From Candidatus Bathyarchaeota archaeon (GTDB taxonomy: Archaea; Thermoproteota; Bathyarchaeia; 40CM-2-53-6): 64,000 bases of DNA. Each line of letters opens with the position of its first letter. Within the stretch, counting starts at the first letter, position 1. The translations under genes and the position numbers were made by a program. Below the pieces are notes generated by a model. It searched no databases. It saw nothing but the letters and a program-made list of their open reading frames with translations, and was not told the DNA's origin. Where the stretch lies: positions 160,001-224,000 of the forward strand of contig CAVTBR010000001.1 of assembly GCA_963733055.1 (NCBI GenBank), in the 5' to 3' direction. Shown here one piece after another: positions 1 to 64,000 of this stretch.

Positions 1-5
1 GAAAG

Positions 6-1604
6 ATGCGGGAAGGTAAAGTTAGGAGTTCGCGGCTGGCGACCAGAGGTTACATTGCCAAAGCCTCATTGATCCTGTTGCTGATTACAATCTCTCTTCT
101 GTCAATTCCATTTTTCACTCTCAACGTTTCGGGCGATACTAACTCTCCGGCGTATGCACCGAACCGCAGTAAGTCACCCACTGATATACCGTCAGTCCCC
201 TCACCATCCGACAGAGTAGTGGTAAGGCTTGTTACGGAGGAGAAACTGGGGCAATTGGCCGATGGGGTCACATATAATTTCTGGACGTTCAATGGAACGG
301 TTCCTGGACCGCTCATTCGGTTGCGTGTGAATCAAACGGTTGAGATGCATATCATTAACCCCCCGAACAGCACTATGACGCATTCGATCGATTCTCACGC
401 AATCCTTGGCACCGGCGGTGGCAGTGCGTATTCACAAACGCCACCCGGTCAGGAATCAGTTTTCCAGTTCAAAGCCCTGAGAGTGGGGCTGTTCATGTAC
501 CACTGTGCAAGCCCTGACATTCCCACACACATAGCGGAAGGAATGTATGGAATGATTCTCGTTGAACCGCCCGGTGGTCTATCAAAGGTTGACAGGGAAT
601 TCTACATAGCCCAGGGCGAATTCTACACACTAGGGCCGTTCGGGCAGAAGGGTTTTCAAGGTTTTAGTTTTCAGAAGGCCAACGCCGAAACGCCAGATTA
701 CATTGTGTTCAACGGCAGAGTGGGTTCACTAACTGGCAACGGATCGCTCAGCGTTAACGTGGGAGAGACGGTTCGCATCTTTTTCCTCAACGCTGGACCA
801 AATCTCGATTCATCCTTTCACATCATAGGCGGAATGCTCGACAAGGTCTACGTTGAGGGATCGATTGCCTCGTCACCCTTACTGAACGTTCAGACAACCC
901 TCGTCCCGGCGGGCGGGTCTGTAATGATTGAGTTCACAGCGGAAGTAGCCTCGAAGCTCACTCTAGTTGATCATTCTCTCTTCAGAATACACCAAGGAGC
1001 GTTAGGCATCATAAATGTGGTAGGACCGGCAAATCCCGCAATAATCTCCTCGATAAAGAACGCCACAATCACCCAAACGATGAACATGAGCATGACCACA
1101 ACGGAGAACGTATCCAATACTTCGAGCGTCGGGGCGTCAAATAATACGGTGTTAATACTGAACTATGCGTACGTTCCCTTGGACTTGACTGTCCCGGCGG
1201 GAACAACTGTAACGTGGGTAAACCAAGATTCGGTTGGGCACACTGTTACAGAAGGTGATCCGAATTCGCCTAAACAGGCCTCTCTTCGAGTCTTTGATTC
1301 TTCAGGCGAAGCTGTTACGGGTAAGGTTGCGTTGATCGGGGCAGGCGAGAGTTGGAGTTATACCTTCACGACTCCAGGCACTTACGAATACTATTGCATC
1401 GTTCACCCATACATGATAGGCCACATTATCGTCGGCCCAACTTCCGGGTCGAATAGTTCGCAGGGTTCAGGTTACGGTGATCTAACCAACTTTACGATAA
1501 CATTCACTGGCAGGGATCTAGTAGGCCTAAGCGCCGTGGGAATAGTCGTGCTCGTGGCCTTGATGCTCGTCTTCGCGAGGTCGGGCAGAAAGAAGACCCG
1601 TTGA
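6..1604 (+). CDS. nirK: Copper-containing nitrite reductase with C-terminal cupredoxin domain and C-terminal membrane anchor
   Basis: N-terminal hydrophobic signal; CuNiR motifs HSIDSH, YHCASPDIPTHIAEGMYG, SSFHIIG, LVDHSL; extra plastocyanin-like domain (HTVT...YYCIVHPYM); terminal TM helix followed by RSGRKKTR. Confidence 0.9.
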   Translation: MREGKVRSSRLATRGYIAKASLILLLITISLLSIPFFTLNVSGDTNSPAYAPNRSKSPTDIPSVPSPSDRVVVRLVTEEKLGQLADGVTYNFWTFNGTVPGPLIRLRVNQTVEMHIINPPNSTMTHSIDSHAILGTGGGSAYSQTPPGQESVFQFKALRVGLFMYHCASPDIPTHIAEGMYGMILVEPPGGLSKVDREFYIAQGEFYTLGPFGQKGFQGFSFQKANAETPDYIVFNGRVGSLTGNGSLSVNVGETVRIFFLNAGPNLDSSFHIIGGMLDKVYVEGSIASSPLLNVQTTLVPAGGSVMIEFTAEVASKLTLVDHSLFRIHQGALGIINVVGPANPAIISSIKNATITQTMNMSMTTTENVSNTSSVGASNNTVLILNYAYVPLDLTVPAGTTVTWVNQDSVGHTVTEGDPNSPKQASLRVFDSSGEAVTGKVALIGAGESWSYTFTTPGTYEYYCIVHPYMIGHIIVGPTSGSNSSQGSGYGDLTNFTITFTGRDLVGLSAVGIVVLVALMLVFARSGRKKTR

Positions 1605-1682
1605 TATTCCCACTCGCGATAAGTTTTGACGGAGAAGAACCGTTTGAAACTTCAGAACGAACGCATATCACGGTCGCCTGAA

Positions 1683-2093
1683 ATGGAATCGCGGCGCAAG
1701 TTCCTTCGACGCGCGGCAGCCACCGCATTGGGGGCAGGGGTTCTGCTAGCTGGACTGGATTTAACCGGGACCTTTGCTGCCTCACACGAGGTGCGCTCCG
1801 TTGGAGCTTCGATAACGACAGGGGAGCAACCAAACACCCGAGCTCAACTCATCACTGTAACGGTCTTCTATTCCATGCTCACTCAGTTTACCTCTTTGAG
1901 CCAGGAAGTCTTTGTGTTACAGAGCCCCGCCTCGCTAAAGGACCTGATCAAAACCATCGCGATCAGACATCCATCCATGGCGCAGATGATGCAGATGATG
2001 TTGACGCTCGTGAATGGGGTTCCCACGAAGCCTAACGCATCCTTGGAAGGCGGAGATGTAGTGCAACTCATTCCATTGTCCGCGGGCGGATAG
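1683..2093 (+). CDS. MoaD/ThiS-like ubiquitin-fold protein with N-terminal Tat signal peptide
   Basis: MESRRKFLRRAA plus hydrophobic stretch; C-terminal LVNG...LEGGDVVQLIPLSAGG ending in diglycine. ATG 1683 preferred over TTG 1626. Confidence 0.8.
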   Translation: MESRRKFLRRAAATALGAGVLLAGLDLTGTFAASHEVRSVGASITTGEQPNTRAQLITVTVFYSMLTQFTSLSQEVFVLQSPASLKDLIKTIAIRHPSMAQMMQMMLTLVNGVPTKPNASLEGGDVVQLIPLSAGG

Positions 2094-2098
2094 AGTCT

Positions 2099-2275
2099 AT
2101 GCGACTACAGAAACGCAAGACGCGGAAGACCGAGGGTGAAGAATACACCAAGTACGTAGTCGTAATCCCGTCGGAACATGTAGAAGAATTGGGATGGGAA
2201 GTAGGACAAGAACTGGAACCTGAAGTCAAAGGAAAGAAACTTGTGATCTCACGAAAGGAAACGAAACAAGGCTAA
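2099..2275 (+). CDS. AbrB/MazE/SpoVT-like small DNA-binding protein (58 aa, below ORF-track cutoff)
   Basis: Manual translation MRLQKRKTRKTEGEEYTKYVVVIPSEHVEELGWEVGQELEPEVKGKKLVISRKETKQG; V-x-I-P...LGW..G..L pattern; starts 5 nt after previous stop. Confidence 0.75.
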   Translation: MRLQKRKTRKTEGEEYTKYVVVIPSEHVEELGWEVGQELEPEVKGKKLVISRKETKQG

Positions 2276-2512
2276 ACCGTTCCGCGTGGACGGATTAATC
2301 TCCCAAAACGCCTCCGAAAACTATCGGACCAATTTTGATGCCTAACCGAAAACATGAAATCCTTGGAAGCCCTCCCTTTAGTTGCTTCCGGAAATTCATC
2401 GCTAATCGGGTCACATATCAGGTGTGTTCACTCCTGCAAGACGGAGCGCCGAGGAAGGGCGCAATGATAAGAAATACCCAACCTTGACCGAGAAGAAGGA
2501 GGGAGGTAATCC

Positions 2513-2785
2513 ATGAACCAAATCGAAACGAGAATGCACATGCCGAATTTTGTTGAAGCGTTCAACGCGGGCATTCTACTTCAACTTGCAGGCGTGCGGC
2601 GTGCTAACGAATGCTCTACCTGTAGGGCCTACTTGACTAATAGTTGCCAACGATGTTCTCGATGCAGAACACCCAAGAATTCGCCCTGCCAACACTGTAA
2701 CTTTGAACTGGGCCGCCCAGATTACTCCGTTGTACCAAAAGCGACTTCAATAAGACGCCATCAAATTGGCGAGACGTACAACTAG
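2513..2785 (+). CDS. Small Cys-rich zinc-ribbon protein
   Basis: CSTC, CQRCSRC, CQHC motifs; strong purine-rich RBS (ggagggaggt) before ATG. Confidence 0.55.
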   Translation: MNQIETRMHMPNFVEAFNAGILLQLAGVRRANECSTCRAYLTNSCQRCSRCRTPKNSPCQHCNFELGRPDYSVVPKATSIRRHQIGETYN

Positions 2786-2860
2786 GTTAGACTTGAGCCG
2801 ATTCAACCGTTCGTCTAAGTAAGTTTCGCGCTCTAGCTTTCGTCCCGCCTAGCTGCCTTC

Positions 2861-3857
2861 CTAGGGTCTTGTAAATACGTTCAAATTGACGACGCTTCGC
2901 GGCCGCTGATTTTCGAGAATCCGTTTAACCTCCTCCACCGCCATAGTTTGCCGATCCCGTTGCGACTCAACGGACAGAAACCCCGTGTGAGGAGTTGTTA
3001 CAACATTATCCATCTTCATCAGCGGGTCATTCATGTCTGGGGGTTCCTTCTCGAACACATCCAACCCTGCACCTGCCACTTTGCCGGATCTTAGAGCGTC
3101 TACGAGAGCATCGTGGTCTATGACCATGCCACGGGAAGTGTTTATGATGAAAACTCCGGTTTTCATTCTTTCAAACTCTCCGCCGCGTATCATGTGGCGT
3201 GTCTCGTCGGTTAGGGGAACGTGGAATGAGATTACGTCGGAGTCATGGAGCAGTATGTCGAAGTTTACGCCTTTGACACCTAACGAAGTGTCTCGTCCCA
3301 AGGGGATGTATGGATCATACGCAATTACGTTTAATCCGAACGCTTTCGCTCTGAGAGCCACGGCAGTTCCGATTCTGCCGAGACCAATAATTCCCAGAGT
3401 CCGTCCCCTAAATCGGTAAACTGGCTCTGCTGCTTCCCAATCGTCCCATTTTCCGCTTTTCGTAATTTTGTTGAGGATGAGAATCTTTCGCGCGACAGAG
3501 AGTAGGAGGCCAATGGTGTGATCTGCAACTTCCTCTGCGCAGTAGCCTGGAACATTGGAAACGTAGATGCCTTTCCCTCCCGCTGCGATAAGGTCGATGT
3601 GGTCGAATCCCACACTCGCGGCGACGATTATCTTGCAGTTTTTCATCTCGTCGATGACGTCTGCGTTCACAATAGTGTCAGCGTCGACGATGACCGCGGG
3701 TTGCGTCGTGTAGTATTCTTCCCAGTTCCCTTCCCGTCTTTTCCTGCTCAGTTCTTACAACCGCGAGGTCGCCTAGTTGCTCTTTCGATATGCGCTCGAG
3801 CTCGGGTAGATGAACTGTACGGACTAAGTACAGAACCGGTTTTTCTTTCACCGTCAT
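2861..3857 (-). CDS. D-isomer-specific 2-hydroxyacid dehydrogenase (CtBP/SerA-like); +1 frameshift near 3698-3700
   Basis: GLGRIG, INTSRG, GLDVFEKEP, TPHTG motifs; N-terminus MTVKEKPVLYLVRT from ATG 3857 joins the tracked ORF if one base of GGG 3698-3700 is removed. Confidence 0.85.
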
Positions 3858-3866
3858 CTCACGGGA

Positions 3867-5216
3867 TCAGTGAATCGTGCTGAGGCTTTGATCTGCTATG
3901 CTAATTGCTTCGTCGATTTGTTCTTGCGTTATTGTTAGAGGTGGTGCTTGCCTTACCGCCTGACTATGCGCCGCGCACGGGTACATCAGGACGCCTCTCG
4001 AGAGGGACTCGTTGAGAAACTTCTTCGCGGCTGTGGCGTTGGGTTCACGGTCCGTGTGTGGTACGATGAATTCGAGCGCTGTCATTAAGCCGACCCCCCG
4101 AGCGTCACCAATTACTTGATACTTGCCCTTCAATTCTTTGAGTCTGCTCATCAAATACCTTCCACTTTCCTTCGCCTTCTGAAGTAAACCCTCATTTCGG
4201 ATGGTTTCTATTGTGGCGACAGAGGCAGCGCAAGATACTGGATTGCCCCCAAACGTGGTCCCATGAACCGTCGGCTCCCACCGGCTCATGAGTTCCTCAT
4301 GAGCACAGACTGCTCCGAGTGGAAACCCGGATGCGATTCCCTTGGCGATGGCCATGATGTCGGGTTGAACTCCGAAGGTTTGAGCGGCAAACCAGTCACC
4401 AGTTCGTCCGAAACCGGTCTGTACCTCGTCGAAAATCAGCAGTATATCTCTTTCAGTGCATACTTCTCTCAGACGGACCAAGAATTCTTTCGGAGGAACG
4501 ATGTACCCGCCCTCTCCCTGGACCGGCTCAACAACGATTGCCGCAACTTGGGATGGAGCAATCAACCGCTTCAAAACTGTCTCAAGCGATTCAATGGATT
4601 CCTCAACGCATTTCTCTGGTTCGTTCGGATGCGGCGAGTGGTAAACGTCGGCATATGGAACGTGGTAGATGCCCGAGACGAACGGACCAAGTTCCGTTCT
4701 GTAAATCGCTTTTGAGGCGGTGAGAGAAGCCGCACCATATGTGCGGCCATGAAAGCCGCCCATGAAAGCGATAATGCCCGGTCTCTTGGTGACATTTCGT
4801 GCGAGTTTTATCGATCCTTCCACGGCTTCCGAACCGCTGTTACCGAAGAAGAACATATCCAAATGCCCGGGAAGTACCTCAGGCAACAGAGCAGCTAGAC
4901 GTAGAACGGATTCGTGCAGTGTGACTCCGACTGCACCATGAACTTGTTTCTCCATTTGTTCACGCGCAGCCTTGATTACTGCTGGATGGTTGTGTCCGAG
5001 GTTCACGACGCCGAAGGCGGACATGAAATCAATGTACCGTTTACCGTCAAGCCCATACAAGTACAAACCTTCGGCTTTGACCACTGGAAGGTTTGGCCAA
5101 TCCTGCGCAAAGCATGGGGCCAACATCTTATCGCGGCGTTTCACGAGTTCCTCATAAGTCGGTGACTCTGGCTTCGTCGTGCGATTTTTATCGTAAGCCG
5201 CAACGCTTCGGGTCAA
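3867..5216 (-). CDS. Class III PLP aminotransferase (4-aminobutyrate/acetylornithine type)
   Basis: NSGSEAVE, FHGRT, EPVQGEGG, FDEVQTGFGRTG, AKGIASG, HGTTFGGNP. Confidence 0.92.
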   Translation of the reverse strand: MTRSVAAYDKNRTTKPESPTYEELVKRRDKMLAPCFAQDWPNLPVVKAEGLYLYGLDGKRYIDFMSAFGVVNLGHNHPAVIKAAREQMEKQVHGAVGVTLHESVLRLAALLPEVLPGHLDMFFFGNSGSEAVEGSIKLARNVTKRPGIIAFMGGFHGRTYGAASLTASKAIYRTELGPFVSGIYHVPYADVYHSPHPNEPEKCVEESIESLETVLKRLIAPSQVAAIVVEPVQGEGGYIVPPKEFLVRLREVCTERDILLIFDEVQTGFGRTGDWFAAQTFGVQPDIMAIAKGIASGFPLGAVCAHEELMSRWEPTVHGTTFGGNPVSCAASVATIETIRNEGLLQKAKESGRYLMSRLKELKGKYQVIGDARGVGLMTALEFIVPHTDREPNATAAKKFLNESLSRGVLMYPCAAHSQAVRQAPPLTITQEQIDEAISIADQSLSTIH

Positions 5217-5300
5217 GAATATGTCACGATCTCCGCATGAACCTAGCCAACTTATGAATGGTCTCCACCGCTTCTTTCGGTGAGAATAAGTACGTCCTCC

Positions 5301-6122
5301 TCAGAGGAATAAGTGAGGAGTAGAAGAATAACCCAGAACTTTCATCGCGACTAGAGTTCCAGTAATGATCACTATAATTATGATCGCCGTGTAGTCGCCA
5401 AATCTCAGCTTTGCTTCCTCAACGTAAGATCGTGTGACGGGAGATCCAAACGCCCTGCACTCGAGTGCTATCTGGAGCGTCTGCGAGAGTTTGAGCAGGT
5501 ATAGTAGTAGAGGTGTGAGGACACTCGTGTATACACTCGCTTTTTTCCAGAATGGCATTTTATCGATGTTTCGTCCCCTAAGTTTCTGCGCTTGGATGAC
5601 CCCTGTCCAGGTCTGGAAGACCAGCGGAACAAACCTAATGCCCGTCACGAAGATCATTGTGAACTGGTAAGGAACCCTCATTTTGCCGAGCGTTGCAGCT
5701 ATCTTGGTCATGGGCGTGGTCATTGTAAGTATTGGTAGCGTGAACACAACCGCAAGGACACGCATGAAAACCAATGTTCCGAATAGGAAGCCTTCCAACG
5801 TGTAAGCCGCGTAGTTGCGATTTCCTACCATCAATGTTCCTAACTGGAAAATTACTGTGCTTCCGAACCGATAGGTGAATCCCTGGAGGATGACGAAAAA
5901 GAGGTATGTTCCGACTAGTATCTTCAGGATGACGGCTATGCGTTTGATCTCTATGCCGCCTATGATCCACCATCCGAAGAGAAATAGAATCCAGAGTCCG
6001 AGCAGGACGAAATCTAGGGCAAAGAAGCTCACCACAAAGCTTGCGAGCACGAGTAGCATTTTCGTAACCGCCTGGAGATTGTGGACCGGCGTATTCTTTC
6101 GGACATATTCGATGCTCGCCAA
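5301..6122 (-). CDS. ecfT: ECF transporter transmembrane component T
   Basis: Multi-TM; IRFVP, AQKLRG and ALECRAF coupling-helix motifs; adjacent to ECF ATPase. Confidence 0.88.
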   Translation of the reverse strand: MASIEYVRKNTPVHNLQAVTKMLLVLASFVVSFFALDFVLLGLWILFLFGWWIIGGIEIKRIAVILKILVGTYLFFVILQGFTYRFGSTVIFQLGTLMVGNRNYAAYTLEGFLFGTLVFMRVLAVVFTLPILTMTTPMTKIAATLGKMRVPYQFTMIFVTGIRFVPLVFQTWTGVIQAQKLRGRNIDKMPFWKKASVYTSVLTPLLLYLLKLSQTLQIALECRAFGSPVTRSYVEEAKLRFGDYTAIIIIVIITGTLVAMKVLGYSSTPHLFL

Positions 6123-7829
6123 TTACTGTACCCCCGTGAGTGCGTGCACCATCGAATCGACGGTGAGGATTCCTTGAGGGACTCCGTTTGGTTCTAATTC
6201 CTTATCGAGAACTGCGATTGGCGGTGGTTTGATGAACGCTCTCTTTAGAGTCTCTTGCTCGGAGAATACTTTGCTTGTTGGCCCATCCAGGAGTATCTCG
6301 CCGTTGGCCATTACGACTGTTCTATCGGCATATTGGGTCACCAAGTTCATGTCGTGTGTTATCATGATGACCGTGTGGCCTTTCTCGTTCAACTTCTTTC
6401 CGAGCCGGGCAATCCTATGCCTTCCGAGATAGTCCTGTGCAGTTGTCGGTTCATCCATTACGATTATGTCTGGCCTCATGGCAATAACCGCTGCCACCGT
6501 TAGGCTTCTTCGATCGCCAAAACTCAGTCTAAATGGAAACGTGTCCCATTGCTCTTGGAGTCCGACGAAACCCAGTGCTTCGTCGACCCTTCCTTTGATT
6601 TCGTTTTCGGGAAGCTTAAGGTTTCGAAGGCCAAATTCAACCTCTTTCTTGCAGGAGATCGTGAAGAGTTGTTCATCCGGGTTTTGCAACGCGAGTCCAA
6701 TCGATGTCGCGAGTTCTCCCGTCGTGAGTCCTTGTATGTCATTCCCTTTGAAGAGGACTTTTCCTTTTGACGGCTTCAGGAGTTTGAGGAATTGTTTGAC
6801 TAAAGTCGTCTTCCCCGAACCATTTTGTCCTATTATCGCTATCATCTCTCCCCGCCGTATCGTTAGGTTCACGTTGCGGAGAGCTTGCACAGGTGGGGTA
6901 CCAGCGTAAACATATGATAGGTCAACACATTCGAGAATCGTTTCACCTTTCGGCGGTTCTACGGTTTGGGAGAGTGCACGGGAGACATGTTTCTGTTGAA
7001 GAAATTCGATTACTAGGTTCTTCCCTTCCTCGATTGTCATCGGTACGGCTCTTTCCGGTGCTAACCTGAATCCTAGCATCGGAATCTGGGGAACTTGGAC
7101 GCCCACAGAATCTAGCAATTTGACTTTGCTGAAAACTTCTCTAGGGGTTCCTTCAGCAACGATTTCTCCTTTGCTTAGCGCGATCGAACGGTCGGCGGTT
7201 CTAAGAACTTCTTCAGAGGCGTGCGTTGTCAAGAGGATGGTCATGTTGTACTTTTCTTTCAGTTGAACCAGGGCATCCAGAACCTCACCCGTTCCAATCG
7301 GGTCAAGCTGGGACGTGGGTTCGTCGAGCACAAGCAATTCTGGTTCCATGCTGAGACCAGCTGCGAGAACGAGCCTCTGTTTTTGTCCTCCTGAAAGTTC
7401 CGAGGGGGAACGCGATTCAAGTCCCGTTAGGCCGACTGCATCAAGGGCCCATTTGGCCCTTCGCAGGATTTCTTCTCTGGGTACGCCCAGGTTCTCCGGA
7501 CCGAAGGCGACTTCCATCAGGACATCGGGGTTGATCAATTGCCCCTCAGGGTCTTGCGTTACGAAACTAATCTTCTGAGCCAGTTCGTAGACTGGGTGCT
7601 CGTAAACATTCATTCCCGCGACGATAGCGCTTCCTTCCGTCGTTCCTTGGTAGATGTTCGGGATGATACCCGTCAGATGATGGCAGAGGGTTGTCTTGCC
7701 CGCTCCGTTTGCACCCAGTACCGCAATGATTTCGCCCTTAGTGACCTTGAAGCTGATATTCTTTAGCGCTTTAGCGCCGTCGGGATAAGAAAACGAAAGA
7801 TTCTGAACGTCGACGATCACATCGTCCAT
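6123..7829 (-). CDS. ecfA: ECF transporter ATPase, two fused ABC domains
   Basis: GANGAGKT/LSGGQ/LDEPT and GQNGSGKT/LSFGD/MDEPT; QDPEGQ and QNPDEQ Q-helix motifs. Confidence 0.92.
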   Translation of the reverse strand: MDDVIVDVQNLSFSYPDGAKALKNISFKVTKGEIIAVLGANGAGKTTLCHHLTGIIPNIYQGTTEGSAIVAGMNVYEHPVYELAQKISFVTQDPEGQLINPDVLMEVAFGPENLGVPREEILRRAKWALDAVGLTGLESRSPSELSGGQKQRLVLAAGLSMEPELLVLDEPTSQLDPIGTGEVLDALVQLKEKYNMTILLTTHASEEVLRTADRSIALSKGEIVAEGTPREVFSKVKLLDSVGVQVPQIPMLGFRLAPERAVPMTIEEGKNLVIEFLQQKHVSRALSQTVEPPKGETILECVDLSYVYAGTPPVQALRNVNLTIRRGEMIAIIGQNGSGKTTLVKQFLKLLKPSKGKVLFKGNDIQGLTTGELATSIGLALQNPDEQLFTISCKKEVEFGLRNLKLPENEIKGRVDEALGFVGLQEQWDTFPFRLSFGDRRSLTVAAVIAMRPDIIVMDEPTTAQDYLGRHRIARLGKKLNEKGHTVIMITHDMNLVTQYADRTVVMANGEILLDGPTSKVFSEQETLKRAFIKPPPIAVLDKELEPNGVPQGILTVDSMVHALTGVQ

Positions 7830-7901
7830 ACATCACACCACAATATTTGAAATCGTCATAACTCGCCAGAAAAAAGAGGGGAGAAGCCTAGAAAGACGCG
7901 T

Positions 7902-8693
7902 TCACCAGATGACGTCCGGTGGTTTCGCCATTCCGCTTCTTCTTAGAGCTTCAGTGATTGGCACTGCAATCAGGGTCATCAGTACTGCGAAGAGTGGCAT
8001 GTACCACGTGTAGATTCCCCAAGCCATGAGGTAGAGTAACGCGGACGGGTATGCGAATAGTATCCAATATAGCCAGTAGGATGGGGAAATATACCACGCG
8101 TTCATTGCCATCCATGTTCCTATGAAGAGTGCGATTGTTCTTTGCCTTGGGCTAGCGCTCCTGGCCCAATCGTAGATGTATTTCGTGCCGATTGGCGAGA
8201 GAAGTAGGATTATGGGAAGAAGCCAGTAGTACAGGGTAGCAAGGAAGTACGAGCTCGTCGAAATTGGAGCCCATCCTCCACTGACACCTGGGTAGAAGTA
8301 TAGCGCTATGAAGAAAGTTGCTGTCATGAGAATCTGCCAGCCTAGAAAGATCCACTTTGTCTTTGTCTTCTTCATGTTGAATGCTAACGCCACGAAGATA
8401 GCAGGTAACATGACTACGAGTGTGGCGTCAATGATACCTAGCGGAAAGGCTGGTGGTGCGATGAACATGCCGATGATTCCTCCCACGACTGCAGCCGCGA
8501 TCCCTCCAACAGGGCCAAGAAGTAAGGGTGCAATTCCTGCAAGTACAGTTGCCAACGGCCAGAATCCTCCACCCCCAGCGTACGGTAGAACCGGTACAAG
8601 GGACGTAACCCCAATCAAGGCACCGTAAACGGCCACCCACGCGATTGGAGTCCCGAATATGTACAATCGGCCCTTAGCTTTGGATTGCGTCAA
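7902..8693 (-). CDS. Probable ECF substrate-binding (S) component
   Basis: Very hydrophobic; LLGPVGGIAAAVVGGIIG motif; directly upstream of ecfA/ecfT. Confidence 0.7.
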   Translation of the reverse strand: MTQSKAKGRLYIFGTPIAWVAVYGALIGVTSLVPVLPYAGGGGFWPLATVLAGIAPLLLGPVGGIAAAVVGGIIGMFIAPPAFPLGIIDATLVVMLPAIFVALAFNMKKTKTKWIFLGWQILMTATFFIALYFYPGVSGGWAPISTSSYFLATLYYWLLPIILLLSPIGTKYIYDWARSASPRQRTIALFIGTWMAMNAWYISPSYWLYWILFAYPSALLYLMAWGIYTWYMPLFAVLMTLIAVPITEALRRSGMAKPPDVIW

Positions 8694-8705
8694 TTACACG
8701 ACACC

Positions 8706-8978
8706 TTAACCTTTGACGGCGAAGGATACACCGGATAGCAATAGACCGGCTACGATTAAGCCGGCAGCGAACTCCCAGAATGGCGCAAAGAGACCCAGAG
8801 TAGGATCGGCGGGCCCCCAGAACCAAGCTACGGCTCCACTGTGAGTAGTCCACCAAGCGGGTGATCGTATCATTCGGTTGGCAGCATCTTCAAGATATGG
8901 GACGATGAAGGTGATCACACCAACGAGAAATACTGCGACACCTGAGTATAGCAAGAGGTTTTTTGTAGTTTTAGACAA
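8706..8978 (-). CDS. Small two-TM membrane protein heading the ECF operon
   Basis: Two hydrophobic helices; 12 nt from S-component start. Confidence 0.6.
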   Translation of the reverse strand: MSKTTKNLLLYSGVAVFLVGVITFIVPYLEDAANRMIRSPAWWTTHSGAVAWFWGPADPTLGLFAPFWEFAAGLIVAGLLLSGVSFAVKG

Positions 8979-9264
8979 TTTTCATCGGCGCGCTAGCCTC
9001 GATTAGCGTTCAAAAGCATTGCCCGTGGGAACCAAGCTTGTTCACGAAGCATGTCGTACGATCCAGCCGTGGAGATTATTCCACTTAAGGTAGGTGCACT
9101 GGCAATGTTGAACTGATCAACCACGGCGTACCAGAGATGAGCCAAAAGAATTCAAACGACTTTCGTGGGAAAATTCCCAAAAGTGTGGAGCCACCGAAGA
9201 CATTATGGAAGGGGTCTCGGCAGTCCACTGAATTAGAAGGTCAACTAGCGAGGTAATCGCGTAA

Positions 9265-10464
9265 ATGCCGTTAGATTTTACGTTTACAGAAGAGCAGGAT
9301 CTTTTCCGAAAGGCTATTCGCGAATTCGCGGCTAGAAATGTTGCTCCGAAAGCGAAGGAGCTTCTTAAGGCTAGACTTGTCACGTCTGAGATTCATAGGG
9401 GTTTCAAAGATCTCGGCGTATTCGGATTACTGGTACCTCAGGAATATGGCGGCTCCGCGGCCGATTTTGTAACGTTCCTTATCGCAGTAGAGGAAATGAC
9501 GAAGGGCGACCCTACGGGCTTCGCGGGCCTCCCGATCTGGTACGGAGCCTCATGTGCACGCATTCTAGCGGTGTACGGAAATGCTGCGTTGAAAGACGAG
9601 GTCCTTCCCAAGGTGGCGAAGGAGGGTTGGATGACCCCGCTTCACTCCACAGAACCCAACTGTGGAACCGATTTCACATCGATAACCTCCACCGCCAAGA
9701 AGATTGGGAGCGAATTTGTGGTCAACGGTGAGAAGACATGCCTGAGTTGCGTGCCGGAGGTCATGAAGTATGGAGGAGGGTTCATCACTTCGGTGAAAAC
9801 GAATCCTGAATTGGGGAGCAAGGGAATGAGCCTTCTCTACATTCCATCAGACTCCAAGGGCGTGACTACGTCAAATTACTTGGGTATGGGGATAGATGTC
9901 GGTGGGGTCCGGTACGAGAATGCGCGTGTGCCCGAACGCTACCTAGTCGGCGCCGAAGGGACTGGATATCGGATGACCTATGAATCCTTCGTGCACGCAC
10001 GCGTCCCGACCACGATGAGCATCGTGGCCGCGGCGGAAGCGGCAATCGAGAGAGGCGTTGAATTTCTGAAGCAGAGGAAATCGTTCGGTCGACCCATTGG
10101 GGCGCATGAAGGCGTTCAATTCGAACTTGCTGAGGGGTACGCAAACGTTCAAGCTTCGAAGTTGCTGTGTTACCGCGCCGCGTGGCTCGTAGACGAATAC
10201 CACAAAGGGAAAGTCTCGTTCCAAGAGGCGATGAGTGCTGCCTCAATCGCGAAACTTGTCGCCTCAGAACTCTGTGTTAAGGCCGTCAGTGACGTTCTGG
10301 AATGGTACGGAGGACTGGGAACAACGACAGAATACGACATACAGCAAGTATACAGAACAGTAAGGCAAACCGTAATCGCCGAAGGAACGAAGAACGCCCA
10401 GAAAATCGTGATTGCACTTCAACTCCTCGGCAGAGAATTCGCGTCTTGGAAGGCCAATGAATAG
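9265..10464 (+). CDS. Acyl-CoA dehydrogenase family protein
   Basis: PQEYGG, TEPNCGTD, VNGEK, RKSFGRPI, IAEGT. Confidence 0.9.
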   Translation: MPLDFTFTEEQDLFRKAIREFAARNVAPKAKELLKARLVTSEIHRGFKDLGVFGLLVPQEYGGSAADFVTFLIAVEEMTKGDPTGFAGLPIWYGASCARILAVYGNAALKDEVLPKVAKEGWMTPLHSTEPNCGTDFTSITSTAKKIGSEFVVNGEKTCLSCVPEVMKYGGGFITSVKTNPELGSKGMSLLYIPSDSKGVTTSNYLGMGIDVGGVRYENARVPERYLVGAEGTGYRMTYESFVHARVPTTMSIVAAAEAAIERGVEFLKQRKSFGRPIGAHEGVQFELAEGYANVQASKLLCYRAAWLVDEYHKGKVSFQEAMSAASIAKLVASELCVKAVSDVLEWYGGLGTTTEYDIQQVYRTVRQTVIAEGTKNAQKIVIALQLLGREFASWKANE

Positions 10465-10516
10465 AACCGGTTTGTGCCGGGGACAGAAAAGTAGATGGAG
10501 CCTTCTTTCTTCTAAA

Positions 10517-11227
10517 TCAGCGTGGGTCAGCGTGTGGGCCGTTTCCAAGTAGAGCTTGCTTTATCTCGTCTTTTGTGAGCACAAGGGCGAACCCGCGCCT
10601 AAGTGTTTTGAGTTCTGCTTCCTGTAACTGTGGGTCATCGGTTGAGTTAACGTCGGATCCAAAGACGACTTTGTATCCGTGGCCGTGAGCTTCGCGGGCT
10701 GTGGTTCCGCAACAGTAGTTCGTCATTGTTCCGCAGATAATTACTGTCTCAACTTTTCGGTTCTTTAGAACGTAATCGAGTGTTGTGCCGGTGAATGAGC
10801 CGTAACTCGGTTTGGCAATCACGACATCCTTTTCATAATCCGGTTTGATCGAAGGGTCTATGCTTTCTTTCTGAAACAATAGTGGCCCGTCGTAGTCATC
10901 AAACTTATCCAACGATGTTACGCCGTCTCGGAAAGCCGGGTTCATGTCTATGTAGGTTGGGTGGAAAACATAGCAAGTGTAGACCACTTGCACTCCACTG
11001 TTGCGGCATGTTTCTATGAGATCTTTGATCTTCGGAAGTTGTTTTGTAGCGTCGGGAACCCAAGAGGGAGTCATGTTTGGTTTGGTGAATTCCTCGAGCA
11101 TGTCGACGACGATAAGTGCGGTGTGCTTAGGATTGATCTTAATGCTGGCTTGTCCCGTCTCATAATCTCGCTTCGCTTTGGAAAGAATGTATTCTTGGGT
11201 GAATTGGCCAGGCTTTCGCTTCTCCAA
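10517..11227 (-). CDS. Isochorismatase-family cysteine hydrolase
   Basis: ALIVVDM, KPSYGSF, GTMTNYCCGTTAR. Confidence 0.88.
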   Translation of the reverse strand: MEKRKPGQFTQEYILSKAKRDYETGQASIKINPKHTALIVVDMLEEFTKPNMTPSWVPDATKQLPKIKDLIETCRNSGVQVVYTCYVFHPTYIDMNPAFRDGVTSLDKFDDYDGPLLFQKESIDPSIKPDYEKDVVIAKPSYGSFTGTTLDYVLKNRKVETVIICGTMTNYCCGTTAREAHGHGYKVVFGSDVNSTDDPQLQEAELKTLRRGFALVLTKDEIKQALLGNGPHADPR

Positions 11228-11297
11228 ATTTGATTCGGCCTCGTTACTCCTCTAGAATCTTATATCGGTACTCCCGAGTTAGCATCCTCTGCTTTTG

Positions 11298-12455
11298 CTA
11301 CCAGAGCTTGCGTTCGTAATCCGTAAGTGTGGTAATTCCCGTGTCCGTTACTTCTAACGTATCCTCGACAACTGCCGTTCCTAACCCGAGACGAACGATC
11401 ATCGGTTCGTATGCGAATACCATCCCGGGTTCAAAGATGTCTTGGCTTGTTGGTGAGAACATTGGGATTTCACTGAATCCTGTGCCTAGACCATGCCCTG
11501 TCGCCCAAAAATCATTACGCCACCCTTTCGATTCGGCTAACCTCTCACCGATCTGAGCAACCTCTCCTGCGCGCATACCTGGGCGCATTCGATCGATCAA
11601 ATCGTTGTAAATGTCGAGAATCGAATCTAATGCATTTCTCTGTTTCTCATCCCCCTGGCCCATTAACACGGTTCGAGACATGTCGGATAAGTATCCGCTC
11701 AAGATCGCACCCAAATCAATGTAAACCATATCGCCGTCTTGGATTCTTCTCTTCGTCGGATAATCGTGCTTCGTTCCTGCACGGGGCCCTGCTACAACTA
11801 TTGGTTGAAAAGCTAACCGACTAGCACCTTCAACATACATCGCCTTACAGGCTTCAGCTACGACCTTATTCTCAGGTATTCCTACATTCATTGCTTCAAC
11901 TGCTGCACGCATCCCGCAGCTGGTAATGCGAGACGCTTCACGCATCACCTTTAGTTCGTTGACGGTTTTGCGACTCTTCATTTTGAGAAACAAACGTTCG
12001 ACATCAACCACGTTGACTCCAAGTTCGCGAGTCGGAAACGTGTACAAACCAACTGCACCTATCTTTCCCTTGATCATACGAATTGAGGCCTGCACTTCGG
12101 AGAAAAAGGATTGAAAGGACCACCCGGAGATTCTTACTTGGTCAATCCAAGTTCTCCAAATCAACGAGTGCATCGGTTCTCCGTGAAACGCTGAATCGGT
12201 TAGCAAGGTAACAGAGTCGGAGGTTAGCACAACGGCTCCACGGCCCATCATAGGTTCGAAATTTGCGAGATAGGTCAAGTAGCCTAGATCGTTCTGGTCC
12301 CCAAATACCACGAGCCCCTCAAGATTTTGCTCTTCCATTAATCGCCTAGCGCTGGCGACCCTTTGTTCATATTCCGTTATGGGAAACGGTAAATCAACGT
12401 ACTCCGTTCGTGTCGGACCATCAAATGGTACTCTTGGCTTCACGAGATGCATCAT
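11298..12455 (-). CDS. M24 family (Xaa-Pro/creatinase-like) peptidase
   Basis: Metal ligands IDLG, SDMSRT, GHGLG, YEP, VEDT. Confidence 0.88.
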   Translation of the reverse strand: MMHLVKPRVPFDGPTRTEYVDLPFPITEYEQRVASARRLMEEQNLEGLVVFGDQNDLGYLTYLANFEPMMGRGAVVLTSDSVTLLTDSAFHGEPMHSLIWRTWIDQVRISGWSFQSFFSEVQASIRMIKGKIGAVGLYTFPTRELGVNVVDVERLFLKMKSRKTVNELKVMREASRITSCGMRAAVEAMNVGIPENKVVAEACKAMYVEGASRLAFQPIVVAGPRAGTKHDYPTKRRIQDGDMVYIDLGAILSGYLSDMSRTVLMGQGDEKQRNALDSILDIYNDLIDRMRPGMRAGEVAQIGERLAESKGWRNDFWATGHGLGTGFSEIPMFSPTSQDIFEPGMVFAYEPMIVRLGLGTAVVEDTLEVTDTGITTLTDYERKLW

Positions 12456-12608
12456 TCCCTAGATCACCCTTGAACGAAACTCCTACTCGCCCTAACCCAG
12501 TTAACACTTACAGTTTGTGGCAGGGAGTGGCGACTGGACCTATCGGTTATTCTGAAAATTCGATATTCATTAATAGTGAGTAATACCGCTGTGAGTCGGG
12601 TTGTTTGA

Positions 12609-13596
12609 TTGAAGCCGAAGTTCGGAATTGTTCTTCCCACCCGTGGAATGCTTTTCGCGAAGACGAGTGCACGGAAGGACATCGTTGAACTCAGCAAGCT
12701 GGTTGAAGAGTATGGGTATGATGCCGTTTGGGCCGGAGATAGCGTTCTCGCGAAACCGCAGGTTGGACTCAATCAGTGTGCTGTCCGCAGTAGCTGGAGC
12801 CACGGAAAGAGTCAAGCTAGGGACGGCTTGCTTTGCAAGTTTTCCACTACGTAATCCCATCATTCTCGCTTACCAATGGGCGACGCTCGATGTTTTGTCC
12901 GAGGGGCGAAGCCTGCTCGTCGTATGCCAGGGCACCCCAACCCAGCATGGTAAGATCTACCGGAACGAATTCGACGCCATAGGCGTACCACCCAAGGAAA
13001 AAATGAAAAGAAGTGAAGAAGCATTGGAGATTCTGAGAAAGCTTTGGGAATCGGATAACGTGAGTTACAACGGTGAGATTTTCAAATTCAAAGACGTCAC
13101 GATGTTACCTAAACCCGTCCAGAAACCGTGCCCGATTTGGATAGCATCTAACCCACGCTCCACGGGAGAACTAGAAGGCCCACCCGGAGAGATCGAGAGG
13201 AATTTCGATCGAGTCGGGAAATACGCAGACGGATGGATGACCACGATGGTTGACCCTGAAGAGTTTAGAGAAGATGCTGAAAGGGTCAGGGAGGCTTTGC
13301 GAAAACACCACCGAGAAAGTAACCAGTTCGGTATGTGTCTCTACTACAACGTAAACATGAACAAAGACAAACAAACAGCCGCTGCCGAGTCAAGCGACTT
13401 CCTAATGAAATACTACCGAGAAGACCCCTCAGGAATTCTAGATAAGTGGGTCGCGTACGGGAACCAGAAAGATTGCATCGACAAATTAGAAGGATTTGTG
13501 AAAGCAGGAGTAGACACGTTTTCAATCCGGTTTGTTGCCTGGGACCAGATTGAGCAGCTAAAGAGGTTTAGCGAAGAAGTTCTCCCGAACTTCTGA
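12609..13596 (+). CDS. LLM-class flavin/F420-dependent oxidoreductase; +1 frameshift near 12756-12762
   Basis: ORF 12609 gives the N-terminus (FGIVLP...GYDAVWAGDS); ORF 12628 frame gives RLDSISVLSAVAGATERVKLGT, ATLDVLSEGR, PKPVQKP. Confidence 0.85.
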
Positions 13597-13608
13597 ACCT
13601 TACTCTCT

Positions 13609-13806
13609 CTATCCCATGGTCCACATGAAGCCTCCCTCCCCCGGCTTTCTTGATATACGACCTAGACGGTAGAGCTTCATTGCGGTCTCGTAGACTTCAA
13701 CCCCACTCTTGCAATCGCGACAAATCCTCTCGAACTCTGGAGTTGAAGCAAGCTCGATGATTCGTTTGGTTGACGCTGAGCTTTCCTTGCGGAGGATACT
13801 CAGCAC
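13609..13806 (-). CDS. Small hypothetical protein, possibly winged-helix
   Basis: Convergent with the LLM gene; helix-helix-wing-like composition; start uncertain. Confidence 0.4.
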   Translation of the reverse strand: MLSILRKESSASTKRIIELASTPEFERICRDCKSGVEVYETAMKLYRLGRISRKPGEGGFMWTMG

Positions 13807-13993
13807 GCAGAGTTCACGGTCATTAGTATCACTCGTCGAACCGAGACCCCCTCAGATCTTACACACGAATTAGTTTATTGAAGATATCCTGTGAACGCCC
13901 AATGAAATTCGAATCCGTAGAAAGCCACTAGCCGTTGCGATTCGTCTCGGTTTCTTCTGAAACTTCTGAAAGTTATCTTCCGCTTCACGTTGA

Positions 13994-15136
13994 CTAGTCC
14001 CAGAAGACCGGAAGCTTCGTCATGACCTCCGGCTTCTTCCCTTTTACGATTACTTCGTTCTCTATCGAAGCGAATTTCCCTTTCCACCGAACGTCGGGTT
14101 CAATGCAGAGCACCATGTTCTCTCTGAGCTTCCCGGAGACTCCAGGAAACAGATACGGGTTCTCGACGATCTCAAGACCAATACCATGTCCGAAAGGAGA
14201 CACCTTGAACCCGTCTCGGTTGAATTTCTGCAGCGCCAATATTGAAGACTCAACCTCACCTTGGTCAACCAATTTTTCAGTCATCGCTTCCGTTGCTTGA
14301 CCAGCCACCTCAATGAGTCTCCGCTGTTGTCTGTTGGGTCGTCCTGCGCATCCGATTCTTAGTATGTCGAACCCATATTTCCCAACCCAACCCACGAAGT
14401 CTATAGAGACTAGTTCTCCTCGTCGAACCTTTCTTGAGGACGCAAAAGGCCATCTTAGTCGTCCCATTTCGCGGCCTGACTGGACCCTGTCCCGCACGAC
14501 ATAATCAGCCCCCGCCTCCATCGCAACCGCTCTGGCGAGGCTACCTATTGCACTCTCCCTCATACCGGGTTTGATTCTTTCAATCGCGGCACCCAGAGCT
14601 TTGTCAGCTATCTTCGATGCTTGCTTCATAAGGCGAAGCTCGTTTTCGCTCTTGATCATCCTGAGCTCTGTCAGCAGGCTGTCGTCGTATTCGAATCTGA
14701 TTTCCGGAAATTCATGTCTCATCTCGTCGAGGTAGATCGCGGGTATGACATCTCCCCCGGCAACAGCCAACTTAGTGCTATTCAATGCACTCTCCCTGAT
14801 CACGTCCGCTAAGTCGTGCGCGAAGTTCGTCCCTGTCCTACTCCGCTCTACGCCAACAACAGCATCAGTTTGAAATCCGAGAGGTGCGACGAGTGTAGCT
14901 TCACCTCCAGTGGGGACTAGGAGTGCACTGTACCCTAAGCCTGAGACCTGATCTGTCTTGGGGCTGTAGGGGAATGCATTCTTATGCCCACATAGGTAGC
15001 AAACATTTCCATCCCGTTCAGCATAACCTGAGAACGCCAACAATCCACCGTAACCACTCGTACGTAGTTGCTGACGAGTCGTATCCAACCTCGTCTGATA
15101 CTCTCGCTGAGGCAACGAGAAAATTCGACCTGACAA
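13994..15136 (-). CDS. M24 family peptidase
   Basis: RMIKSENE, SIDF, FDILR, GHGIGLE, IEP, IENE. Confidence 0.88.
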   Translation of the reverse strand: MSGRIFSLPQREYQTRLDTTRQQLRTSGYGGLLAFSGYAERDGNVCYLCGHKNAFPYSPKTDQVSGLGYSALLVPTGGEATLVAPLGFQTDAVVGVERSRTGTNFAHDLADVIRESALNSTKLAVAGGDVIPAIYLDEMRHEFPEIRFEYDDSLLTELRMIKSENELRLMKQASKIADKALGAAIERIKPGMRESAIGSLARAVAMEAGADYVVRDRVQSGREMGRLRWPFASSRKVRRGELVSIDFVGWVGKYGFDILRIGCAGRPNRQQRRLIEVAGQATEAMTEKLVDQGEVESSILALQKFNRDGFKVSPFGHGIGLEIVENPYLFPGVSGKLRENMVLCIEPDVRWKGKFASIENEVIVKGKKPEVMTKLPVFWD

Positions 15137-15227
15137 CTTCTATCCTCCATAGAGGCCATCATTCGAATCTATTATGGTTGTGAAATGTTCCGGATTCAAC
15201 CATGTCAATTGTTAAATCGGCCGCAGA

Positions 15228-15656
15228 ATGACATTGCGGGCGTGCCCTGAGATGACGAAGCAGGAAATTGAAGCCACGGTTAGAGCGATTTACGACGCCT
15301 TTGAAACACTAAGTGCCGAGAAGCTTGATGAGAATTTCTCCCATACAGACGAACTTACAGCGTTCGGCACTGACGATGATGAGTCCTTCTATGGCTGGAA
15401 AGCGTACAAGACCGTTCATGAAACTCAATTTAGGGCGGTGAAGAGTTTTCGGTTCACGTCTACAGACATGAGGGCGTTTGAGCACGGAGACACGGCATGG
15501 TTCTCTGACCGAGCCCAGTGGCAAATAGAAACAAAAGGCGGGGAAAAGGTTGACACGACAGTCAGAATTACGGGCGTTTTGCTAAGGAAGAACGGCAAAT
15601 GGGGAATCGTTCAGTGGCACGTATCGCAAGGCGTCAAACGGCTGCACGAATACTAA
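15228..15656 (+). CDS. SnoaL/NTF2-like protein
   Basis: GDTAW, RITGVL...GKWGIVQWHVS. Confidence 0.8.
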   Translation: MTLRACPEMTKQEIEATVRAIYDAFETLSAEKLDENFSHTDELTAFGTDDDESFYGWKAYKTVHETQFRAVKSFRFTSTDMRAFEHGDTAWFSDRAQWQIETKGGEKVDTTVRITGVLLRKNGKWGIVQWHVSQGVKRLHEY

Positions 15657-15731
15657 TCATGGAATACTTGTGGGAAACGGGGGCTGTGGTTTTGAGAATC
15701 CTGTGACGCTTTCCGAACCCTTCGACTTGGA

Positions 15732-17351
15732 TTATTCTGGTGGAATCTGTTTCTGTAATAGGTTTAAGTCGATTCCCTGACTGCGGCGTATGCCCCAAAC
15801 TACTGCGTATATGATCGCTCCGACTAAGAATGTGGGAATTATTCCAGTCAAGAAGACGGACTCGACGTTGCCGATAGCGGGCAAGAGTATAGCATAGACA
15901 GTATAGAGGGATACGATGACACCCAGTACGCCCATGATGGAGATAAGCGGAATCCCTGCTATCTTCTTTTGGCTCATTGGGTGGGCGGATTCGAAGATGT
16001 CTTTTCGGTTGAAGGGGTAGGCGATCGCTGCGACCGATACTATGAGGAAGACTATGAACGTCCCGGCGGTGCCGTAAGTGAATAGGGTAGCGAGTAGGCC
16101 GTATTGGAATATGGTTATGTAGGTAAAGAGTAGGCCGACAGCTGTCATTATCGCGATCGCGTAGACGGGAGTTCTAGTGCGGGGATTGATAGTGGCGAAG
16201 ACGCTCGGGGCCAGGCGGTCGAATGACCACGCAAAAAGGTTTCTGCTGAGGGTGAAGAATATCGAGATGTTCATGACCTCGGCGGTGAGGCCGAAGCTCA
16301 ACGTGAAAATTGCAATTAGCACTTGGTTCTGTGTCCAGAACATCGCAAGCCCCGACGCAAGAGGAGGAGTTGGCGCGAGGTACGGATAGGAAGAAGATCC
16401 TGAGATCCATAGCGCAGCCATCGAGTTCACGAATGACGGACCCTCGCCAAAATATTCCACGGCAATCATCGCTGTCACGAAGGCAGCAAATATCACCACC
16501 CCCCCTAGCTGGGCGATGATCTGTGTTCTGTGATTTCGCTTAGTCTCTCCAGCAAAATACGCAGAAGAATTGAACCCCAGGTACCCTAACAGCCCTAGAG
16601 CCGCTGCTGATACTGAAGCAGATGAGAGTAGTGGCGGGACACCGTTGTACGCTCCACTCTGTTGCCCTGCGCTAACAATCTGATCATAAGTCATGTTGGA
16701 ACCTGAGAGCGAGTTGAAGTTCTGAGCAAAAACGGAACTACCCGCCGAAACCACGGTTGCAATGAAGATAACTCCAATTATGACCGACAGGACGGTCCAA
16801 TACTTCACCGTCCTAGCGGCTAACCGAGTACTTGCAATGACGATGAGGCCCGCGATAATTATGAAGACCGCAGATATCCAGAACGTTAAGGTGGGGTCTT
16901 GAAGGGAACTTGCAATGCTAAGATACCCTGGGTTCTTATCGAGAATTCCCAAATCGTAGAACAGTTGAGCAATTGACCATTGCCCGATCCAAGGAGCGAC
17001 TGCTCCTATTACGGATATGCTCAGTATGGTAAATGCAAAATTGGCTATGAAGCCTATGCTTGGATGAAACACTCTTCCTACCCAAACGTAGTCTCCACCG
17101 CTTCGCGGTATCGCAATAGAGAACAAAACGTACATCGCCGTAATGGGGAGTATCAGAAGCAATCCAATGAAGGGACCAAGTAGCGGATTCGCCGTGGGAT
17201 AGAACGCTGGTGTGAATGCAACCACGTTGAACACGTAAAGTAGCCCCATCTGGGTTACGCACATTCCAAGCGCGTCCATTCCGGAAAGCTGCTTGACGAG
17301 GCCGGTTGCGTCTCTCACGAAAACTGTCTTACGAGGTTTCGAATCGGACAT
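15732..17351 (-). CDS. APC family amino acid/amine permease
   Basis: VFVRDATGLV, PRSGGDYVW, SRNLFAWSFDR, about 12 TM, ends IPPE. Confidence 0.9.
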   Translation of the reverse strand: MSDSKPRKTVFVRDATGLVKQLSGMDALGMCVTQMGLLYVFNVVAFTPAFYPTANPLLGPFIGLLLILPITAMYVLFSIAIPRSGGDYVWVGRVFHPSIGFIANFAFTILSISVIGAVAPWIGQWSIAQLFYDLGILDKNPGYLSIASSLQDPTLTFWISAVFIIIAGLIVIASTRLAARTVKYWTVLSVIIGVIFIATVVSAGSSVFAQNFNSLSGSNMTYDQIVSAGQQSGAYNGVPPLLSSASVSAAALGLLGYLGFNSSAYFAGETKRNHRTQIIAQLGGVVIFAAFVTAMIAVEYFGEGPSFVNSMAALWISGSSSYPYLAPTPPLASGLAMFWTQNQVLIAIFTLSFGLTAEVMNISIFFTLSRNLFAWSFDRLAPSVFATINPRTRTPVYAIAIMTAVGLLFTYITIFQYGLLATLFTYGTAGTFIVFLIVSVAAIAYPFNRKDIFESAHPMSQKKIAGIPLISIMGVLGVIVSLYTVYAILLPAIGNVESVFLTGIIPTFLVGAIIYAVVWGIRRSQGIDLNLLQKQIPPE

Positions 17352-17450
17352 GGTAGAGCCAGAACGTCAAACCATGTTAATATGTCTTAGCAACTTGCGA
17401 GTGCAACAACCCTTGTCCTAAGGTGGATAAGTGAAGGTGCAGCAGTAGGT

Positions 17451-19193
17451 GTGGTAGTCCTGGAAGGACGACTGCGGGGTTTTTCTTTACCCGGCCACGG
17501 TACAACGGTGGGCGGTAGCGGCTTGTCCTACGATGTACGGTTTGAGTTTGGAATAAAACAGGAAATGCGCGATGGAACGAAGCTCTCCTCCGACATATAC
17601 CGACCCGACGCCAAAGGAAAATTTCCGGCCATTATTACCCGATCACCATACATGACCGTAGAAGGGTTCCAAAAGCGCTTCTCCGAAGAAGCAAAATTCT
17701 TCGCAAGACAAGGTTACGTATTTGTTATCCAAGACTGCCGAGGGAAGAACGATTCTGAAGGAATATTCCACCCATTCTTTGATGATCCAACCGACGGATT
17801 CGACGCCCTGAGCTGGTGCGCGAAGCAAGAGTGGTCAAATGGCGAACTGGGCACGATCGGAGCATCATACCAGGCATGGAACCAATGGGCCACAGCAACT
17901 CTAAACCCTCCCAATCTCCGAGCCATGGTATCGATAGTAGCTTTACCAGATCCGGTCCTGAACGTCCCTTTTCAAAATGGCGCGTTAGTCTTGTGGATGG
18001 CTGAATGGATGGCGATGGTTGACGGAAAGAAGAACACTGATCCATCAATATACGATTCTATGAAGCTGTATAATCACTTGCCACTCAGGACAATGGATGA
18101 GGCATTTGGGAGAAAAGAATCATCAATCTGGCAAAATTGGATAAACCATCCTGCCGCAGACGACTACTGGAAAGCTTCATTCTATCAGGACGAATTTAGT
18201 CAAATTGACGTCCCAGCCCTACATGTTTCGGGATGGTATGACGACGACGTCATAGGCACCCACATCAATTACACCGGCATGAGAAAATCCGGCAAGTCAG
18301 AACATGCAAGAATTAACCAGAAGTTGATAATTGGTCCGTGGCAACACCACGTAAACGCGACTAGGCAACTAGGGACAATCGATTTTGGACAATCATCACT
18401 GATAGACTTACGAAAGGTAGAGCTAGAATGGTTTGACTACTGGCTCAAAGGGAAAGAAACCGGGATAATGAAACAGCCCAAAGTCGACATCTTCACAATG
18501 GGCAAGAACATATGGAGAAGGACGGATTCGTGGCCTCTCGAAAAAACTGAGTACGTGAAATACTTTATTCATAGCAACGGTAAGGCGAACACCTCTGCAG
18601 GAGACGGCAAACTCTCTACAGCCAAACCGAACATAGAAGAGCCCTACGACTCTTATACTTACGACCCAGCCGACCCGTCTCCAAACATATACGACACCTC
18701 CACAATGGCTGCAGAGGGCCCCTACGATCAACGACCAATCGAGAGACGCAATGACATACTCGTGTACTCCACTTCTGCCTTAGATGATGACTTAGACATT
18801 ACCGGTCCGGTGAGCGTCAAGCTTTTCGCCTCTACTTCTGCACGTGACACCGATTTTTGGGTGCAACTTGTTGACGTTTTCCCGAATGGGTATTCGATGC
18901 ACTTGACCGAGGGAATCATCAGGGCTAGATACCGTAACTCACTTGAAAAACAAGAGCTTCTGGAGCCGGAGAAGATCTATGAGTTTGATATCGATTTATG
19001 GGTCACGAGCAACGTCTTTCAACGAGGTCACCGGGTGAGGGTCGATATTTCGAGCAGCTCTTTTCCAAAATACGACCGCAATCCAAACACAGGCAATCAA
19101 TTTGGCACTGACACGACGCTGAAGGTTGCTGACCAAAGAATCTACCATAACGAAAAGCATCCGTCCCATATTCTCCTCCCCATCATCGCTTAG
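17451..19193 (+). CDS. CocE/NonD family serine hydrolase
   Basis: MRDGTKL, QDCRG, GASY nucleophile, GWYD, IGPWQH, SSSFPKYDRN. Confidence 0.92.
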   Translation: MVVLEGRLRGFSLPGHGTTVGGSGLSYDVRFEFGIKQEMRDGTKLSSDIYRPDAKGKFPAIITRSPYMTVEGFQKRFSEEAKFFARQGYVFVIQDCRGKNDSEGIFHPFFDDPTDGFDALSWCAKQEWSNGELGTIGASYQAWNQWATATLNPPNLRAMVSIVALPDPVLNVPFQNGALVLWMAEWMAMVDGKKNTDPSIYDSMKLYNHLPLRTMDEAFGRKESSIWQNWINHPAADDYWKASFYQDEFSQIDVPALHVSGWYDDDVIGTHINYTGMRKSGKSEHARINQKLIIGPWQHHVNATRQLGTIDFGQSSLIDLRKVELEWFDYWLKGKETGIMKQPKVDIFTMGKNIWRRTDSWPLEKTEYVKYFIHSNGKANTSAGDGKLSTAKPNIEEPYDSYTYDPADPSPNIYDTSTMAAEGPYDQRPIERRNDILVYSTSALDDDLDITGPVSVKLFASTSARDTDFWVQLVDVFPNGYSMHLTEGIIRARYRNSLEKQELLEPEKIYEFDIDLWVTSNVFQRGHRVRVDISSSSFPKYDRNPNTGNQFGTDTTLKVADQRIYHNEKHPSHILLPIIA

Positions 19194-19219
19194 CCCACTC
19201 CAACGAACGTGAACCGTGT

Positions 19220-19927
19220 TTGACTGGAAGAGTAGAGGCGGGAGCAGAGGCTAGGCCGGAATTTCTCGCCGGCGTGAGAGCTACGTTGCCCCTCCTTCTC
19301 GGCGCGATCCCCTTTGGAGTGACTTATGGTGTGCTGGCTTTTTCGGGTGGATTGAGCGTTTCCGCTGCACTTGGCATGTCTTCGATAGTATTTGCCGGCT
19401 CATCACAGTTTGTGGCCGTACAACTCTTCACCCTCGCCGTACCCGCTGTGGTCATAATCGTTACCACGTTTATGGTAAACCTGCGCCACGCCTTGTACAG
19501 CGCATCACTTTCCCCACATCTGAGGCATCTTCGCTCGCTCTGGAAGTGGGTTCTGAGCTACCTTCTTACCGATGAAGCCTACGCCGTAACCATTGTACAT
19601 TACGATCGTGTTGGGACTTCACGGAACGGACACTGGTTTTTCCTCGGAGCAGGACTAACGTTGTGGACTGCCTGGCAGGCGAGCACGGCCGCAGGAATTT
19701 TTCTAGGTGAGGTGATCCCGACAAGTTGGCCACTCGATTTCGCTATAACTTTGACTTTCATCGCTCTCCTCGTTCCAATGCTGAAAGATAGGCTCAGTGT
19801 GGGGGTGTCGTTGACCGCAGGAATGATCGCGGTACTTACGATTAACCTCCCACTTCGATTGAACCTCATACTCGCTGTCATCATAGCCGTTGTCATAGGG
19901 GTAGCGATCGATCGAATCAAGAGATGA
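19220..19927 (+). CDS. azlC: AzlC-family branched-chain amino acid exporter
   Basis: FAGSSQF, VNLRHALY, LTDEAYA. Confidence 0.9.
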   Translation: MTGRVEAGAEARPEFLAGVRATLPLLLGAIPFGVTYGVLAFSGGLSVSAALGMSSIVFAGSSQFVAVQLFTLAVPAVVIIVTTFMVNLRHALYSASLSPHLRHLRSLWKWVLSYLLTDEAYAVTIVHYDRVGTSRNGHWFFLGAGLTLWTAWQASTAAGIFLGEVIPTSWPLDFAITLTFIALLVPMLKDRLSVGVSLTAGMIAVLTINLPLRLNLILAVIIAVVIGVAIDRIKR

Positions 19928-19934
19928 CATCGCT

Positions 19935-20264
19935 TTGCTAAATCCGGAAACTGTCTGGCTAACAATTGTCGCGATGGGCGTGATCACATTCGCTTTGAGA
20001 CTATCGTTCATCGTATTCCTTGGACACATCAAACTCCCAGCCTCAGTAAGGCGTGGCCTAGACTTCGTCCCGCCGGCCGTCTTTGCCGCATTGATCCTTC
20101 CGGACCTCCTTCGAAACACGATGATAGCTCCCCTTTCTATTCACATGGAGGCCCGTCTCATTGCGGGGATAGTTGCCGTGATCGTGGCCTGGCGCACGAA
20201 AAACGTTGTGTTGACGATTGGCGTGGGATTCGCGTTTTTGTTCCTATTGCAAGCATTCACGTGA
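19935..20264 (+). CDS. azlD: AzlD-family exporter small subunit
   Basis: TFALR, VPPAVFAALI; follows azlC. Confidence 0.88.
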   Translation: MLNPETVWLTIVAMGVITFALRLSFIVFLGHIKLPASVRRGLDFVPPAVFAALILPDLLRNTMIAPLSIHMEARLIAGIVAVIVAWRTKNVVLTIGVGFAFLFLLQAFT

Positions 20265-20299
20265 GAAACACTTATCGCCCAAAATAACAGAAAAGTGGT

Positions 20300-20947
20300 T
20301 TACTCGATGCGTCGGCCGGCCTCGTTACGGAGGCAATCGAACATGAGCATCGTAACGTAGGCTCCTGGATCTGGCTTTCCGAGAGTCTGCTCTCCAAGAT
20401 ACCGCGCCTTTCCCCGCTTTGCCACAAAGCTCTTGGTCAATTCATAGCCAGCTTCAGCAGCATTCGCCGCATCTTCCAAAGCCAACAGAAGAGGCGTATT
20501 TTTCGAGGCCGAATTCTTGAGCGATGCCACTGCCGGATCGAGCACGTCGATAAGTGTCTTCTCGCCTGCATGTGCACCTCCACGGGCCTCCACTTTTCCC
20601 ATGGACGCCTCAAACATCGCCGCCAAGTCCGATACCCTTAGCTCGCTTCTCGATTTGGCAACATCTCCTGCCGACGCGAATAACGTACCGAATATCGGAC
20701 CCGCAGCTCCGCCAGCCGAGGAGAGTATCGCCCGCCCAGCCTCTGATAAGAGAAGGCCTGCATTATTGCTCCCTGGAGATTCGAGAACTTTCATGACTTT
20801 CTCGAAGGCTACGTGCATGGTTGTCCCAAAGTCCCCGTCTCCGCATGCCGCGTCCATTTTGTTCAATTCATCTTTTGATCCAAGAACACGGCGTGCAAAA
20901 TTCAGAAGGAAATCTCTGAACTGTGCGTAGGAGAGGGACTCTTCCAA
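20300..20947 (-). CDS. dhaL: Dihydroxyacetone kinase L subunit
   Basis: DAACGDGDFG, GGAAGPIFG, GEKTLIDV, GKARYLGE, DPGA; start taken at TTG 20947. Confidence 0.88.
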   Translation of the reverse strand: MEESLSYAQFRDFLLNFARRVLGSKDELNKMDAACGDGDFGTTMHVAFEKVMKVLESPGSNNAGLLLSEAGRAILSSAGGAAGPIFGTLFASAGDVAKSRSELRVSDLAAMFEASMGKVEARGGAHAGEKTLIDVLDPAVASLKNSASKNTPLLLALEDAANAAEAGYELTKSFVAKRGKARYLGEQTLGKPDPGAYVTMLMFDCLRNEAGRRIE

Positions 20948-20960
20948 CAGGCAACGCCCG

Positions 20961-21975
20961 TTAGGACTTCGGGACCGTTCCGCACCAGCGATACGCTGGC
21001 GTGACCAGCGGGTGCATCGAAACACTTCTTCAACTCTGGGTCGAGACGCATCAATGTCACCGAGCATCCTGCCATTTCTTGAGATGTTAGGAAATTGCCG
21101 ACTTCAGTTCGATGAATTGAGATCCCTAATTCTTTCAAGAGCTGATGGGTTTTTCGGTTTATGATGAAGAGTTCCATTAGCGTTGTGGAACCGTAGCCAT
21201 TGACGATAACGTTCACTTCATCGCCTTCCTTGAAAGGCAAATCCTTGACTACTTCATTCACGAGAGCTTGGGCGGTATCGTCCGCTGGAAGCAGCCCCGT
21301 CTTTCTGGTTCCTTTCTCTCCGTGCGCTCCGATTCCAAAATACATCTCCTCCGGCCCGATCGTGAAGGTCGGTTGTCCGCTCGTGGGGACTGTGGCGGGT
21401 GACAGGCCGACAGCGAAAGTGCGTGAGTTATCTCTAGCGCCCTCTGCCACTCTCCTCACTTCCGAAAGGCTTGCTCCCTCCTCGGCTTTCGCTCCTGCCA
21501 CTTTGATTACGAACAGATCACCAGCTAACCCACGCCTCTCCTGAACCGAATCGGGGGACGCCGAGGCTACATCGTCCCAGACGCGAACCGTAGCTGTCTC
21601 AATTCCGTCCTCTTTCGCATTTTCCGCAGCGATATCGAAGTTCATGTTGTCCCCCGAATAGTTTCCATAAACATACAAGATACCCTCCCCACCGTCTACC
21701 GCCTTGGTCGCATCGAGAATCATTGGCGGGGATGGGGCTGAGAAAACGTCGCCAAGCACCGCCGCATCAGCCATCCCGTACCCTACCCAGCCAAGGAAAA
21801 GTGGTTCATGCCCGCTGCCACCGCCTACGACCACACCAACTTTACCGGAAACGGGTGCACCTTGCCGCGCGACGACGTGTGGATTGACGAGCTTGACCAA
21901 CCGGTTGTATGCGCAGGTGAAACCTTCGATGCTTTCCACCGTCACGTTAAAGGGATCATTGATGAGCTTCTTCAA
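20961..21975 (-). CDS. dhaK: Dihydroxyacetone kinase K subunit; +1 frameshift near 21010-21012
   Basis: KKLINDP, GGGSGHEP, NYSGDNMNF, GIGAHGE, TSQEMAG; removing one base restores a DhaK-like end DAPLVTPAYRW...TAA and removes the overlap with dhaL. Confidence 0.9.
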
Positions 21976-22114
21976 TCGACCATCACTGAAAAGGCTGGAT
22001 TCGTAATCCAGCACGACTTAGCTTTAGCCTATCGGTACAGTGACTAGAAACATTCGACCGGCTATCGCAGTCGCGGTAATGATTGAAATCGGCGGATTCC
22101 GAAATTGATCGAGG

Positions 22115-22495
22115 CTACGCTGCCTTTGGTTTTTGCAACAGTACGTAGGCTGTCAGAGCCATTATGACAACCTGGGCGATGAAGACCTCAACGCTTCCAG
22201 GTGGGAACAAATCTGTGGAGAACCCAAATACTTGACCGCCTGACAGAGGTGTGGGAATTGTGGCGGTTATCAAGATCAATATGTTGTCGATGAGTGACAA
22301 GACGAAAAGGCCAATGGCAGCAGGTTTGAACAGCTTACCTGATGTCAGCACCGCGACGGCGCCCGCTGCAAAGAGTACTGTGGTAACCGAGAAGTAGAGT
22401 CCGATGGGGTCGGAGAATCCGGCCAAGGTCGTGTGCGCATAAGCGTTGTACAGTGCAACTATTAGAATCACGATCTTAACGGGAGAGACTTTCAT
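22115..22495 (-). CDS. Hypothetical four-TM membrane protein
   Basis: Hydrophobic ORF; ATG 22495 follows an AT-rich TATA-like tract. Confidence 0.6.
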   Translation of the reverse strand: MKVSPVKIVILIVALYNAYAHTTLAGFSDPIGLYFSVTTVLFAAGAVAVLTSGKLFKPAAIGLFVLSLIDNILILITATIPTPLSGGQVFGFSTDLFPPGSVEVFIAQVVIMALTAYVLLQKPKAA

Positions 22496-22667
22496 AACAT
22501 CTGACCTAGCTAGGCGATGATGTTTTAAACTATTTAAACTTACTATGTCTGTAGTAGGATGAAACAGAGCTTTCCGGACCACCGCGGGCCGGCGCCTCAT
22601 CAATTCTCCGAGTCGATTCGCTCACATGCTTGTCGGCCGGTACAAAGTTTCTTACCGTTTTCTGCGT

Positions 22668-22712
22668 ATTCCTTTAGGAATGAATTCCGATGGCTGAAAT
22701 TCCTATAGGAAT
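22668..22712. promoter_or_regulatory. Two 14-bp palindromes ATTCCT(T/A)TAGGAAT, probable operator pair
   Basis: attcctttaggaat 22668-22681 and perfect attcctataggaat 22699-22712, in the divergent intergenic region upstream of the thrC-like gene. Confidence 0.6.
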
Positions 22713-22780
22713 ATCGAGTTCAACCATCTATTAATACCGCTCTCGCATGCGGCGAATCAAATTCGGGTTGTTGTTGAAAT

Positions 22781-24007
22781 TTGGGAGTTGTACAATCACT
22801 CGTCTGTCGTCGCTGTGATGCTGAAAGCCCGCCGCAAAGAACCATCTCATGTCCACAATGTTTTGCGCCACTTGACGTCACTTACGACCTTGATTCAATA
22901 GAGCTTACTCACTCTTCGTTTGAATCACGGGCGAGAACACTCTGGAGATACAAGGAGCTGCTCCCTGTTCAAGATTCGAAGAACATTGTTGATTTGAACG
23001 CTGGATTTACTCCGCTTCATCGGTGCAGAAATCTTGAGCGAGTTCTTGGATTACAGGAGCTGTACGTGAAGAATGATGGTTTGAACCCGACTAATTCTTT
23101 CAAGGACAGACCTGCTTCTGTGGCTATCTCCAAAGCGATCGAATTTCAGCTCGGGGTTGTTGGTGCAGTCTCGACTGGAAACCTCGCAGCCGCAATGTCC
23201 GCTCATGCAGCTAAAGCAAACCTACCCTGCTACATATTCATCCCTGAGGGGATAGAGGCAGGCAAGATCGCGCAGATCAACGCTTACGGCCCTCATATAT
23301 TGAGCGTCAGGGGGACCTACGATGACGCCAACCGTCTCGCGTACTTGGCTTCAGAGGAGTATGGTTGGACGATTGCCAACATAACCATGCGTCCCTACTA
23401 TGTCGAGGGTTCCAAGACTCTTGCTTTCGAGGTTTGTGAACAGTTAGGTTGGCAGGCTCCGGATCATATGATTGTAGCCGTTGGAAGCGGCGCCCTGATG
23501 CGAGCAATCTGGAAAGGGTTTGATGAATTTCACAAGATTGGCCTAATCGGGAATCGAACTCCGTCCATTCACGGCGCTCAAGCATCGGGATGCGCTCCTG
23601 TCGCCACAGCTTTCGAAAATAACACCGAAAAAATACGGCCGGTACCAAAACCCGACACAATAGCAAAGAGCATAGCGATCGGTGATCCGGGGGATGGAGC
23701 TTACGCCATCGAGGTTGCCAAGAGAACTAGTGGCACGATAGGCCAAGTGACGGATTCCGATATTCAAAAAGCCATAACCCTTCTCGCATCCAAAGAAGGA
23801 ATATTCGCTGAACCCGCCGGCGCGGTAACCATTGCATTACTCAACAAACTTGTCGACGAGGGACGTATCGATACCGATGAAAGCGTCGTCTGCTGCGTAA
23901 CGGGTAACGGGCTGAAGTCCGTCGAGGCTGTTCCAACCTACAACCAGCGTTGGCATACCCTCGACCCAACGCTTCAATCATTGAACGCGATTGTAGAAAA
24001 TGGGTGA
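22781..24007 (+). CDS. thrC: Threonine synthase-like PLP enzyme (fold type II)
   Basis: N-terminal CxxC...CxxC, NPTNSFKDR, STGNLAAA, EGSKT, AEPAG, TGNGLK. Confidence 0.85.
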   Translation: MGVVQSLVCRRCDAESPPQRTISCPQCFAPLDVTYDLDSIELTHSSFESRARTLWRYKELLPVQDSKNIVDLNAGFTPLHRCRNLERVLGLQELYVKNDGLNPTNSFKDRPASVAISKAIEFQLGVVGAVSTGNLAAAMSAHAAKANLPCYIFIPEGIEAGKIAQINAYGPHILSVRGTYDDANRLAYLASEEYGWTIANITMRPYYVEGSKTLAFEVCEQLGWQAPDHMIVAVGSGALMRAIWKGFDEFHKIGLIGNRTPSIHGAQASGCAPVATAFENNTEKIRPVPKPDTIAKSIAIGDPGDGAYAIEVAKRTSGTIGQVTDSDIQKAITLLASKEGIFAEPAGAVTIALLNKLVDEGRIDTDESVVCCVTGNGLKSVEAVPTYNQRWHTLDPTLQSLNAIVENG

Positions 24008-24295
24008 ATCATCTTCGGACAAATAACCGTTAAACTGTACGGGGCAGCGGTCGAAGCCGCGAAACGGCAGACCGAGACAAAAGTTGAAGCGTCAAATGTT
24101 CGCGAACTTCTCGGCAGGCTCTGTGACGATTTCGGCGACTCATTCAAACGCAAGGTTATCGATTCGAAAGGTGGACCTCAACCTTTCGTGAGTGTCTACG
24201 TCAACAACACTGACATACGTCATCTAAACTACGTCGAAACAGAGTTGAAGGATGGCGATGAAGTTCTGATTCTTCCCGCCGTAGCAGGCGGTTAA
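24008..24295 (+). CDS. MoaD/ThiS/CysO-like sulfur carrier (absent from ORF track; no canonical start)
   Basis: Manual translation IIFGQITVKLYGAAVE...VSVYVNNTDIRHLNYVETELKDGDEVLILPAVAGG-stop; same frame as thrC, directly after its TGA. Confidence 0.85.
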   Translation: MIFGQITVKLYGAAVEAAKRQTETKVEASNVRELLGRLCDDFGDSFKRKVIDSKGGPQPFVSVYVNNTDIRHLNYVETELKDGDEVLILPAVAGG

Positions 24296-24600
24296 TCAGG
24301 AAACCGAATTGGCGTCTATCAAAGAGGGCGGGACACAGATCCTACAGGCACTACTCCAACCAAGACTGACGACCTCTACAGAGGGGAGATCAGTCGATAC
24401 GGACGACCCTCATTAATCCTAAAGTCGGCGCAAAAGAACGGAAGTGACTCAAAGCAACAAGCCTAGTCGTGGTCGCCGCGGAGGCTTGGATCGCTAACTT
24501 GGTTTACCTGACAACAGCCGTTCAAATCCTGAAAACTGGGGGCCTGAGAGCAAATCCGCTCACAAACCGCATTCTAACTGGATCGTTGTTACCTGAGAGT

Positions 24601-25449
24601 TTAGCCGTGGGGCAATTCCTTCTCGGCCTGCGTTAGCGTACATCCGACTGAACCACCTGGCTTAGATTGCGATTTGTGAGACCGATCGGATATGACGGCG
24701 ACAGTCGCTAACAATTCTTTACCGATTGCTGGGCGGGTTTCCGTGGGATCCATGTTGGTGTGGGTATTGCAATTTGGCTGACAGCGAAAAACATTGTCGG
24801 CTAATCTGCCCTCTACGTTTGTCCATTTTGACGTGTAATGCTCAGCGTTTAGTGAAGCGATTCGGAACTGGCGGTTCATCTTGCCGTTGCGTTCGGTGCA
24901 TTTCATTTCGAAGATGCCGTCGAAGAGGGGTTTGAGCATGCTCACGAAATTTGGTGGGTGGACGCCCTCTTCCAAGGTCAATATGCTTGGTACGTGGTCT
25001 TTGCGTAGACGTGCGGTCAGGACCTGGAGAAACTTGTAGGTAGCGGCAGGGCCAGCTTCTAGACTTAAGGTTGTGATGGAATCAAGTGCAAACGCGTAGC
25101 TTCTCATCTCGAGTCGAGCTTTGTCGATTACTATGCTCACCTCGCCTAAGCTGAGCCCGTTAGCCGACCAAGTAGCAGCTGGATCTTTCTCACCGAAGCG
25201 CCACGAATAGCTGTCGACGATCCGGAGAATGTTTTCTACATTACTGAACTTCGAGCGTTTTGAGAGAAGTTGGAGATGATGTGATGGGGGCTGATCGGTC
25301 ACAACGTAAAGGCATCTTTTCTGCTCTTCCAAGTAGTCGTGTAGAAACCTTAGGATGTAGCTAGTCTTGCCCGCGGTTGGTGGGCCAGTCAACAGCCACA
25401 CGCCCTCGGAAACATTCCCTTTGGTGAGCTGATCTGAACCTGGAAACAT
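24601..25449 (-). CDS. KaiC/RAD55-like RecA-superfamily ATPase, single domain
   Basis: Walker A GPPTAGKT, IVDSYS, Walker B FALDSIT, FDGIFEM. Confidence 0.8.
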   Translation of the reverse strand: MFPGSDQLTKGNVSEGVWLLTGPPTAGKTSYILRFLHDYLEEQKRCLYVVTDQPPSHHLQLLSKRSKFSNVENILRIVDSYSWRFGEKDPAATWSANGLSLGEVSIVIDKARLEMRSYAFALDSITTLSLEAGPAATYKFLQVLTARLRKDHVPSILTLEEGVHPPNFVSMLKPLFDGIFEMKCTERNGKMNRQFRIASLNAEHYTSKWTNVEGRLADNVFRCQPNCNTHTNMDPTETRPAIGKELLATVAVISDRSHKSQSKPGGSVGCTLTQAEKELPHG

Positions 25450-25452
25450 GTC

Positions 25453-26526
25453 TCAAGTTACCTTCTTTTCTAGAAGTGGAGCGACTCCGCGAAGTACGTT
25501 GGAAACCATGTATTCACGATCGGTCCTCCACCGTCCATTTTGGAACGGATCGGGATCAATGCCCCAGCGGAAGCTGGATAAGTAATCGCACCAGAACATT
25601 TCTACCAGAGAACAATGCAGCTTCAAGATACCGTACACGAGTGGGATATCGAGTGATGATAGCGTTGCATATAGTACGAAGCCGTCTTGTTCCGGCCACA
25701 GTGTGGACTGGAAAGGCAGCTCCGATACGGCAGCGGAGACTTGTTTCACGACACTGAAATTGCATTTGCAACGAAATAGTGCGATCGTCGCTAGCCCCGT
25801 TAGGAATGCGCCCGCTAGCACCCTGTAGCCTAGGATCACCTTTTCCGACTGTAAGAAATCCAATCTACGGCTCAAGGTGGATTCCGAAACTCCTACGTGT
25901 CTGGCTATGTCGCGTTGAGCTCGTAATATGTCGATAGAAACTTCACTTAGAATTCTCAAGTCGATTATATCAAGTCGATCAAGGATTGATGGCAAAGGGG
26001 CGGCCGGGGGAGGAGGGGCTGAGGACCAATTCCGCTCCCAAGTTTTCCAATCAAACGTCCAGCCTTTTCCAGGAGTGTAACGAGAGTAGTCCGTTTCAGG
26101 CATAGCTATATCGGCAATTGGGAAGTGGAGATCGTAGCTCTCTATTTTTCCTAAGCCTACTAGATTTTCAAACAATTCTAGTAGCAGGGCAGTGGTTCCG
26201 GGTGGAATTGCGAACCTCACAAAGAGAGCGCTCTCTGAGCCTGAACAGCGAATACGATACTGCGTGTACGGATGCTCGAGGCAAAGCGCTTCAAGGAGCG
26301 GCCATGAATCGGGCTGACAGCGAAGTATGCAGGCTACTGATTCTAAACCTACTCTACCGTAATTTACCTGGGCTGAAACTCCCAAGAGATTTTTTTCTGA
26401 CTTTAACCGTTCAATGGTTTTCGCCACATTCCCGCACGAGACTCCCAGCCGACCCGCAATGGCAATGTTTGATTGAAGCGGATTCTCTCCCAAGTACGAA
26501 AGCAGATTTAGCTCGAATTTATCCAT
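25453..26526 (-). CDS. Transcriptional regulator with two Lrp/AsnC-type winged-HTH modules
   Basis: LLSYLGENPLQSNIAIAGRLGVS and LDIIDLRILSEV...IARHVGVSESTLSRRL; strong RBS gggaggag. Confidence 0.8.
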   Translation of the reverse strand: MDKFELNLLSYLGENPLQSNIAIAGRLGVSCGNVAKTIERLKSEKNLLGVSAQVNYGRVGLESVACILRCQPDSWPLLEALCLEHPYTQYRIRCSGSESALFVRFAIPPGTTALLLELFENLVGLGKIESYDLHFPIADIAMPETDYSRYTPGKGWTFDWKTWERNWSSAPPPPAAPLPSILDRLDIIDLRILSEVSIDILRAQRDIARHVGVSESTLSRRLDFLQSEKVILGYRVLAGAFLTGLATIALFRCKCNFSVVKQVSAAVSELPFQSTLWPEQDGFVLYATLSSLDIPLVYGILKLHCSLVEMFWCDYLSSFRWGIDPDPFQNGRWRTDREYMVSNVLRGVAPLLEKKVT

Positions 26527-26571
26527 CTATAGCTCCTCCCTTCCCACCCGCATGAGAAAAAGAGAACGCAT

Positions 26572-26613
26572 CTCTAGTTAGGGGAGAAAACATAGAGGCT
26601 CCCCTACCTAGAG
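26572..26613 (-). terminator. 15-bp stem hairpin followed by a U-rich tract on the minus strand (terminator or transcript stabiliser)
   Basis: ctctagttaggggag 26572-26586 against ctcccctacctagag 26599-26613, one mismatch; minus strand continues ...gttctctttttctc. Confidence 0.6.
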
Positions 26614-26625
26614 CGCGCTTATTGG

Positions 26626-26838
26626 TCACCTAGTACCTGGACCCACATTACCCGGACCAATGCTCCCGCCGCACCTTGGATTGGGTGAGATACCGAAGTT
26701 CACGCCCTCTCCGACGCCAGGTTTAGCAAGAACGCATATGGGGCCTACCTGTACAAGGCATGCGAACACTGCACTGGCTTGTATCAGACCCACCACGATG
26801 ATCACGGCTAACACTAGGCCCAACGTTTTGCCCCGCAT
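26626..26838 (-). CDS. Small secreted Cys/Gly/Pro-rich peptide (70 aa)
   Basis: Signal peptide MRGKTLGLVLAVIIVVGLIQASAVFA then CLVQVGPIC...; ggtga RBS; strong TATA upstream; downstream hairpin. Confidence 0.7.
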   Translation of the reverse strand: MRGKTLGLVLAVIIVVGLIQASAVFACLVQVGPICVLAKPGVGEGVNFGISPNPRCGGSIGPGNVGPGTR

Positions 26839-26867
26839 TTCTTTCACCTACCTGCATAAATTGCTTA

Positions 26868-26882
26868 ATATATATAAAAAAC
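26868..26882 (-). promoter_or_regulatory. Archaeal TATA box for the peptide gene
   Basis: Minus strand ttttttatatatatt about 30 nt upstream of the start codon. Confidence 0.55.
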
Positions 26883-26939
26883 TTGCGCCCCACATGTTTA
26901 AAATCGTCATTGTCTTGGAAAAGTTTTGTTATTATTTTG

Positions 26940-29900
26940 TCAAAGTTTAGCTTCTGTTATCATCAGGTCGCGTTTTGCACCGAGTTTCCTGAAGAGTTCC
27001 GATGCCTCCCCGAGTCGCTTCTTCGATTCTTCAACCTTCGTCGTTCCTAGAAATTCAGCGTATGCTGCGAGGGCCTTGGCCTTGTAGTACGGCCAACCCG
27101 CCTTATCCCACAAAGCTAGGCATCCGAGATAAGCTTCCTCCGCTCCTTTGAGATCGCCAGTAGCAAGTAGGAGGTTTGCTTCAGCCTGCATAGCCATTGC
27201 CATGCCTGCTTGGCCATTCAGTTGCGCCGCAAGTCGTTTCGCCCACTGAGAACTGTTCCGTGCCTTCTCGATTTCTCCTTGCCTAGCATAAACTTGGGTT
27301 AAGTAGAGCAACGTTTCGATGTGATTTAATGGCTGAGTGCTGAATTCGGCATCTTTGAAGGCCTCAACATTTGATTCGAAATAAGGCTTAGCCTCATCGT
27401 CCCTTCCCTGTGCCATTCGGAGTTGGCCCAACTCCAGATTAACTTCAACAAGAGAGGCCAATGTTGAATCTCGCTTGATCAAGGATCGAAGATACCTTTC
27501 GAATTCCTCAGACTTTCCTTCCAACAGATGTCGAAGCTTTTCCCTTCGGAGTTTGTAGTATTCTGAGGGAGCCGCTCCGAGCCGGTCGAAGACTTCGAAG
27601 GCCTTGTCGGCTTCATTACGCGCCTTCCCCCAGTCTCCTCTTAGCATGTCCACATACGACAACCATCCCAGTGAGGTAGCTTGCATCATAATGTCGTTCA
27701 ATCTGGCTGCTAACTCGAATCGTTTCAGCATGAATTCGCGGGCTTTCGTGAGGTCTCTGGGATACCAGTATACACTCAAGTTAAGGGAAGCACGGAAGGC
27801 TTGAATGTATTGTTCGTGTTGCAGCGATAACTCGAGAGCCTTTTCCCAGAGCGTAAGGCCTTCGTCGATTTTGCCTGTGTCAGTTAGGAGCGCACCCTTA
27901 TTGCCAATTGCCATTGAGATGGCTTCGAAGTTCCCGCTTTTCTCTCCCGCCTTTAGACCACGTTCCGACCAATTAGCGACTTCGCTACGCTCCTCGCATA
28001 GACCATGGAACCAAGCTAATCTTGAATAGATCGCTGCGGCCTCAAAGCTTTCCTGATCGGATTCAACATTTTTGAGACCTCGTTCAAGCACCGAGATCGC
28101 TTCATGGTACGCTGTCGATTCGATAGTACTGAACCCTCCGCGGCCGATCGCGTCTGATAGTCTGACAGAAATTCGTGCACATGCCGTGAGGTTGTTCAGT
28201 CGGCTGAAGATTGAGCGGGCTAGCTCATAATCGCGCGCGCTTTCTTGAAGCCTACCAGCGTAAAAGTAGCATTCCGCTAGCTTCTCGAGGGCGCCCGCCT
28301 TAATCTCGTTATTTTCCCCTTCAAGATCCATTAGATCAGATGCGAGTTTGAAGTCGTGGATGGCAGCATCATATGCATGAACAGACCTGTTCCTATCTCC
28401 CGCCATGATTGAATACTTGACCGTCCGCTCCTTGTCGCCGCCCTCAGAGTAATGACTCGCTAACGCTTCAGCGTGGGATTCAAGGGTCTTCGAGTAATGC
28501 TTCTCCATAGACTCCGCAATCTTCAGATGATACCTCCGACGCTTCAGCAGGATCAGGTCTTCGAGTAACAGCTCCCGAACCCGTGGGTCTGCGAACCTTA
28601 GTCTGCCATGCTCCATCTGGAGCTCAACGACCAGCCCCTGATTTATAGTGGCTTCAAGCTTCTCGAGCAGTGTGTCTTCAGTGAGTTGCAAGGCTTCCTT
28701 TAGAATCTCGAAATCAAACTCGGACCCAATGACCGCCGCCCACTGGAGGATTGAGAGAGTTTCGGGGTCGAGTTTCGTAAGCCGAGCCCTAAGCGCCGTC
28801 TTTACACTTCTTGGAATGGTCAGGTCTTGGATTGGTTTTCGTTCCCATCCCTTGTCCGTACGATAGATTGTTCCATCCTCTACGAGTGATCGGAGAACCT
28901 CCTCAACAAAGAATGGGTTCCCGCCTGTTCTCTCAAAGAGAAGCTCCGCGAACTCGCCAGAGAGTGTTTGTTCGCCGAAAATGCCTTTGATCAGCTTTGT
29001 TGTACCCTCTAGGTCCAGACCTTTTACTGAAATGGTCTCCAGAAGCCGTTGCTTGTTGAATTTCATCATGGTCTGTTCAAGTGGGCTGTCAGCTTCAATA
29101 TCACGTTCCGGAGGCAGAGAGCAAACCATCAAGACGCGTGAGTCGGTACTGCTCCTGACCAAATATTCGAGCAAATCCAATGATGGCTGATCGGCGAATT
29201 GCATATCATCAAACAGCAAGAGGAGCGGAGATTCCTTACAAATGGAAATGAAGAACTGTGTGACAGCCTCGAAGAAGCGCAGCTTATCCTGTTGCTCTCC
29301 GAGGGACTTGGGTGGCGGAATAGTTCCAACCTTCACAGCGAGGTCCGGAACCAACTTCACAAGCTCAGAAGCGTTGGGACCCAGCATTCTTTGCAAAACT
29401 TCTCCAGCGGCTTGTGCCACATATTGCCTTGCAATTTCGATCCAAGGAGCGTAGGCTACTCCCTCCTCGGATGCGGTACCGGACAAGACCAATGAGATCT
29501 TGGATCTCGCGTAGGTTGCCAGCTCGTGCATGAGGCGTGTCTTGCCTACACCCGCCTCACCCTGCATCGCAACCACCGACCCTCGACCACCAAGTGCACT
29601 GTCAAACGATGCCTTGAGCCTGGAGAGTTCCTCTTTTCGACTCACGAAGGACGTTGCCCAACGGGGTTCCTTGGACGGAGCGGCTGCGACCGTACCAGAT
29701 GTTTCAGATACTCGTGTCTGAGCGGTCAAATCGACCAGTGACAGCTCTTTCTCCACAACCTCGACACCATGCATCCATTTTACTCGAAGTGACTTCTGTC
29801 CCTCCCCCTCGACGATCTCCAGATTACCATCAAAGAGACCAACAACGGCCTGGACATCTTCGCCGGAATGCATGTATGGATTCAAAACAGCGAGGGTCGT

Positions 29901-30347
29901 GATTGACTTTGATCTCAATCGTTCTAGTAGTTCTGTTAGCCATTTTCGTGTTTGGAGGCCCTTGTGGCGAAGCAGAACGTCGGACAGGATGTCGAGTACA
30001 ATACGTTTCGGTTGAATCGAGATTAAGGCGTCGTTCATCTGAAGGTTCAGGTCTGTGAGACTATCAATTCCCTTACCCGGAATCACGTTCTTTGAGGGTG
30101 GAACAGGTTTGTCGCTGCAAACAAGAACCTTGACGCCCTGAGTTGAATCATGCGTCACGATTTCGGCGGATGAAGACGTCCGACAGATCAGCAGACTCTC
30201 ATCCGATTCAACTCGCAGAAACCGTTTGAGAAGTATCGGCACCTCATCGCTTGCGGGAGCATTCAACACAATCATCGAACCCGCGAGGAATCCGCCCTGA
30301 AGAGCCTTGTCTAAGGTAGCGTACCCAGTCGAAACCTTACTCTTCAT
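26940..30347 (-). CDS. Multidomain protein: degenerate KaiC/RecA-like domain + STAND-type ATPase + TPR repeats
   Basis: STGYATLDKALQGG with eroded Walker A (NAPASDE); GEAGVGKT, LLFDDMQFAD, TGGNPFF; long Ala/Leu-rich helical repeat C-terminus. ATG 30347 preferred. Confidence 0.85.
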   Translation of the reverse strand: MKSKVSTGYATLDKALQGGFLAGSMIVLNAPASDEVPILLKRFLRVESDESLLICRTSSSAEIVTHDSTQGVKVLVCSDKPVPPSKNVIPGKGIDSLTDLNLQMNDALISIQPKRIVLDILSDVLLRHKGLQTRKWLTELLERLRSKSITTLAVLNPYMHSGEDVQAVVGLFDGNLEIVEGEGQKSLRVKWMHGVEVVEKELSLVDLTAQTRVSETSGTVAAAPSKEPRWATSFVSRKEELSRLKASFDSALGGRGSVVAMQGEAGVGKTRLMHELATYARSKISLVLSGTASEEGVAYAPWIEIARQYVAQAAGEVLQRMLGPNASELVKLVPDLAVKVGTIPPPKSLGEQQDKLRFFEAVTQFFISICKESPLLLLFDDMQFADQPSLDLLEYLVRSSTDSRVLMVCSLPPERDIEADSPLEQTMMKFNKQRLLETISVKGLDLEGTTKLIKGIFGEQTLSGEFAELLFERTGGNPFFVEEVLRSLVEDGTIYRTDKGWERKPIQDLTIPRSVKTALRARLTKLDPETLSILQWAAVIGSEFDFEILKEALQLTEDTLLEKLEATINQGLVVELQMEHGRLRFADPRVRELLLEDLILLKRRRYHLKIAESMEKHYSKTLESHAEALASHYSEGGDKERTVKYSIMAGDRNRSVHAYDAAIHDFKLASDLMDLEGENNEIKAGALEKLAECYFYAGRLQESARDYELARSIFSRLNNLTACARISVRLSDAIGRGGFSTIESTAYHEAISVLERGLKNVESDQESFEAAAIYSRLAWFHGLCEERSEVANWSERGLKAGEKSGNFEAISMAIGNKGALLTDTGKIDEGLTLWEKALELSLQHEQYIQAFRASLNLSVYWYPRDLTKAREFMLKRFELAARLNDIMMQATSLGWLSYVDMLRGDWGKARNEADKAFEVFDRLGAAPSEYYKLRREKLRHLLEGKSEEFERYLRSLIKRDSTLASLVEVNLELGQLRMAQGRDDEAKPYFESNVEAFKDAEFSTQPLNHIETLLYLTQVYARQGEIEKARNSSQWAKRLAAQLNGQAGMAMAMQAEANLLLATGDLKGAEEAYLGCLALWDKAGWPYYKAKALAAYAEFLGTTKVEESKKRLGEASELFRKLGAKRDLMITEAKL

Positions 30348-30860
30348 TGAAGTGGCAGGAGCTGGCTTTTCGGTCAAGTTTGCGAGGGCCCTAAACCTGC
30401 AAGCGTGTATGCTTCCCAAAAGAGGTTTACGGTCCGAGACAGCAAAAAGCTCATCATCTGACCCATTGTCCACAAATCAACATCTAGATGTTGCCCGAGA
30501 GTTAGCAACTAGCACAATTAGAAAAGGATATGATTCATTCGATCTTGATGACTTCGGTCTTCTTCCACTTCAGTGTACCATTTCTGTTTGGTTCCCATTC
30601 GACTGCGAATTTTCCAACCCATGGATTTAGGATTTATGACCCAACGACGAGCGCATATTCGATGTTCAAATAACAATAGATGATATTGCAACTGATAAAA
30701 GATAACGCGGGACCGAGGACGAAGAATTGATTGCTCCTCGCAGAAACCACACCGGGCCAAGGGTGCTACGATGACGCCTAACTTTTTCACGCGTCTTCAA
30801 CTGCATTGATGTCCGCAAAGGCATAAATACAAATCGAATGCAGCCTGTTGCAGGTTCGGT

Positions 30861-32451
30861 TTGTCCAAATCCAAGATTTTCGTTAGAGACGCTACTGGCC
30901 TAGTACGTGAAATATCTGGTTTCCGGGCTTTCGTTCTAAGTTTGTTCGTTATCGCACCCGCCCTCGTGCTGTTGTGGATCGTTGTTGGACAGGCGATTTT
31001 TCCGGGCGCCAACCTATACATATCAACCCTGCTCGCCCTCCCTTCGAGCTTGATTATGGGGCTAATTTACGTTCAGTTCGCAAGCGTCTTCCCGCGGTTC
31101 CGGAGGGGATTACGTCTACATCGGCAGGACATTGCACCCGTCCCTCGGGTTCATGTCGAATTTCGTTGTCAGCTTAATCTTCCTGTCCGCGGCGGGCTCT
31201 TTTGCGGTTTACATTAGCACCTTCGGCTTTGGCCCTATGCTCGGCGTTCTAGGAGTGCTTTATGCGAATCCAAGTTACTCATCCATGGCCGGAATTTTCA
31301 ATGTCCCGCTGAATCAACTAATCATAGGCGTCCTATTCGTTATCGGACTCAACCTCTTCGTCTTCCTCGGAACCCGCACCACATTCCTAGTCAAGAACGC
31401 ACTGTTCATAATCACCTACATCGGAATCATAGCTTACATCGTGGCGATGGCCGTTACCTCAAACTCTTCGTTCGTATCCAACTTCAACTCTGTCTCAACC
31501 CTGCCCTACGACAAAGTGATCTCTACCGCCCAATCGGCGGGCGCCAACCTCGCGTTCAACTGGAGCGACACGGTCGGAGCGGTAGTATACATGAATCTAG
31601 CTGTACTAGGTTACGTGGCCAGCAGCTACACCGGTGGCGAAGTCCGGAATCCCCAGAAATCCCAGATGATAGGTATCGTTGGTTCATTGCTCTTCTACAT
31701 CTTTTTCCTGTTCTTGGCAATCGGGGTAACTTACACGACGATGGGGCATGATTTTCTTGCATCGATCGGCTACTTAGGTGTCACCGCAAACCCGGCCTAC
31801 ACAATTCCGGCTCCTCTACCAATACTCACCGCCCTAGCGGGCTACGGTACCCTCAGTCCCGCCCTGGAAATTCTTCTTGGGATCGGAATCATAACGACAC
31901 TGTTTGGTGTCATCATTGCATTGACTTTCGCCTCGAGCCGAATGATCTTTGCCTGGAGCTTTGACGCCGTTATCCCAACAAAGTTCGCTGACGTGAGCGA
32001 AAGATTTCACACTCCGCACTATGCATTGATTCTGATGAGCGTCTTGGAGATCCTTTTCGTGTACCTCACAATTTACACGCCAGCGTCCGCTTACCTTACC
32101 TACAACGTAACCGGGCAGTTCGCGATTCTAGCCATCCTCGGCGTCGGAGCCATAGTCTTCCCATACGGGCGGTGGAAGGGTCTATTCGAGTCATCACCTC
32201 CACTCGTTAGGAGGAAGGTTGCGGGAGTACCGTTGATTGTAATCATGGGAGTCCTCTCAGTGATTGACGGAATTGCCGTCGCGTACGCGACCCTGTCGCC
32301 AGCAATAACCGGCCCGTTCAACCCAGCGTACGTAACAATGACGGGACTGTTCTTCCTCGCCGGTTTCGTCTACTATTGGCTATCGTACTTTGTCCAAAAG
32401 AGACGAGGAATACCGATAGACCGGATCCATAGGGAGCTCCCACCCGAGTAA
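30861..32451 (+). CDS. APC family permease; +1 frameshift near 31094-31100
   Basis: IFVRDATGLVRE in ORF 30861; PRSGGDYV restored by deleting one base; SRMIFAWSFD; ends LPPE. Confidence 0.87.
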
Positions 32452-32786
32452 ACGCTTACCAGCTTTCCGAATAGCGTTCAAACAGGTCCATGAACGACCT
32501 GTAGTTTCCCCTATTTCCCGCGTCGAACCTCATGCTCGTCCCATGTTCATTCGACCGGCCCAGGAGTTTTGTCCTCCGGCTCTGAGAGAAGACTCAGCCT
32601 GCGCGAAGCGTTCCACACAAAGGTTAGAGAATGGTGAAGTCTTTACAACAGACATCCAACGCTCATTGATATGCATCCTCGAAACTGCAGAAATCATGAA
32701 CTATTTGCGGGATCGAATCTGCATTTGCACCCGAGAAAAAGAGTCGATACGTTCTATACCTTCTTCGCAAACAACACGCGTCGATC

Positions 32787-33473
32787 GTGTTAGAAGGCAG
32801 AAGAAATTTGAGCCGAACCAAAGACACCGCAATAAGAAACATAAGGAAACATGTCTTGGAGACCGCATTGAAAATGGTGAAAGCCGGGCTGGTCGTCGCG
32901 AAGGAAGGCAATGTAAGTGCGCGGGTCCCGGGAGAGGATAAGATCGCTATTACCCCATCTCGACTCCCTTACGAGTTGATGACCGTAAACGATATCCTCG
33001 TTGTAGGGTTTGACGAAAAGATCATCCTTGGAAAAAGGAAACCATCAACAGAAACTAAGATGCATATCGCGGTTTTCAAAGCGCGAACCGATGCTGGAGG
33101 AATACTTCATACGCACTCACCCTACGCGTCTGCATTGTCGTGTCTTAATGGTTCAAGGATACCGCCCTTAATGGATGAGCAGACTGTTTACTTAGGTGGG
33201 GACGTTGGAATGACGCCCTACGCTGTGGCTGGGAGTGCCGAGATCGGAGCCAATGCTGCTTCTGCTCTCCTCGAAAGAGACGGTACATTGTTGTCCAACC
33301 ACGGCACTATCTGTTGCGGTAAGAGCCTAGAGGAGGCGCTGAGAAACGCCATTCTTGTTGAAAAGCTTGCAAAAGTCTATCTCCTTGCAAAAAGCATTGG
33401 TGAAGTTACCTCAGTCCCAGCGGACATCATTGAGGCGCAGAAACGTAGGTACCTCTCCGCGAGACAGATTTAG
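32787..33473 (+). CDS. Class II aldolase (FucA/AraD-like)
   Basis: EGNVSAR, ITPS, KPSTETKMH, HTHSPY, LSNHG. Confidence 0.9.
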   Translation: MLEGRRNLSRTKDTAIRNIRKHVLETALKMVKAGLVVAKEGNVSARVPGEDKIAITPSRLPYELMTVNDILVVGFDEKIILGKRKPSTETKMHIAVFKARTDAGGILHTHSPYASALSCLNGSRIPPLMDEQTVYLGGDVGMTPYAVAGSAEIGANAASALLERDGTLLSNHGTICCGKSLEEALRNAILVEKLAKVYLLAKSIGEVTSVPADIIEAQKRRYLSARQI

Positions 33474-33541
33474 CACTTCGGAAGAAATATTTCACTGGAC
33501 TTTGCGTGCCCAAAACTAACAAAGCTCGTCCCATTCGGCAC

Positions 33542-34858
33542 TCATATTCTGGCAGCGTCTTTCATCGATTCTGCCGCGGCGTTGATCGTCTTATCGATAT
33601 CGTCTCTAGTGTGGGACACGGAGAGGCACCAACGCGTGTGTCGTCCTGGCGAAGAGTTGAAGACGCCTCGGTTAATCATGCCCTGGTAGAACACGGCGCA
33701 CCTCTTCATGTGAGGGTCGAGATGGATGTCGTTGATTTGTTCTGGCGTACTGAGAGGCTCGTTACTTCCGAAGATTATGGAGAATAGCGTTGGGACACCC
33801 TGTACTACACATTCAACATGTGCTTCCTTAGCCGCGTCTCGAATTCCCGCCATCAAGCGCTCTCCGAGATTGGCCATGGAGGAGTAGTGTGCCCCATTCT
33901 CGAGTTCTTTTATTGTCGCAATCGCGGCGGCAGTGCTGATCGGGTGCGAATTGTAGGTTCCCCCGACGTAGCTCTTCACACGCATGAATTCCTCCTTACC
34001 TGCCACGGCGGCAATGGGAAATCCGTTCGCCATTGCCTTTGCAAACGTCGCTAGGTCCGGTGTGATTCCATACAGCTTCTGCCCGCCTCCAATACCAACC
34101 CGGAACCCCGTCACAACTTCATCAAATATCAGCATAATATTCTCGGATTCGGTCAGCTTTCTGAGAAGTGAAAGGAAGCCTGGGTTTGGTGCGATGCATC
34201 CGAAGTTTCCAAGAAGCGTCTCGCAAATGACGGCAGCAATCTCATTGCTTCGCCTCTTCAATAATTTCTCAACGGCAGTCGGCTCATTCCATGGTAACGC
34301 TAGGATCTCTTGTCCCGCGCTTTCCGCGATTCCGCTTGATCCAAGCTGCGAGGGCAGGAAGGAATCGAATCTGTTCCAATCGTGCCAAGAATGGTAATGG
34401 CCGTTGAATTTTACGACCTTTTGCTTGCCCGTGTAGGCTCGCGCGATTCTTAATGCAGCAGCCGTGGCATCTGAACCCGACACAACAAGGTTCACCATCT
34501 CTGCACAGGGTACGTGTTTGGTGAATAGTTTTGAAAGCTCGATCTCGGCTTCATGGTTCAGCCCGAATATGATCCCATCGTCCATTTTCTTCTTGACTGC
34601 ATCATTCACCTTGGGGTAAGCATGCCCTAGAATTACCGGGCCTAATGCCATGTAATAGTCTACGAAATCATTACCATCCACATCATGCAAGTGAGACCCT
34701 GCGCCGCGACGGATGAATTTGGGATAATTCATTGCAGGCATCTCTACCCGGCCCTCGAACCTGCCAGCTATCGGCGCTATGCGCGCCCAACTGTGAGTTC
34801 CGTGAGGAGTTACTTTCTTCGCAACCTCAAGCAGTTCATTTGATTTATCAAAGTTCAA
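33542..34858 (-). CDS. Class III aminotransferase, glutamate-1-semialdehyde aminomutase-like
   Basis: DVDGNDFVDY, GPVILGH, GHYHSWHD, FDEVVTGFR, AKAMANG, GGTYNSHP. Confidence 0.88.
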   Translation of the reverse strand: MNFDKSNELLEVAKKVTPHGTHSWARIAPIAGRFEGRVEMPAMNYPKFIRRGAGSHLHDVDGNDFVDYYMALGPVILGHAYPKVNDAVKKKMDDGIIFGLNHEAEIELSKLFTKHVPCAEMVNLVVSGSDATAAALRIARAYTGKQKVVKFNGHYHSWHDWNRFDSFLPSQLGSSGIAESAGQEILALPWNEPTAVEKLLKRRSNEIAAVICETLLGNFGCIAPNPGFLSLLRKLTESENIMLIFDEVVTGFRVGIGGGQKLYGITPDLATFAKAMANGFPIAAVAGKEEFMRVKSYVGGTYNSHPISTAAAIATIKELENGAHYSSMANLGERLMAGIRDAAKEAHVECVVQGVPTLFSIIFGSNEPLSTPEQINDIHLDPHMKRCAVFYQGMINRGVFNSSPGRHTRWCLSVSHTRDDIDKTINAAAESMKDAARI

Positions 34859-34917
34859 GCTACGGACCTAGGCACCAGCATGGGATGCTTCCCCATAAGT
34901 GTCTCGCGCTATTCTCG

Positions 34918-36426
34918 TCAGGTCGCAGAATCTCGATTCGAATCCCATTCATGGTATATTTTGGCTAATTCCTTTGGATATGATTCCTTAAAGTTCCTCA
35001 GCAACTGTCCATAGATTCTAGAAAACTGTTTTCGTGGCCGCCTCCTGAATGAGATTGGAAGGAGTCTATCTAGATTGTCGAGGTTAGTGTAGAACCCCGT
35101 CCCAAGTGCGGCGATCAAGGCGGCGCCGATCGCGCCGGCATACTGTGGCCATTTTACCACTTCTATCTCTTGGGCCAGGACGTCTGCGAGTATCTGCGTC
35201 CATAGCCTACTATTGAAGCCCCCTCCTATCGTGCGAAGTGGTCTTCGTGTGATGGGTACGTGTTGATTCTTCATTTGGTCACGTACCCATCCAATGTTGA
35301 ACGCCACGCCTTCCATAACAGCCCGTACTAAGTGCTCCCTCCCATGATTGAGTGTCAGGCCCATGAACGCCCCTCGTGCGGAATCGTCCCTTATCGGAGC
35401 CTTCTCACCTTTCATCCAAGGCGTGAAGATTAGATTCCCGGATCCGGGTGGTGCTTGCGCAGCGAGGCGGTCTAACTGAGCGTATCTCTGACGTTCACTC
35501 ATGCGCGCGGGGTAGAGTTGCTGTGATAACCAGTCTAAACACGCGCAGGCACTCTCTGACTCACCCGCCAAAAACCATCTTCCCATAGGGTTGATTGCAA
35601 ATAGGCCGCCGGAAGGTATCTTTCCCGCTGCGAATCGAGTCTTCTTCGATGACGTTACGCAAAACCACGAAGAGGACCCTAGATAGACGTGGGCGCTTCC
35701 CGACCTTAGTGCTCCAGACCCCATGACTGCGGTCGCCACGTCACTTCCACCCGCGACTACCGGAACACCTTCAGTGAGGCCTAGCTCTCTACCCGCGGTC
35801 TCCGTCGTTATACCAGCAATGCCTATTGCGGGTATTGGTGTCGCGACCCTGTCTGCTGTTAGACCGTAGCGTTCGAACCTCCATTCCTTCTTCTCCCCAT
35901 AGCCAAACCATAGCGCATTTTCTATTGGCAAAACGAAATTTCCAGTCAGCTTCGCTAGTAGATAGCCGCCACAGTCAATGAATTTGAAGGCCTCACGGAA
36001 AACCCGCGGCTCATGTCTCTTCAACCACAAGCATTTCACGGGAACATCCTTAGCCGAGAGATCACGACCGGTTTCTTCGCACATGATGTCCGCCTCTTTA
36101 GTGGCTCTGGAATCGAGCCAAGTCATGCAGGGGGCAAGTGGTCGGACGTTGGCGTCGACGGGTATGAACCCTAATCCTTGAACTCCGCAACTGATACCTC
36201 CAACCCGGTTTGAGTGAAGCCGTCCTTTCCGCAACGTCCGTCTAGTTGCCCTTACAAGCGCCCTCCACCAATCCCTCGGATTCTGTTCATGTGCGCCTGC
36301 AACGGGCGAGTAAGACGGGTAGCGTTGAAAATCCGAAGCGAGAGGATGACCTTTCGAATCTACCGCAACGGCCTTAACGCCACTTGTCCCTAGGTCATAT
36401 CCAAGAAAATACTTTCCCGGCGTCAA
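34918..36426 (-). CDS. FGGY family carbohydrate kinase (xylulokinase-like)
   Basis: GYDLGTSGVK, WLDSRA, GEKAP, RAVMEGVA, IGGG. Confidence 0.9.
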   Translation of the reverse strand: MTPGKYFLGYDLGTSGVKAVAVDSKGHPLASDFQRYPSYSPVAGAHEQNPRDWWRALVRATRRTLRKGRLHSNRVGGISCGVQGLGFIPVDANVRPLAPCMTWLDSRATKEADIMCEETGRDLSAKDVPVKCLWLKRHEPRVFREAFKFIDCGGYLLAKLTGNFVLPIENALWFGYGEKKEWRFERYGLTADRVATPIPAIGIAGITTETAGRELGLTEGVPVVAGGSDVATAVMGSGALRSGSAHVYLGSSSWFCVTSSKKTRFAAGKIPSGGLFAINPMGRWFLAGESESACACLDWLSQQLYPARMSERQRYAQLDRLAAQAPPGSGNLIFTPWMKGEKAPIRDDSARGAFMGLTLNHGREHLVRAVMEGVAFNIGWVRDQMKNQHVPITRRPLRTIGGGFNSRLWTQILADVLAQEIEVVKWPQYAGAIGAALIAALGTGFYTNLDNLDRLLPISFRRRPRKQFSRIYGQLLRNFKESYPKELAKIYHEWDSNRDSAT

Positions 36427-36711
36427 GTAGTATCAACCGTAAGCCAAGGAAACTGCGAAACTCAAGGAGCCATAAAGTGTTATGGTGTGGCAGGAAGAAG
36501 TTAAATCCAAACAATCAAGATTCGCGGGCACTTTGGCGGAGAAAGTGAACTTCTAGAGAGAGCTCAAGGGAAGAACGGTCGCCACGGCGGTCATAGAGGC
36601 TTCTCAGCCGTGACTATGAAGGGCAACGACGAAGCCGAATTTTCAGTCGGATATCATGCGCGCGGAGTAGAAACCTTAAGAGAACCTGCTCGTAACGCGA
36701 GACGAGTCGCT

Positions 36712-37540
36712 TTGGAGACATCGGATCTTCAGCACCTACGAGAACTGCGCTAGGTTTGTCCGCACGGAGACGATACGTCTAATTCAGATCGCGAAGAGTG
36801 GGCATTATACGTCTGTCTTCTCAGCGGCAGAGATCCTTTCGACTTTGTACTACCATACCATGCGTCTCTCCTCAGATCCTAAATGGCCCGACCGCGACCG
36901 CCTAATTCTTTCAAAAGGGCACATCGCCGTGGGAGTGTACCCGATTCTCGCCGATTTGGGTTTCTTTCCAAAGAAATGGCTTGACACTTACGCTAACCTC
37001 GGATCGCCTTTGGGCGACCATCCGGATATGCGAAAAGTCCCAGGCGCTGATTTTAGTTCAGGTTCATTGGGGCACGGGTTATCGATTGGTTTGGGCATGG
37101 CGTTCTGGTTGAGGCAGACTCAATCGCCTGCCAGAGTCTTTGTGCTAATGGGAGATGCGGAACTGAACGAGGGTCAGATCTGGGAGGCGGCTCAAGCGGC
37201 TGCTCACTATCATGTCGACAATCTGATAGGAATCGTAGACCGCAACATGATGGGTCTCGATGGGTTCACTGATGAGGTTATGGACATAGAACCTTTGGCG
37301 GATAAGTGGCGGTCGTTTGGATGGCAAGTGCACGAGTGCGACGGACATTCCGTGGGCGATCTCGTACGCACATTCGACAACCTACCCAGAAGCAGTAGTC
37401 AACCACAGGTCGTCATAGCGCGAACCGTCAAAGGGAAAGGAGTCAGTTTCATGGAAAAATCGCGAGTATGGCATTTGGGCCTGCTAACCGGAACTGACGT
37501 GGAAGCTGCGAATAAGGAGCTGTTAGTTGATGACAGGTGA
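36712..37540 (+). CDS. Transketolase N-terminal (TPP-binding) subunit; +1 frameshift near 36745-36750
   Basis: Upstream frame gives AKSGHYTSVFSAAEI; DRLILSKGH, GSLGHG, GDAELNEG...N, KGKG. Confidence 0.88.
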
Positions 37541-38531
37541 CCTGAAGCTGCAGGAGAAACAGTCTTGGAACCTAGGCATGATCCCCACTCAAGCCCGCGC
37601 GCTTGTAGCCGGCAAAGTCCTAGCCGACCTCGCCGATCGGAATGACCGAATAGCCGTTCTGACCGCGGATTTGGGGTATAGCAATCGTACAATAGAGTTC
37701 GCGCAAAGGCACCCGAACCGGTTCTTCAACCTCGGAATCGCGGAGCAGAACATGGTGAGCGTCGCTGCGGGGCTTGCGGCTTGCGGCGCTATCCCGTATG
37801 TCGCCACATTCGCATCCTTCCTAGCCCTCCTGTGTTGCGAGCAGATCCGAACCGACTTGGCATATCCAAACCTCCCCGTTCGATTACTCGCACACCATAC
37901 GGGTATCTCACTTGGCTACTACGGCACATCTCACCACGCAACCGAAGACATCGGAATCATGCGATCCATGGCTAACATGAAGATCGTCTGCCCCGCCGAC
38001 GCTTACAGCCTCGACCAAGCCCTACGACAAACCGTCGATGTCGAGGGGCCCATCTACTTCCGCCTTGGACGGGGCCGTGAGCCAGACGTATACCGAAGCG
38101 GAGACAAATGGGAATTCGGGAAATTAAACGTCCTTCGCCGCGGAAAAAACGCATTATTAATCTCGAACGGCATCATGGTCTTTGCTGCAAGAGAAGCCGC
38201 AGAATTATTGGCGAAAGAAGGCATCGACATCACCGTCGTCGATTTGCACACACTCCAACCGCTGGACACTGAGCGGCTGTTATCCCTCGTAGCGCAGCAT
38301 CGTTCTGTATTCGTTGCGGAGGAGCATAACACGAGGGGAGGAGTCGCAAGCGCTGTTGCTGATATGATTATTGATGCCCGGATGAAAGACGTGCAACTAG
38401 TGCGAATTGGATTCCCCCCCGACGAATACGCGATTATTGGTCCGCCTTACTACCTCTACCAACATTACGGGTTGGACGGTGCTGGGATTGCGGGGCGGGT
38501 TCGCGAAGTGCTGCGTAAGGAGAAATCGTAG
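37527..38531 (+). CDS. Transketolase C-terminal subunit
   Basis: LTADL, GIAEQNMV, SHHATED, YFRLGR, EEHN. Confidence 0.9.
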   Translation: MMTGDLKLQEKQSWNLGMIPTQARALVAGKVLADLADRNDRIAVLTADLGYSNRTIEFAQRHPNRFFNLGIAEQNMVSVAAGLAACGAIPYVATFASFLALLCCEQIRTDLAYPNLPVRLLAHHTGISLGYYGTSHHATEDIGIMRSMANMKIVCPADAYSLDQALRQTVDVEGPIYFRLGRGREPDVYRSGDKWEFGKLNVLRRGKNALLISNGIMVFAAREAAELLAKEGIDITVVDLHTLQPLDTERLLSLVAQHRSVFVAEEHNTRGGVASAVADMIIDARMKDVQLVRIGFPPDEYAIIGPPYYLYQHYGLDGAGIAGRVREVLRKEKS

Positions 38532-38631
38532 TAGCCGCGGTACGAATTAACGACAACTCCCACGGAGAGTATCAACGTTAATAGTCTGCAAGACTCGACG
38601 CTGCATGCTATCGTACCGTTGGTGATGCAGT

Positions 38632-39366
38632 TTGGGTTTAGAGATTTACACCCTGATGCTAGGGGAGACTGTGGACGACGAGAGCACACTCACGTACTTG
38701 GGAAGTCCCGGCAAAACAAGGAAGACCGCGTTCTATTCTTTCTACATTAAGGGCGCAGAAACTCCAATTATCGTCGACACGTTCATCAGAGACCCGACCC
38801 GGCCGAACTGGGGCAATGCGATTGAAGTTAAACCCGAATGGGAGTACAAGCGACAGCTCGCGAATGTTGGCCTTGACCCACAGAAGGTAGGGATCGTAAT
38901 ACTTACACACCTGCATTTTGATCACTGTGGCAACAACAACCTGTTTCCTAATGCCAAGATCTACGTACAAAGAGAGGAACTCGCCTACGCTGCAACCCTG
39001 AACGACACTAGATCCTTACAGCTCTTTGATCAGAGAGACATCGCTAATCTCGTTGAGCGTGACAAACACCGTCTCGAAATCATCGATGGCGACCGGGAAG
39101 TTGCTAAGGGGGTTAAGTGTGTTCGCGTAGGGGGACACACAGCGGGAAGCCAAGCGGTCTATGTCGACACTGCGCAAGGCCTTGCGATATTGACGGGGGA
39201 TGCCTGCTACGTTTACGATAACTTAGAGCAACGGATTCCTACAGGCATTTTCTTCCGATATGAGGAATGCATAGCCGCTATTGACAGGTTCAGAAGAGAA
39301 GGCCGATTCATAATAGTCAATCACGATCTCGATGTGCTCAAGAAATACCCGAAAGTACCTCCGTAG
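38632..39366 (+). CDS. Metallo-beta-lactamase fold hydrolase (AHL-lactonase-like family)
   Basis: THLHFDHCG, GGHTAGSQ, TGDA, NHD. Confidence 0.85.
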   Translation: MGLEIYTLMLGETVDDESTLTYLGSPGKTRKTAFYSFYIKGAETPIIVDTFIRDPTRPNWGNAIEVKPEWEYKRQLANVGLDPQKVGIVILTHLHFDHCGNNNLFPNAKIYVQREELAYAATLNDTRSLQLFDQRDIANLVERDKHRLEIIDGDREVAKGVKCVRVGGHTAGSQAVYVDTAQGLAILTGDACYVYDNLEQRIPTGIFFRYEECIAAIDRFRREGRFIIVNHDLDVLKKYPKVPP

Positions 39367-39460
39367 AGTGCTTGCTGATACATCTTCGACCTATTTCTAG
39401 CGCTCAATCCTGAGCCCAATCGTCCTGAAGAGATAGTCAGGATCTTCGCAGGTCGGCCAA

Positions 39461-41083
39461 TTATTCGGGTGGAATTTCTTTGTAGATCAGAGCGAGGTCG
39501 ATGCCCTCTCTCTTTTTCACCGACTTTAACAACGGGTAAACGAGCAATCCAACAATATACAGAACTACGATAACCATCAGTGAGAGCGTGTTGTTCTGCG
39601 GAGAGATTCCCGCATAGCCTGGGTTTGTGGCGACAACGTAGTCAATGTAGATCACCGACAAAGAACCTAAGATTCCGAAAAGCGTCATTAATGGTAGCGG
39701 TCCAAGTTTTGCCTTAACATAGCGGGGCTGCGCGTTGAACTGGTCTTTCCGGAGGAACGGAAATGCGGCAGCAATTAGGGGCGGAATTATCCAGATACTA
39801 TTGAAGGCTGTGGTGAAATTCGTGTAACTGAACGCGGGCGAAAATGAGTAGATGGCTAGGACAATGAACGAAAGCCCTGTTATTAATAAAATGGCTTTGA
39901 CTGGCGTCGCAGTTCTAGGATTGACATCAGAGAGAGAGGATGGGATTAAGCGATCGAAGCTCCAAGCAAATATGTTTCGCGTCACATACACGAACCAAAC
40001 CGCGACCAGCAGGTAGCCCCACAGGATGACTCCAAAGAACGTCAGCCAGATAACCACAGGACTAGTGTTTGCCAAGCTTACGAGAAACGGAAGACTCGGG
40101 ACGCTCGGCAGCGTGTAGGAAGAGGTGTTGAACGCAAGGTAGCTGACCGCCGCCAACCAATTCTGGCCCACCATATTGAACAGCAAGTAACCAAGAAGAA
40201 CCACTACTACGGCGACCAGGCCGAGGGCGGCCAGAGAGACCGCCACGACGGTTTTGCTAACGTTCTTGATTTCTCCTCCGACAAAATTGAGGCTATTCGC
40301 TCCGGTCATGGTGAAGTATACCACCGGCAATGATAGAATCGTGGATTGAAACATAGCCATCGTCCCGGTAGGGATCGAGAAGCCAGCTTTGTTGGCCTGT
40401 GTGACGAGGAGCGTGTAACTGTCTGTTGAGTTAGTGTAAGGGTGAGCAAAGGAGTTGAAGGAACTTACAAAACTCGAGTTGGGCGTGGTTGCCAAAACAG
40501 CTATCCAAACAAATACTGCGACCATTCCAACGATAAACGCGAAGCTGTTCACTCTCTTTAACCATCCGCGGCCGAGAATAATCACCGCTGCCGAAAATAC
40601 CGTAATGATGAATCCGACAATGAACCCATACATTGGTGTACTCGCTTGCGCCGCTAACGAGATCAAGGCCTGGTTGTTTGTTGCGTAGCCCGCGGCGGCT
40701 GCCGCGCCTGACAGCGCGAGGGTCCCCGCGAAATATGCGTTGAACGCTATCCCCAGGACTCCGACCGCGGTGAAGAAGAAATTGTTCGCGAAACCTAGGG
40801 AGGGTGAGAGCGTTCGGCTAATGAAGACATAGTCGCCGCCCGACCGGGGCATGGCAACCGTCATCTGAGTATAGACTACTACAACGCACAAATTCATCAA
40901 AGTACAGATGAGAAAACTCAGGCCAAGATTGAATGCTGGGGCAAAGGCGAGAGTCGAAGAGAATACGAGGTAAACGCCCGACCCTATGTTGATGAAACCC
41001 AGTACAAGCACGAAGGCATCCCAACCGCTAAAACCCCTAACTAAGCCGGTTGCGTCCCTAAGAAAGACACGTTTACTCGTCAT
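39461..41083 (-). CDS. APC family permease
   Basis: VFLRDATGLVR, PRSGGDYVF, RNIFAWSFDR, ends IPPE. Confidence 0.9.
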   Translation of the reverse strand: MTSKRVFLRDATGLVRGFSGWDAFVLVLGFINIGSGVYLVFSSTLAFAPAFNLGLSFLICTLMNLCVVVVYTQMTVAMPRSGGDYVFISRTLSPSLGFANNFFFTAVGVLGIAFNAYFAGTLALSGAAAAAGYATNNQALISLAAQASTPMYGFIVGFIITVFSAAVIILGRGWLKRVNSFAFIVGMVAVFVWIAVLATTPNSSFVSSFNSFAHPYTNSTDSYTLLVTQANKAGFSIPTGTMAMFQSTILSLPVVYFTMTGANSLNFVGGEIKNVSKTVVAVSLAALGLVAVVVVLLGYLLFNMVGQNWLAAVSYLAFNTSSYTLPSVPSLPFLVSLANTSPVVIWLTFFGVILWGYLLVAVWFVYVTRNIFAWSFDRLIPSSLSDVNPRTATPVKAILLITGLSFIVLAIYSFSPAFSYTNFTTAFNSIWIIPPLIAAAFPFLRKDQFNAQPRYVKAKLGPLPLMTLFGILGSLSVIYIDYVVATNPGYAGISPQNNTLSLMVIVVLYIVGLLVYPLLKSVKKREGIDLALIYKEIPPE

Positions 41084-41292
41084 ACTTCCGAGGGTTTCCG
41101 TGAATTTTGTATTAAAGACTTATGTCATATCATTTATGGGTCTGAATCGCGGAGCCAGCAGAACGCCTCATAATCAAAGACATCACAGATTCGGAAATAT
41201 TTTGTTGTCCGTATGACGAAATAACTGGGCCACCCGAAACACCCACCGCCTAGTAGGGTAAGGAATACAAATATACTCTGACCTCGCCAGCG

Positions 41293-42603
41293 TTGGCGGT
41301 AAGTCGGATGGCCTTATCCCACCTAGCTAAGTCGAGGCAGATCTTCGAATATGCGAAACGCTACATTCCAGGCGGAGTCAACACATCTCTCAGAGCGATC
41401 GGTATACCGTTTGCGTTTACGCGAGCCAAGGGATCTAGGTTATGGGATGCTGACGGAAATGAATATGTTGACTACCACGCTGCGTTTGGGCCGCAAATTC
41501 TCGGCCACTGCCATCCGAAGGTGGATGTGTGCGTCATCGAAACTCTGCAGAACCTGGACCTTGTAGGATTGGGTACGACGGAGGACGAAGCCAAGCTAGC
41601 CGAGATGATTTGCCGGCACGTACCTTCCTCCAAGAAGGTTCTCTTCTGTAACTCGGGTTCCGAGGCTACGTACACGGCTATCAGGTTAGCGCGGGCAACC
41701 ACAAAAAGAACAGAATTGATCAAGTTCCAAGGATGTTACCATGGCTGGCATGACTCCGTCCTATTGAACTACGCTAGCAAGAAATCAATGCTAAATCGTA
41801 GGGATCCGCAATCTGCTGGAATGATTGAGGAGGTTGTCAACAAAACCCACCCCCTCCCATACAACAACCTGGCCGCAGTGAAGCGCAAAATTCGCGAAAG
41901 GAAAAAGAAGATTGCGGCAATCATACTCGAAGCTATACCGCACAACATCGGTTGCGTAATGCCGAAGATTGAATTTCTGAAGGGACTCCGCGAGGTTACG
42001 GAGGATAATGGCATCGTACTGATCTTCGACGAAGTAATCACTGGGTTTCGTCACAGCTTAGGTGGATACCAGAAGATATGCGGAGTTACGCCTGACTTGA
42101 CAACCCTCGGAAAGAGCATTGCTAACGGGTACCCGTTGGCTGCGATTTGCGGTAGGGAGGATCTAATGAATAGGTTCAAGACTGCTGGAGGTGACGTATT
42201 CTTCGCGGGCACATACAACGGCCACCCACTCTCAACATCTGCTGGCGTCGCCACCCTCCAAGAACTAGAGAGCGGCTCAGTGTACGAACATGTCTTCGCA
42301 ATGGGCGACCAGATGAGGAAGGGTATGCAAGAAATATGCCAAAGCCTCGGTTTGACGGCCTACCCAACCGGGTTCGGATCGGTCTTCGTCACCTATTTCA
42401 TGAAGCCGCCCGTCGAGAACTATGCGGATCTTCTGAGAAACGACGGCAAGTTCGACGAAACCTTCCGACGCAAAATGGTTGAACGCGGCCATCTCATAAT
42501 CCCATCGAGCCTAAAACGCGGCGTCATCAGCGGAAGCCACACAGAGCAAGACATTAGGAATACGCTAGAGGCGGCTAAGCAAAGCCTCACTGAGAGTATG
42601 TAG
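41293..42603 (+). CDS. Class III aminotransferase, glutamate-1-semialdehyde aminomutase-like
   Basis: IPGGVN, NSGSEAT, GCYHGWHD, FDEVITGFR, GKSIANG, AGTYNGHP. Confidence 0.88.
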   Translation: MAVSRMALSHLAKSRQIFEYAKRYIPGGVNTSLRAIGIPFAFTRAKGSRLWDADGNEYVDYHAAFGPQILGHCHPKVDVCVIETLQNLDLVGLGTTEDEAKLAEMICRHVPSSKKVLFCNSGSEATYTAIRLARATTKRTELIKFQGCYHGWHDSVLLNYASKKSMLNRRDPQSAGMIEEVVNKTHPLPYNNLAAVKRKIRERKKKIAAIILEAIPHNIGCVMPKIEFLKGLREVTEDNGIVLIFDEVITGFRHSLGGYQKICGVTPDLTTLGKSIANGYPLAAICGREDLMNRFKTAGGDVFFAGTYNGHPLSTSAGVATLQELESGSVYEHVFAMGDQMRKGMQEICQSLGLTAYPTGFGSVFVTYFMKPPVENYADLLRNDGKFDETFRRKMVERGHLIIPSSLKRGVISGSHTEQDIRNTLEAAKQSLTESM

Positions 42604-42678
42604 AACTCTGAACTTGAAGGAGCGACAAGAGATCAACTCGAGATATTTGCAGTCTTAGATTATTTTCTGAAATCAAGA

Positions 42679-43629
42679 GTGGTAAAAATGAAACCGGCTG
42701 AGACTATGTCGAAAGAGGAATTTGATAGACTCTTCAAGAAGATTAGCAACTGGGGACGGTGGGGACCCGACGACGAGCGCGGGACTCTGAACTACATAAC
42801 CCCATCGCACATACGCGCCGCGGCAGCACTCGTACGATCCGGACGCTCAGTTTCGCTTACCATTCCAATCAACAAAGTCGCTGGCCCAGACAATCCGAAT
42901 CCTGCAGTACATCTCATGACACTAACCTATGACACACCGCTATCGCACGGGGAACCGCAGTTCTCGATGGACTATTTGGCCTGCGCATGCCACGGTGATT
43001 CCCACACTCACATTGATGCGCTCTGTCACATAGGCTACAAGGGACAGCTCTACAACGGCAAACCAATGAGTGCGGTAAGCTCCCAGGGGGCGAGCCTAAT
43101 GGACATCACCGCTTACGCAAATGGGATTGTAGGGCGCGGAGTGCTTTTGGACATTCCGCGTTTGAAGGGTACGAAATGGCTCGAACCCGGAGAAGCTGTT
43201 ACGACTGAAGAACTTGAGGCTGCTGAGAAGGCGGAGGGCGTGAAGCTTGGGGAGGGAGACATTTTCGTATTTCGCACCGGACATCACAGGCGCCGTTTGG
43301 AGCTTGGCTCTTGGAATTGTGGATATGATGGGGAAGGAAAAGCAGGGCTTGACCCAAGCACAATGGAGCTTCTCTCTGAGCGTAAGGTGGCCGCATTCTT
43401 GCCCGACGGGGACGGAGAGGTTGTTCCAAGTTGCGTTGACGGCGTCGGTTATCCAATTCACGCATTGCAAATCGCTTCGATGGGTATGGCATGCGCGGAT
43501 AGCCTGCAGTTCGAGGATCTAGTCAAAGTGTGCGAGGAGGAGAAGAGGTGGGAATTCATGATTGTAGCGGCGCCGTTACGGCTGCCGAAGGGAACGGGAT
43601 CACTCTTCAATCCAATCGCAATATTCTAG
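42679..43629 (+). CDS. Cyclase family (kynurenine formamidase-like) metallohydrolase
   Basis: NWGRWGPDDERGTLN, HGDSHTHIDAL, GRGVLLD, GTGSLFNPIAIF. Confidence 0.88.
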   Translation: MVKMKPAETMSKEEFDRLFKKISNWGRWGPDDERGTLNYITPSHIRAAAALVRSGRSVSLTIPINKVAGPDNPNPAVHLMTLTYDTPLSHGEPQFSMDYLACACHGDSHTHIDALCHIGYKGQLYNGKPMSAVSSQGASLMDITAYANGIVGRGVLLDIPRLKGTKWLEPGEAVTTEELEAAEKAEGVKLGEGDIFVFRTGHHRRRLELGSWNCGYDGEGKAGLDPSTMELLSERKVAAFLPDGDGEVVPSCVDGVGYPIHALQIASMGMACADSLQFEDLVKVCEEEKRWEFMIVAAPLRLPKGTGSLFNPIAIF

Positions 43630-43772
43630 CATCGACTTGCCCTCATCGAAGTCTAGACTAACCAACCCGAATGAAGTCTGGATATGCTCTCGAATCCTGC
43701 GAAACCTGTTTTGGTTTAGAGCCGAAACGCATAAGATTTGAGGAAACTTGCCGCTGGTCTGCGTGACTAAGT

Positions 43773-44759
43773 TTGGCGAAGATGGAGATTTCGGTAAATC
43801 TCGGGGAAAATGATTATGACCCGCAGGAATTTGTTGATGCGGCAGTTTATGCTGATCGATTAGGTTTCCGAACCGTTTGGTTTGGAGATCACATCTTTCC
43901 TTGGTATCACTCTGGTAAGCGGTCCTCTTTTTGCTGGTCGATGATGAGCGTGGCATTAGAAAAAACTAGAAACATCAAGGTAGGCCCATGGGTTACCGTG
44001 CCCACGGGAGCAAGGTATCATCCCGCAATAATCGCTCAGGCAGCAGCAACTCTAGACAACATGTACCCGGGTAGACTGATGCTTGGAGTAGGCACTGGTG
44101 AGGCGCTAAATGAAAGACCATTCTGGAACGGAAAATGGCCGACATGGGAAGAAAGAAAGGACAGACTCGTGGAAGGACTTAGACTAATCAAACAACTATG
44201 GAAATCCCCAGAACCCTTCAAGTTTGAAGGCAAATACTTCTCATCTGATTTCTATTACCTCTACACGAAACCAGCACGGAAGATTCCAATCTATTTCTCA
44301 GCAATAGGGAAGAAGGCGGCTCATGAAGCCGGCGTGCACGCAGACGGCCTGATTTCGATAAGTCCGAGAAATGACACCAAGAAACTTGTCGATACCATTC
44401 TTCCAGCATACAAAGAAGGAAGACAACAAGCCAACAAAGAAGGATTGGGAAAGGTAGCGGTTGAACTTGTCTTCAGCTTCGATGAACCAAATGAATTGAT
44501 CAAGAACACGTGGAGAACGCTTGGCATCTGCCGCAAAGACTCGTGGAGCATTCCAACCCCTGTTGCCGTAGAGGAAGAAGGAAGGAAAGTGACCGAGGAG
44601 GATTTGAGAAGAAACATGCACTTCTGCAAGAACTGGAAAGAAGTAGTCAAGGTAATCGAAGAGTACAAGAAAGCAGGTGTGAACGAAGTAACCACCTACA
44701 CGGGTTGCAACAAGAAGCTGATCCATGCATTTGCAAAGAACGTCCACGATGTCTTCTAA
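43773..44759 (+). CDS. LLM-class F420-dependent oxidoreductase (FGD-like)
   Basis: GDHIFPW, RYHPAIIAQAAATL, LGVGTGEALNE. Confidence 0.88.
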   Translation: MAKMEISVNLGENDYDPQEFVDAAVYADRLGFRTVWFGDHIFPWYHSGKRSSFCWSMMSVALEKTRNIKVGPWVTVPTGARYHPAIIAQAAATLDNMYPGRLMLGVGTGEALNERPFWNGKWPTWEERKDRLVEGLRLIKQLWKSPEPFKFEGKYFSSDFYYLYTKPARKIPIYFSAIGKKAAHEAGVHADGLISISPRNDTKKLVDTILPAYKEGRQQANKEGLGKVAVELVFSFDEPNELIKNTWRTLGICRKDSWSIPTPVAVEEEGRKVTEEDLRRNMHFCKNWKEVVKVIEEYKKAGVNEVTTYTGCNKKLIHAFAKNVHDVF

Positions 44760-44833
44760 CCGTCCAGATAGTCACCGTTAGAATCTGGTGGCCGACACTG
44801 AGTCTGATCGGAATCGACCCTCAATATTTTCAA

Positions 44834-44852
44834 TGGTGCGGGGGAGGGGATT
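44834..44852 (-). repeat. 19-bp direct repeat of the tRNA-Leu 3' end (att-like)
   Basis: tggtgcgggggaggggatt identical at 44834-44852 and 51216-51234. Confidence 0.85.
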
Positions 44853-44886
44853 TCAGCCCCAATTTACTAGTAACTGCTAGCGAACC

Positions 44887-44913
44887 TGGTGGGTGCAGAC
44901 AGGAATTGAACCC
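44887..44913 (-). repeat. Degenerate tRNA 3'-end-like sequence
   Basis: tggtgggtgcagacaggaattgaaccc is the reverse complement of T-loop + acceptor strand + ACCA. Confidence 0.5.
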
Positions 44914-44951
44914 AATAGGGCTCCAAAGAAGATATGGAAATCAGGGCATAA

Positions 44952-45689
44952 TCACTTCTTTACGATCAAGAGGCGAACACCGGGGTTGCCTTCAATACCT
45001 GATTTGAATTTGTCTACATCACGAATGAAACCAAGGTCGTAAACGACGAAAGTCATTCTTGCGTATCTGGTTTGATAGGCTGGAATGTCAGCATTGATCT
45101 CATCGACTATCGCTTTCTCCTTAGCCGCAGACTTACAGAGCTTGGCTTCCACGGCCAAATTGAGACTCTCAAATGTGAAATCTGGGATGAACAGTTTGGA
45201 TGAATATTCAATCGTCACCTTTTCACGCCTGTAGTCTAAGCCTCTAGCGTTGAAGATGATTTCCATCGCGTCCTGAACATCACTTTCGTCGTCCGGGTCG
45301 TTGAACATGGACGGTCGCAGCTTGGCAAGGATGAGATCTGCGATCGCGTCGGATTCCCTCTCTACAGCCCCGAGTTTACCCTGCACATAAGCTGCAAGCG
45401 CGCCCAATCTAGCGGAGGCAAGTTCGGAGTATGTTCTCCATAGACTGCCGACTGCGTCAGCAGGGTTCATTTGCTTTCCAATGTCAATGGGTTGGAACAG
45501 AGCCTCGGCTTCCTCTCCGAATTGCTCAAGGACGTATGGGAGCAATCGATTATACTCGTTGATGTACACCGGGTAACCTGCATAAGCCTCGAAAAAGGAC
45601 ACTTCGGTCTTCGGGACATTCGCTTCCAAGGGTCGTCTAGCACCTTCGGCAGCAGCCCTAATCATATTGTACAGTATCTGAATTTCCAC
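44952..45689 (-). CDS. PD-(D/E)XK nuclease, DpnII/MboI-like restriction endonuclease domain
   Basis: ESDVQD...PDFTF...AVEAK...DIPAY...FVVYD. Confidence 0.7.
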   Translation of the reverse strand: MEIQILYNMIRAAAEGARRPLEANVPKTEVSFFEAYAGYPVYINEYNRLLPYVLEQFGEEAEALFQPIDIGKQMNPADAVGSLWRTYSELASARLGALAAYVQGKLGAVERESDAIADLILAKLRPSMFNDPDDESDVQDAMEIIFNARGLDYRREKVTIEYSSKLFIPDFTFESLNLAVEAKLCKSAAKEKAIVDEINADIPAYQTRYARMTFVVYDLGFIRDVDKFKSGIEGNPGVRLLIVKK

Positions 45690-45776
45690 GAGTCCTCATT
45701 TAGTCGGGCTGAGTTCCGGGAGTCAATAAGGCTTGTGACAGGATCTGACACCCCAAGAGAAGGACTCGGCCTTTAC

Positions 45777-45803
45777 TAGGGTCGTTCCGGAGGGACTTGA
45801 ACC
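45777..45803 (-). repeat. Degenerate tRNA 3'-end-like sequence
   Basis: tagggtcgttccggagggacttgaacc; resembles 48856-48883 and the tRNA T-arm. Confidence 0.5.
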
Positions 45804-45868
45804 TGATAAGGTGCAGGCCATGTTTCTGGCAATCTCGGTGCTTGATGTCTTGTAATATGGAATAGTTC

Positions 45869-46741
45869 TCAGACGATCTTCTCGGGAGGGGTTGTTAGAT
45901 TGTTGAAGAAAAGCCACAAGTTGACAACAACTCTCATGGCCTCTCCAAGAGTGCGGATTGCCTCATAGAGGCCAGCAACATCGTCAAATCTGAAGCTCTT
46001 ATCGAATGTAATCGCACCTTTTTCTTTTCCCCTCTCGATAACGTCGATGAACCGCATCATTTTCTTCTTCTCGTCATAGGTGAATCTGGCATGTGCTATT
46101 GCGTTCCTCACATGATGACCGTGTGTCCAAATGGCAATTATCGTCGGTGAATGGAAGCGAAGGGCTGAGTACAACCGGTCGATCGGTTCGTACTTCAGAA
46201 GATCCGGATCGGCAACTATGCCTGTCGAAATGAACTCGCGGACACAGTAAACAAGTCTGACCAATTCGTCGTAGTAACCCTCCATTGCGATCATGAAGGC
46301 GAAGCATAACACGTAGTAGCGAGGAAGATCCTCTAAATCTTTAATCACTTCGTGGAGACGGTTGAGTTTACCGTCTGTCTCCGACAACTCTTCAGGCATG
46401 ATTTTCATGAGCAAGTTAGTAATCTCGTGGCGATTCGCCTTGTACGATAACCTTGCGAAGAGATTGTCCACCTCCCCGAAAATCCTCACCGATACACGAC
46501 GCAGACGCGGAGCATTTCTGTCACAGAACTCTGGAAGTATCGTGTTGGCTCTAATGTTGTCGAATGTACGAATAAACTCTAGTTGAATTTGTTTGTCGGA
46601 GTGAACTTTTCCCCGACTTCTCTTCCAGTAGGACAACAGCTCCTTCAAGTCGCTCACTGTCGCGAAATAGGACCATCGTTCAAACAAGGAGAGCAGGTCC
46701 TCAGATTGTTTCTCAATACTTGGAAGATCCATGCATAACAC
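45869..46741 (-). CDS. Helical protein with HEPN-like RxxxxH motif
   Basis: VRNAIAH in an alpha-helical ORF. Confidence 0.6.
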   Translation of the reverse strand: MLCMDLPSIEKQSEDLLSLFERWSYFATVSDLKELLSYWKRSRGKVHSDKQIQLEFIRTFDNIRANTILPEFCDRNAPRLRRVSVRIFGEVDNLFARLSYKANRHEITNLLMKIMPEELSETDGKLNRLHEVIKDLEDLPRYYVLCFAFMIAMEGYYDELVRLVYCVREFISTGIVADPDLLKYEPIDRLYSALRFHSPTIIAIWTHGHHVRNAIAHARFTYDEKKKMMRFIDVIERGKEKGAITFDKSFRFDDVAGLYEAIRTLGEAMRVVVNLWLFFNNLTTPPEKIV

Positions 46742-46753
46742 CGAATTCGAAGG

Positions 46754-47278
46754 CTAAATTGCACTCAATTCGAGCAGCCCTGTTTTGGGGTGAGCCAATA
46801 TGATTTGTATTTCCTTGTACAAGTTGTCTCGTTGACTGATGATCCGGTCTAGCTTGGTGCGGTGAGGCGGTCTGGCTCCGCCACTTAGATGATTAATTTC
46901 ATCAAATAACAACTCGTACCTCTCCTTGGTAAGGGTCTTCATCTTTGCGAGTTTTGGAAGATCTCTATGGAGTACTTCGTGAACGTGGGCCTGACATTGT
47001 TGGAAATCGAACCCTCTAACGAAGCATTTGATTTCACAAACGCACTCGGGCTCTACAGAAGGCCTGTGTCCAGCTCTCTCTGGTCCGATTACGAAATCGT
47101 ACTTGATCTGGTCGGGTTGACCCGTAACTCTTGCTTGGATATGCACTTTGGAAGGGGAAATCGTTGCTAAAGACAAGTGGTAAAGATATGACTGCCAGTC
47201 CGCCTCCATAATCGGGACAAAATCGCGTCTGTTATAATCATCTAGAAGAAGCCTGACAGCATCTGGTACCGAGAACAA
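46754..47278 (-). CDS. Small PD-(D/E)XK-like nuclease
   Basis: EADWQ...YDFVI...VCEIK; 12 nt upstream of the HEPN-like gene. Confidence 0.6.
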   Translation of the reverse strand: MFSVPDAVRLLLDDYNRRDFVPIMEADWQSYLYHLSLATISPSKVHIQARVTGQPDQIKYDFVIGPERAGHRPSVEPECVCEIKCFVRGFDFQQCQAHVHEVLHRDLPKLAKMKTLTKERYELLFDEINHLSGGARPPHRTKLDRIISQRDNLYKEIQIILAHPKTGLLELSAI

Positions 47279-47343
47279 ATCACTCGTGAACTCTAAGTGC
47301 TGCTAAAGTATATCATATTTCGGGGTCAATTTTCGTTCATATA

Positions 47344-47363
47344 TGCGCAGGAGGATTTCAACC
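47344..47363 (-). repeat. Weak degenerate tRNA 3'-end-like sequence
   Basis: tgcgcaggaggatttcaacc; shares the gatttca variant with the 44834 copy. Confidence 0.35.
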
Positions 47364-47502
47364 GCGAGTTACCGGTAATCATATTCTCCGTAACGGAAAC
47401 CGTATAGGACTGAACCTAGAACAATTGCACAGACATAGATTGAGTTGCCGTACGTCTCTGAAAAATGCCAGGTCATGTAACTCTGCAACCGTTAAAGGCA
47501 AA

Positions 47503-48072
47503 ATGGAGCTTCAAGCTATTGCAAAGTTCTATGCCAATGATATTCGACCTCGAGCCTATGATGAACTCAATTGGTTTAGGGAACAGCCGACATTGAGCGC
47601 TAACATCCGCGCTGCCGCACTTGCAACCAACAGCAACGGCAAAAGGTATCCACACCAGCGGCGGCTACGCAAGACTACCCTTCAGCAAGCCTGCGATTCT
47701 CTTTTAGCGAATGAAAGGAAAATAAGAAAATGCGAAGACTTCGACGACCTGCATGCCCTTCTTGACAGACTGCTTAACCCGATCAAAGGCATTGGGGAGT
47801 TGTACATCTATGACTTGTCGTTGCGGATAGGTGCAAAGCTTGGTTTCCTGCCGACTAAGGTCTATTTGCATGCCGGAACACGGCTTGGGGCACGGGCGCT
47901 AGACTTCGATCGTCGAAGAAAGACGCTGGAGGTCTCAGAATTGCCCCTAGGGTTGCGACAACTTGAGCCACATGAAATCGAAGACGTCTTGTGTATCTTC
48001 AAGAATTCGCTGATTGAGGCTAAGACGAGTACGCAAATACATGAAGCGATCAAGCGGAGTTGGTGCAACTAA
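47503..48072 (+). CDS. Helix-hairpin-helix protein, possibly DNA glycosylase or amino acid:DNA transferase related
   Basis: IKGIGELYIYD HhH motif; VYLHAGTRLGA; EIEDVLCIFK. Confidence 0.55.
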   Translation: MELQAIAKFYANDIRPRAYDELNWFREQPTLSANIRAAALATNSNGKRYPHQRRLRKTTLQQACDSLLANERKIRKCEDFDDLHALLDRLLNPIKGIGELYIYDLSLRIGAKLGFLPTKVYLHAGTRLGARALDFDRRRKTLEVSELPLGLRQLEPHEIEDVLCIFKNSLIEAKTSTQIHEAIKRSWCN

Positions 48073-48100
48073 CCGAAGCACCCCACCTCCGATCAAACGT

Positions 48101-48739
48101 CTAAACGAAACAATTCACGAATTCACGCCATTGACCGGGAACAATCTCTTGGGTTCGTGATTCAGCGAGACAGAATGCCCTGTACTTTGGTTCAAGGGTT
48201 CTCTTCATATCTTCAACGTAACTGATGGATCCACTCTTCGTGGTTTTCCACGTTTCTCTAATGGTCAGATACACGCAGTTTATGTTCGGATAATACCTTC
48301 GCAATGCATCGAAATCGCATAACAACTTCTGAGGATAATCATGTCTCATGTAGCCATGGCTTTTGACTTCAATCACGAAACGCACCTCTTCGTTACGATA
48401 CGCGTTTGTGAAAGCCCTTGGAATAGCGTTTTGGTTTACCAGAAGGAGGTCGAATTCTGTTGGATACCCGTCAATGTATACATTAGGGCCAACTAGTTTC
48501 AAGTTTGATGGCAAACGGTGCTTCAAGAACACCTTTACCACTCTGCACACGAGGTCCCCGTTGAACTTATTCCAACTGTACTTCCTTCCTCCTGAAGTGG
48601 CAGCCCGTTTCTCGGAAGTTCTTATTGTGGATACAATTTCCTGTTGCTCTTGCATTGCCGCAGAGTCGTTCCAATTGGCATCAATATCCATACTGCTATC
48701 CTGCTTGAACACTCCGCGATTGCCGTGGGCGCTTTCCAT
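48101..48739 (-). CDS. PD-(D/E)XK-like nuclease
   Basis: TEFDLLLV...FVIEVKS. Confidence 0.65.
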   Translation of the reverse strand: MESAHGNRGVFKQDSSMDIDANWNDSAAMQEQQEIVSTIRTSEKRAATSGGRKYSWNKFNGDLVCRVVKVFLKHRLPSNLKLVGPNVYIDGYPTEFDLLLVNQNAIPRAFTNAYRNEEVRFVIEVKSHGYMRHDYPQKLLCDFDALRRYYPNINCVYLTIRETWKTTKSGSISYVEDMKRTLEPKYRAFCLAESRTQEIVPGQWREFVNCFV

Positions 48740-48855
48740 GTTTCAAATGGGCATGAGAGCGGAGAATAAATCTTTGGAACAGCCTATTGACAAGGCAACA
48801 CGTACTCGAAATGCTTTAGGAGCTTTCAGCAGCAGTTTTCGGACTTGAACTCATT

Positions 48856-48883
48856 TAGGGTCAGATTCGGAGGGATTCGAACC
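48856..48883 (-). repeat. Degenerate tRNA 3'-end-like sequence
   Basis: tagggtcagattcggagggattcgaacc, containing the canonical GGTTCGAATCCC on the minus strand, 6 nt after the stop of the 48890 gene. Confidence 0.55.
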
Positions 48884-48889
48884 GATTTG

Positions 48890-49717
48890 CTAGGGTCCTG
48901 TCTGGCTTAGGTCGAAAGCAGAAGCAGTCTTCTCAAGAAACTTAATGACACGGGTTGCCAGAATATTCAGGTCAGGCAGATATCCACCGGTCGCTCGAAT
49001 AATACTTGATATCTTGTACACGTCCTGTTTCTCCAGTTCGAGGTCATGATTCACAAAGAAGTCAACGAGCAACCAATAATTGACTATACCCTTCAATTCG
49101 GGATATTTTGATGCATACTTCTCTTTCAGTGATGCCAACTCGTTGGATTTGGTTTCCATCATTGGATTCCAGCCCCAGGGGTACCTTAACGGCGTTATCT
49201 TTCCTTCTCTAGCAGAGAAAAGCATCCCACCGACGTTTGGTATACTGTGTACAACCATTACGTCGCGAACTGGTCCGAGACAAATCTCGAACCAGTCTGC
49301 GTTTCTAACAAGCTCTGCGTATTCTTGGTTAGGAGGATAATTTGCATTCTCAGGCCGTTGAAAGAAAACTCTCTGGTCATGGAAAGATTTGGGCGGGCGA
49401 TTACCCTGATTTCGGAGGAGTATGGAAGTTAGTTCTCCAATTTTGTCCATGAGAATCTTGGCATGGATGATGAAACTGTCGTGATCCAAGTTCAATATTA
49501 GCGTCGTCTCTAATCCTCGCTGGAATTCCAACTGTTCTTTCGTGGATAGTTCGTATCCAACTCTGTGTTCGAAAAACTTTGTCTGGAAATCGTAGAATTG
49601 TGTGTAGCTTCTGTAGTCAGACCTTAACCGTCCCCAAATGATTTGTAAATACTCCAGTTGTCGAGAGTAGGCCATGTATGGGTAAAACAAAATGTCTCTA
49701 TCTTCTCTCCCATTCAC
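48890..49717 (-). CDS. Hypothetical helical protein, possible HEPN-like domain
   Basis: SFIIHAKILMD helix and RDVMVVH (R-x5-H). Confidence 0.55.
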   Translation of the reverse strand: MNGREDRDILFYPYMAYSRQLEYLQIIWGRLRSDYRSYTQFYDFQTKFFEHRVGYELSTKEQLEFQRGLETTLILNLDHDSFIIHAKILMDKIGELTSILLRNQGNRPPKSFHDQRVFFQRPENANYPPNQEYAELVRNADWFEICLGPVRDVMVVHSIPNVGGMLFSAREGKITPLRYPWGWNPMMETKSNELASLKEKYASKYPELKGIVNYWLLVDFFVNHDLELEKQDVYKISSIIRATGGYLPDLNILATRVIKFLEKTASAFDLSQTGP

Positions 49718-49822
49718 TCCGCGAAGAGGATCGTACCAACGAAAATGTCCTAGGTCGAATGTTATTGTCGTGGAGAGTCGCTTCCTAGGTGCGCCTTGCC
49801 TGCTCCGGGCATTGAATATCGA

Positions 49823-51057
49823 TTAATCGAGCGAGCTTAGTGATTCAATGGCCGCGGATTCAAGTGCCCCGGTATCCTTAGCTCGGACTTTGTACCCGAT
49901 GTTACGAGTCGCTGACTGATTCGACCAGCCTGCTTCGTAGTCAAATTCATTCGGTGACGGTGTGAGATCCTTCTGGGAATCTCCGTGACTCTCTGCCTGC
50001 TGGTCAATTAGGTAGCCGAAGTAACCGCCTGTGTATCCCAAGACCCACACATCCGACTCCATACAGTTTGCAATATGATAACCTGACTCGCAAAATGGTT
50101 CACCTGGTAGACCCACGATGTATGTTTCACCTATTTTGATCGCGTTGATATTACCCGGCCGCGTTACGAGCAATTGCCCTGGACACCAAGGTTCAAAGCT
50201 AAAGTCAATGGGTCTCGAATTGTAACCCAGTTTCGGATTTACAGTTGTTGACAATTCTAACGCCTTAACACTCTGGGCTAGTTGCGTACCGAGCCATCGA
50301 GCTTTCTCTTCACCTTTTCCACTGTCATCGATTTCTCCATCAGCACTTGGATCAACATAACCCGCGCAGCCGTTAACGAATATCGTACAGAAGCCAGGAA
50401 GCCCTTTCCGAAGATAGCCCACATAGTCCGCTGAAGCCAGATAGTTGGTCTGACCAAAACATGTTGGATGACAGGTGAATCGCACTATCAAAATTGTTTG
50501 AGAGGAAGTGTTCAATCGAAGTACGCGGACGCTTCGGTCAACTCCCCGGTTCTTCTCGTAGGCACGCCTATTGCAGTTCGCGACCAGACTTGCCGTCCCT
50601 TTTGACAATGTGGCAACTGATACGGTCTTTGCGGCTCTTTCCAGAAGATCAAGTGATAGATCGGATACCTTTGCACTGAAATCCAAATCGGCCCTGTCAG
50701 TACACGTTGTAACAAGAGAGGGGGCAGAGTGAGTGTGGCTAGATGTTATGAGGAGAGAATCTATTCCGAGTTTTTGATTCGCCTGTGATTCGATTTCCGC
50801 AACGAGTCCTGAATTGATCCCCAGAACGTCAAGTGACAGGATCGCTACTGTTAGTTTGTAATCCTTTAAGACTAATGCGGTCAAAAGGGGGGAGAGTCTT
50901 GATGCACATCATCACATTTTCTAAGCATGGTCTTGTAGTGTTCTTCATGCTGGGTCGGGTCCGGTATTACTGGCCCCCCGAATCCGACCAGTTTCGTCTC
51001 TGTCGGTTCCATGGGCAAGCATGAATATGCGTAAGCTGCATTCAGCAACGATCTCAA
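49823..51057 (-). CDS. Neutral/alkaline ceramidase-like amidohydrolase; one base missing in G-run 50887-50892
   Basis: SHTHSAP, NCNRR, FTCHPT, SADYVG, NGCAG, PGEPF; N-terminal frame from TTG 51057 with gaggag RBS. Confidence 0.75.
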
Positions 51058-51215
51058 ACTCCTCTTCTCAGGATCACCCTTACTTTTCTTCTCACCACAA
51101 TTTATAGAAAACTAGTCTTGCACGAAGCGGACTTACTCGATTAGGGTCATAGTCGGATGATTCGTACTGGACGGGTTCAAGCCCAGAGTGATTCTCTCAC
51201 TTCAGACCCGTAAAG

Positions 51216-51370
<155 letters not shown>

Positions 51371-51638
51371 GTCCAGGCCTACCCAGTTAACCCGTAAGGG
51401 TCCGCCGCGAGTCCGCGTGTGCGAATGGTAAGCTCTTAAAGATTGTCACGTGCTTCTGTTAACTTGTCATCTCATGTTGACTAGCCGTTTCTGTTAACTC
51501 GTCTGCATCTACTTTCAAGATTAACCTACGCTGGAGTTCTTGTACGATTGCTTCAGGTGCTGACGCGATGGTCCCGAAGACAGCCTCAAGCTTCAAAAAG
51601 CCATCCGGTATTCACAGTGGCAGGCCCGTGACAGCAAC

Positions 51639-51935
51639 TTGAAGTTCACGTTCGGCAAGAAACAGAGCGTTGACACCGTTGAATTGGACAACCTCTTCAC
51701 AGATCTGAAGGGTGTGCTCCAGAAGCATCCCTTGGTTCCAGCTGCCAACATAGATGCTCTAGTCTCAGAGTGGATTAACGATCTTCTCTTTCTCGCCGGC
51801 AAGATCACTGAGGATGAACTCAAGGAGGCCATGCAAACCTTCGAAACCGCAGAGACCACTGGCAAAGAAACTGCGGAAGGCGGTAAAGCGGCAGAGCAGG
51901 ATGAAGATGATGACGATTCAGAGGACGAAGACTAG
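51639..51935 (+). CDS. Small hypothetical protein with acidic tail
   Basis: Amphipathic helices followed by EQDEDDDDSEDED. Confidence 0.6.
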   Translation: MKFTFGKKQSVDTVELDNLFTDLKGVLQKHPLVPAANIDALVSEWINDLLFLAGKITEDELKEAMQTFETAETTGKETAEGGKAAEQDEDDDDSEDED

Positions 51936-51977
51936 GGAAACGGTTGAAAGTTAACTAATGCTTGGATAATGCCCGGT

Positions 51978-52661
51978 CTATGAAATTGAGCTGACGTTGA
52001 TGTAGTCGGTTGGACACGAGTTGCCAATGGAGCTTGTGTTGTAGCCTTGGTACATTTGTCCGCTTACGGTGACCCATGTTCCGCTGGCTGGTGTGTTTGA
52101 GGGCAGGTTGTGTAGGGCGTAGTATTCGTTGACGTAGGTGGTTGCGTAGGATGGGTAGGGGTTGTTAGTTGTGGAGATCACTAGGAGAGTGCATCCGTTC
52201 TGGGCTTGGTACAAGTAACCTGAGCAGGTCACGTTATTGTACGTCCCTGATGATTGGCAGGGAGAGTAATAATTGCCATATCCATAGTAGCCTGGGTTGT
52301 AGTAGTAACTCGGGTAGCCATAACAGCCGTAGGAATAGCACGGCTGATAGCCTCCGTAGTTTCCGTAATTCCCATAGTTTCCATAATTTCCGTAACCGTA
52401 TCCGTTAGACATCCCGCTTAGCGTAGTGTAACTGGTTGCGGTGCTAACGCTAGTTACGGCTTGGGTTTGGACGAAATAGACGCTTTGAGTATTCGTCTGC
52501 ATCTGCTGTTGCGTGACAGTTACGGTGTGTGGGTTGAGCGCGGTATAGCCCGCGAAAGCTAAACTGAGAAGGGCAACCAACACGAGCCCGCCTACAGCGA
52601 CGCGGCTTGCTCCGCTGCGCCCCGATTTAGGAGCTTGAACGGGCTGGTTCGTTTGGCTCAT
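51978..52661 (-). CDS. Membrane-anchored Tyr/Gly/Asn-rich surface protein
   Basis: N-terminal TM, Thr-rich stalk, (YGN)4 repeat, Cys-containing beta-rich C-terminus. Confidence 0.75.
   Translation of the reverse strand: MSQTNQPVQAPKSGRSGASRVAVGGLVLVALLSLAFAGYTALNPHTVTVTQQQMQTNTQSVYFVQTQAVTSVSTATSYTTLSGMSNGYGYGNYGNYGNYGNYGGYQPCYSYGCYGYPSYYYNPGYYGYGNYYSPCQSSGTYNNVTCSGYLYQAQNGCTLLVISTTNNPYPSYATTYVNEYYALHNLPSNTPASGTWVTVSGQMYQGYNTSSIGNSCPTDYINVSSIS
52359..52394 (-). repeat. Four imperfect 9-bp tandem repeats encoding YGN
   Basis: gtttccgta attcccata gtttccata atttccgta. Confidence 0.8.
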
Positions 52662-52883
52662 GATTCCTCTCGTTAAGGGACGATGGAACCGCGATTAAAC
52701 ATATTTCCACCGGGTAGAAAACAGATCTACCCATGTTCTTTCAAAGGGCCTCAGTTTTACGAGGTAGGATTGAAGCAGCTGCACTTTTTCGCCCTATGGG
52801 TGGCACAACCAATCAACCTGTGATCCTTGCAACCACAAATCACGCAATGCTTCTCTGAGCCCATTGTGTCTCAACCTCGAGAA

Positions 52884-53246
52884 TTACTGCTTTCGTTCGG
52901 CTGTGGAGATGGGTAGCCCGTCAGGGTCGAGGCATACGGCCAACTTAATCTTCTCGTCAGGGCGGTCGGTGGGTGGCATGTTGAATGAAACTCCCTTCCC
53001 CTTGAGCTCATTGAATTTATCGTCAAGGTTGTCAACATAGAAACCAATCGAGGCCGAACCGGCTTTCGGTTCATGCGAAACCCCAGCGGGCTTAGCCCCG
53101 CCGTGAAGAGCGAGCACCGTCGTGCCAGTCTCGAACTCCGTCCATTCAGGCGACTCGAAGCGGAGTCGGAGGCCAAGTTTATCCCGGTAGAATTGGATTG
53201 ACCGGGACATGTCGGAGACCATGACATAATCTATGTGACTGAACAT
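52884..53246 (-). CDS. VOC/glyoxalase family protein
   Basis: VSDMSRSIQFYRDKLG, FYVDNLD, DPDG. Confidence 0.88.
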   Translation of the reverse strand: MFSHIDYVMVSDMSRSIQFYRDKLGLRLRFESPEWTEFETGTTVLALHGGAKPAGVSHEPKAGSASIGFYVDNLDDKFNELKGKGVSFNMPPTDRPDEKIKLAVCLDPDGLPISTAERKQ

Positions 53247-53437
53247 CTGGCGTCACAATTAACCAACCACGGCCGGTACTTTTCAAGTTACCCTCCTACA
53301 CTGCCTTCAGAAAGCGGCACAATTGATTAGCCAGACTGAGGCTACGCTGATCCTAGATTTCCTGAAGAACTCGGTACGAGTAGGAAAACGGTAGATATGG
53401 CACATCGCGATAATGAACTAGCAATCAGGTAGCAACA

Positions 53438-53998
53438 ATGACTAAGCCCCTCGTGAAACCCGGGCAAGTATACTCCAAAATCGCACTAGCAAATGGCGAT
53501 ACTGCAACCCTTCGCGCCCCGAACTGGAGTGACCTAGACGATTTAATTGACTACATTAATGGCCTTGTTGAGGAACGCGCCCTGATTACTAAGGCTGAGA
53601 AGGTAACACGCGAAAGCGAGGCCGAATGGTTGGGGCAGAGACTCGCGGAGATAGAAAACGGTCACACAATCCACCTGGTTGCGGAAGTCAACGGAAAAGT
53701 GGTGGGAGCGGGCGAAGTGAACCAACTCGCCGAGGAGAGAAGTCACACAGGATACTTGGGAATTGGCTTATCCAAGAGCTACCGCGGCCAAGGACTAGGC
53801 GCCGCGGTCATGCGAGCCCTTGAAAAACTCTCCAAGAAAGCAGGACTGAAAATTCTCATCCTCGATGCTTTCGCCACGAACACGGTCGCGATCACACTCT
53901 ATGAGAAGATAGGATTCAGGGAGGTAGGACGAATTCCAAAGGGAATTTGTCGGGACGGGAAGTACATTGACTTAGTCAGAATGACCAAGGAACTCTGA
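53438..53998 (+). CDS. GNAT family acetyltransferase
   Basis: YRGQGLG, NTVAITLYEKIGF. Confidence 0.88.
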   Translation: MTKPLVKPGQVYSKIALANGDTATLRAPNWSDLDDLIDYINGLVEERALITKAEKVTRESEAEWLGQRLAEIENGHTIHLVAEVNGKVVGAGEVNQLAEERSHTGYLGIGLSKSYRGQGLGAAVMRALEKLSKKAGLKILILDAFATNTVAITLYEKIGFREVGRIPKGICRDGKYIDLVRMTKEL

Positions 53999-54039
53999 GA
54001 AATTCGCGCGAATGATCTGTGCTCGATCAAATGCGATTT

Positions 54040-54903
54040 TTACTTCAGAACCTTCAGATGACCCGATTCGGTTTGGCGGATTCGATTCAAGATCCTTAGT
54101 TCGGCTTTCTGCATACCAAGATGCATGCCAAGAGAGAAGTGCATGCTGAAGCCGAGAATGGCTAGGATGCCGAAATGGTATGGAAGCGGCGTTCTATTGA
54201 GCCAGAGGGCGCGGTAGACCAAGCCTACAAGTGTGAGGATTGCACCCAGCCCAGCTAACGCTCCGACAGCGTATAGAAGCAGCGTCGTGTGAAATGGACC
54301 TGCGTTAATTCCTGTGACCTTGAACTTTTCAATGTACGGCAGCGCGATAGCCGGAACGATTCCCGCTAAACTTGTAAGGACTACGAGCGCGGGTATCAAT
54401 TGTCGCGAGAACAGAATCGGTCCTAGTCCCGGGCTCGGTTTAGAGAAAATGTCCAGTGCGTGCAATACGAGTTGCAATCTACCTGCACCTGAACCGTCAG
54501 CATTGTGAATGTCCCAGCCTAAACCTAGAGCACAGATGAAAACTGCAGCGGGCAAATAGAGCCAGTGGGCTCGGTCAAGAAGTTTAGTCTTGTTGCGCGA
54601 TTTGGTGGAAGTTTTCGAGAGTTCAACAATCTGTTTCGAGTGTGTGAGATGAGCGATGAATTTGGCGAGCGAGAGCGATGCTGAACCGGCCAATATGATG
54701 ACCATAACGTATCCGACTACGACCACTCCCAAACCGCCGACGGTTGCGGTTGCAATCATGAAAAATGGGCCGAGCGTTGGACCGAGGATTGAGTGTTCCC
54801 AGAGCGTGCGAACGAAGGTGGTAAGGATCGCTATCGTATAGAACACCACACCCCCAATCAGGTACGTGAGTTCGCCGTAGCCAAATCTCAAGGAACAGAC
54901 CAC
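54040..54903 (-). CDS. Hypothetical multi-pass membrane protein
   Basis: About six hydrophobic segments. Confidence 0.65.
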   Translation of the reverse strand: MVCSLRFGYGELTYLIGGVVFYTIAILTTFVRTLWEHSILGPTLGPFFMIATATVGGLGVVVVGYVMVIILAGSASLSLAKFIAHLTHSKQIVELSKTSTKSRNKTKLLDRAHWLYLPAAVFICALGLGWDIHNADGSGAGRLQLVLHALDIFSKPSPGLGPILFSRQLIPALVVLTSLAGIVPAIALPYIEKFKVTGINAGPFHTTLLLYAVGALAGLGAILTLVGLVYRALWLNRTPLPYHFGILAILGFSMHFSLGMHLGMQKAELRILNRIRQTESGHLKVLK

Positions 54904-55092
54904 AAGTCAGCTAAAGAATCACTAGGCTAATCTGATTTTCTTGTGAAACGATTCCACCTTCCGCCGCGAACCAACGAGCAGGGCAAAGTACACCTCCGGG
55001 CTATGTTCCACGGGCCTGCGCGTATGCGATGGCCAAAGGACTCACATGAAACGATGCCTGGAGAGTTTCAAGGCAAATAAGGGCTGAGCAGA

Positions 55093-56484
55093 TCAGATTC
55101 CGTTTCGCAGGATCGCGAGTATCTCGGTCTTTGGTTCTGGAGTTGGGACGTTGGTTCCGAGAGAGGTGTAGGACCAGTAGGACCAGCTAATTCCGTTTGC
55201 TCGACAGAATCCAAGTAAGCGTTGTGTGTCAGTTTGCCAGTTCGGATCAACTGTTGCCCTTGCTCCATTATCTCCTGCATAAAATGCGTTGAACTCACCC
55301 ATGTACAATGGAACTCCCCATTGCTTAGCGTTGTTTAGGTAGGCCTGGATGAGTGGTTGAGCTGTGTCCCAACCTGAGGTGTAAATGTGCACTTCGTAGA
55401 CAGCATTTGGAACCGGCGGAGGGGCCGTGAGGATCGGGGACCTTCCTTGAGGCATCAAATTCTGAGGCGGCTCCTCGAAAATGATTAGCAGGTGGGAATT
55501 GGCAGTCGAAACTCCTTTGGAAACCTCTGCGTCATAGTTGATCAGGAGCTGGTCGGCGGTGGAAGTTGAGCCGCATGATCGCGGGAACCATGGTTCGTTG
55601 AAGAGGTCTAAACCGACGACGGTCGGATTGTTGCTATACCTGATAGCGAGCATTTGCTCCGCGGCCGCCATTCCCTCAATTGGACCAGGCACGTTTTCGC
55701 CGACCATCGATTTGTCGTTGAAGAAATTGCAAACCGCCGTTCCAAGGACGGTAATGGTGGTTGGCGAAGTTGTGCCTGGATAAAGCCAGGTGGGTTCGCC
55801 CCAGCCTTCGCAGAAGCTTACATGGACCCCGCCTGGAGCTTGCTGAAATGCGGGCGACAGATCTAGTTGGTGGAAGTCCAGAATCACGACGATGTGTCTC
55901 TGCCCGAACTGCGTAATGAAATAATCAATCTCATTCAGGTAAGCGCTGTTCCACGAATGTAGCCAGGTCCCGTTGGCTGCATGGGTTGGAGCTGTGGGTT
56001 CCAGATTTTCCCATGAGATGGGGAGTCTTACGGAGTTGAACCCCCAAGAAGCAATGTTGTCGAATTCAGCCGTCGAGAAGCCACCCGCATCCTCTCCACC
56101 CCACCCGAATTTGCAGGAATCAGGACCGCTGGTTCCAACGCCGTATTCAAGGCCCATCGCGTTGAGGCCCACGAGACGCACAACGTTCCCGCTGCCATCG
56201 TAGATGTTCGTATCTGCCGGGTTAGTGTGTAACCACCCAGAAACAAAGGGAGCGCAAGGAGGCTGAACGCACCCAATCCCTCCGGGTCCAATAGTCGCAG
56301 ATGAATCGCTAGCTGAGTAGAAACTAACTCCGGAAGTAGCTGAACCAGTACCGCTCAGGTTCGTTCTAGGAAAGAGACCTAACGGCCCGATTGAGAATAC
56401 ACCAACAATTGAAGCTGCGAGGACAAGGGCTACGAGTGCAATCCCTGCGCCGCGAGTAATTGAAGGCCCTCGATACTGTTCCAA
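55093..56484 (-). CDS. Secreted or anchored glycoside hydrolase family 5
   Basis: GFNSVRLPISW, ILDFHQ, LFNEP acid/base, HIY, MGEF nucleophile, WSYW; N-terminal TM. Confidence 0.88.
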   Translation of the reverse strand: MEQYRGPSITRGAGIALVALVLAASIVGVFSIGPLGLFPRTNLSGTGSATSGVSFYSASDSSATIGPGGIGCVQPPCAPFVSGWLHTNPADTNIYDGSGNVVRLVGLNAMGLEYGVGTSGPDSCKFGWGGEDAGGFSTAEFDNIASWGFNSVRLPISWENLEPTAPTHAANGTWLHSWNSAYLNEIDYFITQFGQRHIVVILDFHQLDLSPAFQQAPGGVHVSFCEGWGEPTWLYPGTTSPTTITVLGTAVCNFFNDKSMVGENVPGPIEGMAAAEQMLAIRYSNNPTVVGLDLFNEPWFPRSCGSTSTADQLLINYDAEVSKGVSTANSHLLIIFEEPPQNLMPQGRSPILTAPPPVPNAVYEVHIYTSGWDTAQPLIQAYLNNAKQWGVPLYMGEFNAFYAGDNGARATVDPNWQTDTQRLLGFCRANGISWSYWSYTSLGTNVPTPEPKTEILAILRNGI

Positions 56485-56666
56485 AACAGAATTCCCTCTT
56501 GCAATGACTTTCTACGGTCCCGCTCTATTCCTCCCTTCTCAGGAGGTCTTTGCCGCACTATATAATTCGACAGAACGATTCGTTCATCGTTCCCAACTCG
56601 CAACCAGGCGTTATCAATTCCAATGATTGCAAGTGACGTTCTAAATCGGAGTCGATCATTTCAGGA

Positions 56667-56804
56667 TTATTTTCTTAACCAGTCTTTGACAGCCATTTCT
56701 ATGCCGGCGCTTAGATCGCCTTTCTTGCCACCGAGTCTCTTCACAATCTCTAATCGCAGTCGTCGTTCAACCTCATCGGAGAGGACGATGTAGAGTTTAC
56801 CCAA
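56667..56804 (-). CDS. Ribbon-helix-helix (CopG-like) protein, 45 aa, not in ORF track
   Basis: MGKLYIVLSDEVERRLRLEIVKRLGGKKGDLSAGIEMAVKDWLRK. Confidence 0.75.
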   Translation of the reverse strand: MGKLYIVLSDEVERRLRLEIVKRLGGKKGDLSAGIEMAVKDWLRK

Positions 56805-57017
56805 CTCTGACTTCGCTCCTGTTACACATTTGTAGCCATTATTCTTCCCGAACCGGTTTCCGCAATTTTTCCAATAAGGTCAGGGAGGATTTGGTAGCCA
56901 CATTTCCCACATTTCCACGCGTTATCGTCAGCATACTCATGCTGGCAATGAATTCTATCCGTCGCTTCATTCATCGCAATCGCAATGCTTGCCATGATTA
57001 TCTCCTGATTTCAGCAT

Positions 57018-57043
57018 ATGCATATACATAGATATATATGCAT
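57018..57043. promoter_or_regulatory. AT-rich inverted repeat in divergent promoter region
   Basis: atgcatata-N8-tatatgcat. Confidence 0.4.
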
Positions 57044-57102
57044 GTCTTCCTTCTAAACTCATTGATTGTCAGGCTTATGCTTGCGAGCGGTGTAATTTGA
57101 CT

Positions 57103-57216
57103 ATGATGTCTAGGTTTGAGAAGGAAGGGCAGCGGTTTGTGTGTGATAAGTGCGGTTTTGAAACGAACAGTGTAGAAATCTTCCCCTTACACAAGAAGAA
57201 TTGCCCCAGAGTTTAG
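57103..57216 (+). CDS. 37-aa zinc-finger microprotein (C-x2-C-x12-H-x3-C)
   Basis: MMSRFEKEGQRFVCDKCGFETNSVEIFPLHKKNCPRV; ends 4 nt before next ORF. Confidence 0.65.
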   Translation: MMSRFEKEGQRFVCDKCGFETNSVEIFPLHKKNCPRV

Positions 57217-57220
57217 GTGA

Positions 57221-57508
57221 GTGGTCTTAACGGCAAAGTCCGATCCTGTCGCCATTGAAACGTGGCTCAAGGACCGGTACAAACTTCTCTTCTTAAGAGT
57301 TAACCAGAGGACCGGTCATGCGTTTGCGATTGTAGATTTGCCCGAGTTGCCTACAAATCTCATCGAACACCCTGATTACAAACTCTCCCTAAGCACACCC
57401 CGCAAAGCCGAAAGTGATTTCATCAGAATGTCCGACTTCGACCAAGGTACAACCGTTTTCAATAGAAATGGTTGGGAGAAACGCCTCCTAGAAATCACAC
57501 GTAACTAA
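57221..57508 (+). CDS. Hypothetical protein
   Basis: Coupled to the zinc-finger gene; protein-like composition. Confidence 0.55.
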   Translation: MVLTAKSDPVAIETWLKDRYKLLFLRVNQRTGHAFAIVDLPELPTNLIEHPDYKLSLSTPRKAESDFIRMSDFDQGTTVFNRNGWEKRLLEITRN

Positions 57509-57656
57509 GTCCTCGGATATCATTGAAGTCATCCTGATAGACGTCTCAACGACTGAAGTTTAAGGCAATTAGTGATGGCTCAAATTCAGCTACCGGACCA
57601 ATGAGTTCCACACATTTGCGAAGTTCTTTAAATGCAGCTTCGGTTCAGAGGTTTGC

Positions 57657-58079
57657 ATGATTTCGAATAAGGGATCATCGAAAAAACCCACTATCTTCTA
57701 TCTCGACGCGAGAAATCCAACTGGCATCAATTTAACGGGTTTAGCCCGAAAATTTGATTCCGAAAAAGGAGACTCTGCTTCAACGGCTTTCGAGACGCTA
57801 AGAAAGTTATCTGAGAGGTTATGCGCTGAATTGAATTCAAAGTATCAAAGAGTTAACAACCAAGGAAGTCCCCCCGCGAAACCTTTCGAGAACCTTTGCT
57901 GGGCTGCTAGCTTGATACTCTCGAGTTGGCTCGGACTTACATCAGAATCCAAGTCCATAGCGGGCGTCGGGGAACGCAACTCAGACGAGGAACACCTGCT
58001 GTACTTTAAGGTTATACCGAGCGTTCTAAACGCATTCAAACAGGGGATAGAACTAGCGTCACCTGATAAAGGAAATTGA
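57657..58079 (+). CDS. Hypothetical protein
   Basis: 140-aa ORF filling the gap, TATA-like tttaaa upstream. Confidence 0.5.
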   Translation: MISNKGSSKKPTIFYLDARNPTGINLTGLARKFDSEKGDSASTAFETLRKLSERLCAELNSKYQRVNNQGSPPAKPFENLCWAASLILSSWLGLTSESKSIAGVGERNSDEEHLLYFKVIPSVLNAFKQGIELASPDKGN

Positions 58080-58219
58080 GCCCTCTTGGCAACAATTAGC
58101 CAATGGAAAGAGGTTCACGCGCAATCCCGCTCAAGTTACTCCTACAATTCGGTCGGGACAAAGTATTTTAGAGCTGAAACCGAAAGCGGTCAAGTTACCG
58201 CATCTGGTTGGTGTCTTGA

Positions 58220-59224
58220 ATGGGCCATAGGAAAATTCATGGTCCGAAACGCGGATCCTTAGCCTACCTACCTAGAGGGCGTGCTTCACGTTGGGTTGGC
58301 AGGATTAGGAATTGGCCCGAAGTTGAAGAGGGGCCGAAGTTGCTTGCTTTTGCCGGATTTAAGGCGGGCATGACCTATGCTCTCGCCGTTGACACCCGTC
58401 AAGGATCGCTTACCTTCGGAAAGGAGGTCGTCATCCCGCTAACAACTCTTGAAGCACCACCAATGTTAGCCTGTGCACTGAGGGCCTACACCAAAGATTA
58501 CAAAGGGCTGCAGACTTTCGGCGAGGCTTGGATGGAGAAAGTACCCAAGGACTTCGAACGAGTCATATCCGTTCCTGAGAAATTCTCAACGGAAGACGGG
58601 TTGAAGAAGATTGAAGGCGGCTTGGAAAAGATCGAGGACCTGCGCCTACTCATGGCAACTCAGCCCCGCCTCGCAAAGCACGGAATCAAAGCACCCCAAA
58701 TGATGGAGGTGAGAATCGGGGGAGGGTCGATTAAGGACCGATTCGAGTATGGAAAGAAAATGGTCGGTCAAGAAATCAAAGTCTCTGACTTCATCAAGGA
58801 AGGGCAAGCCGTCGACGCGATCGGCATAACGAAAGGTAAGGGAATTCAAGGCCCCGTGAAGAGATGGGGCATCCGACGTAAGATTCACAAAGCTCGAAAA
58901 ACCGTCCGCCAAGTTGGATCAATTGGTGGGTGGACACCGCACTACGTCATGTACTCGGTCCCACGTGCGGGGCAGATGGGTTTCCACCAGAGAACCGAAT
59001 ACAACAAAATTGTAATGAAAGTCGGCAACAACGGTAGCGAAATCACGCCGAAGGGTGGATTCCTAAGGTACGGCATAGTCAACTCAGATTACGTAGCACT
59101 CAAAGGAAGCGTGCCGGGAACGAGAAATAGGCTGATCGTGATACGATTGCCAATGCGACCGCCTCCTGAATCGAAACCAACGAAACTCGATTACCTAAGC
59201 ATCGTATCAATACAAGGCGACTGA
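58220..59224 (+). CDS. rpl3: 50S ribosomal protein L3 (uL3), archaeal type
   Basis: PKRGSLAYLPR, FKAGMT, TKGKGIQGPVKRWG, RAGQMGFHQRTEYNK, KGSVPG. Confidence 0.97.
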   Translation: MGHRKIHGPKRGSLAYLPRGRASRWVGRIRNWPEVEEGPKLLAFAGFKAGMTYALAVDTRQGSLTFGKEVVIPLTTLEAPPMLACALRAYTKDYKGLQTFGEAWMEKVPKDFERVISVPEKFSTEDGLKKIEGGLEKIEDLRLLMATQPRLAKHGIKAPQMMEVRIGGGSIKDRFEYGKKMVGQEIKVSDFIKEGQAVDAIGITKGKGIQGPVKRWGIRRKIHKARKTVRQVGSIGGWTPHYVMYSVPRAGQMGFHQRTEYNKIVMKVGNNGSEITPKGGFLRYGIVNSDYVALKGSVPGTRNRLIVIRLPMRPPPESKPTKLDYLSIVSIQGD

Positions 59225-59230
59225 GCGAAC

Positions 59231-60452
59231 TCAACGCCAACGCCCCCAAGCCTCCCTAACAAATCTCCTACTCTCCTTTGGCAGAGAATAGACCGCAGTG
59301 GCACTGCGCCAGAATCGATGGCCCGGACGCAACGATCCTTTCCTTCAGCAAATCCTCCCAGGGCTCAAGCTCGTTCGCCATTAACTCGAGCAGCTCGTCG
59401 GCGTCCGGTTTAGCACCAAGGAAGGATTCTCGTTTCTCATGGTCTAGCACAATGTCCGCAGCTTCTTCGGCTATCCCGAGATTCTTAACCAGCCAATTCT
59501 TCAGCTCGGTGAGCTTTCCGAGGTCTCTTCCCCGCGAGAACAGAACGGCCAATTTGATTCTTGTCGGCAGTAGGTCCCAAGCATATTCTGCTTGATACTC
59601 CAAATCCAGATCGAGTCCTTTCTCCAAACTCCCTTCTGAGAAGATTAGTGGGAGAGGAGGAAGCGGTTCCATACTACCGTCGGGCAGGTCGACCTTCAAT
59701 CTATGATGGGGACATTTCGTCCGACACTCAGTCTCTGGCACCTGCCCGTTGAACCCAAGTTGTTTTGCCTTCCATACTTCCTTGATAACGGCCTGGGTTG
59801 GAACGTATTTCTCTTTCACAACCGAGAACGTGGCGAGCCTTGGGTATACGAGGATAGTTTCGGCGGCGCTTTTTATGAGTTGAGGGGCGAACTTTGGCGA
59901 GTCACCTTCGAGTCTCTCTCTAAGAACGTATACGCCGAACTTTTCGGCTATGCCGTTGTAGAACATTGCTTGAAATTTGTAGGCTGGAGTTGTTTTCGCG
60001 GAATCTTTCGCTTCCACGATTATGGGTGTGCCGTCGCGTTCTGTGAGGCCGATGAAATCTGGGCGCGCGGTTCCGGCAAGGTCAGGGTGCCGACCCTCCC
60101 CCCTACCAACTATTGTAACTGATTCGTAAGCGCCCTTCAGACTCTTGCGAATCTCATCCATACCCTCTACCGATTGAGCGGCGATTTGTGCAAGATACTC
60201 GTTAACCCTAATCTCAGGGATGGAATGCGCGATTTGCTTCAAAACTTCATGTTTCGGGACACCTTGAAGACTAAGTTTGACCGCAGCTTCACCGATCTTT
60301 CCTATGGTCGCGGGTTCGGATATTCTCCGGTCTTGAATTTCCTTTGCCTCACGGCTGATTCTGATCGCTCTGTAAGCCTTGATGGCCACGATCTTCGGGC
60401 ACCTACGGTGATCGTAGAGATCCTCTCGGGAGACGGTGAAGATTGAAGTCAA
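59231..60452 (-). CDS. Cas4/AddB-like PD-(D/E)XK nuclease; probable +1 frameshift near 59306-59310
   Basis: RCPK, IGE, RPDFI, IVEAK, QAMFY, ECRTKCP; alternative frame gives ATAVYSLPKESRRFVREAWGRWR-stop at 59231. Confidence 0.65.
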
Positions 60453-60523
60453 CGACTAGGTTCTAACTTCGTCCTCGACGGCTTAAGGATTGGAGGTTTG
60501 AACGTTTAATCGGCCCGTCTCCT

Positions 60524-60997
60524 CTACTCGCGTGGGTAGATTCGCTTACCCGTCTTCCTATCCACAATAGTGATCGCTTGAGTGGGACAGGACTGCGCGG
60601 CCATGACGAGGTTGTCGAAGTCCTTACCCCCAGCCTCATCGAGAACATCCAGCTTGGCTCTACTCTGGAACACTCCCTTACCAGGCCGCTCATCGAGTCG
60701 AAAAACGTCCGGCGAAACTATCACGCAACTACCAAAACCGAGGCATTTGTCAGGGTCAACATTAACCTTCAGCTCACCTTCCCCAGCCTCAGCCTCCGCC
60801 TGACGCTCCGAAGGCATCTTTACGCCCAAACCGTCGAAAATCCGAACCAACGCGTTATTGACGCCAATTTTCACAATCTTACCATCCTTCGCGAATGAAA
60901 CCGTAACGTCCTCATCCACAACCTTGGACGAGGTGTCCTTGTCGTCTTGAATAATTAGCTGCAGTTGGTCCGTTTTCTTATTGTATATCATTCTCAT
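60524..60997 (-). CDS. Ferredoxin (probable 3Fe-4S) fused to an N-terminal DUF2283-like domain
   Basis: MRMIYNKKTDQLQLI...DGKIVKIGV; VDPDKCLGFGSC...PDVF...SCPTQAI. Confidence 0.75.
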   Translation of the reverse strand: MRMIYNKKTDQLQLIIQDDKDTSSKVVDEDVTVSFAKDGKIVKIGVNNALVRIFDGLGVKMPSERQAEAEAGEGELKVNVDPDKCLGFGSCVIVSPDVFRLDERPGKGVFQSRAKLDVLDEAGGKDFDNLVMAAQSCPTQAITIVDRKTGKRIYPRE

Positions 60998-61118
60998 AAC
61001 AATGAACCTAGACCCATCGCTCCTTTCGAAGTAGTATGCCTTTCCCTATAAGGTCAGGGCTGACAAAAACAAGTTTTAGAGACATCCGCGCCACACTCAA
61101 ACGGATGGGCCTACTCAG

Positions 61119-62508
61119 TTGAGTGAAAATAGGAAGCTCAGAAGGGAACTCGAGCGCACGTTATCACCTGAACGAGTAATCGTTCATGAGAAGATCCCCG
61201 TCAAGTATCGCTTCGATGCGTTGAGACCTTACCGGCCATACCCCAAGCTCAGGAAGGGGGGGCTATGTCCCAGCAGTCCTCGTAAGGCCCGAGAACGATG
61301 CGGAAGTGACGGGTCTGATTCGAATTGCGCGACGATATCACACCCCAGTTGTAACTTACGGCAGCGGAACGGGGTTGATGGGTGCTGCCATAGCCTCCCA
61401 CGGGGGAATCATGGTTGACACTAGTAGAATGAATCGAATCGAGGAAACCTCTGGCGAGGATATGATGCTTCGTACGGAGGCGGGAGTTGTTCTTGAAGAG
61501 GCTTATGCCATGCTCGATCGAAATCAACTCTTGTTTGCGCATGACCCCTGGACGAGACCGATCGCCACAATTGGTGGGGCGATCTCGACGAACAGCCTTG
61601 GATACCTTGGCGCAAAATACGGAAGCATAGGGACCCAGTTACTTGGCATTGAAGCTGTGCTCCCGAGTGGGCAGTTACTCAAAACACGTTCCGCCCAATT
61701 CTCATCGACCGGTTTTGATTTGAGACGGCTGTTCATTGGCACGGAAGGGCTCTTTGGGGTCGTTACACGTGCTGTCGTGCGCGCTTTTCCGAAACCGCCG
61801 GCGAGGAAGTCGGTGAGCTATGGATTCTCCGATTTTGAAAAGGCCCATCGAGCCATTAACCTCATGCGTCGGAATGATGTCACACCCAGCATGATCGATT
61901 ACGGGGAAGAACCCGGTTCAAAGGAAGAGAGCCAGCTCAACCTAGCTTTTGATGGGCTTGAGAAGGAGGTCTCGGCTCAATCTGAGCAAGCCGAACGAAC
62001 GATATCGGAATGCGGAGGAAGTAAACTTGACGAGGCTGACGCCCACGAGTTCTGGGAACACCGTCACGACATCGCGCTAATGTATAGTCGCAGAATTTCC
62101 AACGCTGATCAAGAAGATGAGCCTCGAACGAAATATGATTACGTTCACGTCTCATTGCCAGCATCCAAGATCTTGGCCTTTCGCACATCACTGCTAAGCA
62201 TTGCTAGAGAGGGTGGGGTGAATGTTCTTGAGGTGGGTTTGTGGCAGGGCCCCGAACTCCTCTCCCTAGTTCTCTCTGCGCGAGCCGAAGACCCGAAGAT
62301 TGCTACAAGGAAACTGTGGCGCACATCAAATTCCATCATTCGGTACGCTCAGGATTTGGGTGGCGCTATGGAATTCTGCCACGGGGTTGGCATGAAGCTA
62401 GCCCATCTGATGGAGCGTGAACATGGAGTGGGGTTGGAGATTATGCGGCAACTGAAAAGAGCGGTTGACCCTCTTGGAATAATGAATCCCGGAAAGGCGT
62501 CGCTGTAA
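61119..62508 (+). CDS. FAD-binding oxidoreductase (GlcD/D-lactate dehydrogenase family); +1 frameshift in G7 61256-61262
   Basis: GSGTGLMG, ATIGGAISTN, GTEGLFGVVT, HGVG, DPLGIMNPGK. Confidence 0.88.
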
Positions 62509-62547
62509 CATTGCAATCAGAACCAGGATGGGCAAAGCCGCAAATAC

Positions 62548-63498
62548 TTGAGAGCCACCGCAATCCTGTGTGGCATAGGTGAGGTTTTGCCGAATAAGCG
62601 ATATGATGTCCTCGTTATTGGAGCCGGAATCATTGGACTTTCCTCTGCTTACCATATCAAAGAGAATCATCCAGACCTCTCGGTTTTAATCATCGACCGC
62701 GCCGCTGCCGCAGGGCAAGGAGACACTGCGAAGAGCAACGCCGCACTTCGCGACACTTTCACGTCAACCGTAAACCGAACACTCGCACGAAGCTCGATAG
62801 AGTTCTACAAACACGTACAATCGGAAATCGGTTTCAACCTAAACCTGGACTTGGTCGGGTACCTTTGGCTTCTGAGCGGGAAGCAAGTTCGAGAGTATGA
62901 ATCGGTTGAGGCTGAGATGCGGGAGCAAGGGACGCGGCTTCGGATCTTTGAAACGAATGAGCTCAGCGACCTGATCCCAGACCTCGTGTTGCAGCCTTCA
63001 TCAGAACAAAGCGGGCTCATGGGGTTAGAGAATGTTGAGAAGGGACTCTTAGGCGTGGACTGTGGCATCGTGGCCCCTGAACTGATCGTCAAGTTCTACG
63101 AAAGTGAGCTCACGAAGCTAGGCGCGGAATTTCAGTTCGGAACGGAAGCTAGAGGAATTCGGTTGGGGGCGAAGAAGGGCTTGGGTCTGCCCGGAGAACC
63201 ATTGGTCTGGCAGGATAAAGTCTTCAAGGAAGTCGACACGAACCACGGTCTAATTTCCGCAGACGTGATCGTTCTTTCTGCGGGAATAAGGAACCCACTC
63301 CTACTTGACGCAGTCGGCATAGATTGCCTGATTAAGCCCCGCAAGAACCAACTTTTCCAATTACGCGCGCCATCCCTTCAGCGGCTGCTTAAGACGAAGG
63401 GTTTCAACGAAGCCGCCCTGTTCGGAAACCGCGCCGTCTCAACCGCAAAATTGGGACTGATTGACCGCGCCGTTGAGAATGAGAAATTCGTAATCTAA
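62548..63498 (+). pseudogene. DAO/sarcosine oxidase beta-like FAD oxidoreductase, apparently internally deleted
   Basis: IGAGIIG, GDTAKS present; no substrate-domain second half or GxG closing motif; jumps from GFNE to a C-terminal-like LFG...RAVENEKFVI. Confidence 0.55.
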
Positions 63499-63556
63499 AC
63501 TGATAGCCAGTTCGGAAATACAGTTTAAGACAGGCGTGACTGAGCGTAAGGGCGGC

Positions 63557-63668
63557 GCCTCGGTGGCTCAGCCTGGTAGATTACCTGTACGGTAACTGGG
63601 AAGCGGCCGCCTCGTAACTAAGGCAAGATAGCGGCAGGTCGCGGGTTCAAACCCCGCCCGAGGCTCCA
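63557..63668 (+). tRNA. tRNA-Thr(CGT) with two introns: 63580-63601 (D arm) and 63617-63629 (37/38)
   Basis: Spliced 77-nt cloverleaf GCCTCGG TG GCTC AGCCTGGTA GAGC G GCCGC CTCGTAA GCGGC AGGTC GCGGG TTCAAAC CCCGC CCGAGGC T CCA. Confidence 0.9.
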
Positions 63669-64000
63669 CCATCCGTTTAACGAGCAAAATTTCAATGTGT
63701 TACTGTCGGTTGTAGAAGTTCATGTCGTTTTGGAGAACTGATTGTCGTTTTGCGGAATACTAAATGTCGTCGCAATTTGGAATATTAAATGTCGGAGTTT
63801 GATTCCGTCAGTGAATTGTCGCGTCCAATTGGAACAAGCGGCGGTCCAAGATTTTATAATCCGTGCCAATCCAAGAGTCGGGAATCTTGAGGGCTTTGTC
63901 AAGTCCTTGGTTGGTATTTTCACCTGTAAACTTCCGTTTGGTGCTGTGCGGGGGCTTGTGCTTGCACATTATAAGCCTGTAGAGGTAGCCGTCTCGGTCG

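Follow-up and report, generated by a model that had tools for sequence, protein, structure and literature searches.

The small beta-grasp proteins MoaD, ThiS and SAMP are regarded as cytoplasmic, since the ATP-dependent adenylation of the Gly-Gly end is the first step of their chemistry, and outside the membrane there is no ATP for an E1 enzyme. SoxY of the Sox system is a small carrier exported by the Tat pathway, which works outside the cytoplasm with a flexible C-terminal arm rich in glycine; its fold is different, and its sulfur sits on the Cys of a C-terminal motif. Rieske proteins and molybdopterin oxidoreductases are classic Tat substrates. Among copper proteins, AccA, a chaperone of the PCuAC family, supplies copper to the NirK AniA, according to the available portion of one article (PMC13006917). 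Beta-grasp domains are common adaptor modules in the accessible part of a review (PMC1949818), where a term search found nothing on an exported MoaD-like protein.

In the window, the whole 64,000-nucleotide stretch of archaeal DNA analysed here, we examined a gene for a ubiquitin-like protein (Ubl) that would combine a familiar fold and family with a new compartment and a new, tightly conserved partnership (Table 1). Like MoaD, ThiS and SAMP, Ubl has a terminal Gly-Gly and matches the Pfam family PF02597 above the cut-off. What sets it apart is that its domain follows a conserved twin-arginine signal and a linker and is predicted to lie outside the membrane, and that it adjoins copper enzymes, never MoaE or an E1 in the loci examined. 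It would resemble SoxY as a small, putatively Tat-exported protein with a C-terminal arm, and differs from it in being Cys-free and in having a Gly-Gly tail. The earlier note on this DNA had described a Tat motif, a MoaD/ThiS fold and an intact Gly-Gly in a gene directly downstream of nirK. The open reading frame, the Pfam match, the AlphaFold model with its Foldseek search and the conservation of the family all agree with this description, as do the gap and the upstream frame listed in Table 1. The note had also claimed that no such system is described, and indeed we found no account of an exported MoaD/ThiS protein or of a nirK-adjacent Ubl in the full-text literature searched, although supplementary gene lists might name one. 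Public annotation calls members of the family only 'MoaD/ThiS family protein' or 'molybdopterin converting factor small subunit'.

Table 1. Features of the nirK-Ubl segment (nucleotide positions in the window)
Feature	Position	Strand	Details
NirK, copper nitrite reductase with C-terminal plastocyanin-like domain	6..1604	+	NCBIfam Cu_nitrite_red (TIGR02376) 325 bits, cut-off 296.3
nirK-Ubl spacer	1605..1682	+	78 nt
Ubl open reading frame	1683..2093	+	136 aa plus stop
Putative N-terminal Tat signal or signal anchor	1683..1784	+	residues 1-34: MESRRKFLRR, uncharged 11-25, Asp26, LTGTFAAS
SRRKFL twin-arginine motif	1689-1706	+	residues 3-8
Ser/Thr-rich variable linker	1785..1844	+	residues 35-54; low pLDDT (46-54)
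MoaD-fold beta-grasp domain	1845..2090	+	residues 55-136; Pfam ThiS, model, fold search
SMAQMMQMML Met-rich stretch	1974-2003	+	residues 98-107, within the MoaD-fold domain
Terminal Gly-Gly	2085-2090	+	residues 135-136
Stop codon TAG	2091..2093	+	directly after Gly-Gly
AbrB/MazE-type small protein	2099..2275	+	58 aa; Pfam MazE_antitoxin 28.1 bits, cut-off 24.7

We infer that nirK and Ubl are co-transcribed. The AbrB/MazE-type gene begins 5 nt past the Ubl stop and is found directly 3' of Ubl in 6 of 52 metagenome loci (L036-L041, 75-86% identity), so that it is possibly part of the Ubl unit in the closest relatives only. For positions 1-2300 of the window, an index of sequencing runs listed no RNA run and one soil DNA run, with 0.26 of the sampled words. 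The Ubl protein has neither a Cys nor an evident metal motif. Fusions of its domain within longer proteins were not seen in queries with the single protein and with an 85-row alignment, which is weak evidence on this point.

Several lines of evidence define the fold. The Pfam ThiS match covers residues 69-136 with 28.4 bits (cut-off 22.5). An AlphaFold model built from an alignment of 85 relatives gave block means of pLDDT of 88-98 for residues 55-131 and of about 46-55 for the signal and linker. The top Foldseek matches of this model were MoaD chains, namely 6jbz_B (E 6e-8), 1vjk, 5mpo and 1fm0_D, and SAMP1 (3po0) was matched as well. Ubl thus shares the beta-grasp fold of these proteins, with a target TM of 0.87 to mycobacterial MoaD (6jbz_B) and with P. 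furiosus MoaD and human MOCS2A among the matches. At E<=0.001, the matches listed were MoaD, SAMP, SUMO, NEDD8, TGS and other beta-grasp chains.

The host genome also encodes a separate, canonical MoaD of 84 aa without a signal, to which Ubl is 30% identical in a gapless alignment (E 4e-13). Ubl itself falls under the NCBIfam cut-offs for moaD_arch, moaD and SAMP1. With the model of canonical archaeal MoaD (moaD_arch, TIGR01687) it scores 21.4 bits against a cut-off of 49.5, and with the SAMP1 model it gives no match, while the paralogue in the same genome reaches 17.2 bits against a cut-off of 60.

A word-indexed search returned 22 relatives at 49-100% identity, and an exhaustive HMMER search of 1.84 billion representatives returned 99 clusters at E<=1e-3, a set that falls to 35 at E<=1e-10. 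Gly-Gly forms the C-terminal end in 94 of the 99 clusters, the other five being fragments, frame-shifted or unrelated. It also ends 21 of the 22 aligned relatives, the exception coming from a contig of 893 nt. Since this end is kept in a family whose mean column identity is 27%, the very C-terminus appears to be under selection.

Members with a recorded name or taxon are archaeal; the one record named 'Acidiferrales bacterium' belongs to a genome that is placed in the genus of the window. The ESM Atlas holds one matching cluster, a ThiS family of 71 members, all archaeal where a taxon is recorded. Within the order of the window (105 genomes), the family occurs in 8 of the 22 other genomes of the genus and in none of the 82 elsewhere. 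A phylum-wide sample of 401 genomes gave no match at E<=1e-12 except the host genome. In a second archaeal order, which holds loci L003-L005 and has one record assigned to Nitrososphaerales, 20 of 301 sampled genomes gave a match at E<=1e-15. The 24 places found there comprise 14 signal-bearing members, nine plain signal-less MoaDs and one weak partial match below threshold (L123). The family is therefore rare and patchy. The L003 member adjoins a Vgb-lyase-like beta-propeller, and further members stand beside genes without a clear theme.

The N-terminus of Ubl is of the Tat type, with a twin-arginine consensus (SRRKFL) followed by a mildly hydrophobic, uncharged stretch of 15 residues (residues 11-25, AAATALGAGVLLAGL). 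The NCBIfam model TAT_signal_seq (TIGR01409) matches residues 3-22 with 16.6 bits, just under its cut-off of 16.7. Across the 22 aligned relatives, ESRRxFLR is conserved at 90% or more, exceeding the conservation of the linker, which is poorly conserved and varies in length (17 residues are absent in P0019-P0022). Beyond the hydrophobic stretch, Ubl has TFA/AS where relatives have VLS/VP, and no clear cleavage site is seen.

In the wider family, an [RK]R pair followed by at least 12 uncharged residues is present in 56 of the 99 clusters (RR in 54), with stretches 13-35 residues long. Fewer than 25 residues precede the domain in 22 clusters; three of these resemble ordinary MoaDs, and the remainder seem to be fragments or genes whose start was called too late. 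The other 21 have more residues ahead of the domain but no RR, and most of these begin inside the same kind of hydrophobic stretch, which points to late start calls in the main. Among clusters with a clearly complete N-terminus, none lacks the RR signal. The twin-arginine signal that the earlier note had reported for this protein is thus shared by its homologues.

The host genome encodes TatC (G000:C3, 145.2 bits). Because the twin-arginine signal is conserved and a TatC gene is present, we infer that Ubl is exported via Tat. The other strict RRxFL candidates of the genome are two Rieske proteins, with RRxFLR signals similar to that of Ubl, and one molybdopterin oxidoreductase. As in Rieske and other Tat signal-anchor proteins, the twin-arginine of Ubl is joined to a hydrophobic stretch that in many members is long enough to stay in the membrane; unlike the Rieske proteins, Ubl has no visible cofactor-binding motif. 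In archaea no outer membrane would keep a small soluble protein at the cell. This fact, the length of the uncharged stretches and the variable linker rich in Ser and Thr together suggest that Ubl is probably tethered at the membrane by its signal stretch and linker.

The upstream neighbour is a three-domain NirK, with the Pfam domains Cu-oxidase_3, Cu-oxidase_2 and a C-terminal Copper-bind (plastocyanin) domain. Residues H126, D129, H131, H166, C167, H175, M180, H272 and H323 are invariant across 23 aligned homologues, and we take these to be the type-1 and type-2 copper sites and the catalytic residues. Its N-terminus is a Leu/Ile-rich hydrophobic signal or anchor of the Sec type without a conserved RR, and the alignment shows a C-terminal membrane anchor. 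Judged from these features, NirK appears to be exported unfolded via Sec. A co-fold prediction of NirK residues 60-480 (23-row alignment) with Ubl residues 52-136 (85-row alignment), run without controls, gave scores of 0.15 and 0.01 and so counts neither for nor against a contact.

The pairing of the two genes is widely kept. Among 52 metagenome loci, taken with their flanks from relatives at 43-73% identity, a three-domain NirK lies directly 5' of Ubl on the same strand in 44; in the remaining eight the contig begins less than 150 nt 5' of Ubl, so these are uninformative. In the order of the window, the Ubl clade is found in seven genomes, the window's included and all of one genus, always beside a three-domain NirK. 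Their arrangements vary: in G443 Ubl lies at a contig end, after a cupredoxin tail; in G439 it is grouped with hemerythrin, divergent from HTH_10-NirK; and in G450 both NirK and Ubl are broken by stops or frame shifts. In the second order, a NirK-plastocyanin gene immediately precedes 9 of the 14 signal-bearing members, and the other five do not adjoin NirK. The Ubls of that order are 29-43% identical to that of the window where BLAST aligned them, and since the genes are still adjacent at this divergence, the NirK-Ubl pair is kept across lineages. Linkage to copper enzymes, proposed in the earlier note as a test, is therefore found in all three samples.

NirK also occurs without Ubl. In G454 (89% complete), an intact three-domain NirK is accompanied by HTH_10 and hemerythrin, and Ubl was found neither on this contig of 4.2 kb nor in the rest of the genome. 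Ubl is likewise missing from G451, where NirK is broken, and from two genomes of a sister genus, whose NirK has two domains. Hemerythrin, an HTH_10 regulator, NirK and Ubl are clustered repeatedly among the loci, and in the host genome an HTH_10 regulator and a hemerythrin-like gene lie just 5' of the window. Further out, 2-14 kb 5', is an operon for a molybdopterin oxidoreductase, predicted to be Tat-dependent, with Fer4_11, NrfD, a NarJ-like chaperone, MobA and MobB.

A second context is also conserved. On contig 3 (G000:C3) the host genome encodes another member with a signal, 117 aa long, beside an operon of a COX2-like protein (E 0.0028), Fer4_11, a 645-aa NrfD-like protein, an anchored 333-aa protein and a 186-aa protein. 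The 333-aa protein weakly matches the CuA domain of NosZ (E 7e-4) and the additional cupredoxin domain in a NirK structure (E 0.0098), and its His96, Cys133, Cys137 and Met140 are invariant. At L111 in the second order, a 327-aa homologue, a 166-aa homologue (34% identity, E 5e-17) and Ubl are consecutive on one strand. As far as the protein sequences indicate, both conserved contexts would consist of membrane-bound, extracytoplasmic proteins of the cupredoxin type.

We next consider the Met-rich stretch, in which the earlier note had seen a candidate Cu(I)-binding cluster. In the 85-member alignment, which consists of members of at least 100 aa ending in Gly-Gly and in which Gly-Gly is hence invariant by construction, Met99, Met103 and Met105 are Met in only 11, 21 and 10 rows, so that the cluster as a whole is not a feature of the family. 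What stands of the proposed conservation of Met and Gly-Gly, apart from the C-terminal end, is Met102 (80 of 85), Met106 (83 of 85) and column 66, which is Met in 78 of 85, the Ubl of the window having Leu66 and Met65. Such Met conservation is notable given the low mean column identity, and the HPSMAQMM region is kept among the 22 closer relatives. Other near-invariant residues are Tyr63 (84), Glu75 (84), Pro82 (80), His96 (81), Gly112 (83) and Leu121 (82).

Comparison with ordinary MoaDs narrows what can be specific to the exported proteins. Met99, Met102 and Met106 align with Leu in the MoaD of the host genome, the latter two with core Leu. Among the nine signal-less MoaDs of the second order, read by eye, Met stands at the 102 position in six and at the 106 position in four; since cytoplasmic MoaDs carry Met there too, Met102 and Met106 are no clean copper signature. 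Tyr63, Glu75 and His96-Pro97 are common to ordinary archaeal MoaDs. Only Met66 therefore appears clearly specific to the exported family. From beta-grasp topology we assume that the Met66 loop, helix 97-103, the start of strand 106-110 and the C-terminal tail share one end of the domain.

Taken together, these data make it quite probable that Ubl is an exported partner of these copper enzymes. The fuller statement, that it is a MoaD-derived extracytoplasmic accessory of the adjoining copper enzyme, we regard as evenly balanced, and copper delivery specifically is put forward tentatively, as somewhat less than probable. Ubl would fold in the cytoplasm, be exported folded via Tat, and be tethered at the membrane surface by its hydrophobic signal stretch and Ser/Thr linker, next to the anchored NirK. 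NirK, apparently exported unfolded via Sec, would need its three coppers outside the cell. Ubl would act on it through the surface around the Gly-Gly tail, where the conserved Met and His should lie, and its role would most likely be NirK maturation, that is, copper insertion, as with the PCuAC-type chaperones of bacterial NirK. The sister clade would likewise serve the CuA-like cupredoxin/NrfCD membrane complex.

Maturation by copper loading is favoured because NirK seems to be Sec-exported and must be metallated outside, because both gene contexts are cupredoxin proteins, because PCuAC and Sco gave no match in the host genome (96% complete), and because bacterial NirK requires a dedicated chaperone, as stated in the available portion of PMC13006917. 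A CopC domain is present in that genome, so known copper-handling proteins are not wholly missing. The proposed role resembles that of PCuAC/AccA in that a small exported protein is dedicated to a copper nitrite reductase and offers His and Met as candidate ligands. Ubl differs from PCuAC/AccA in having neither sequence nor fold relation to it and in lacking the HXnMX21/22HXM motif. No homology to extracytoplasmic Cu(I) chaperones of the PCuAC, CusF or CopC kinds was found, Pfam and NCBIfam giving only ThiS/MoaD and the Tat signal. Two further points count against a copper-delivering accessory. The use of Tat may merely reflect a fast-folding domain. The invariant Gly-Gly is the feature least well explained, a chaperone having no obvious need of it; this end fits better with E1 activation before export, for which only Tat would serve, or with a tail-in-pocket contact.

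The first of these alternatives holds that the Gly-Gly of Ubl is adenylated by a cytoplasmic E1, thiocarboxylated or conjugated, and then carried out by Tat to serve the neighbouring copper enzyme, where the thiocarboxylate would donate sulfur or an acyl group, or act as a soft ligand of copper. We consider this unlikely, if well short of negligible. It draws on the retention of Gly-Gly in a divergent family and on the closeness of the domain to the true sulfur carriers and modifiers MoaD and SAMP1. An E1 requires a folded substrate, which suits Tat and not Sec, and the host genome has four ThiF-family E1 genes. Genes of the Moco pathway are often near, including MoaA (L021), MobB-FmdE (L023, L044, L076) and, in the host genome, MobA and MobB. 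However, no E1, MoaE, JAMM or sulfurtransferase gene adjoins any locus examined, nor was a linked protease gene found in these loci. The number of E1 genes does not track Ubl across 23 genomes of the genus (most have two, carriers two to six), which gives no phyletic pattern of a dedicated E1. We know of no need of NirK for sulfide, and Gly-Gly could persist simply for insertion into a partner's pocket, as the tail of MoaD enters MoaE. A bolder form of this idea, in which Ubl is the first ubiquitin-like sulfur carrier or modifier to act outside the cell, is more doubtful still. Its Gly-Gly would be adenylated and thiocarboxylated, or given a cargo, by a cytoplasmic E1, the folded protein exported by Tat, and cupredoxins of the NirK/CuA type matured by an activated C-terminus flanked by conserved Met and His, for example as a Cu(I)-thiocarboxylate donor in an ATP-free space.

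The tail-in-pocket contact underlies a different possibility, also improbable in our estimation, that Ubl is a cofactor-free structural or docking subunit whose tail sits in a pocket of the anchored cupredoxin enzymes. Such a subunit would organise or stabilise the enzymes at the membrane, or link them to electron donors. The adaptor use of beta-grasp domains, the lack of Cys and of a clear metal motif, and the fact that both conserved contexts appear to be membrane-bound redox complexes are all in keeping with it. On the other hand, Sec would be enough for a plain adaptor, and the near-invariant Met66, Met102 and Met106 are left unexplained.

Some Tat substrates are known to travel by hitch-hiking on a small subunit that bears the signal, and Ubl, with its conserved signal, might likewise bind a folded, signal-less partner in the cytoplasm and carry it across the membrane. 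This is very unlikely, since NirK and the CuA-like protein each begin with their own hydrophobic signal and no conserved signal-less neighbour was seen in the loci examined. Least probable of all is that Ubl is not exported, its true start lying downstream or its N-terminus being no signal, and that it is a cytoplasmic MoaD paralogue supplying Moco to the molybdoenzyme operon 5' of the window: that operon and the public names of the relatives speak for it, but the operon was not seen in the other loci examined, where NirK was, the genome has its canonical MoaD, from whose model Ubl scores far apart, and the conservation of ESRRxFLR above the linker, like the RR signal in every clearly complete N-terminus, argues for export.

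As an exported accessory of copper enzymes or otherwise, Ubl represents a family in which the Gly-Gly end is retained, a Tat signal has been acquired and the gene is tightly linked to one for a copper nitrite reductase. Either activated ubiquitin-like chemistry crosses the membrane, or the fold has been reused for an extracytoplasmic job such as copper loading. The metal supply of archaeal extracytoplasmic copper enzymes is poorly understood, here in a genome without a PCuAC or Sco match, and NirK has a central part in the turnover of nitrogen oxides in soils and peat. The Ubl family offers a small, tractable protein for both questions.

The gene encoding Ubl, the MoaD/ThiS-fold protein with a predicted Tat signal and a terminal Gly-Gly, is closely followed by that of an AbrB/MazE-type protein, which is found, at 75-86% identity, only in the six closest metagenome loci. 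Farther downstream, the ECF-type transporter module and the 263-aa ORF seem unrelated to the Ubl finding. In one genome of a second archaeal order (locus L003), the gene after a signal-bearing family member encodes a Vgb-lyase-like beta-propeller protein instead of NirK, the copper nitrite reductase.

Features in the window and at related loci (L numbers, loci fetched with their flanks; G000, the window's own genome)
Feature	Location	Strand	Remarks
AbrB/MazE-type protein, 58 aa	window 2099-2275	+	starts 5 nt past the Ubl stop
CbiQ-type and double ABC ATPase genes (ECF-type transporter module)	window 5301-7829	-	
Unassigned ORF, 263 aa	window 7902-8693		after the ECF-type transporter module
Molybdopterin oxidoreductase gene cluster	G000 contig 1, about 150800-159900 (L034)		directly upstream of the window
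Second signal-bearing MoaD-like paralogue, 117 aa	G000 contig 3, 12543-12893	-	L007 1498-1851; L032 6001-6351
Anchored 333-aa protein with cupredoxin-like domain	L032 4275-5273	+	homologues in alignment A5
Vgb-lyase-like beta-propeller protein, 507 aa	L003 6468-7988	+	
MobB-FmdE fusion or FmdE-domain gene	L023 6761-7684; L044; L076; L027 6306-6686	+ (L023); - (L027)	adjoining or near Ubl

In G450, another genome of the window's genus, both NirK and the adjoining Ubl gene are interrupted by stops or frame shifts (contig 15, locus L022), while the HTH_10 gene there is still partly matched (domain positions 1-40 of 53). The pattern points to joint decay of NirK and Ubl in this one genome.

Ubl loci also show repeated but loose proximity to molybdenum-cofactor genes, including the FmdE-domain genes tabulated here and MoaA, which lies 2.7 kb from Ubl in L021. 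The public record of one such contig (G438 contig 170; L002 and L023) is titled Acidiferrales bacterium. This label is probably wrong, since genome taxonomy places G438 in the genus of the window's archaeal genome and L001, from the same genus, is titled Bathyarchaeia.

The second MoaD-like paralogue carries an ERRSFLR motif, a short linker, and the C-terminus AGG. Its adjoining operon encodes COX2-like, Fer4_11, 645-aa NrfD-like, 333-aa anchored cupredoxin/Ig-like, and 186-aa proteins, and the last three genes are likewise consecutive in L111, from a different archaeal order. In the 333-aa protein and its homologues, His96, Cys133, Cys137, and Met140 are invariant within A5, with the motif C-I-I-P-C-x-G-M. 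Relative to the solved structure of a cupredoxin domain from NirK, the second cysteine lies approximately at the place of the second histidine ligand. The protein may hold an unusual copper site.

Upstream of nirK, the cluster in L034 encodes an 831-aa molybdopterin oxidoreductase with a Tat signal, together with Fer4_11 and NrfD. The cluster also contains a chaperone gene of the NarJ/TorD type and two ferredoxin-like genes, and is flanked by MobB and MobA; hemerythrin and an HTH_10 regulator lie between it and nirK. Together these genes look like a nitrogen-oxide respiration island.

What the first reader, a model, noticed from the sequence alone, without database searches (positions are those of the whole stretch)
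24601..30347. Candidate archaeal peptide-signalling cassette: KaiC-STAND-TPR sensor, secreted Cys peptide, double-Lrp regulator, KaiC-like ATPase
Seen: four co-oriented genes. The 70-aa gene has its own strong TATA, a signal peptide and a mature part beginning CLVQVGPIC (potential disulfide loop; VFA-C also resembles a lipobox). A strong hairpin follows, then a regulator and an ATPase only 3 nt apart. Established: TPR domains bind re-imported peptides in bacterial RRNPP quorum sensing; KaiC-like ATPases are proposed archaeal signalling hubs. Inference: an exported pheromone or antimicrobial peptide, a STAND-TPR receptor whose inactive KaiC domain hetero-oligomerises with the active one, and a transcriptional output. 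Linkage of the STAND gene to the other three could be coincidental.
Basis: partly seen in the sequence, partly recalled or inferred. Interest (0 to 1): 0.75.

Follow-up and report, generated by a model that had tools for sequence, protein, structure and literature searches.

The report
Archaeal exported peptide, regulator, ATPase cassette
A Bathyarchaeia genome carries a conserved three-gene unit (a small exported three-cysteine peptide, a double Lrp-type DNA-binding regulator and a KaiC-like ATPase) whose function is unknown, while the large STAND-TPR gene next to it is only a chance neighbour.

Summary
The described sequence features are all present. The four-gene interpretation holds only in part.

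**What is linked.** Three genes form a conserved cassette:
- a 70-aa signal-peptide ORF
- a tandem Lrp/AsnC regulator
- a single-domain KaiC-like ATPase

The same order and the same 3-nt regulator-ATPase spacing recur in metagenome loci L035-L037; L034 and L043 hold cut copies.

**The small ORF is a real gene family.**
- There are 12 clusters, and each of the 11 complete ones has three mature-part Cys, the first right after the [FIL]A cleavage motif.
- A profile built without the window sequence finds the window ORF uniquely in its genome.

**STAND-TPR is not linked.** It belongs to a multi-copy family. Its 89% ortholog in G013 sits in the same synteny without the cassette.

**Wider pattern.** Every regulator homologue with readable upstream DNA (22 of 22 loci, Bathyarchaeia and Asgard) lies beside an exported-protein gene. 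This is usually a ~160-aa β-sandwich protein with no Pfam family (385 clusters at 50% identity). The short peptides look like reduced forms that keep the export signal and a DP..GG..GP tail.

**Function.** Peptide signalling is neither shown nor excluded. My best reading is a locally regulated exported peptide, with the ATPase modulating the regulator.

The parts
26871..26878 (-). TATA-like element TTTATATA, 32 nt upstream of the ATG of the peptide gene
   Evidence: Single match in the window, although 49 of 100 shuffles have at least one match. The position fits an archaeal promoter. The aligned segment in L036 and L037 is less TATA-like.
26844..26848 (-). GGTGA ribosome-binding-like motif, 5 nt before the ATG
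   Evidence: Read. GGTGAAA is invariant in window, L035, L036 and L037.
26626..26838 (-). Gene for a 70-aa pre-peptide. Residues 1-26 form a Sec-type signal peptide ending VFA. The mature part is 44 aa: CLVQVGPIC...NPRCGGSIGPGNVGPGTR, with 3 Cys.
   Evidence: Orthologues lie directly upstream of the regulator in L034-L037. There are 12 clusters in the protein collection. A profile built without the window row hits this ORF at E 6.3e-11, next best 0.51, among 55,973 ORFs of the genome. pN/pS is about 0.3.
26557..26619 (-). Hairpin (26619-26565) followed by a T5 tract (26561-26557), between the peptide gene and the regulator gene. Read as a likely partial terminator or attenuator.
   Evidence: -29.8 kcal/mol, z -2.56. 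A hairpin plus T5-T6 tract is at the same place in L036 (-21.1 kcal/mol, z -0.95) and L037 (-24.1 kcal/mol, z -2.83). The role as terminator is inferred.
25453..26526 (-). Tandem Lrp/AsnC-type regulator, 357 aa: two units of wHTH plus RAM-like αβ domain, forming a pseudo-dimer
   Evidence: Pfam HTH_AsnC-type 2.3e-13 in two stretches. AF2 pLDDT 94.2, pTM 0.90. Foldseek: full length matches NirDL 4ch7 (E 2.1e-13, TM 0.54/0.60, 13% id); the halves match Lrp/AsnC/FFRP regulators (TM by target 0.7-0.78).
24601..25449 (-). Single-domain KaiC-like (DUF7504) P-loop ATPase, 282 aa, starting 3 nt after the regulator stop
   Evidence: PF06745 1.7e-11 and PF24336 6.2e-11. Walker A GPPT[AS]GKTS and Walker B ALDS are conserved in 4 orthologues. 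It lies downstream of the regulator in 6 of 6 loci of the 79-81% clade.
26940..30473 (-). STAND protein (degenerate KaiC-like N-domain + AAA_16 + TPR). Adjacent to the cassette but not part of it.
   Evidence: Searches give the architecture. Searches show that linkage is not conserved: the cassette looks inserted beside STAND relative to G013.

Best explanation
This is a three-gene accessory operon of a Bathyarchaeia archaeon. The STAND gene beside it is an unrelated neighbour.

**Shown**
- Gene 1 encodes a Sec-type pre-peptide. Its mature 44-aa part starts with Cys and carries three conserved Cys and a conserved NP[RK]CGG..GP tail.
- Gene 2 encodes a tandem Lrp/AsnC pseudo-dimer with two wHTH domains.
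- Gene 3 encodes a single-domain KaiC-like ATPase with intact Walker motifs, 3 nt downstream of gene 2.
- The regulator family is always found beside a gene for an exported protein. That partner is usually a ~160-aa β-sandwich protein.

**Inferred**
- The short peptide is a reduced descendant of that β-sandwich partner.
- The peptide gene is transcribed from its own promoter, and most transcripts stop at the hairpin/T-tract. Read-through then gives low levels of the regulator and the ATPase.
- The regulator controls the promoter of the exported-protein gene as a local, probably autoregulatory, circuit.
- The ATPase modulates the regulator using nucleotide. The models are GvpD acting on GvpE (recalled) and CirA, which has been proposed to act on the Lrp-type CsmR.

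What the exported peptide does outside the cell is not known. It could be a surface component, a signal or an antimicrobial.
For: **Cassette conservation**
- Peptide, regulator and ATPase occur in the same order and spacing in L035, L036 and L037, which hold the ATPase whole. L034 has all three genes with the ATPase cut by the contig end. L043 is cut at the regulator's 5' side, so it has no peptide region.
- L034-L036 are one population. Window, L037 and L043 are distinct.

**The peptide is a real gene**
- 12 clusters exist.
- All 11 complete members have exactly 3 Cys in the mature part, the first at +1.
- pN/pS is about 0.3 in the signal and tail regions.
- A profile without the window row finds the window ORF uniquely.

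**Pairing of regulator and exported protein**
- 22 of 22 loci with upstream DNA show it. The breakdown is 5 short co-oriented, 13 long co-oriented, 2 long divergent, 1 long on the opposite strand about 1 kb away, and 1 clear 82-aa deletion form (L039 against L040).
- Five of the long hits come from loci not used to build the profile: L030, L031, L032, L041 and L044.

**Shared tail motif**
- The motif is found in 11 of 12 short forms, 9 of 15 long forms, 40 of 149 representatives and 1 of 17,352 genome ORFs (the motif was defined after seeing the sequences).

**Regulator and transcription signals**
- Regulator fold.
- Hairpin plus T-tract conserved in place.

**Precedent**
- CirA (KaiC-like) is proposed to tune the Lrp/AsnC-type CsmR in Haloferax (PMC13286277, passages read).
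Against: - No binding site, transcript or protein data exist. No RNA run was available.
- Sequence profiles do not link the window peptide to the long partner family. An HMM of long forms gives no hit at E<=100. hhalign gives 10% probability and aligns only the signal peptide. 'Reduced descendant' therefore rests on position, the L039 intermediate and a post-hoc tail motif.
- The ATPase is linked only in the 79-81% clade. Elsewhere the third gene is a 113-143-aa protein or nothing, so its role may be peripheral.
- With 37 KaiC-family matches in this genome, adjacency to a KaiC gene is not rare by itself.
- The regulator's best full-length structural match is an enzyme, NirDL.
- The TATA element is not well conserved in the relatives.
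Confidence: 0.5

Rival explanations
1. Peptide autoinducer (quorum-sensing-like) circuit. The exported Cys peptide, or its conserved C-terminal tail, accumulates outside the cell. It is then sensed, after import or indirectly, by the tandem Lrp's RAM-like domains and/or the KaiC-like ATPase, which feed back on the operon.
For: - A small Sec-exported pro-peptide gene lies next to a cytoplasmic regulator. This is the gene logic of PapR-PlcR, Phr-Rap and SHP-Rgg (recalled; PMC13361665 seen only as a listing).
- The peptide gene has its own promoter and is followed by a hairpin and T-tract.
- The middle of the peptide is variable while the ends are conserved.
- RAM domains of Lrp proteins bind small ligands (solved complexes with amino acids are listed).
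Against: - In 16 of 22 homologous loci the partner is a folded ~160-aa β-sandwich protein. Such a protein is unlikely to be re-imported.
- No TPR receptor is linked.
- No peptide transporter lies in the cassette.
- Peptide subtype and regulator similarity do not track each other in the few pairs available. The window-type peptide P0025 appears to go with regulator P0005, which is 84% identical to P0002 but 79% to the window. That pairing is inferred from equal contig length only.
Confidence: 0.15
2. One reading: a four-gene system in which the STAND-TPR protein is the peptide receptor and its dead KaiC domain pairs with the active KaiC-like ATPase.
For: - The genes are adjacent and co-oriented in the window.
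- The STAND N-domain is a P-loop-less KaiC-like domain, with weak similarity to the cassette ATPase (E 1e-5 over 83 aa, 25% identity).
Against: - STAND is absent upstream of the cassette in L034, L036 and L037.
- STAND is a multi-copy family. It has 3 full-length copies in G000, and many proteins share only the N-domain.
- The 89% ortholog in G013 keeps the flanking synteny (membrane protein, DhaK/DhaL) without the cassette. No regulator orthologue was found in G013, which is 87% complete.
Confidence: 0.03
3. The peptide is an antimicrobial (archaeocin-like) product, and the two downstream genes regulate its production.
For: - It is a small, exported, Gly/Asn/Pro-rich peptide with three Cys, and the family is diversifying.
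- It has its own promoter and a hairpin after the structural gene.
- The distribution is patchy and accessory: the peptide profile is found in 1 of 61 related genomes.
Against: - No immunity, transporter or modification gene lies in or next to the cassette in the window, L036 or L037.
- The relation to a β-sandwich surface-type protein family does not suggest a toxin.
Confidence: 0.07
4. The 'regulator' is not a transcription factor. It would instead be an Lrp-fold enzyme or chaperone, like the siroheme decarboxylases NirDL and AhbAB, acting on or with the exported protein.
For: - The best full-length structural match is NirDL (4ch7, E 2.1e-13).
- There is a weak NirdL-like_HTH Pfam hit (E 2.6e-4).
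- The Lrp ligand-binding domain PF01037 is not detected at sequence level.
Against: - Identity to NirDL is only 12-13% and TM is 0.54-0.60. That match mainly reflects the shared tandem layout.
- Both HTH units still score well as AsnC-type HTH (2.3e-13).
- I recognised no heme or heme d1 genes among the ORFs near the cassette (read by eye).
- The partner is exported while this protein has no signal peptide.
Confidence: 0.07
5. The small ORF is a decaying remnant of the long exported-protein gene with no function of its own, and the cassette is just a regulator-ATPase pair.
For: - Short forms arise by deletion, as in L039 against L040.
- The β-sandwich core is gone.
- Profile searches do not connect short and long forms.
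Against: - There are 12 clusters with an open frame, an invariant Cys pattern and a conserved tail.
- pN/pS is about 0.3.
- The ribosome-binding motif and the downstream hairpin are conserved.
Confidence: 0.08

Closest known systems
RRNPP / Rgg-SHP type peptide-regulator cassettes of Firmicutes (PapR-PlcR, Phr-Rap, SHP-Rgg)
   Same: A small exported pro-peptide gene lies directly beside a cytoplasmic regulator gene. Conservation in the mature peptide is concentrated near its C-terminus.
   Different: - The linked regulator has an Lrp/AsnC tandem fold with no TPR.
- The only TPR protein nearby is not conserved in linkage.
- The mature peptide is long (44-56 aa) and has 3 Cys.
- The homologous partner is usually a folded 160-aa protein.
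- The organism is an archaeon.
- Nothing is known about import.
Lrp/AsnC (FFRP) transcription regulators, including archaeal local regulators
   Same: Each half is a wHTH plus an αβ RAM-like domain. TM by target is 0.7-0.78 to PH0061, AsnC, Lrp, ST1022 and PH1519.
   Different: - Two units are fused into one 357-aa chain.
- PF01037 is not detected by sequence.
- It is a separate family with its own invariant motifs (HPYT, LPFQ, W.DY.SS.R).
- It has an obligate exported-protein neighbour.
Siroheme decarboxylase NirDL / AhbAB (Lrp-fold enzymes)
   Same: The tandem Lrp-like layout is shared, and this is the best full-length structural match (4ch7).
   Different: Identity is 12-13%. There is no heme-pathway context. 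The HTH motifs are well preserved.
KaiC-like ATPases that act on transcription regulators: GvpD on GvpE in haloarchaeal gas-vesicle control (recalled) and CirA with CsmR in Haloferax (PMC13286277). General proposal: Makarova et al. 2017, mBio (not held; recalled, reference seen).
   Same: A single-domain RecA/KaiC-type P-loop ATPase is genetically coupled to a DNA-binding regulator. In the CsmR case the regulator is of the Lrp/AsnC type.
   Different: - Here the two genes are translationally coupled, 3 nt apart.
- They follow an exported-peptide gene.
- No biochemical link is shown.
- The ATPase is of the divergent DUF7504 type.
Bacterial/archaeal lipobox lipoproteins
   Same: A hydrophobic signal peptide is followed by an invariant Cys at +1. 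Position -3 is Val and -1 is Ala.
   Different: Position -2 is Phe, or Leu in P0023; Ile, which fits the consensus, occurs only in P0018. Predicted lipoproteins are reported as few in TACK and Asgard archaea (PMC12462473, passage read).

Membership tests
RRNPP-type peptide quorum sensing | Small exported pro-peptide gene adjacent to the receptor-regulator gene | tested here: met
   Peptide ORF directly upstream of the regulator in window and L034-L037.
RRNPP-type peptide quorum sensing | Receptor carries a TPR-type peptide-binding domain | tested here: not met
   The linked regulator has no TPR and its fold is tandem Lrp. The TPR-bearing STAND gene is not conserved in linkage.
RRNPP-type peptide quorum sensing | Mature peptide is re-imported and binds the regulator | not testable with these tools
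No transporter gene is in the cassette.
Lrp/AsnC (FFRP) regulators | N-terminal wHTH of AsnC type | tested here: met
   PF13404 at 2.3e-13 in two stretches and PF13412 at 6.9e-13.
Lrp/AsnC (FFRP) regulators | C-terminal RAM (αβ sandwich) effector domain | tested here: met
   Met at fold level: βαββαβ units in the AF2 model and matches to solved Lrp/AsnC proteins. PF01037 is not detected by sequence.
Siroheme decarboxylase NirDL/AhbAB | Tandem or heterodimeric Lrp-like fold | tested here: met
   4ch7 at E 2.1e-13, TM 0.54/0.60.
Siroheme decarboxylase NirDL/AhbAB | Genomic context of heme or heme d1 biosynthesis, and catalytic residues | tested here: not met
   I recognised no heme-pathway genes among the neighbouring ORFs, judged by eye from the translations; only the four cassette-region proteins were scanned against family libraries. 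The catalytic residues were not examined.
KaiC/RecA-superfamily ATPase (PF06745; DUF7504) | Walker A GxxxxGK[ST] and Walker B hhhhD | tested here: met
   GPPTAGKTS and FALDS, conserved in 4 orthologues.
Circadian-type KaiC | Two tandem KaiC domains with autokinase sites, plus KaiA/KaiB partners | tested here: not met
   One domain of about 200 aa. The score against the KaiC equivalog PRK09302 is 23 bits against a cut-off of 408.
STAND NTPase with TPR sensor (MalT-like) | AAA_16/NACHT-type NTPase followed by TPR | tested here: met
   AAA_16 at 1.6e-24, TPR_12 at 8.1e-14 and TPR_MalT at 2.1e-7. This applies to the neighbour gene only.
Lipobox lipoprotein | [LVI]-3 [ASTVI]-2 [GAS]-1 C+1 at the end of the signal peptide | tested here: inconclusive
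   The window has V-F-A-C. Positions -3, -1 and +1 fit, while -2 (Phe) does not. P0018 (V-I-A-C) fits fully. The motif is as quoted in the abstract of PMC12462473.
Type IV pilin-like (class III) signal peptide | [KR]-[GA] cleavage site before the hydrophobic stretch | tested here: not met
   No conserved Gly/Ala after the charged residues in the 12 family members. The defining motif is recalled.
Long exported partner family (~160 aa β-sandwich, no Pfam) | Match to the family profile | tested here: not met
   The window peptide is not among the hits at E<=100. hhalign gives 10% probability, signal peptide only. Only the position beside the regulator and the tail motif are shared.

The most novel reading that the evidence does not exclude
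The exported partner of the tandem-Lrp family is the carrier of a signalling epitope, the conserved C-terminal DP..GG..GP tail. In this Bathyarchaeia lineage the carrier has been stripped down to a 44-56-aa Cys peptide. The cassette would then be a peptide-based cell-cell signalling circuit in archaea, read out through an Lrp-fold receptor and a KaiC-like ATPase instead of a TPR receptor. The same logic may operate in the ~385 related pairs in Bathyarchaeia and Asgard archaea.
Probability: 0.12. Interest if true: 0.85.

Novelty: new variant of a known kind. Interest (0 to 1): 0.55.

Why it matters
Peptide-based communication has not been established in archaea (recalled; my three literature searches, listed no paper whose title or abstract opening describes this gene pair, and I opened only PMC13286277 and PMC6393860 from them). 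KaiC-like ATPases are abundant but mostly unassigned archaeal signalling parts; this genome alone has 37 matches.

This work delimits a compact, testable three-gene unit. More broadly, it identifies a two-gene pairing (exported β-sandwich protein plus tandem Lrp regulator) that is conserved from Bathyarchaeia to Heimdall-, Hod- and Thorarchaeota. The exported partner has no Pfam family and about 385 clusters at 50% identity.

The work also gives a clean example of a folded secreted protein being reduced to a short Cys peptide while keeping its export signal and tail. Even if the function turns out to be ordinary local regulation of a surface protein, the pair is a useful handle on uncultured archaea.

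Tried and rejected
- **Complex prediction, regulator (A4) with the KaiC-like ATPase (A7, residues 1-215).** The result was 'no answer', score 0.00. It is not used as evidence either way.
- **RNA evidence.** No RNA holder was listed for window:24601-27000.
- **HMM of the long partners against all 55,973 ORFs of the genome.** There was no hit on the window peptide and no full-length partner anywhere in G000; the best E was 4.2.
- **hhalign of short against long alignments.** Only the signal peptide aligned, at 10% probability.
- **Foldseek of the long partner model against the PDB.** No match at E<=0.001. The best matches were generic β-sandwiches (LEA-like 1yyc, RbmA, ApaG).
- **ESM Atlas look-up of the long partner.** Scores were 0.85 or lower, so leads only (Ig-like).
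- **PADLOC.** Only generic HTH/TPR hits, with no defence system.
- **Flanking repeats around the cassette.** Only short matches at chance level.
- **Sigma-70 and terminator scan.** At or below the shuffle expectation. The scan is not designed for archaeal promoters.
- **Earlier findings of this scan.** Nothing was returned.
- **Makarova et al. 2017 (PMC5717392).** The paper is not held. Its text and supplementary neighbourhood tables, which might already list this arrangement, were not seen.
- **Class III (pilin-type) signal peptide.** Considered and rejected from the 12 sequences.
- **Peptide-regulator co-variation.** No conclusion is possible.

Full report
**1. What is in the sequence**

The window is G000:C1:160001-224000. 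Its relatives are recorded as Candidatus Bathyarchaeia MAGs. Four co-oriented minus-strand ORFs occupy 24601-30473.

The 1177-aa protein (26940-30473):
- It has AAA_16 (E 1.6e-24) and TPR domains.
- It has a weak N-terminal KaiC-like match (PF06745, 25.7 bits against a cut-off of 26.6).
- Aligned with real KaiC proteins, its P-loop is replaced by NAPASDEVP.

The small ORF:
- It runs 26626-26847 from a GTG. Comparison with relatives points to the ATG at 26838 as the start, giving 70 aa, with the invariant GGTGA 5 nt upstream.
- The product reads MRGK, then a 15-residue hydrophobic core, then QASAVFA, then CLVQVGPIC...NPRCGGSIGPGNVGPGTR.

Signals around the small ORF:
- TTTATATA lies 32 nt upstream of the ATG. 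It is the only copy in the window, but one or more copies occur in 49 of 100 shuffles.
- A hairpin (26619-26565; -29.8 kcal/mol; z -2.56; 3 of 200 shuffles as good) is followed by a T5 tract.

The two downstream genes:
- The 357-aa protein has two AsnC-type HTH units.
- The 282-aa protein starts 3 nt after the regulator's stop. It is a KaiC/DUF7504 ATPase with GPPTAGKTS and ALDS motifs.

**2. The STAND gene is a chance neighbour**

- A search of 41 genomes with residues 1-700 found matches in 23 at E<=1e-10.
- G000 itself has three full-length copies: the window copy, C1:97700 (64%) and C3:498706 (57%, with one TAA in frame). Many further proteins share only the degenerate KaiC-like N-domain.
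- The closest copy (89%) is in G013. Directly downstream there lie a 127-aa protein, a membrane protein homologous to window 22115-22603, and the DhaK/DhaL genes homologous to window 20300-22014.
- Relative to G013, the window therefore has the peptide-regulator-ATPase block, plus an ORF I take to be a threonine synthase gene (a name read from its translation, no family scan; 22781-24007), between STAND and that membrane protein.
- No regulator orthologue was found in G013, which is 87% complete; its best hit was E 6.1e-5 to an ordinary Lrp.
- In metagenome loci with the orthologous cassette and enough upstream DNA (L034, L036, L037), no STAND gene precedes the peptide gene.

**3. The three-gene cassette is conserved**

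The regulator has 12 relatives in the 5.8-billion-protein collection, at 81, 81, 81, 79, 74 (partial), 61, 60, 59, 58, 49, 40 and 38% identity. A metagenome scan returned 13 loci.

In the 79-81% clade:
- The small ORF (77-86 aa) lies directly upstream in L034, L035, L036 and L037.
- The KaiC-like ATPase lies 3 nt downstream in L034 (cut), L035, L036, L037 and L043, the last being cut at the 5' side.
- L034-L036 are nearly identical to each other. Window, L037 and L043 differ.

Among 61 species-representative genomes of the genus, family and order:
- Full-length relatives of the regulator were found only in G000, G011 and G021, the latter two at 31% identity.
- The peptide profile was found only in G000, apart from two chance-level hits inside long ORFs.

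The cassette is therefore an accessory, patchily distributed unit.

**4. The small ORF is a real gene family**

- A profile search found 12 clusters of 53-83 aa.
- All 11 complete members have a hydrophobic signal, then [FIL]-A-C, then exactly three Cys in a 44-56-aa mature part. Ten of the 11, and 11 of all 12 clusters, also carry the tail [ND]P[RK]CGG..(A)GP.
- The middle is variable. Most members have NGQG..NGNGNPGG.C there. The window and P0025 have LV..G..C.
- A profile built only from the metagenome peptides hits the window ORF at E 6.3e-11, next best 0.51, among 55,973 ORFs. A profile of the mature part alone gives 0.0035, next best 0.91.
- Codon comparison gives pS 0.26-0.47 against pN 0.08-0.15 in the signal region, and a similar ratio in the tail. 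The counts are small.
- A hairpin plus T5-T6 tract follows the ORF in window, L036 and L037.

**5. A wider, older pairing**

I scanned 25 loci (the window plus L023-L046) with profiles, some of which were built from the same sequences. The regulator has an exported-protein gene beside it in all 22 loci that contain upstream DNA:
- 5 short forms, co-oriented
- 13 long forms, co-oriented
- 2 long forms, divergent (the G011 and G021 loci)
- 1 long form on the opposite strand about 1 kb away (L030)
- L039, whose 82-aa ORF is an evident deletion form of the 174-aa L040 protein, sharing GPHIIAFNF and GGHGPPG

Five long hits (L030, L031, L032, L041, L044) were not in the profile's training set.

The hosts include Bathyarchaeia, Thor-, Hod- and Heimdallarchaeota.

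The long partner:
- It has no Pfam match (0 real hits for 10 members).
- It has 385 representative clusters at E<=0.001. These include one 6466-aa protein with 35 repeats of the domain.
- It folds with confidence (pLDDT 91.6) into an N-terminal helix plus a nine-strand β-sandwich, without a significant PDB match.

The third gene varies. It is the KaiC-like ATPase in 6 of 25 loci, which is all of the 79-81% clade. It is a 113-143-aa protein without a Pfam family in 5 of 25.

**6. Are the short peptides reduced long partners?**

For:
- They occupy the same position beside the same regulator family.
- L039 is an intermediate.
- The signal peptide ends in VFA in both short and nearest long forms.
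- They share a tail motif, [DN]P.{1,3}GG.{0,4}G.?P, within the last 25 residues. It occurs in 11 of 12 short forms, 9 of 15 long forms, 40 of 149 representatives and 1 of 17,352 genome ORFs. The motif was chosen after seeing the data.

Against:
- The long-form HMM does not find the window peptide.
- hhalign aligns only the signal peptide, at 10% probability.

I hold this as likely but not shown.

**7. The regulator and the ATPase**

- The AF2 model of the regulator (pLDDT 94.2, pTM 0.90) is two wHTH plus βαββαβ units.
- Foldseek puts the siroheme decarboxylase NirDL first for the full length (E 2.1e-13, TM 0.54/0.60, 12-13% identity). Classical Lrp/AsnC/FFRP regulators match each half.
- The well-kept HTH profiles, and no heme-pathway gene that I could recognise among the neighbouring ORFs (by eye), favour a DNA-binding regulator.
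- The ATPase is a single RecA/KaiC-like domain with conserved Walker motifs.
- A functional tie between a KaiC-like protein and an Lrp/AsnC-type regulator has been proposed for CirA and CsmR in Haloferax volcanii (PMC13286277, passages read).
- The general proposal that KaiC-like ATPases are archaeal signalling hubs (Makarova et al. 2017) is cited from memory. That paper is not held.

**8. Mechanism**

Shown:
- gene order
- conservation
- export-type signal
- Cys pattern
- fold of the regulator
- ATPase motifs

Inferred:
- The peptide gene is the highly expressed first cistron, with partial termination at the hairpin and T-tract.
- The tandem Lrp controls that promoter.
- The ATPase modulates the regulator.

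The extracellular role of the peptide is open. A signalling role keeps some probability because the gene logic resembles PapR-PlcR-type cassettes. However, the usual partner is a folded protein, no TPR receptor is linked, and no importer is present.

The lipobox reading is weak. Position -2 is Phe, and lipoproteins are reported as few in TACK and Asgard archaea (PMC12462473; abstract and passage read).

**9. Novelty and verdict**

Three literature searches listed no paper whose title or abstract opening describes this pair or cassette, and I opened only two of the listed papers.

I file the finding as a new variant of a known kind: a regulator with a neighbouring exported product plus a KaiC-type modulator. 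It comes with an uncharacterised and widely conserved partner family. Interest is 0.55. The four-gene STAND-centred model is not supported.

Noticed in passing
G000 whole genome; window 24601-25449 and 29766-30074 are two of the matches: The genome (2.88 Mb) has 37 matches to the KaiC family PF06745, 33 of them over the curated cut-off, which is a large expansion. Many proteins in this genus also share the P-loop-less KaiC-like N-domain of the STAND protein, fused to different C-terminal parts.
   Followed up: partly
L040:1987-2328, L039:2133-2474, L021:6363-6794, L022:1131-1505, L036:12583-12945; G000 copies listed: A 113-143-aa protein family without a Pfam match follows the tandem Lrp regulator in 5 of 25 loci, in place of the KaiC-like ATPase. 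It has 12 copies in G000. In L036 one copy precedes a wHTH gene and a canonical KaiC gene. In G000 three copies lie within about 1.5 kb of KaiC genes: C3:390840 is adjacent to C3:390194-390823, and C3:757718 and C3:758141 lie near C3:759372.
   Followed up: partly
G000:C1:1141000-1153500 (outside the window): A second island holds several copies of the 113-aa family, a 345-aa tandem-wHTH paralogue (1150703-1151740), a 184-aa Lrp-like gene (1149781-1150335) and an 84-aa signal-peptide ORF ending HDPPP (1152526-1152780).
   Followed up: no
L036:5234-7362 (minus strand) and L022:3484-3837: In L034 and L036 the cassette is preceded by a divergent operon. It contains a 192-aa Lrp (HTH + AsnC_trans_reg), a 361-aa tandem-Lrp paralogue (regulator profile E 2.7e-65) and a 145-aa protein with the motif HPKIRWAG. 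A homologue of that last protein lies beside the long exported partner in G021.
   Followed up: no
P0052: A 6466-aa protein carries 35 repeats of the long-partner β-sandwich domain. This suggests that the domain is an extracellular, adhesin-type module.
   Followed up: no
G000:C3:498706-500724; G011:C2:52542-54596; G019:C32 and C48; G004:C9: Several full-length STAND paralogues carry one or two in-frame stop codons (TAA, TAG or TGA). These may be pseudogenes, sequencing errors or recoding.
   Followed up: no
L055:2654-4330 (G013) against window 20300-22014: The DhaK/DhaL genes that are intact in the window appear split into four shorter ORFs in G013. Gene decay or assembly errors are possible.
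   Followed up: no
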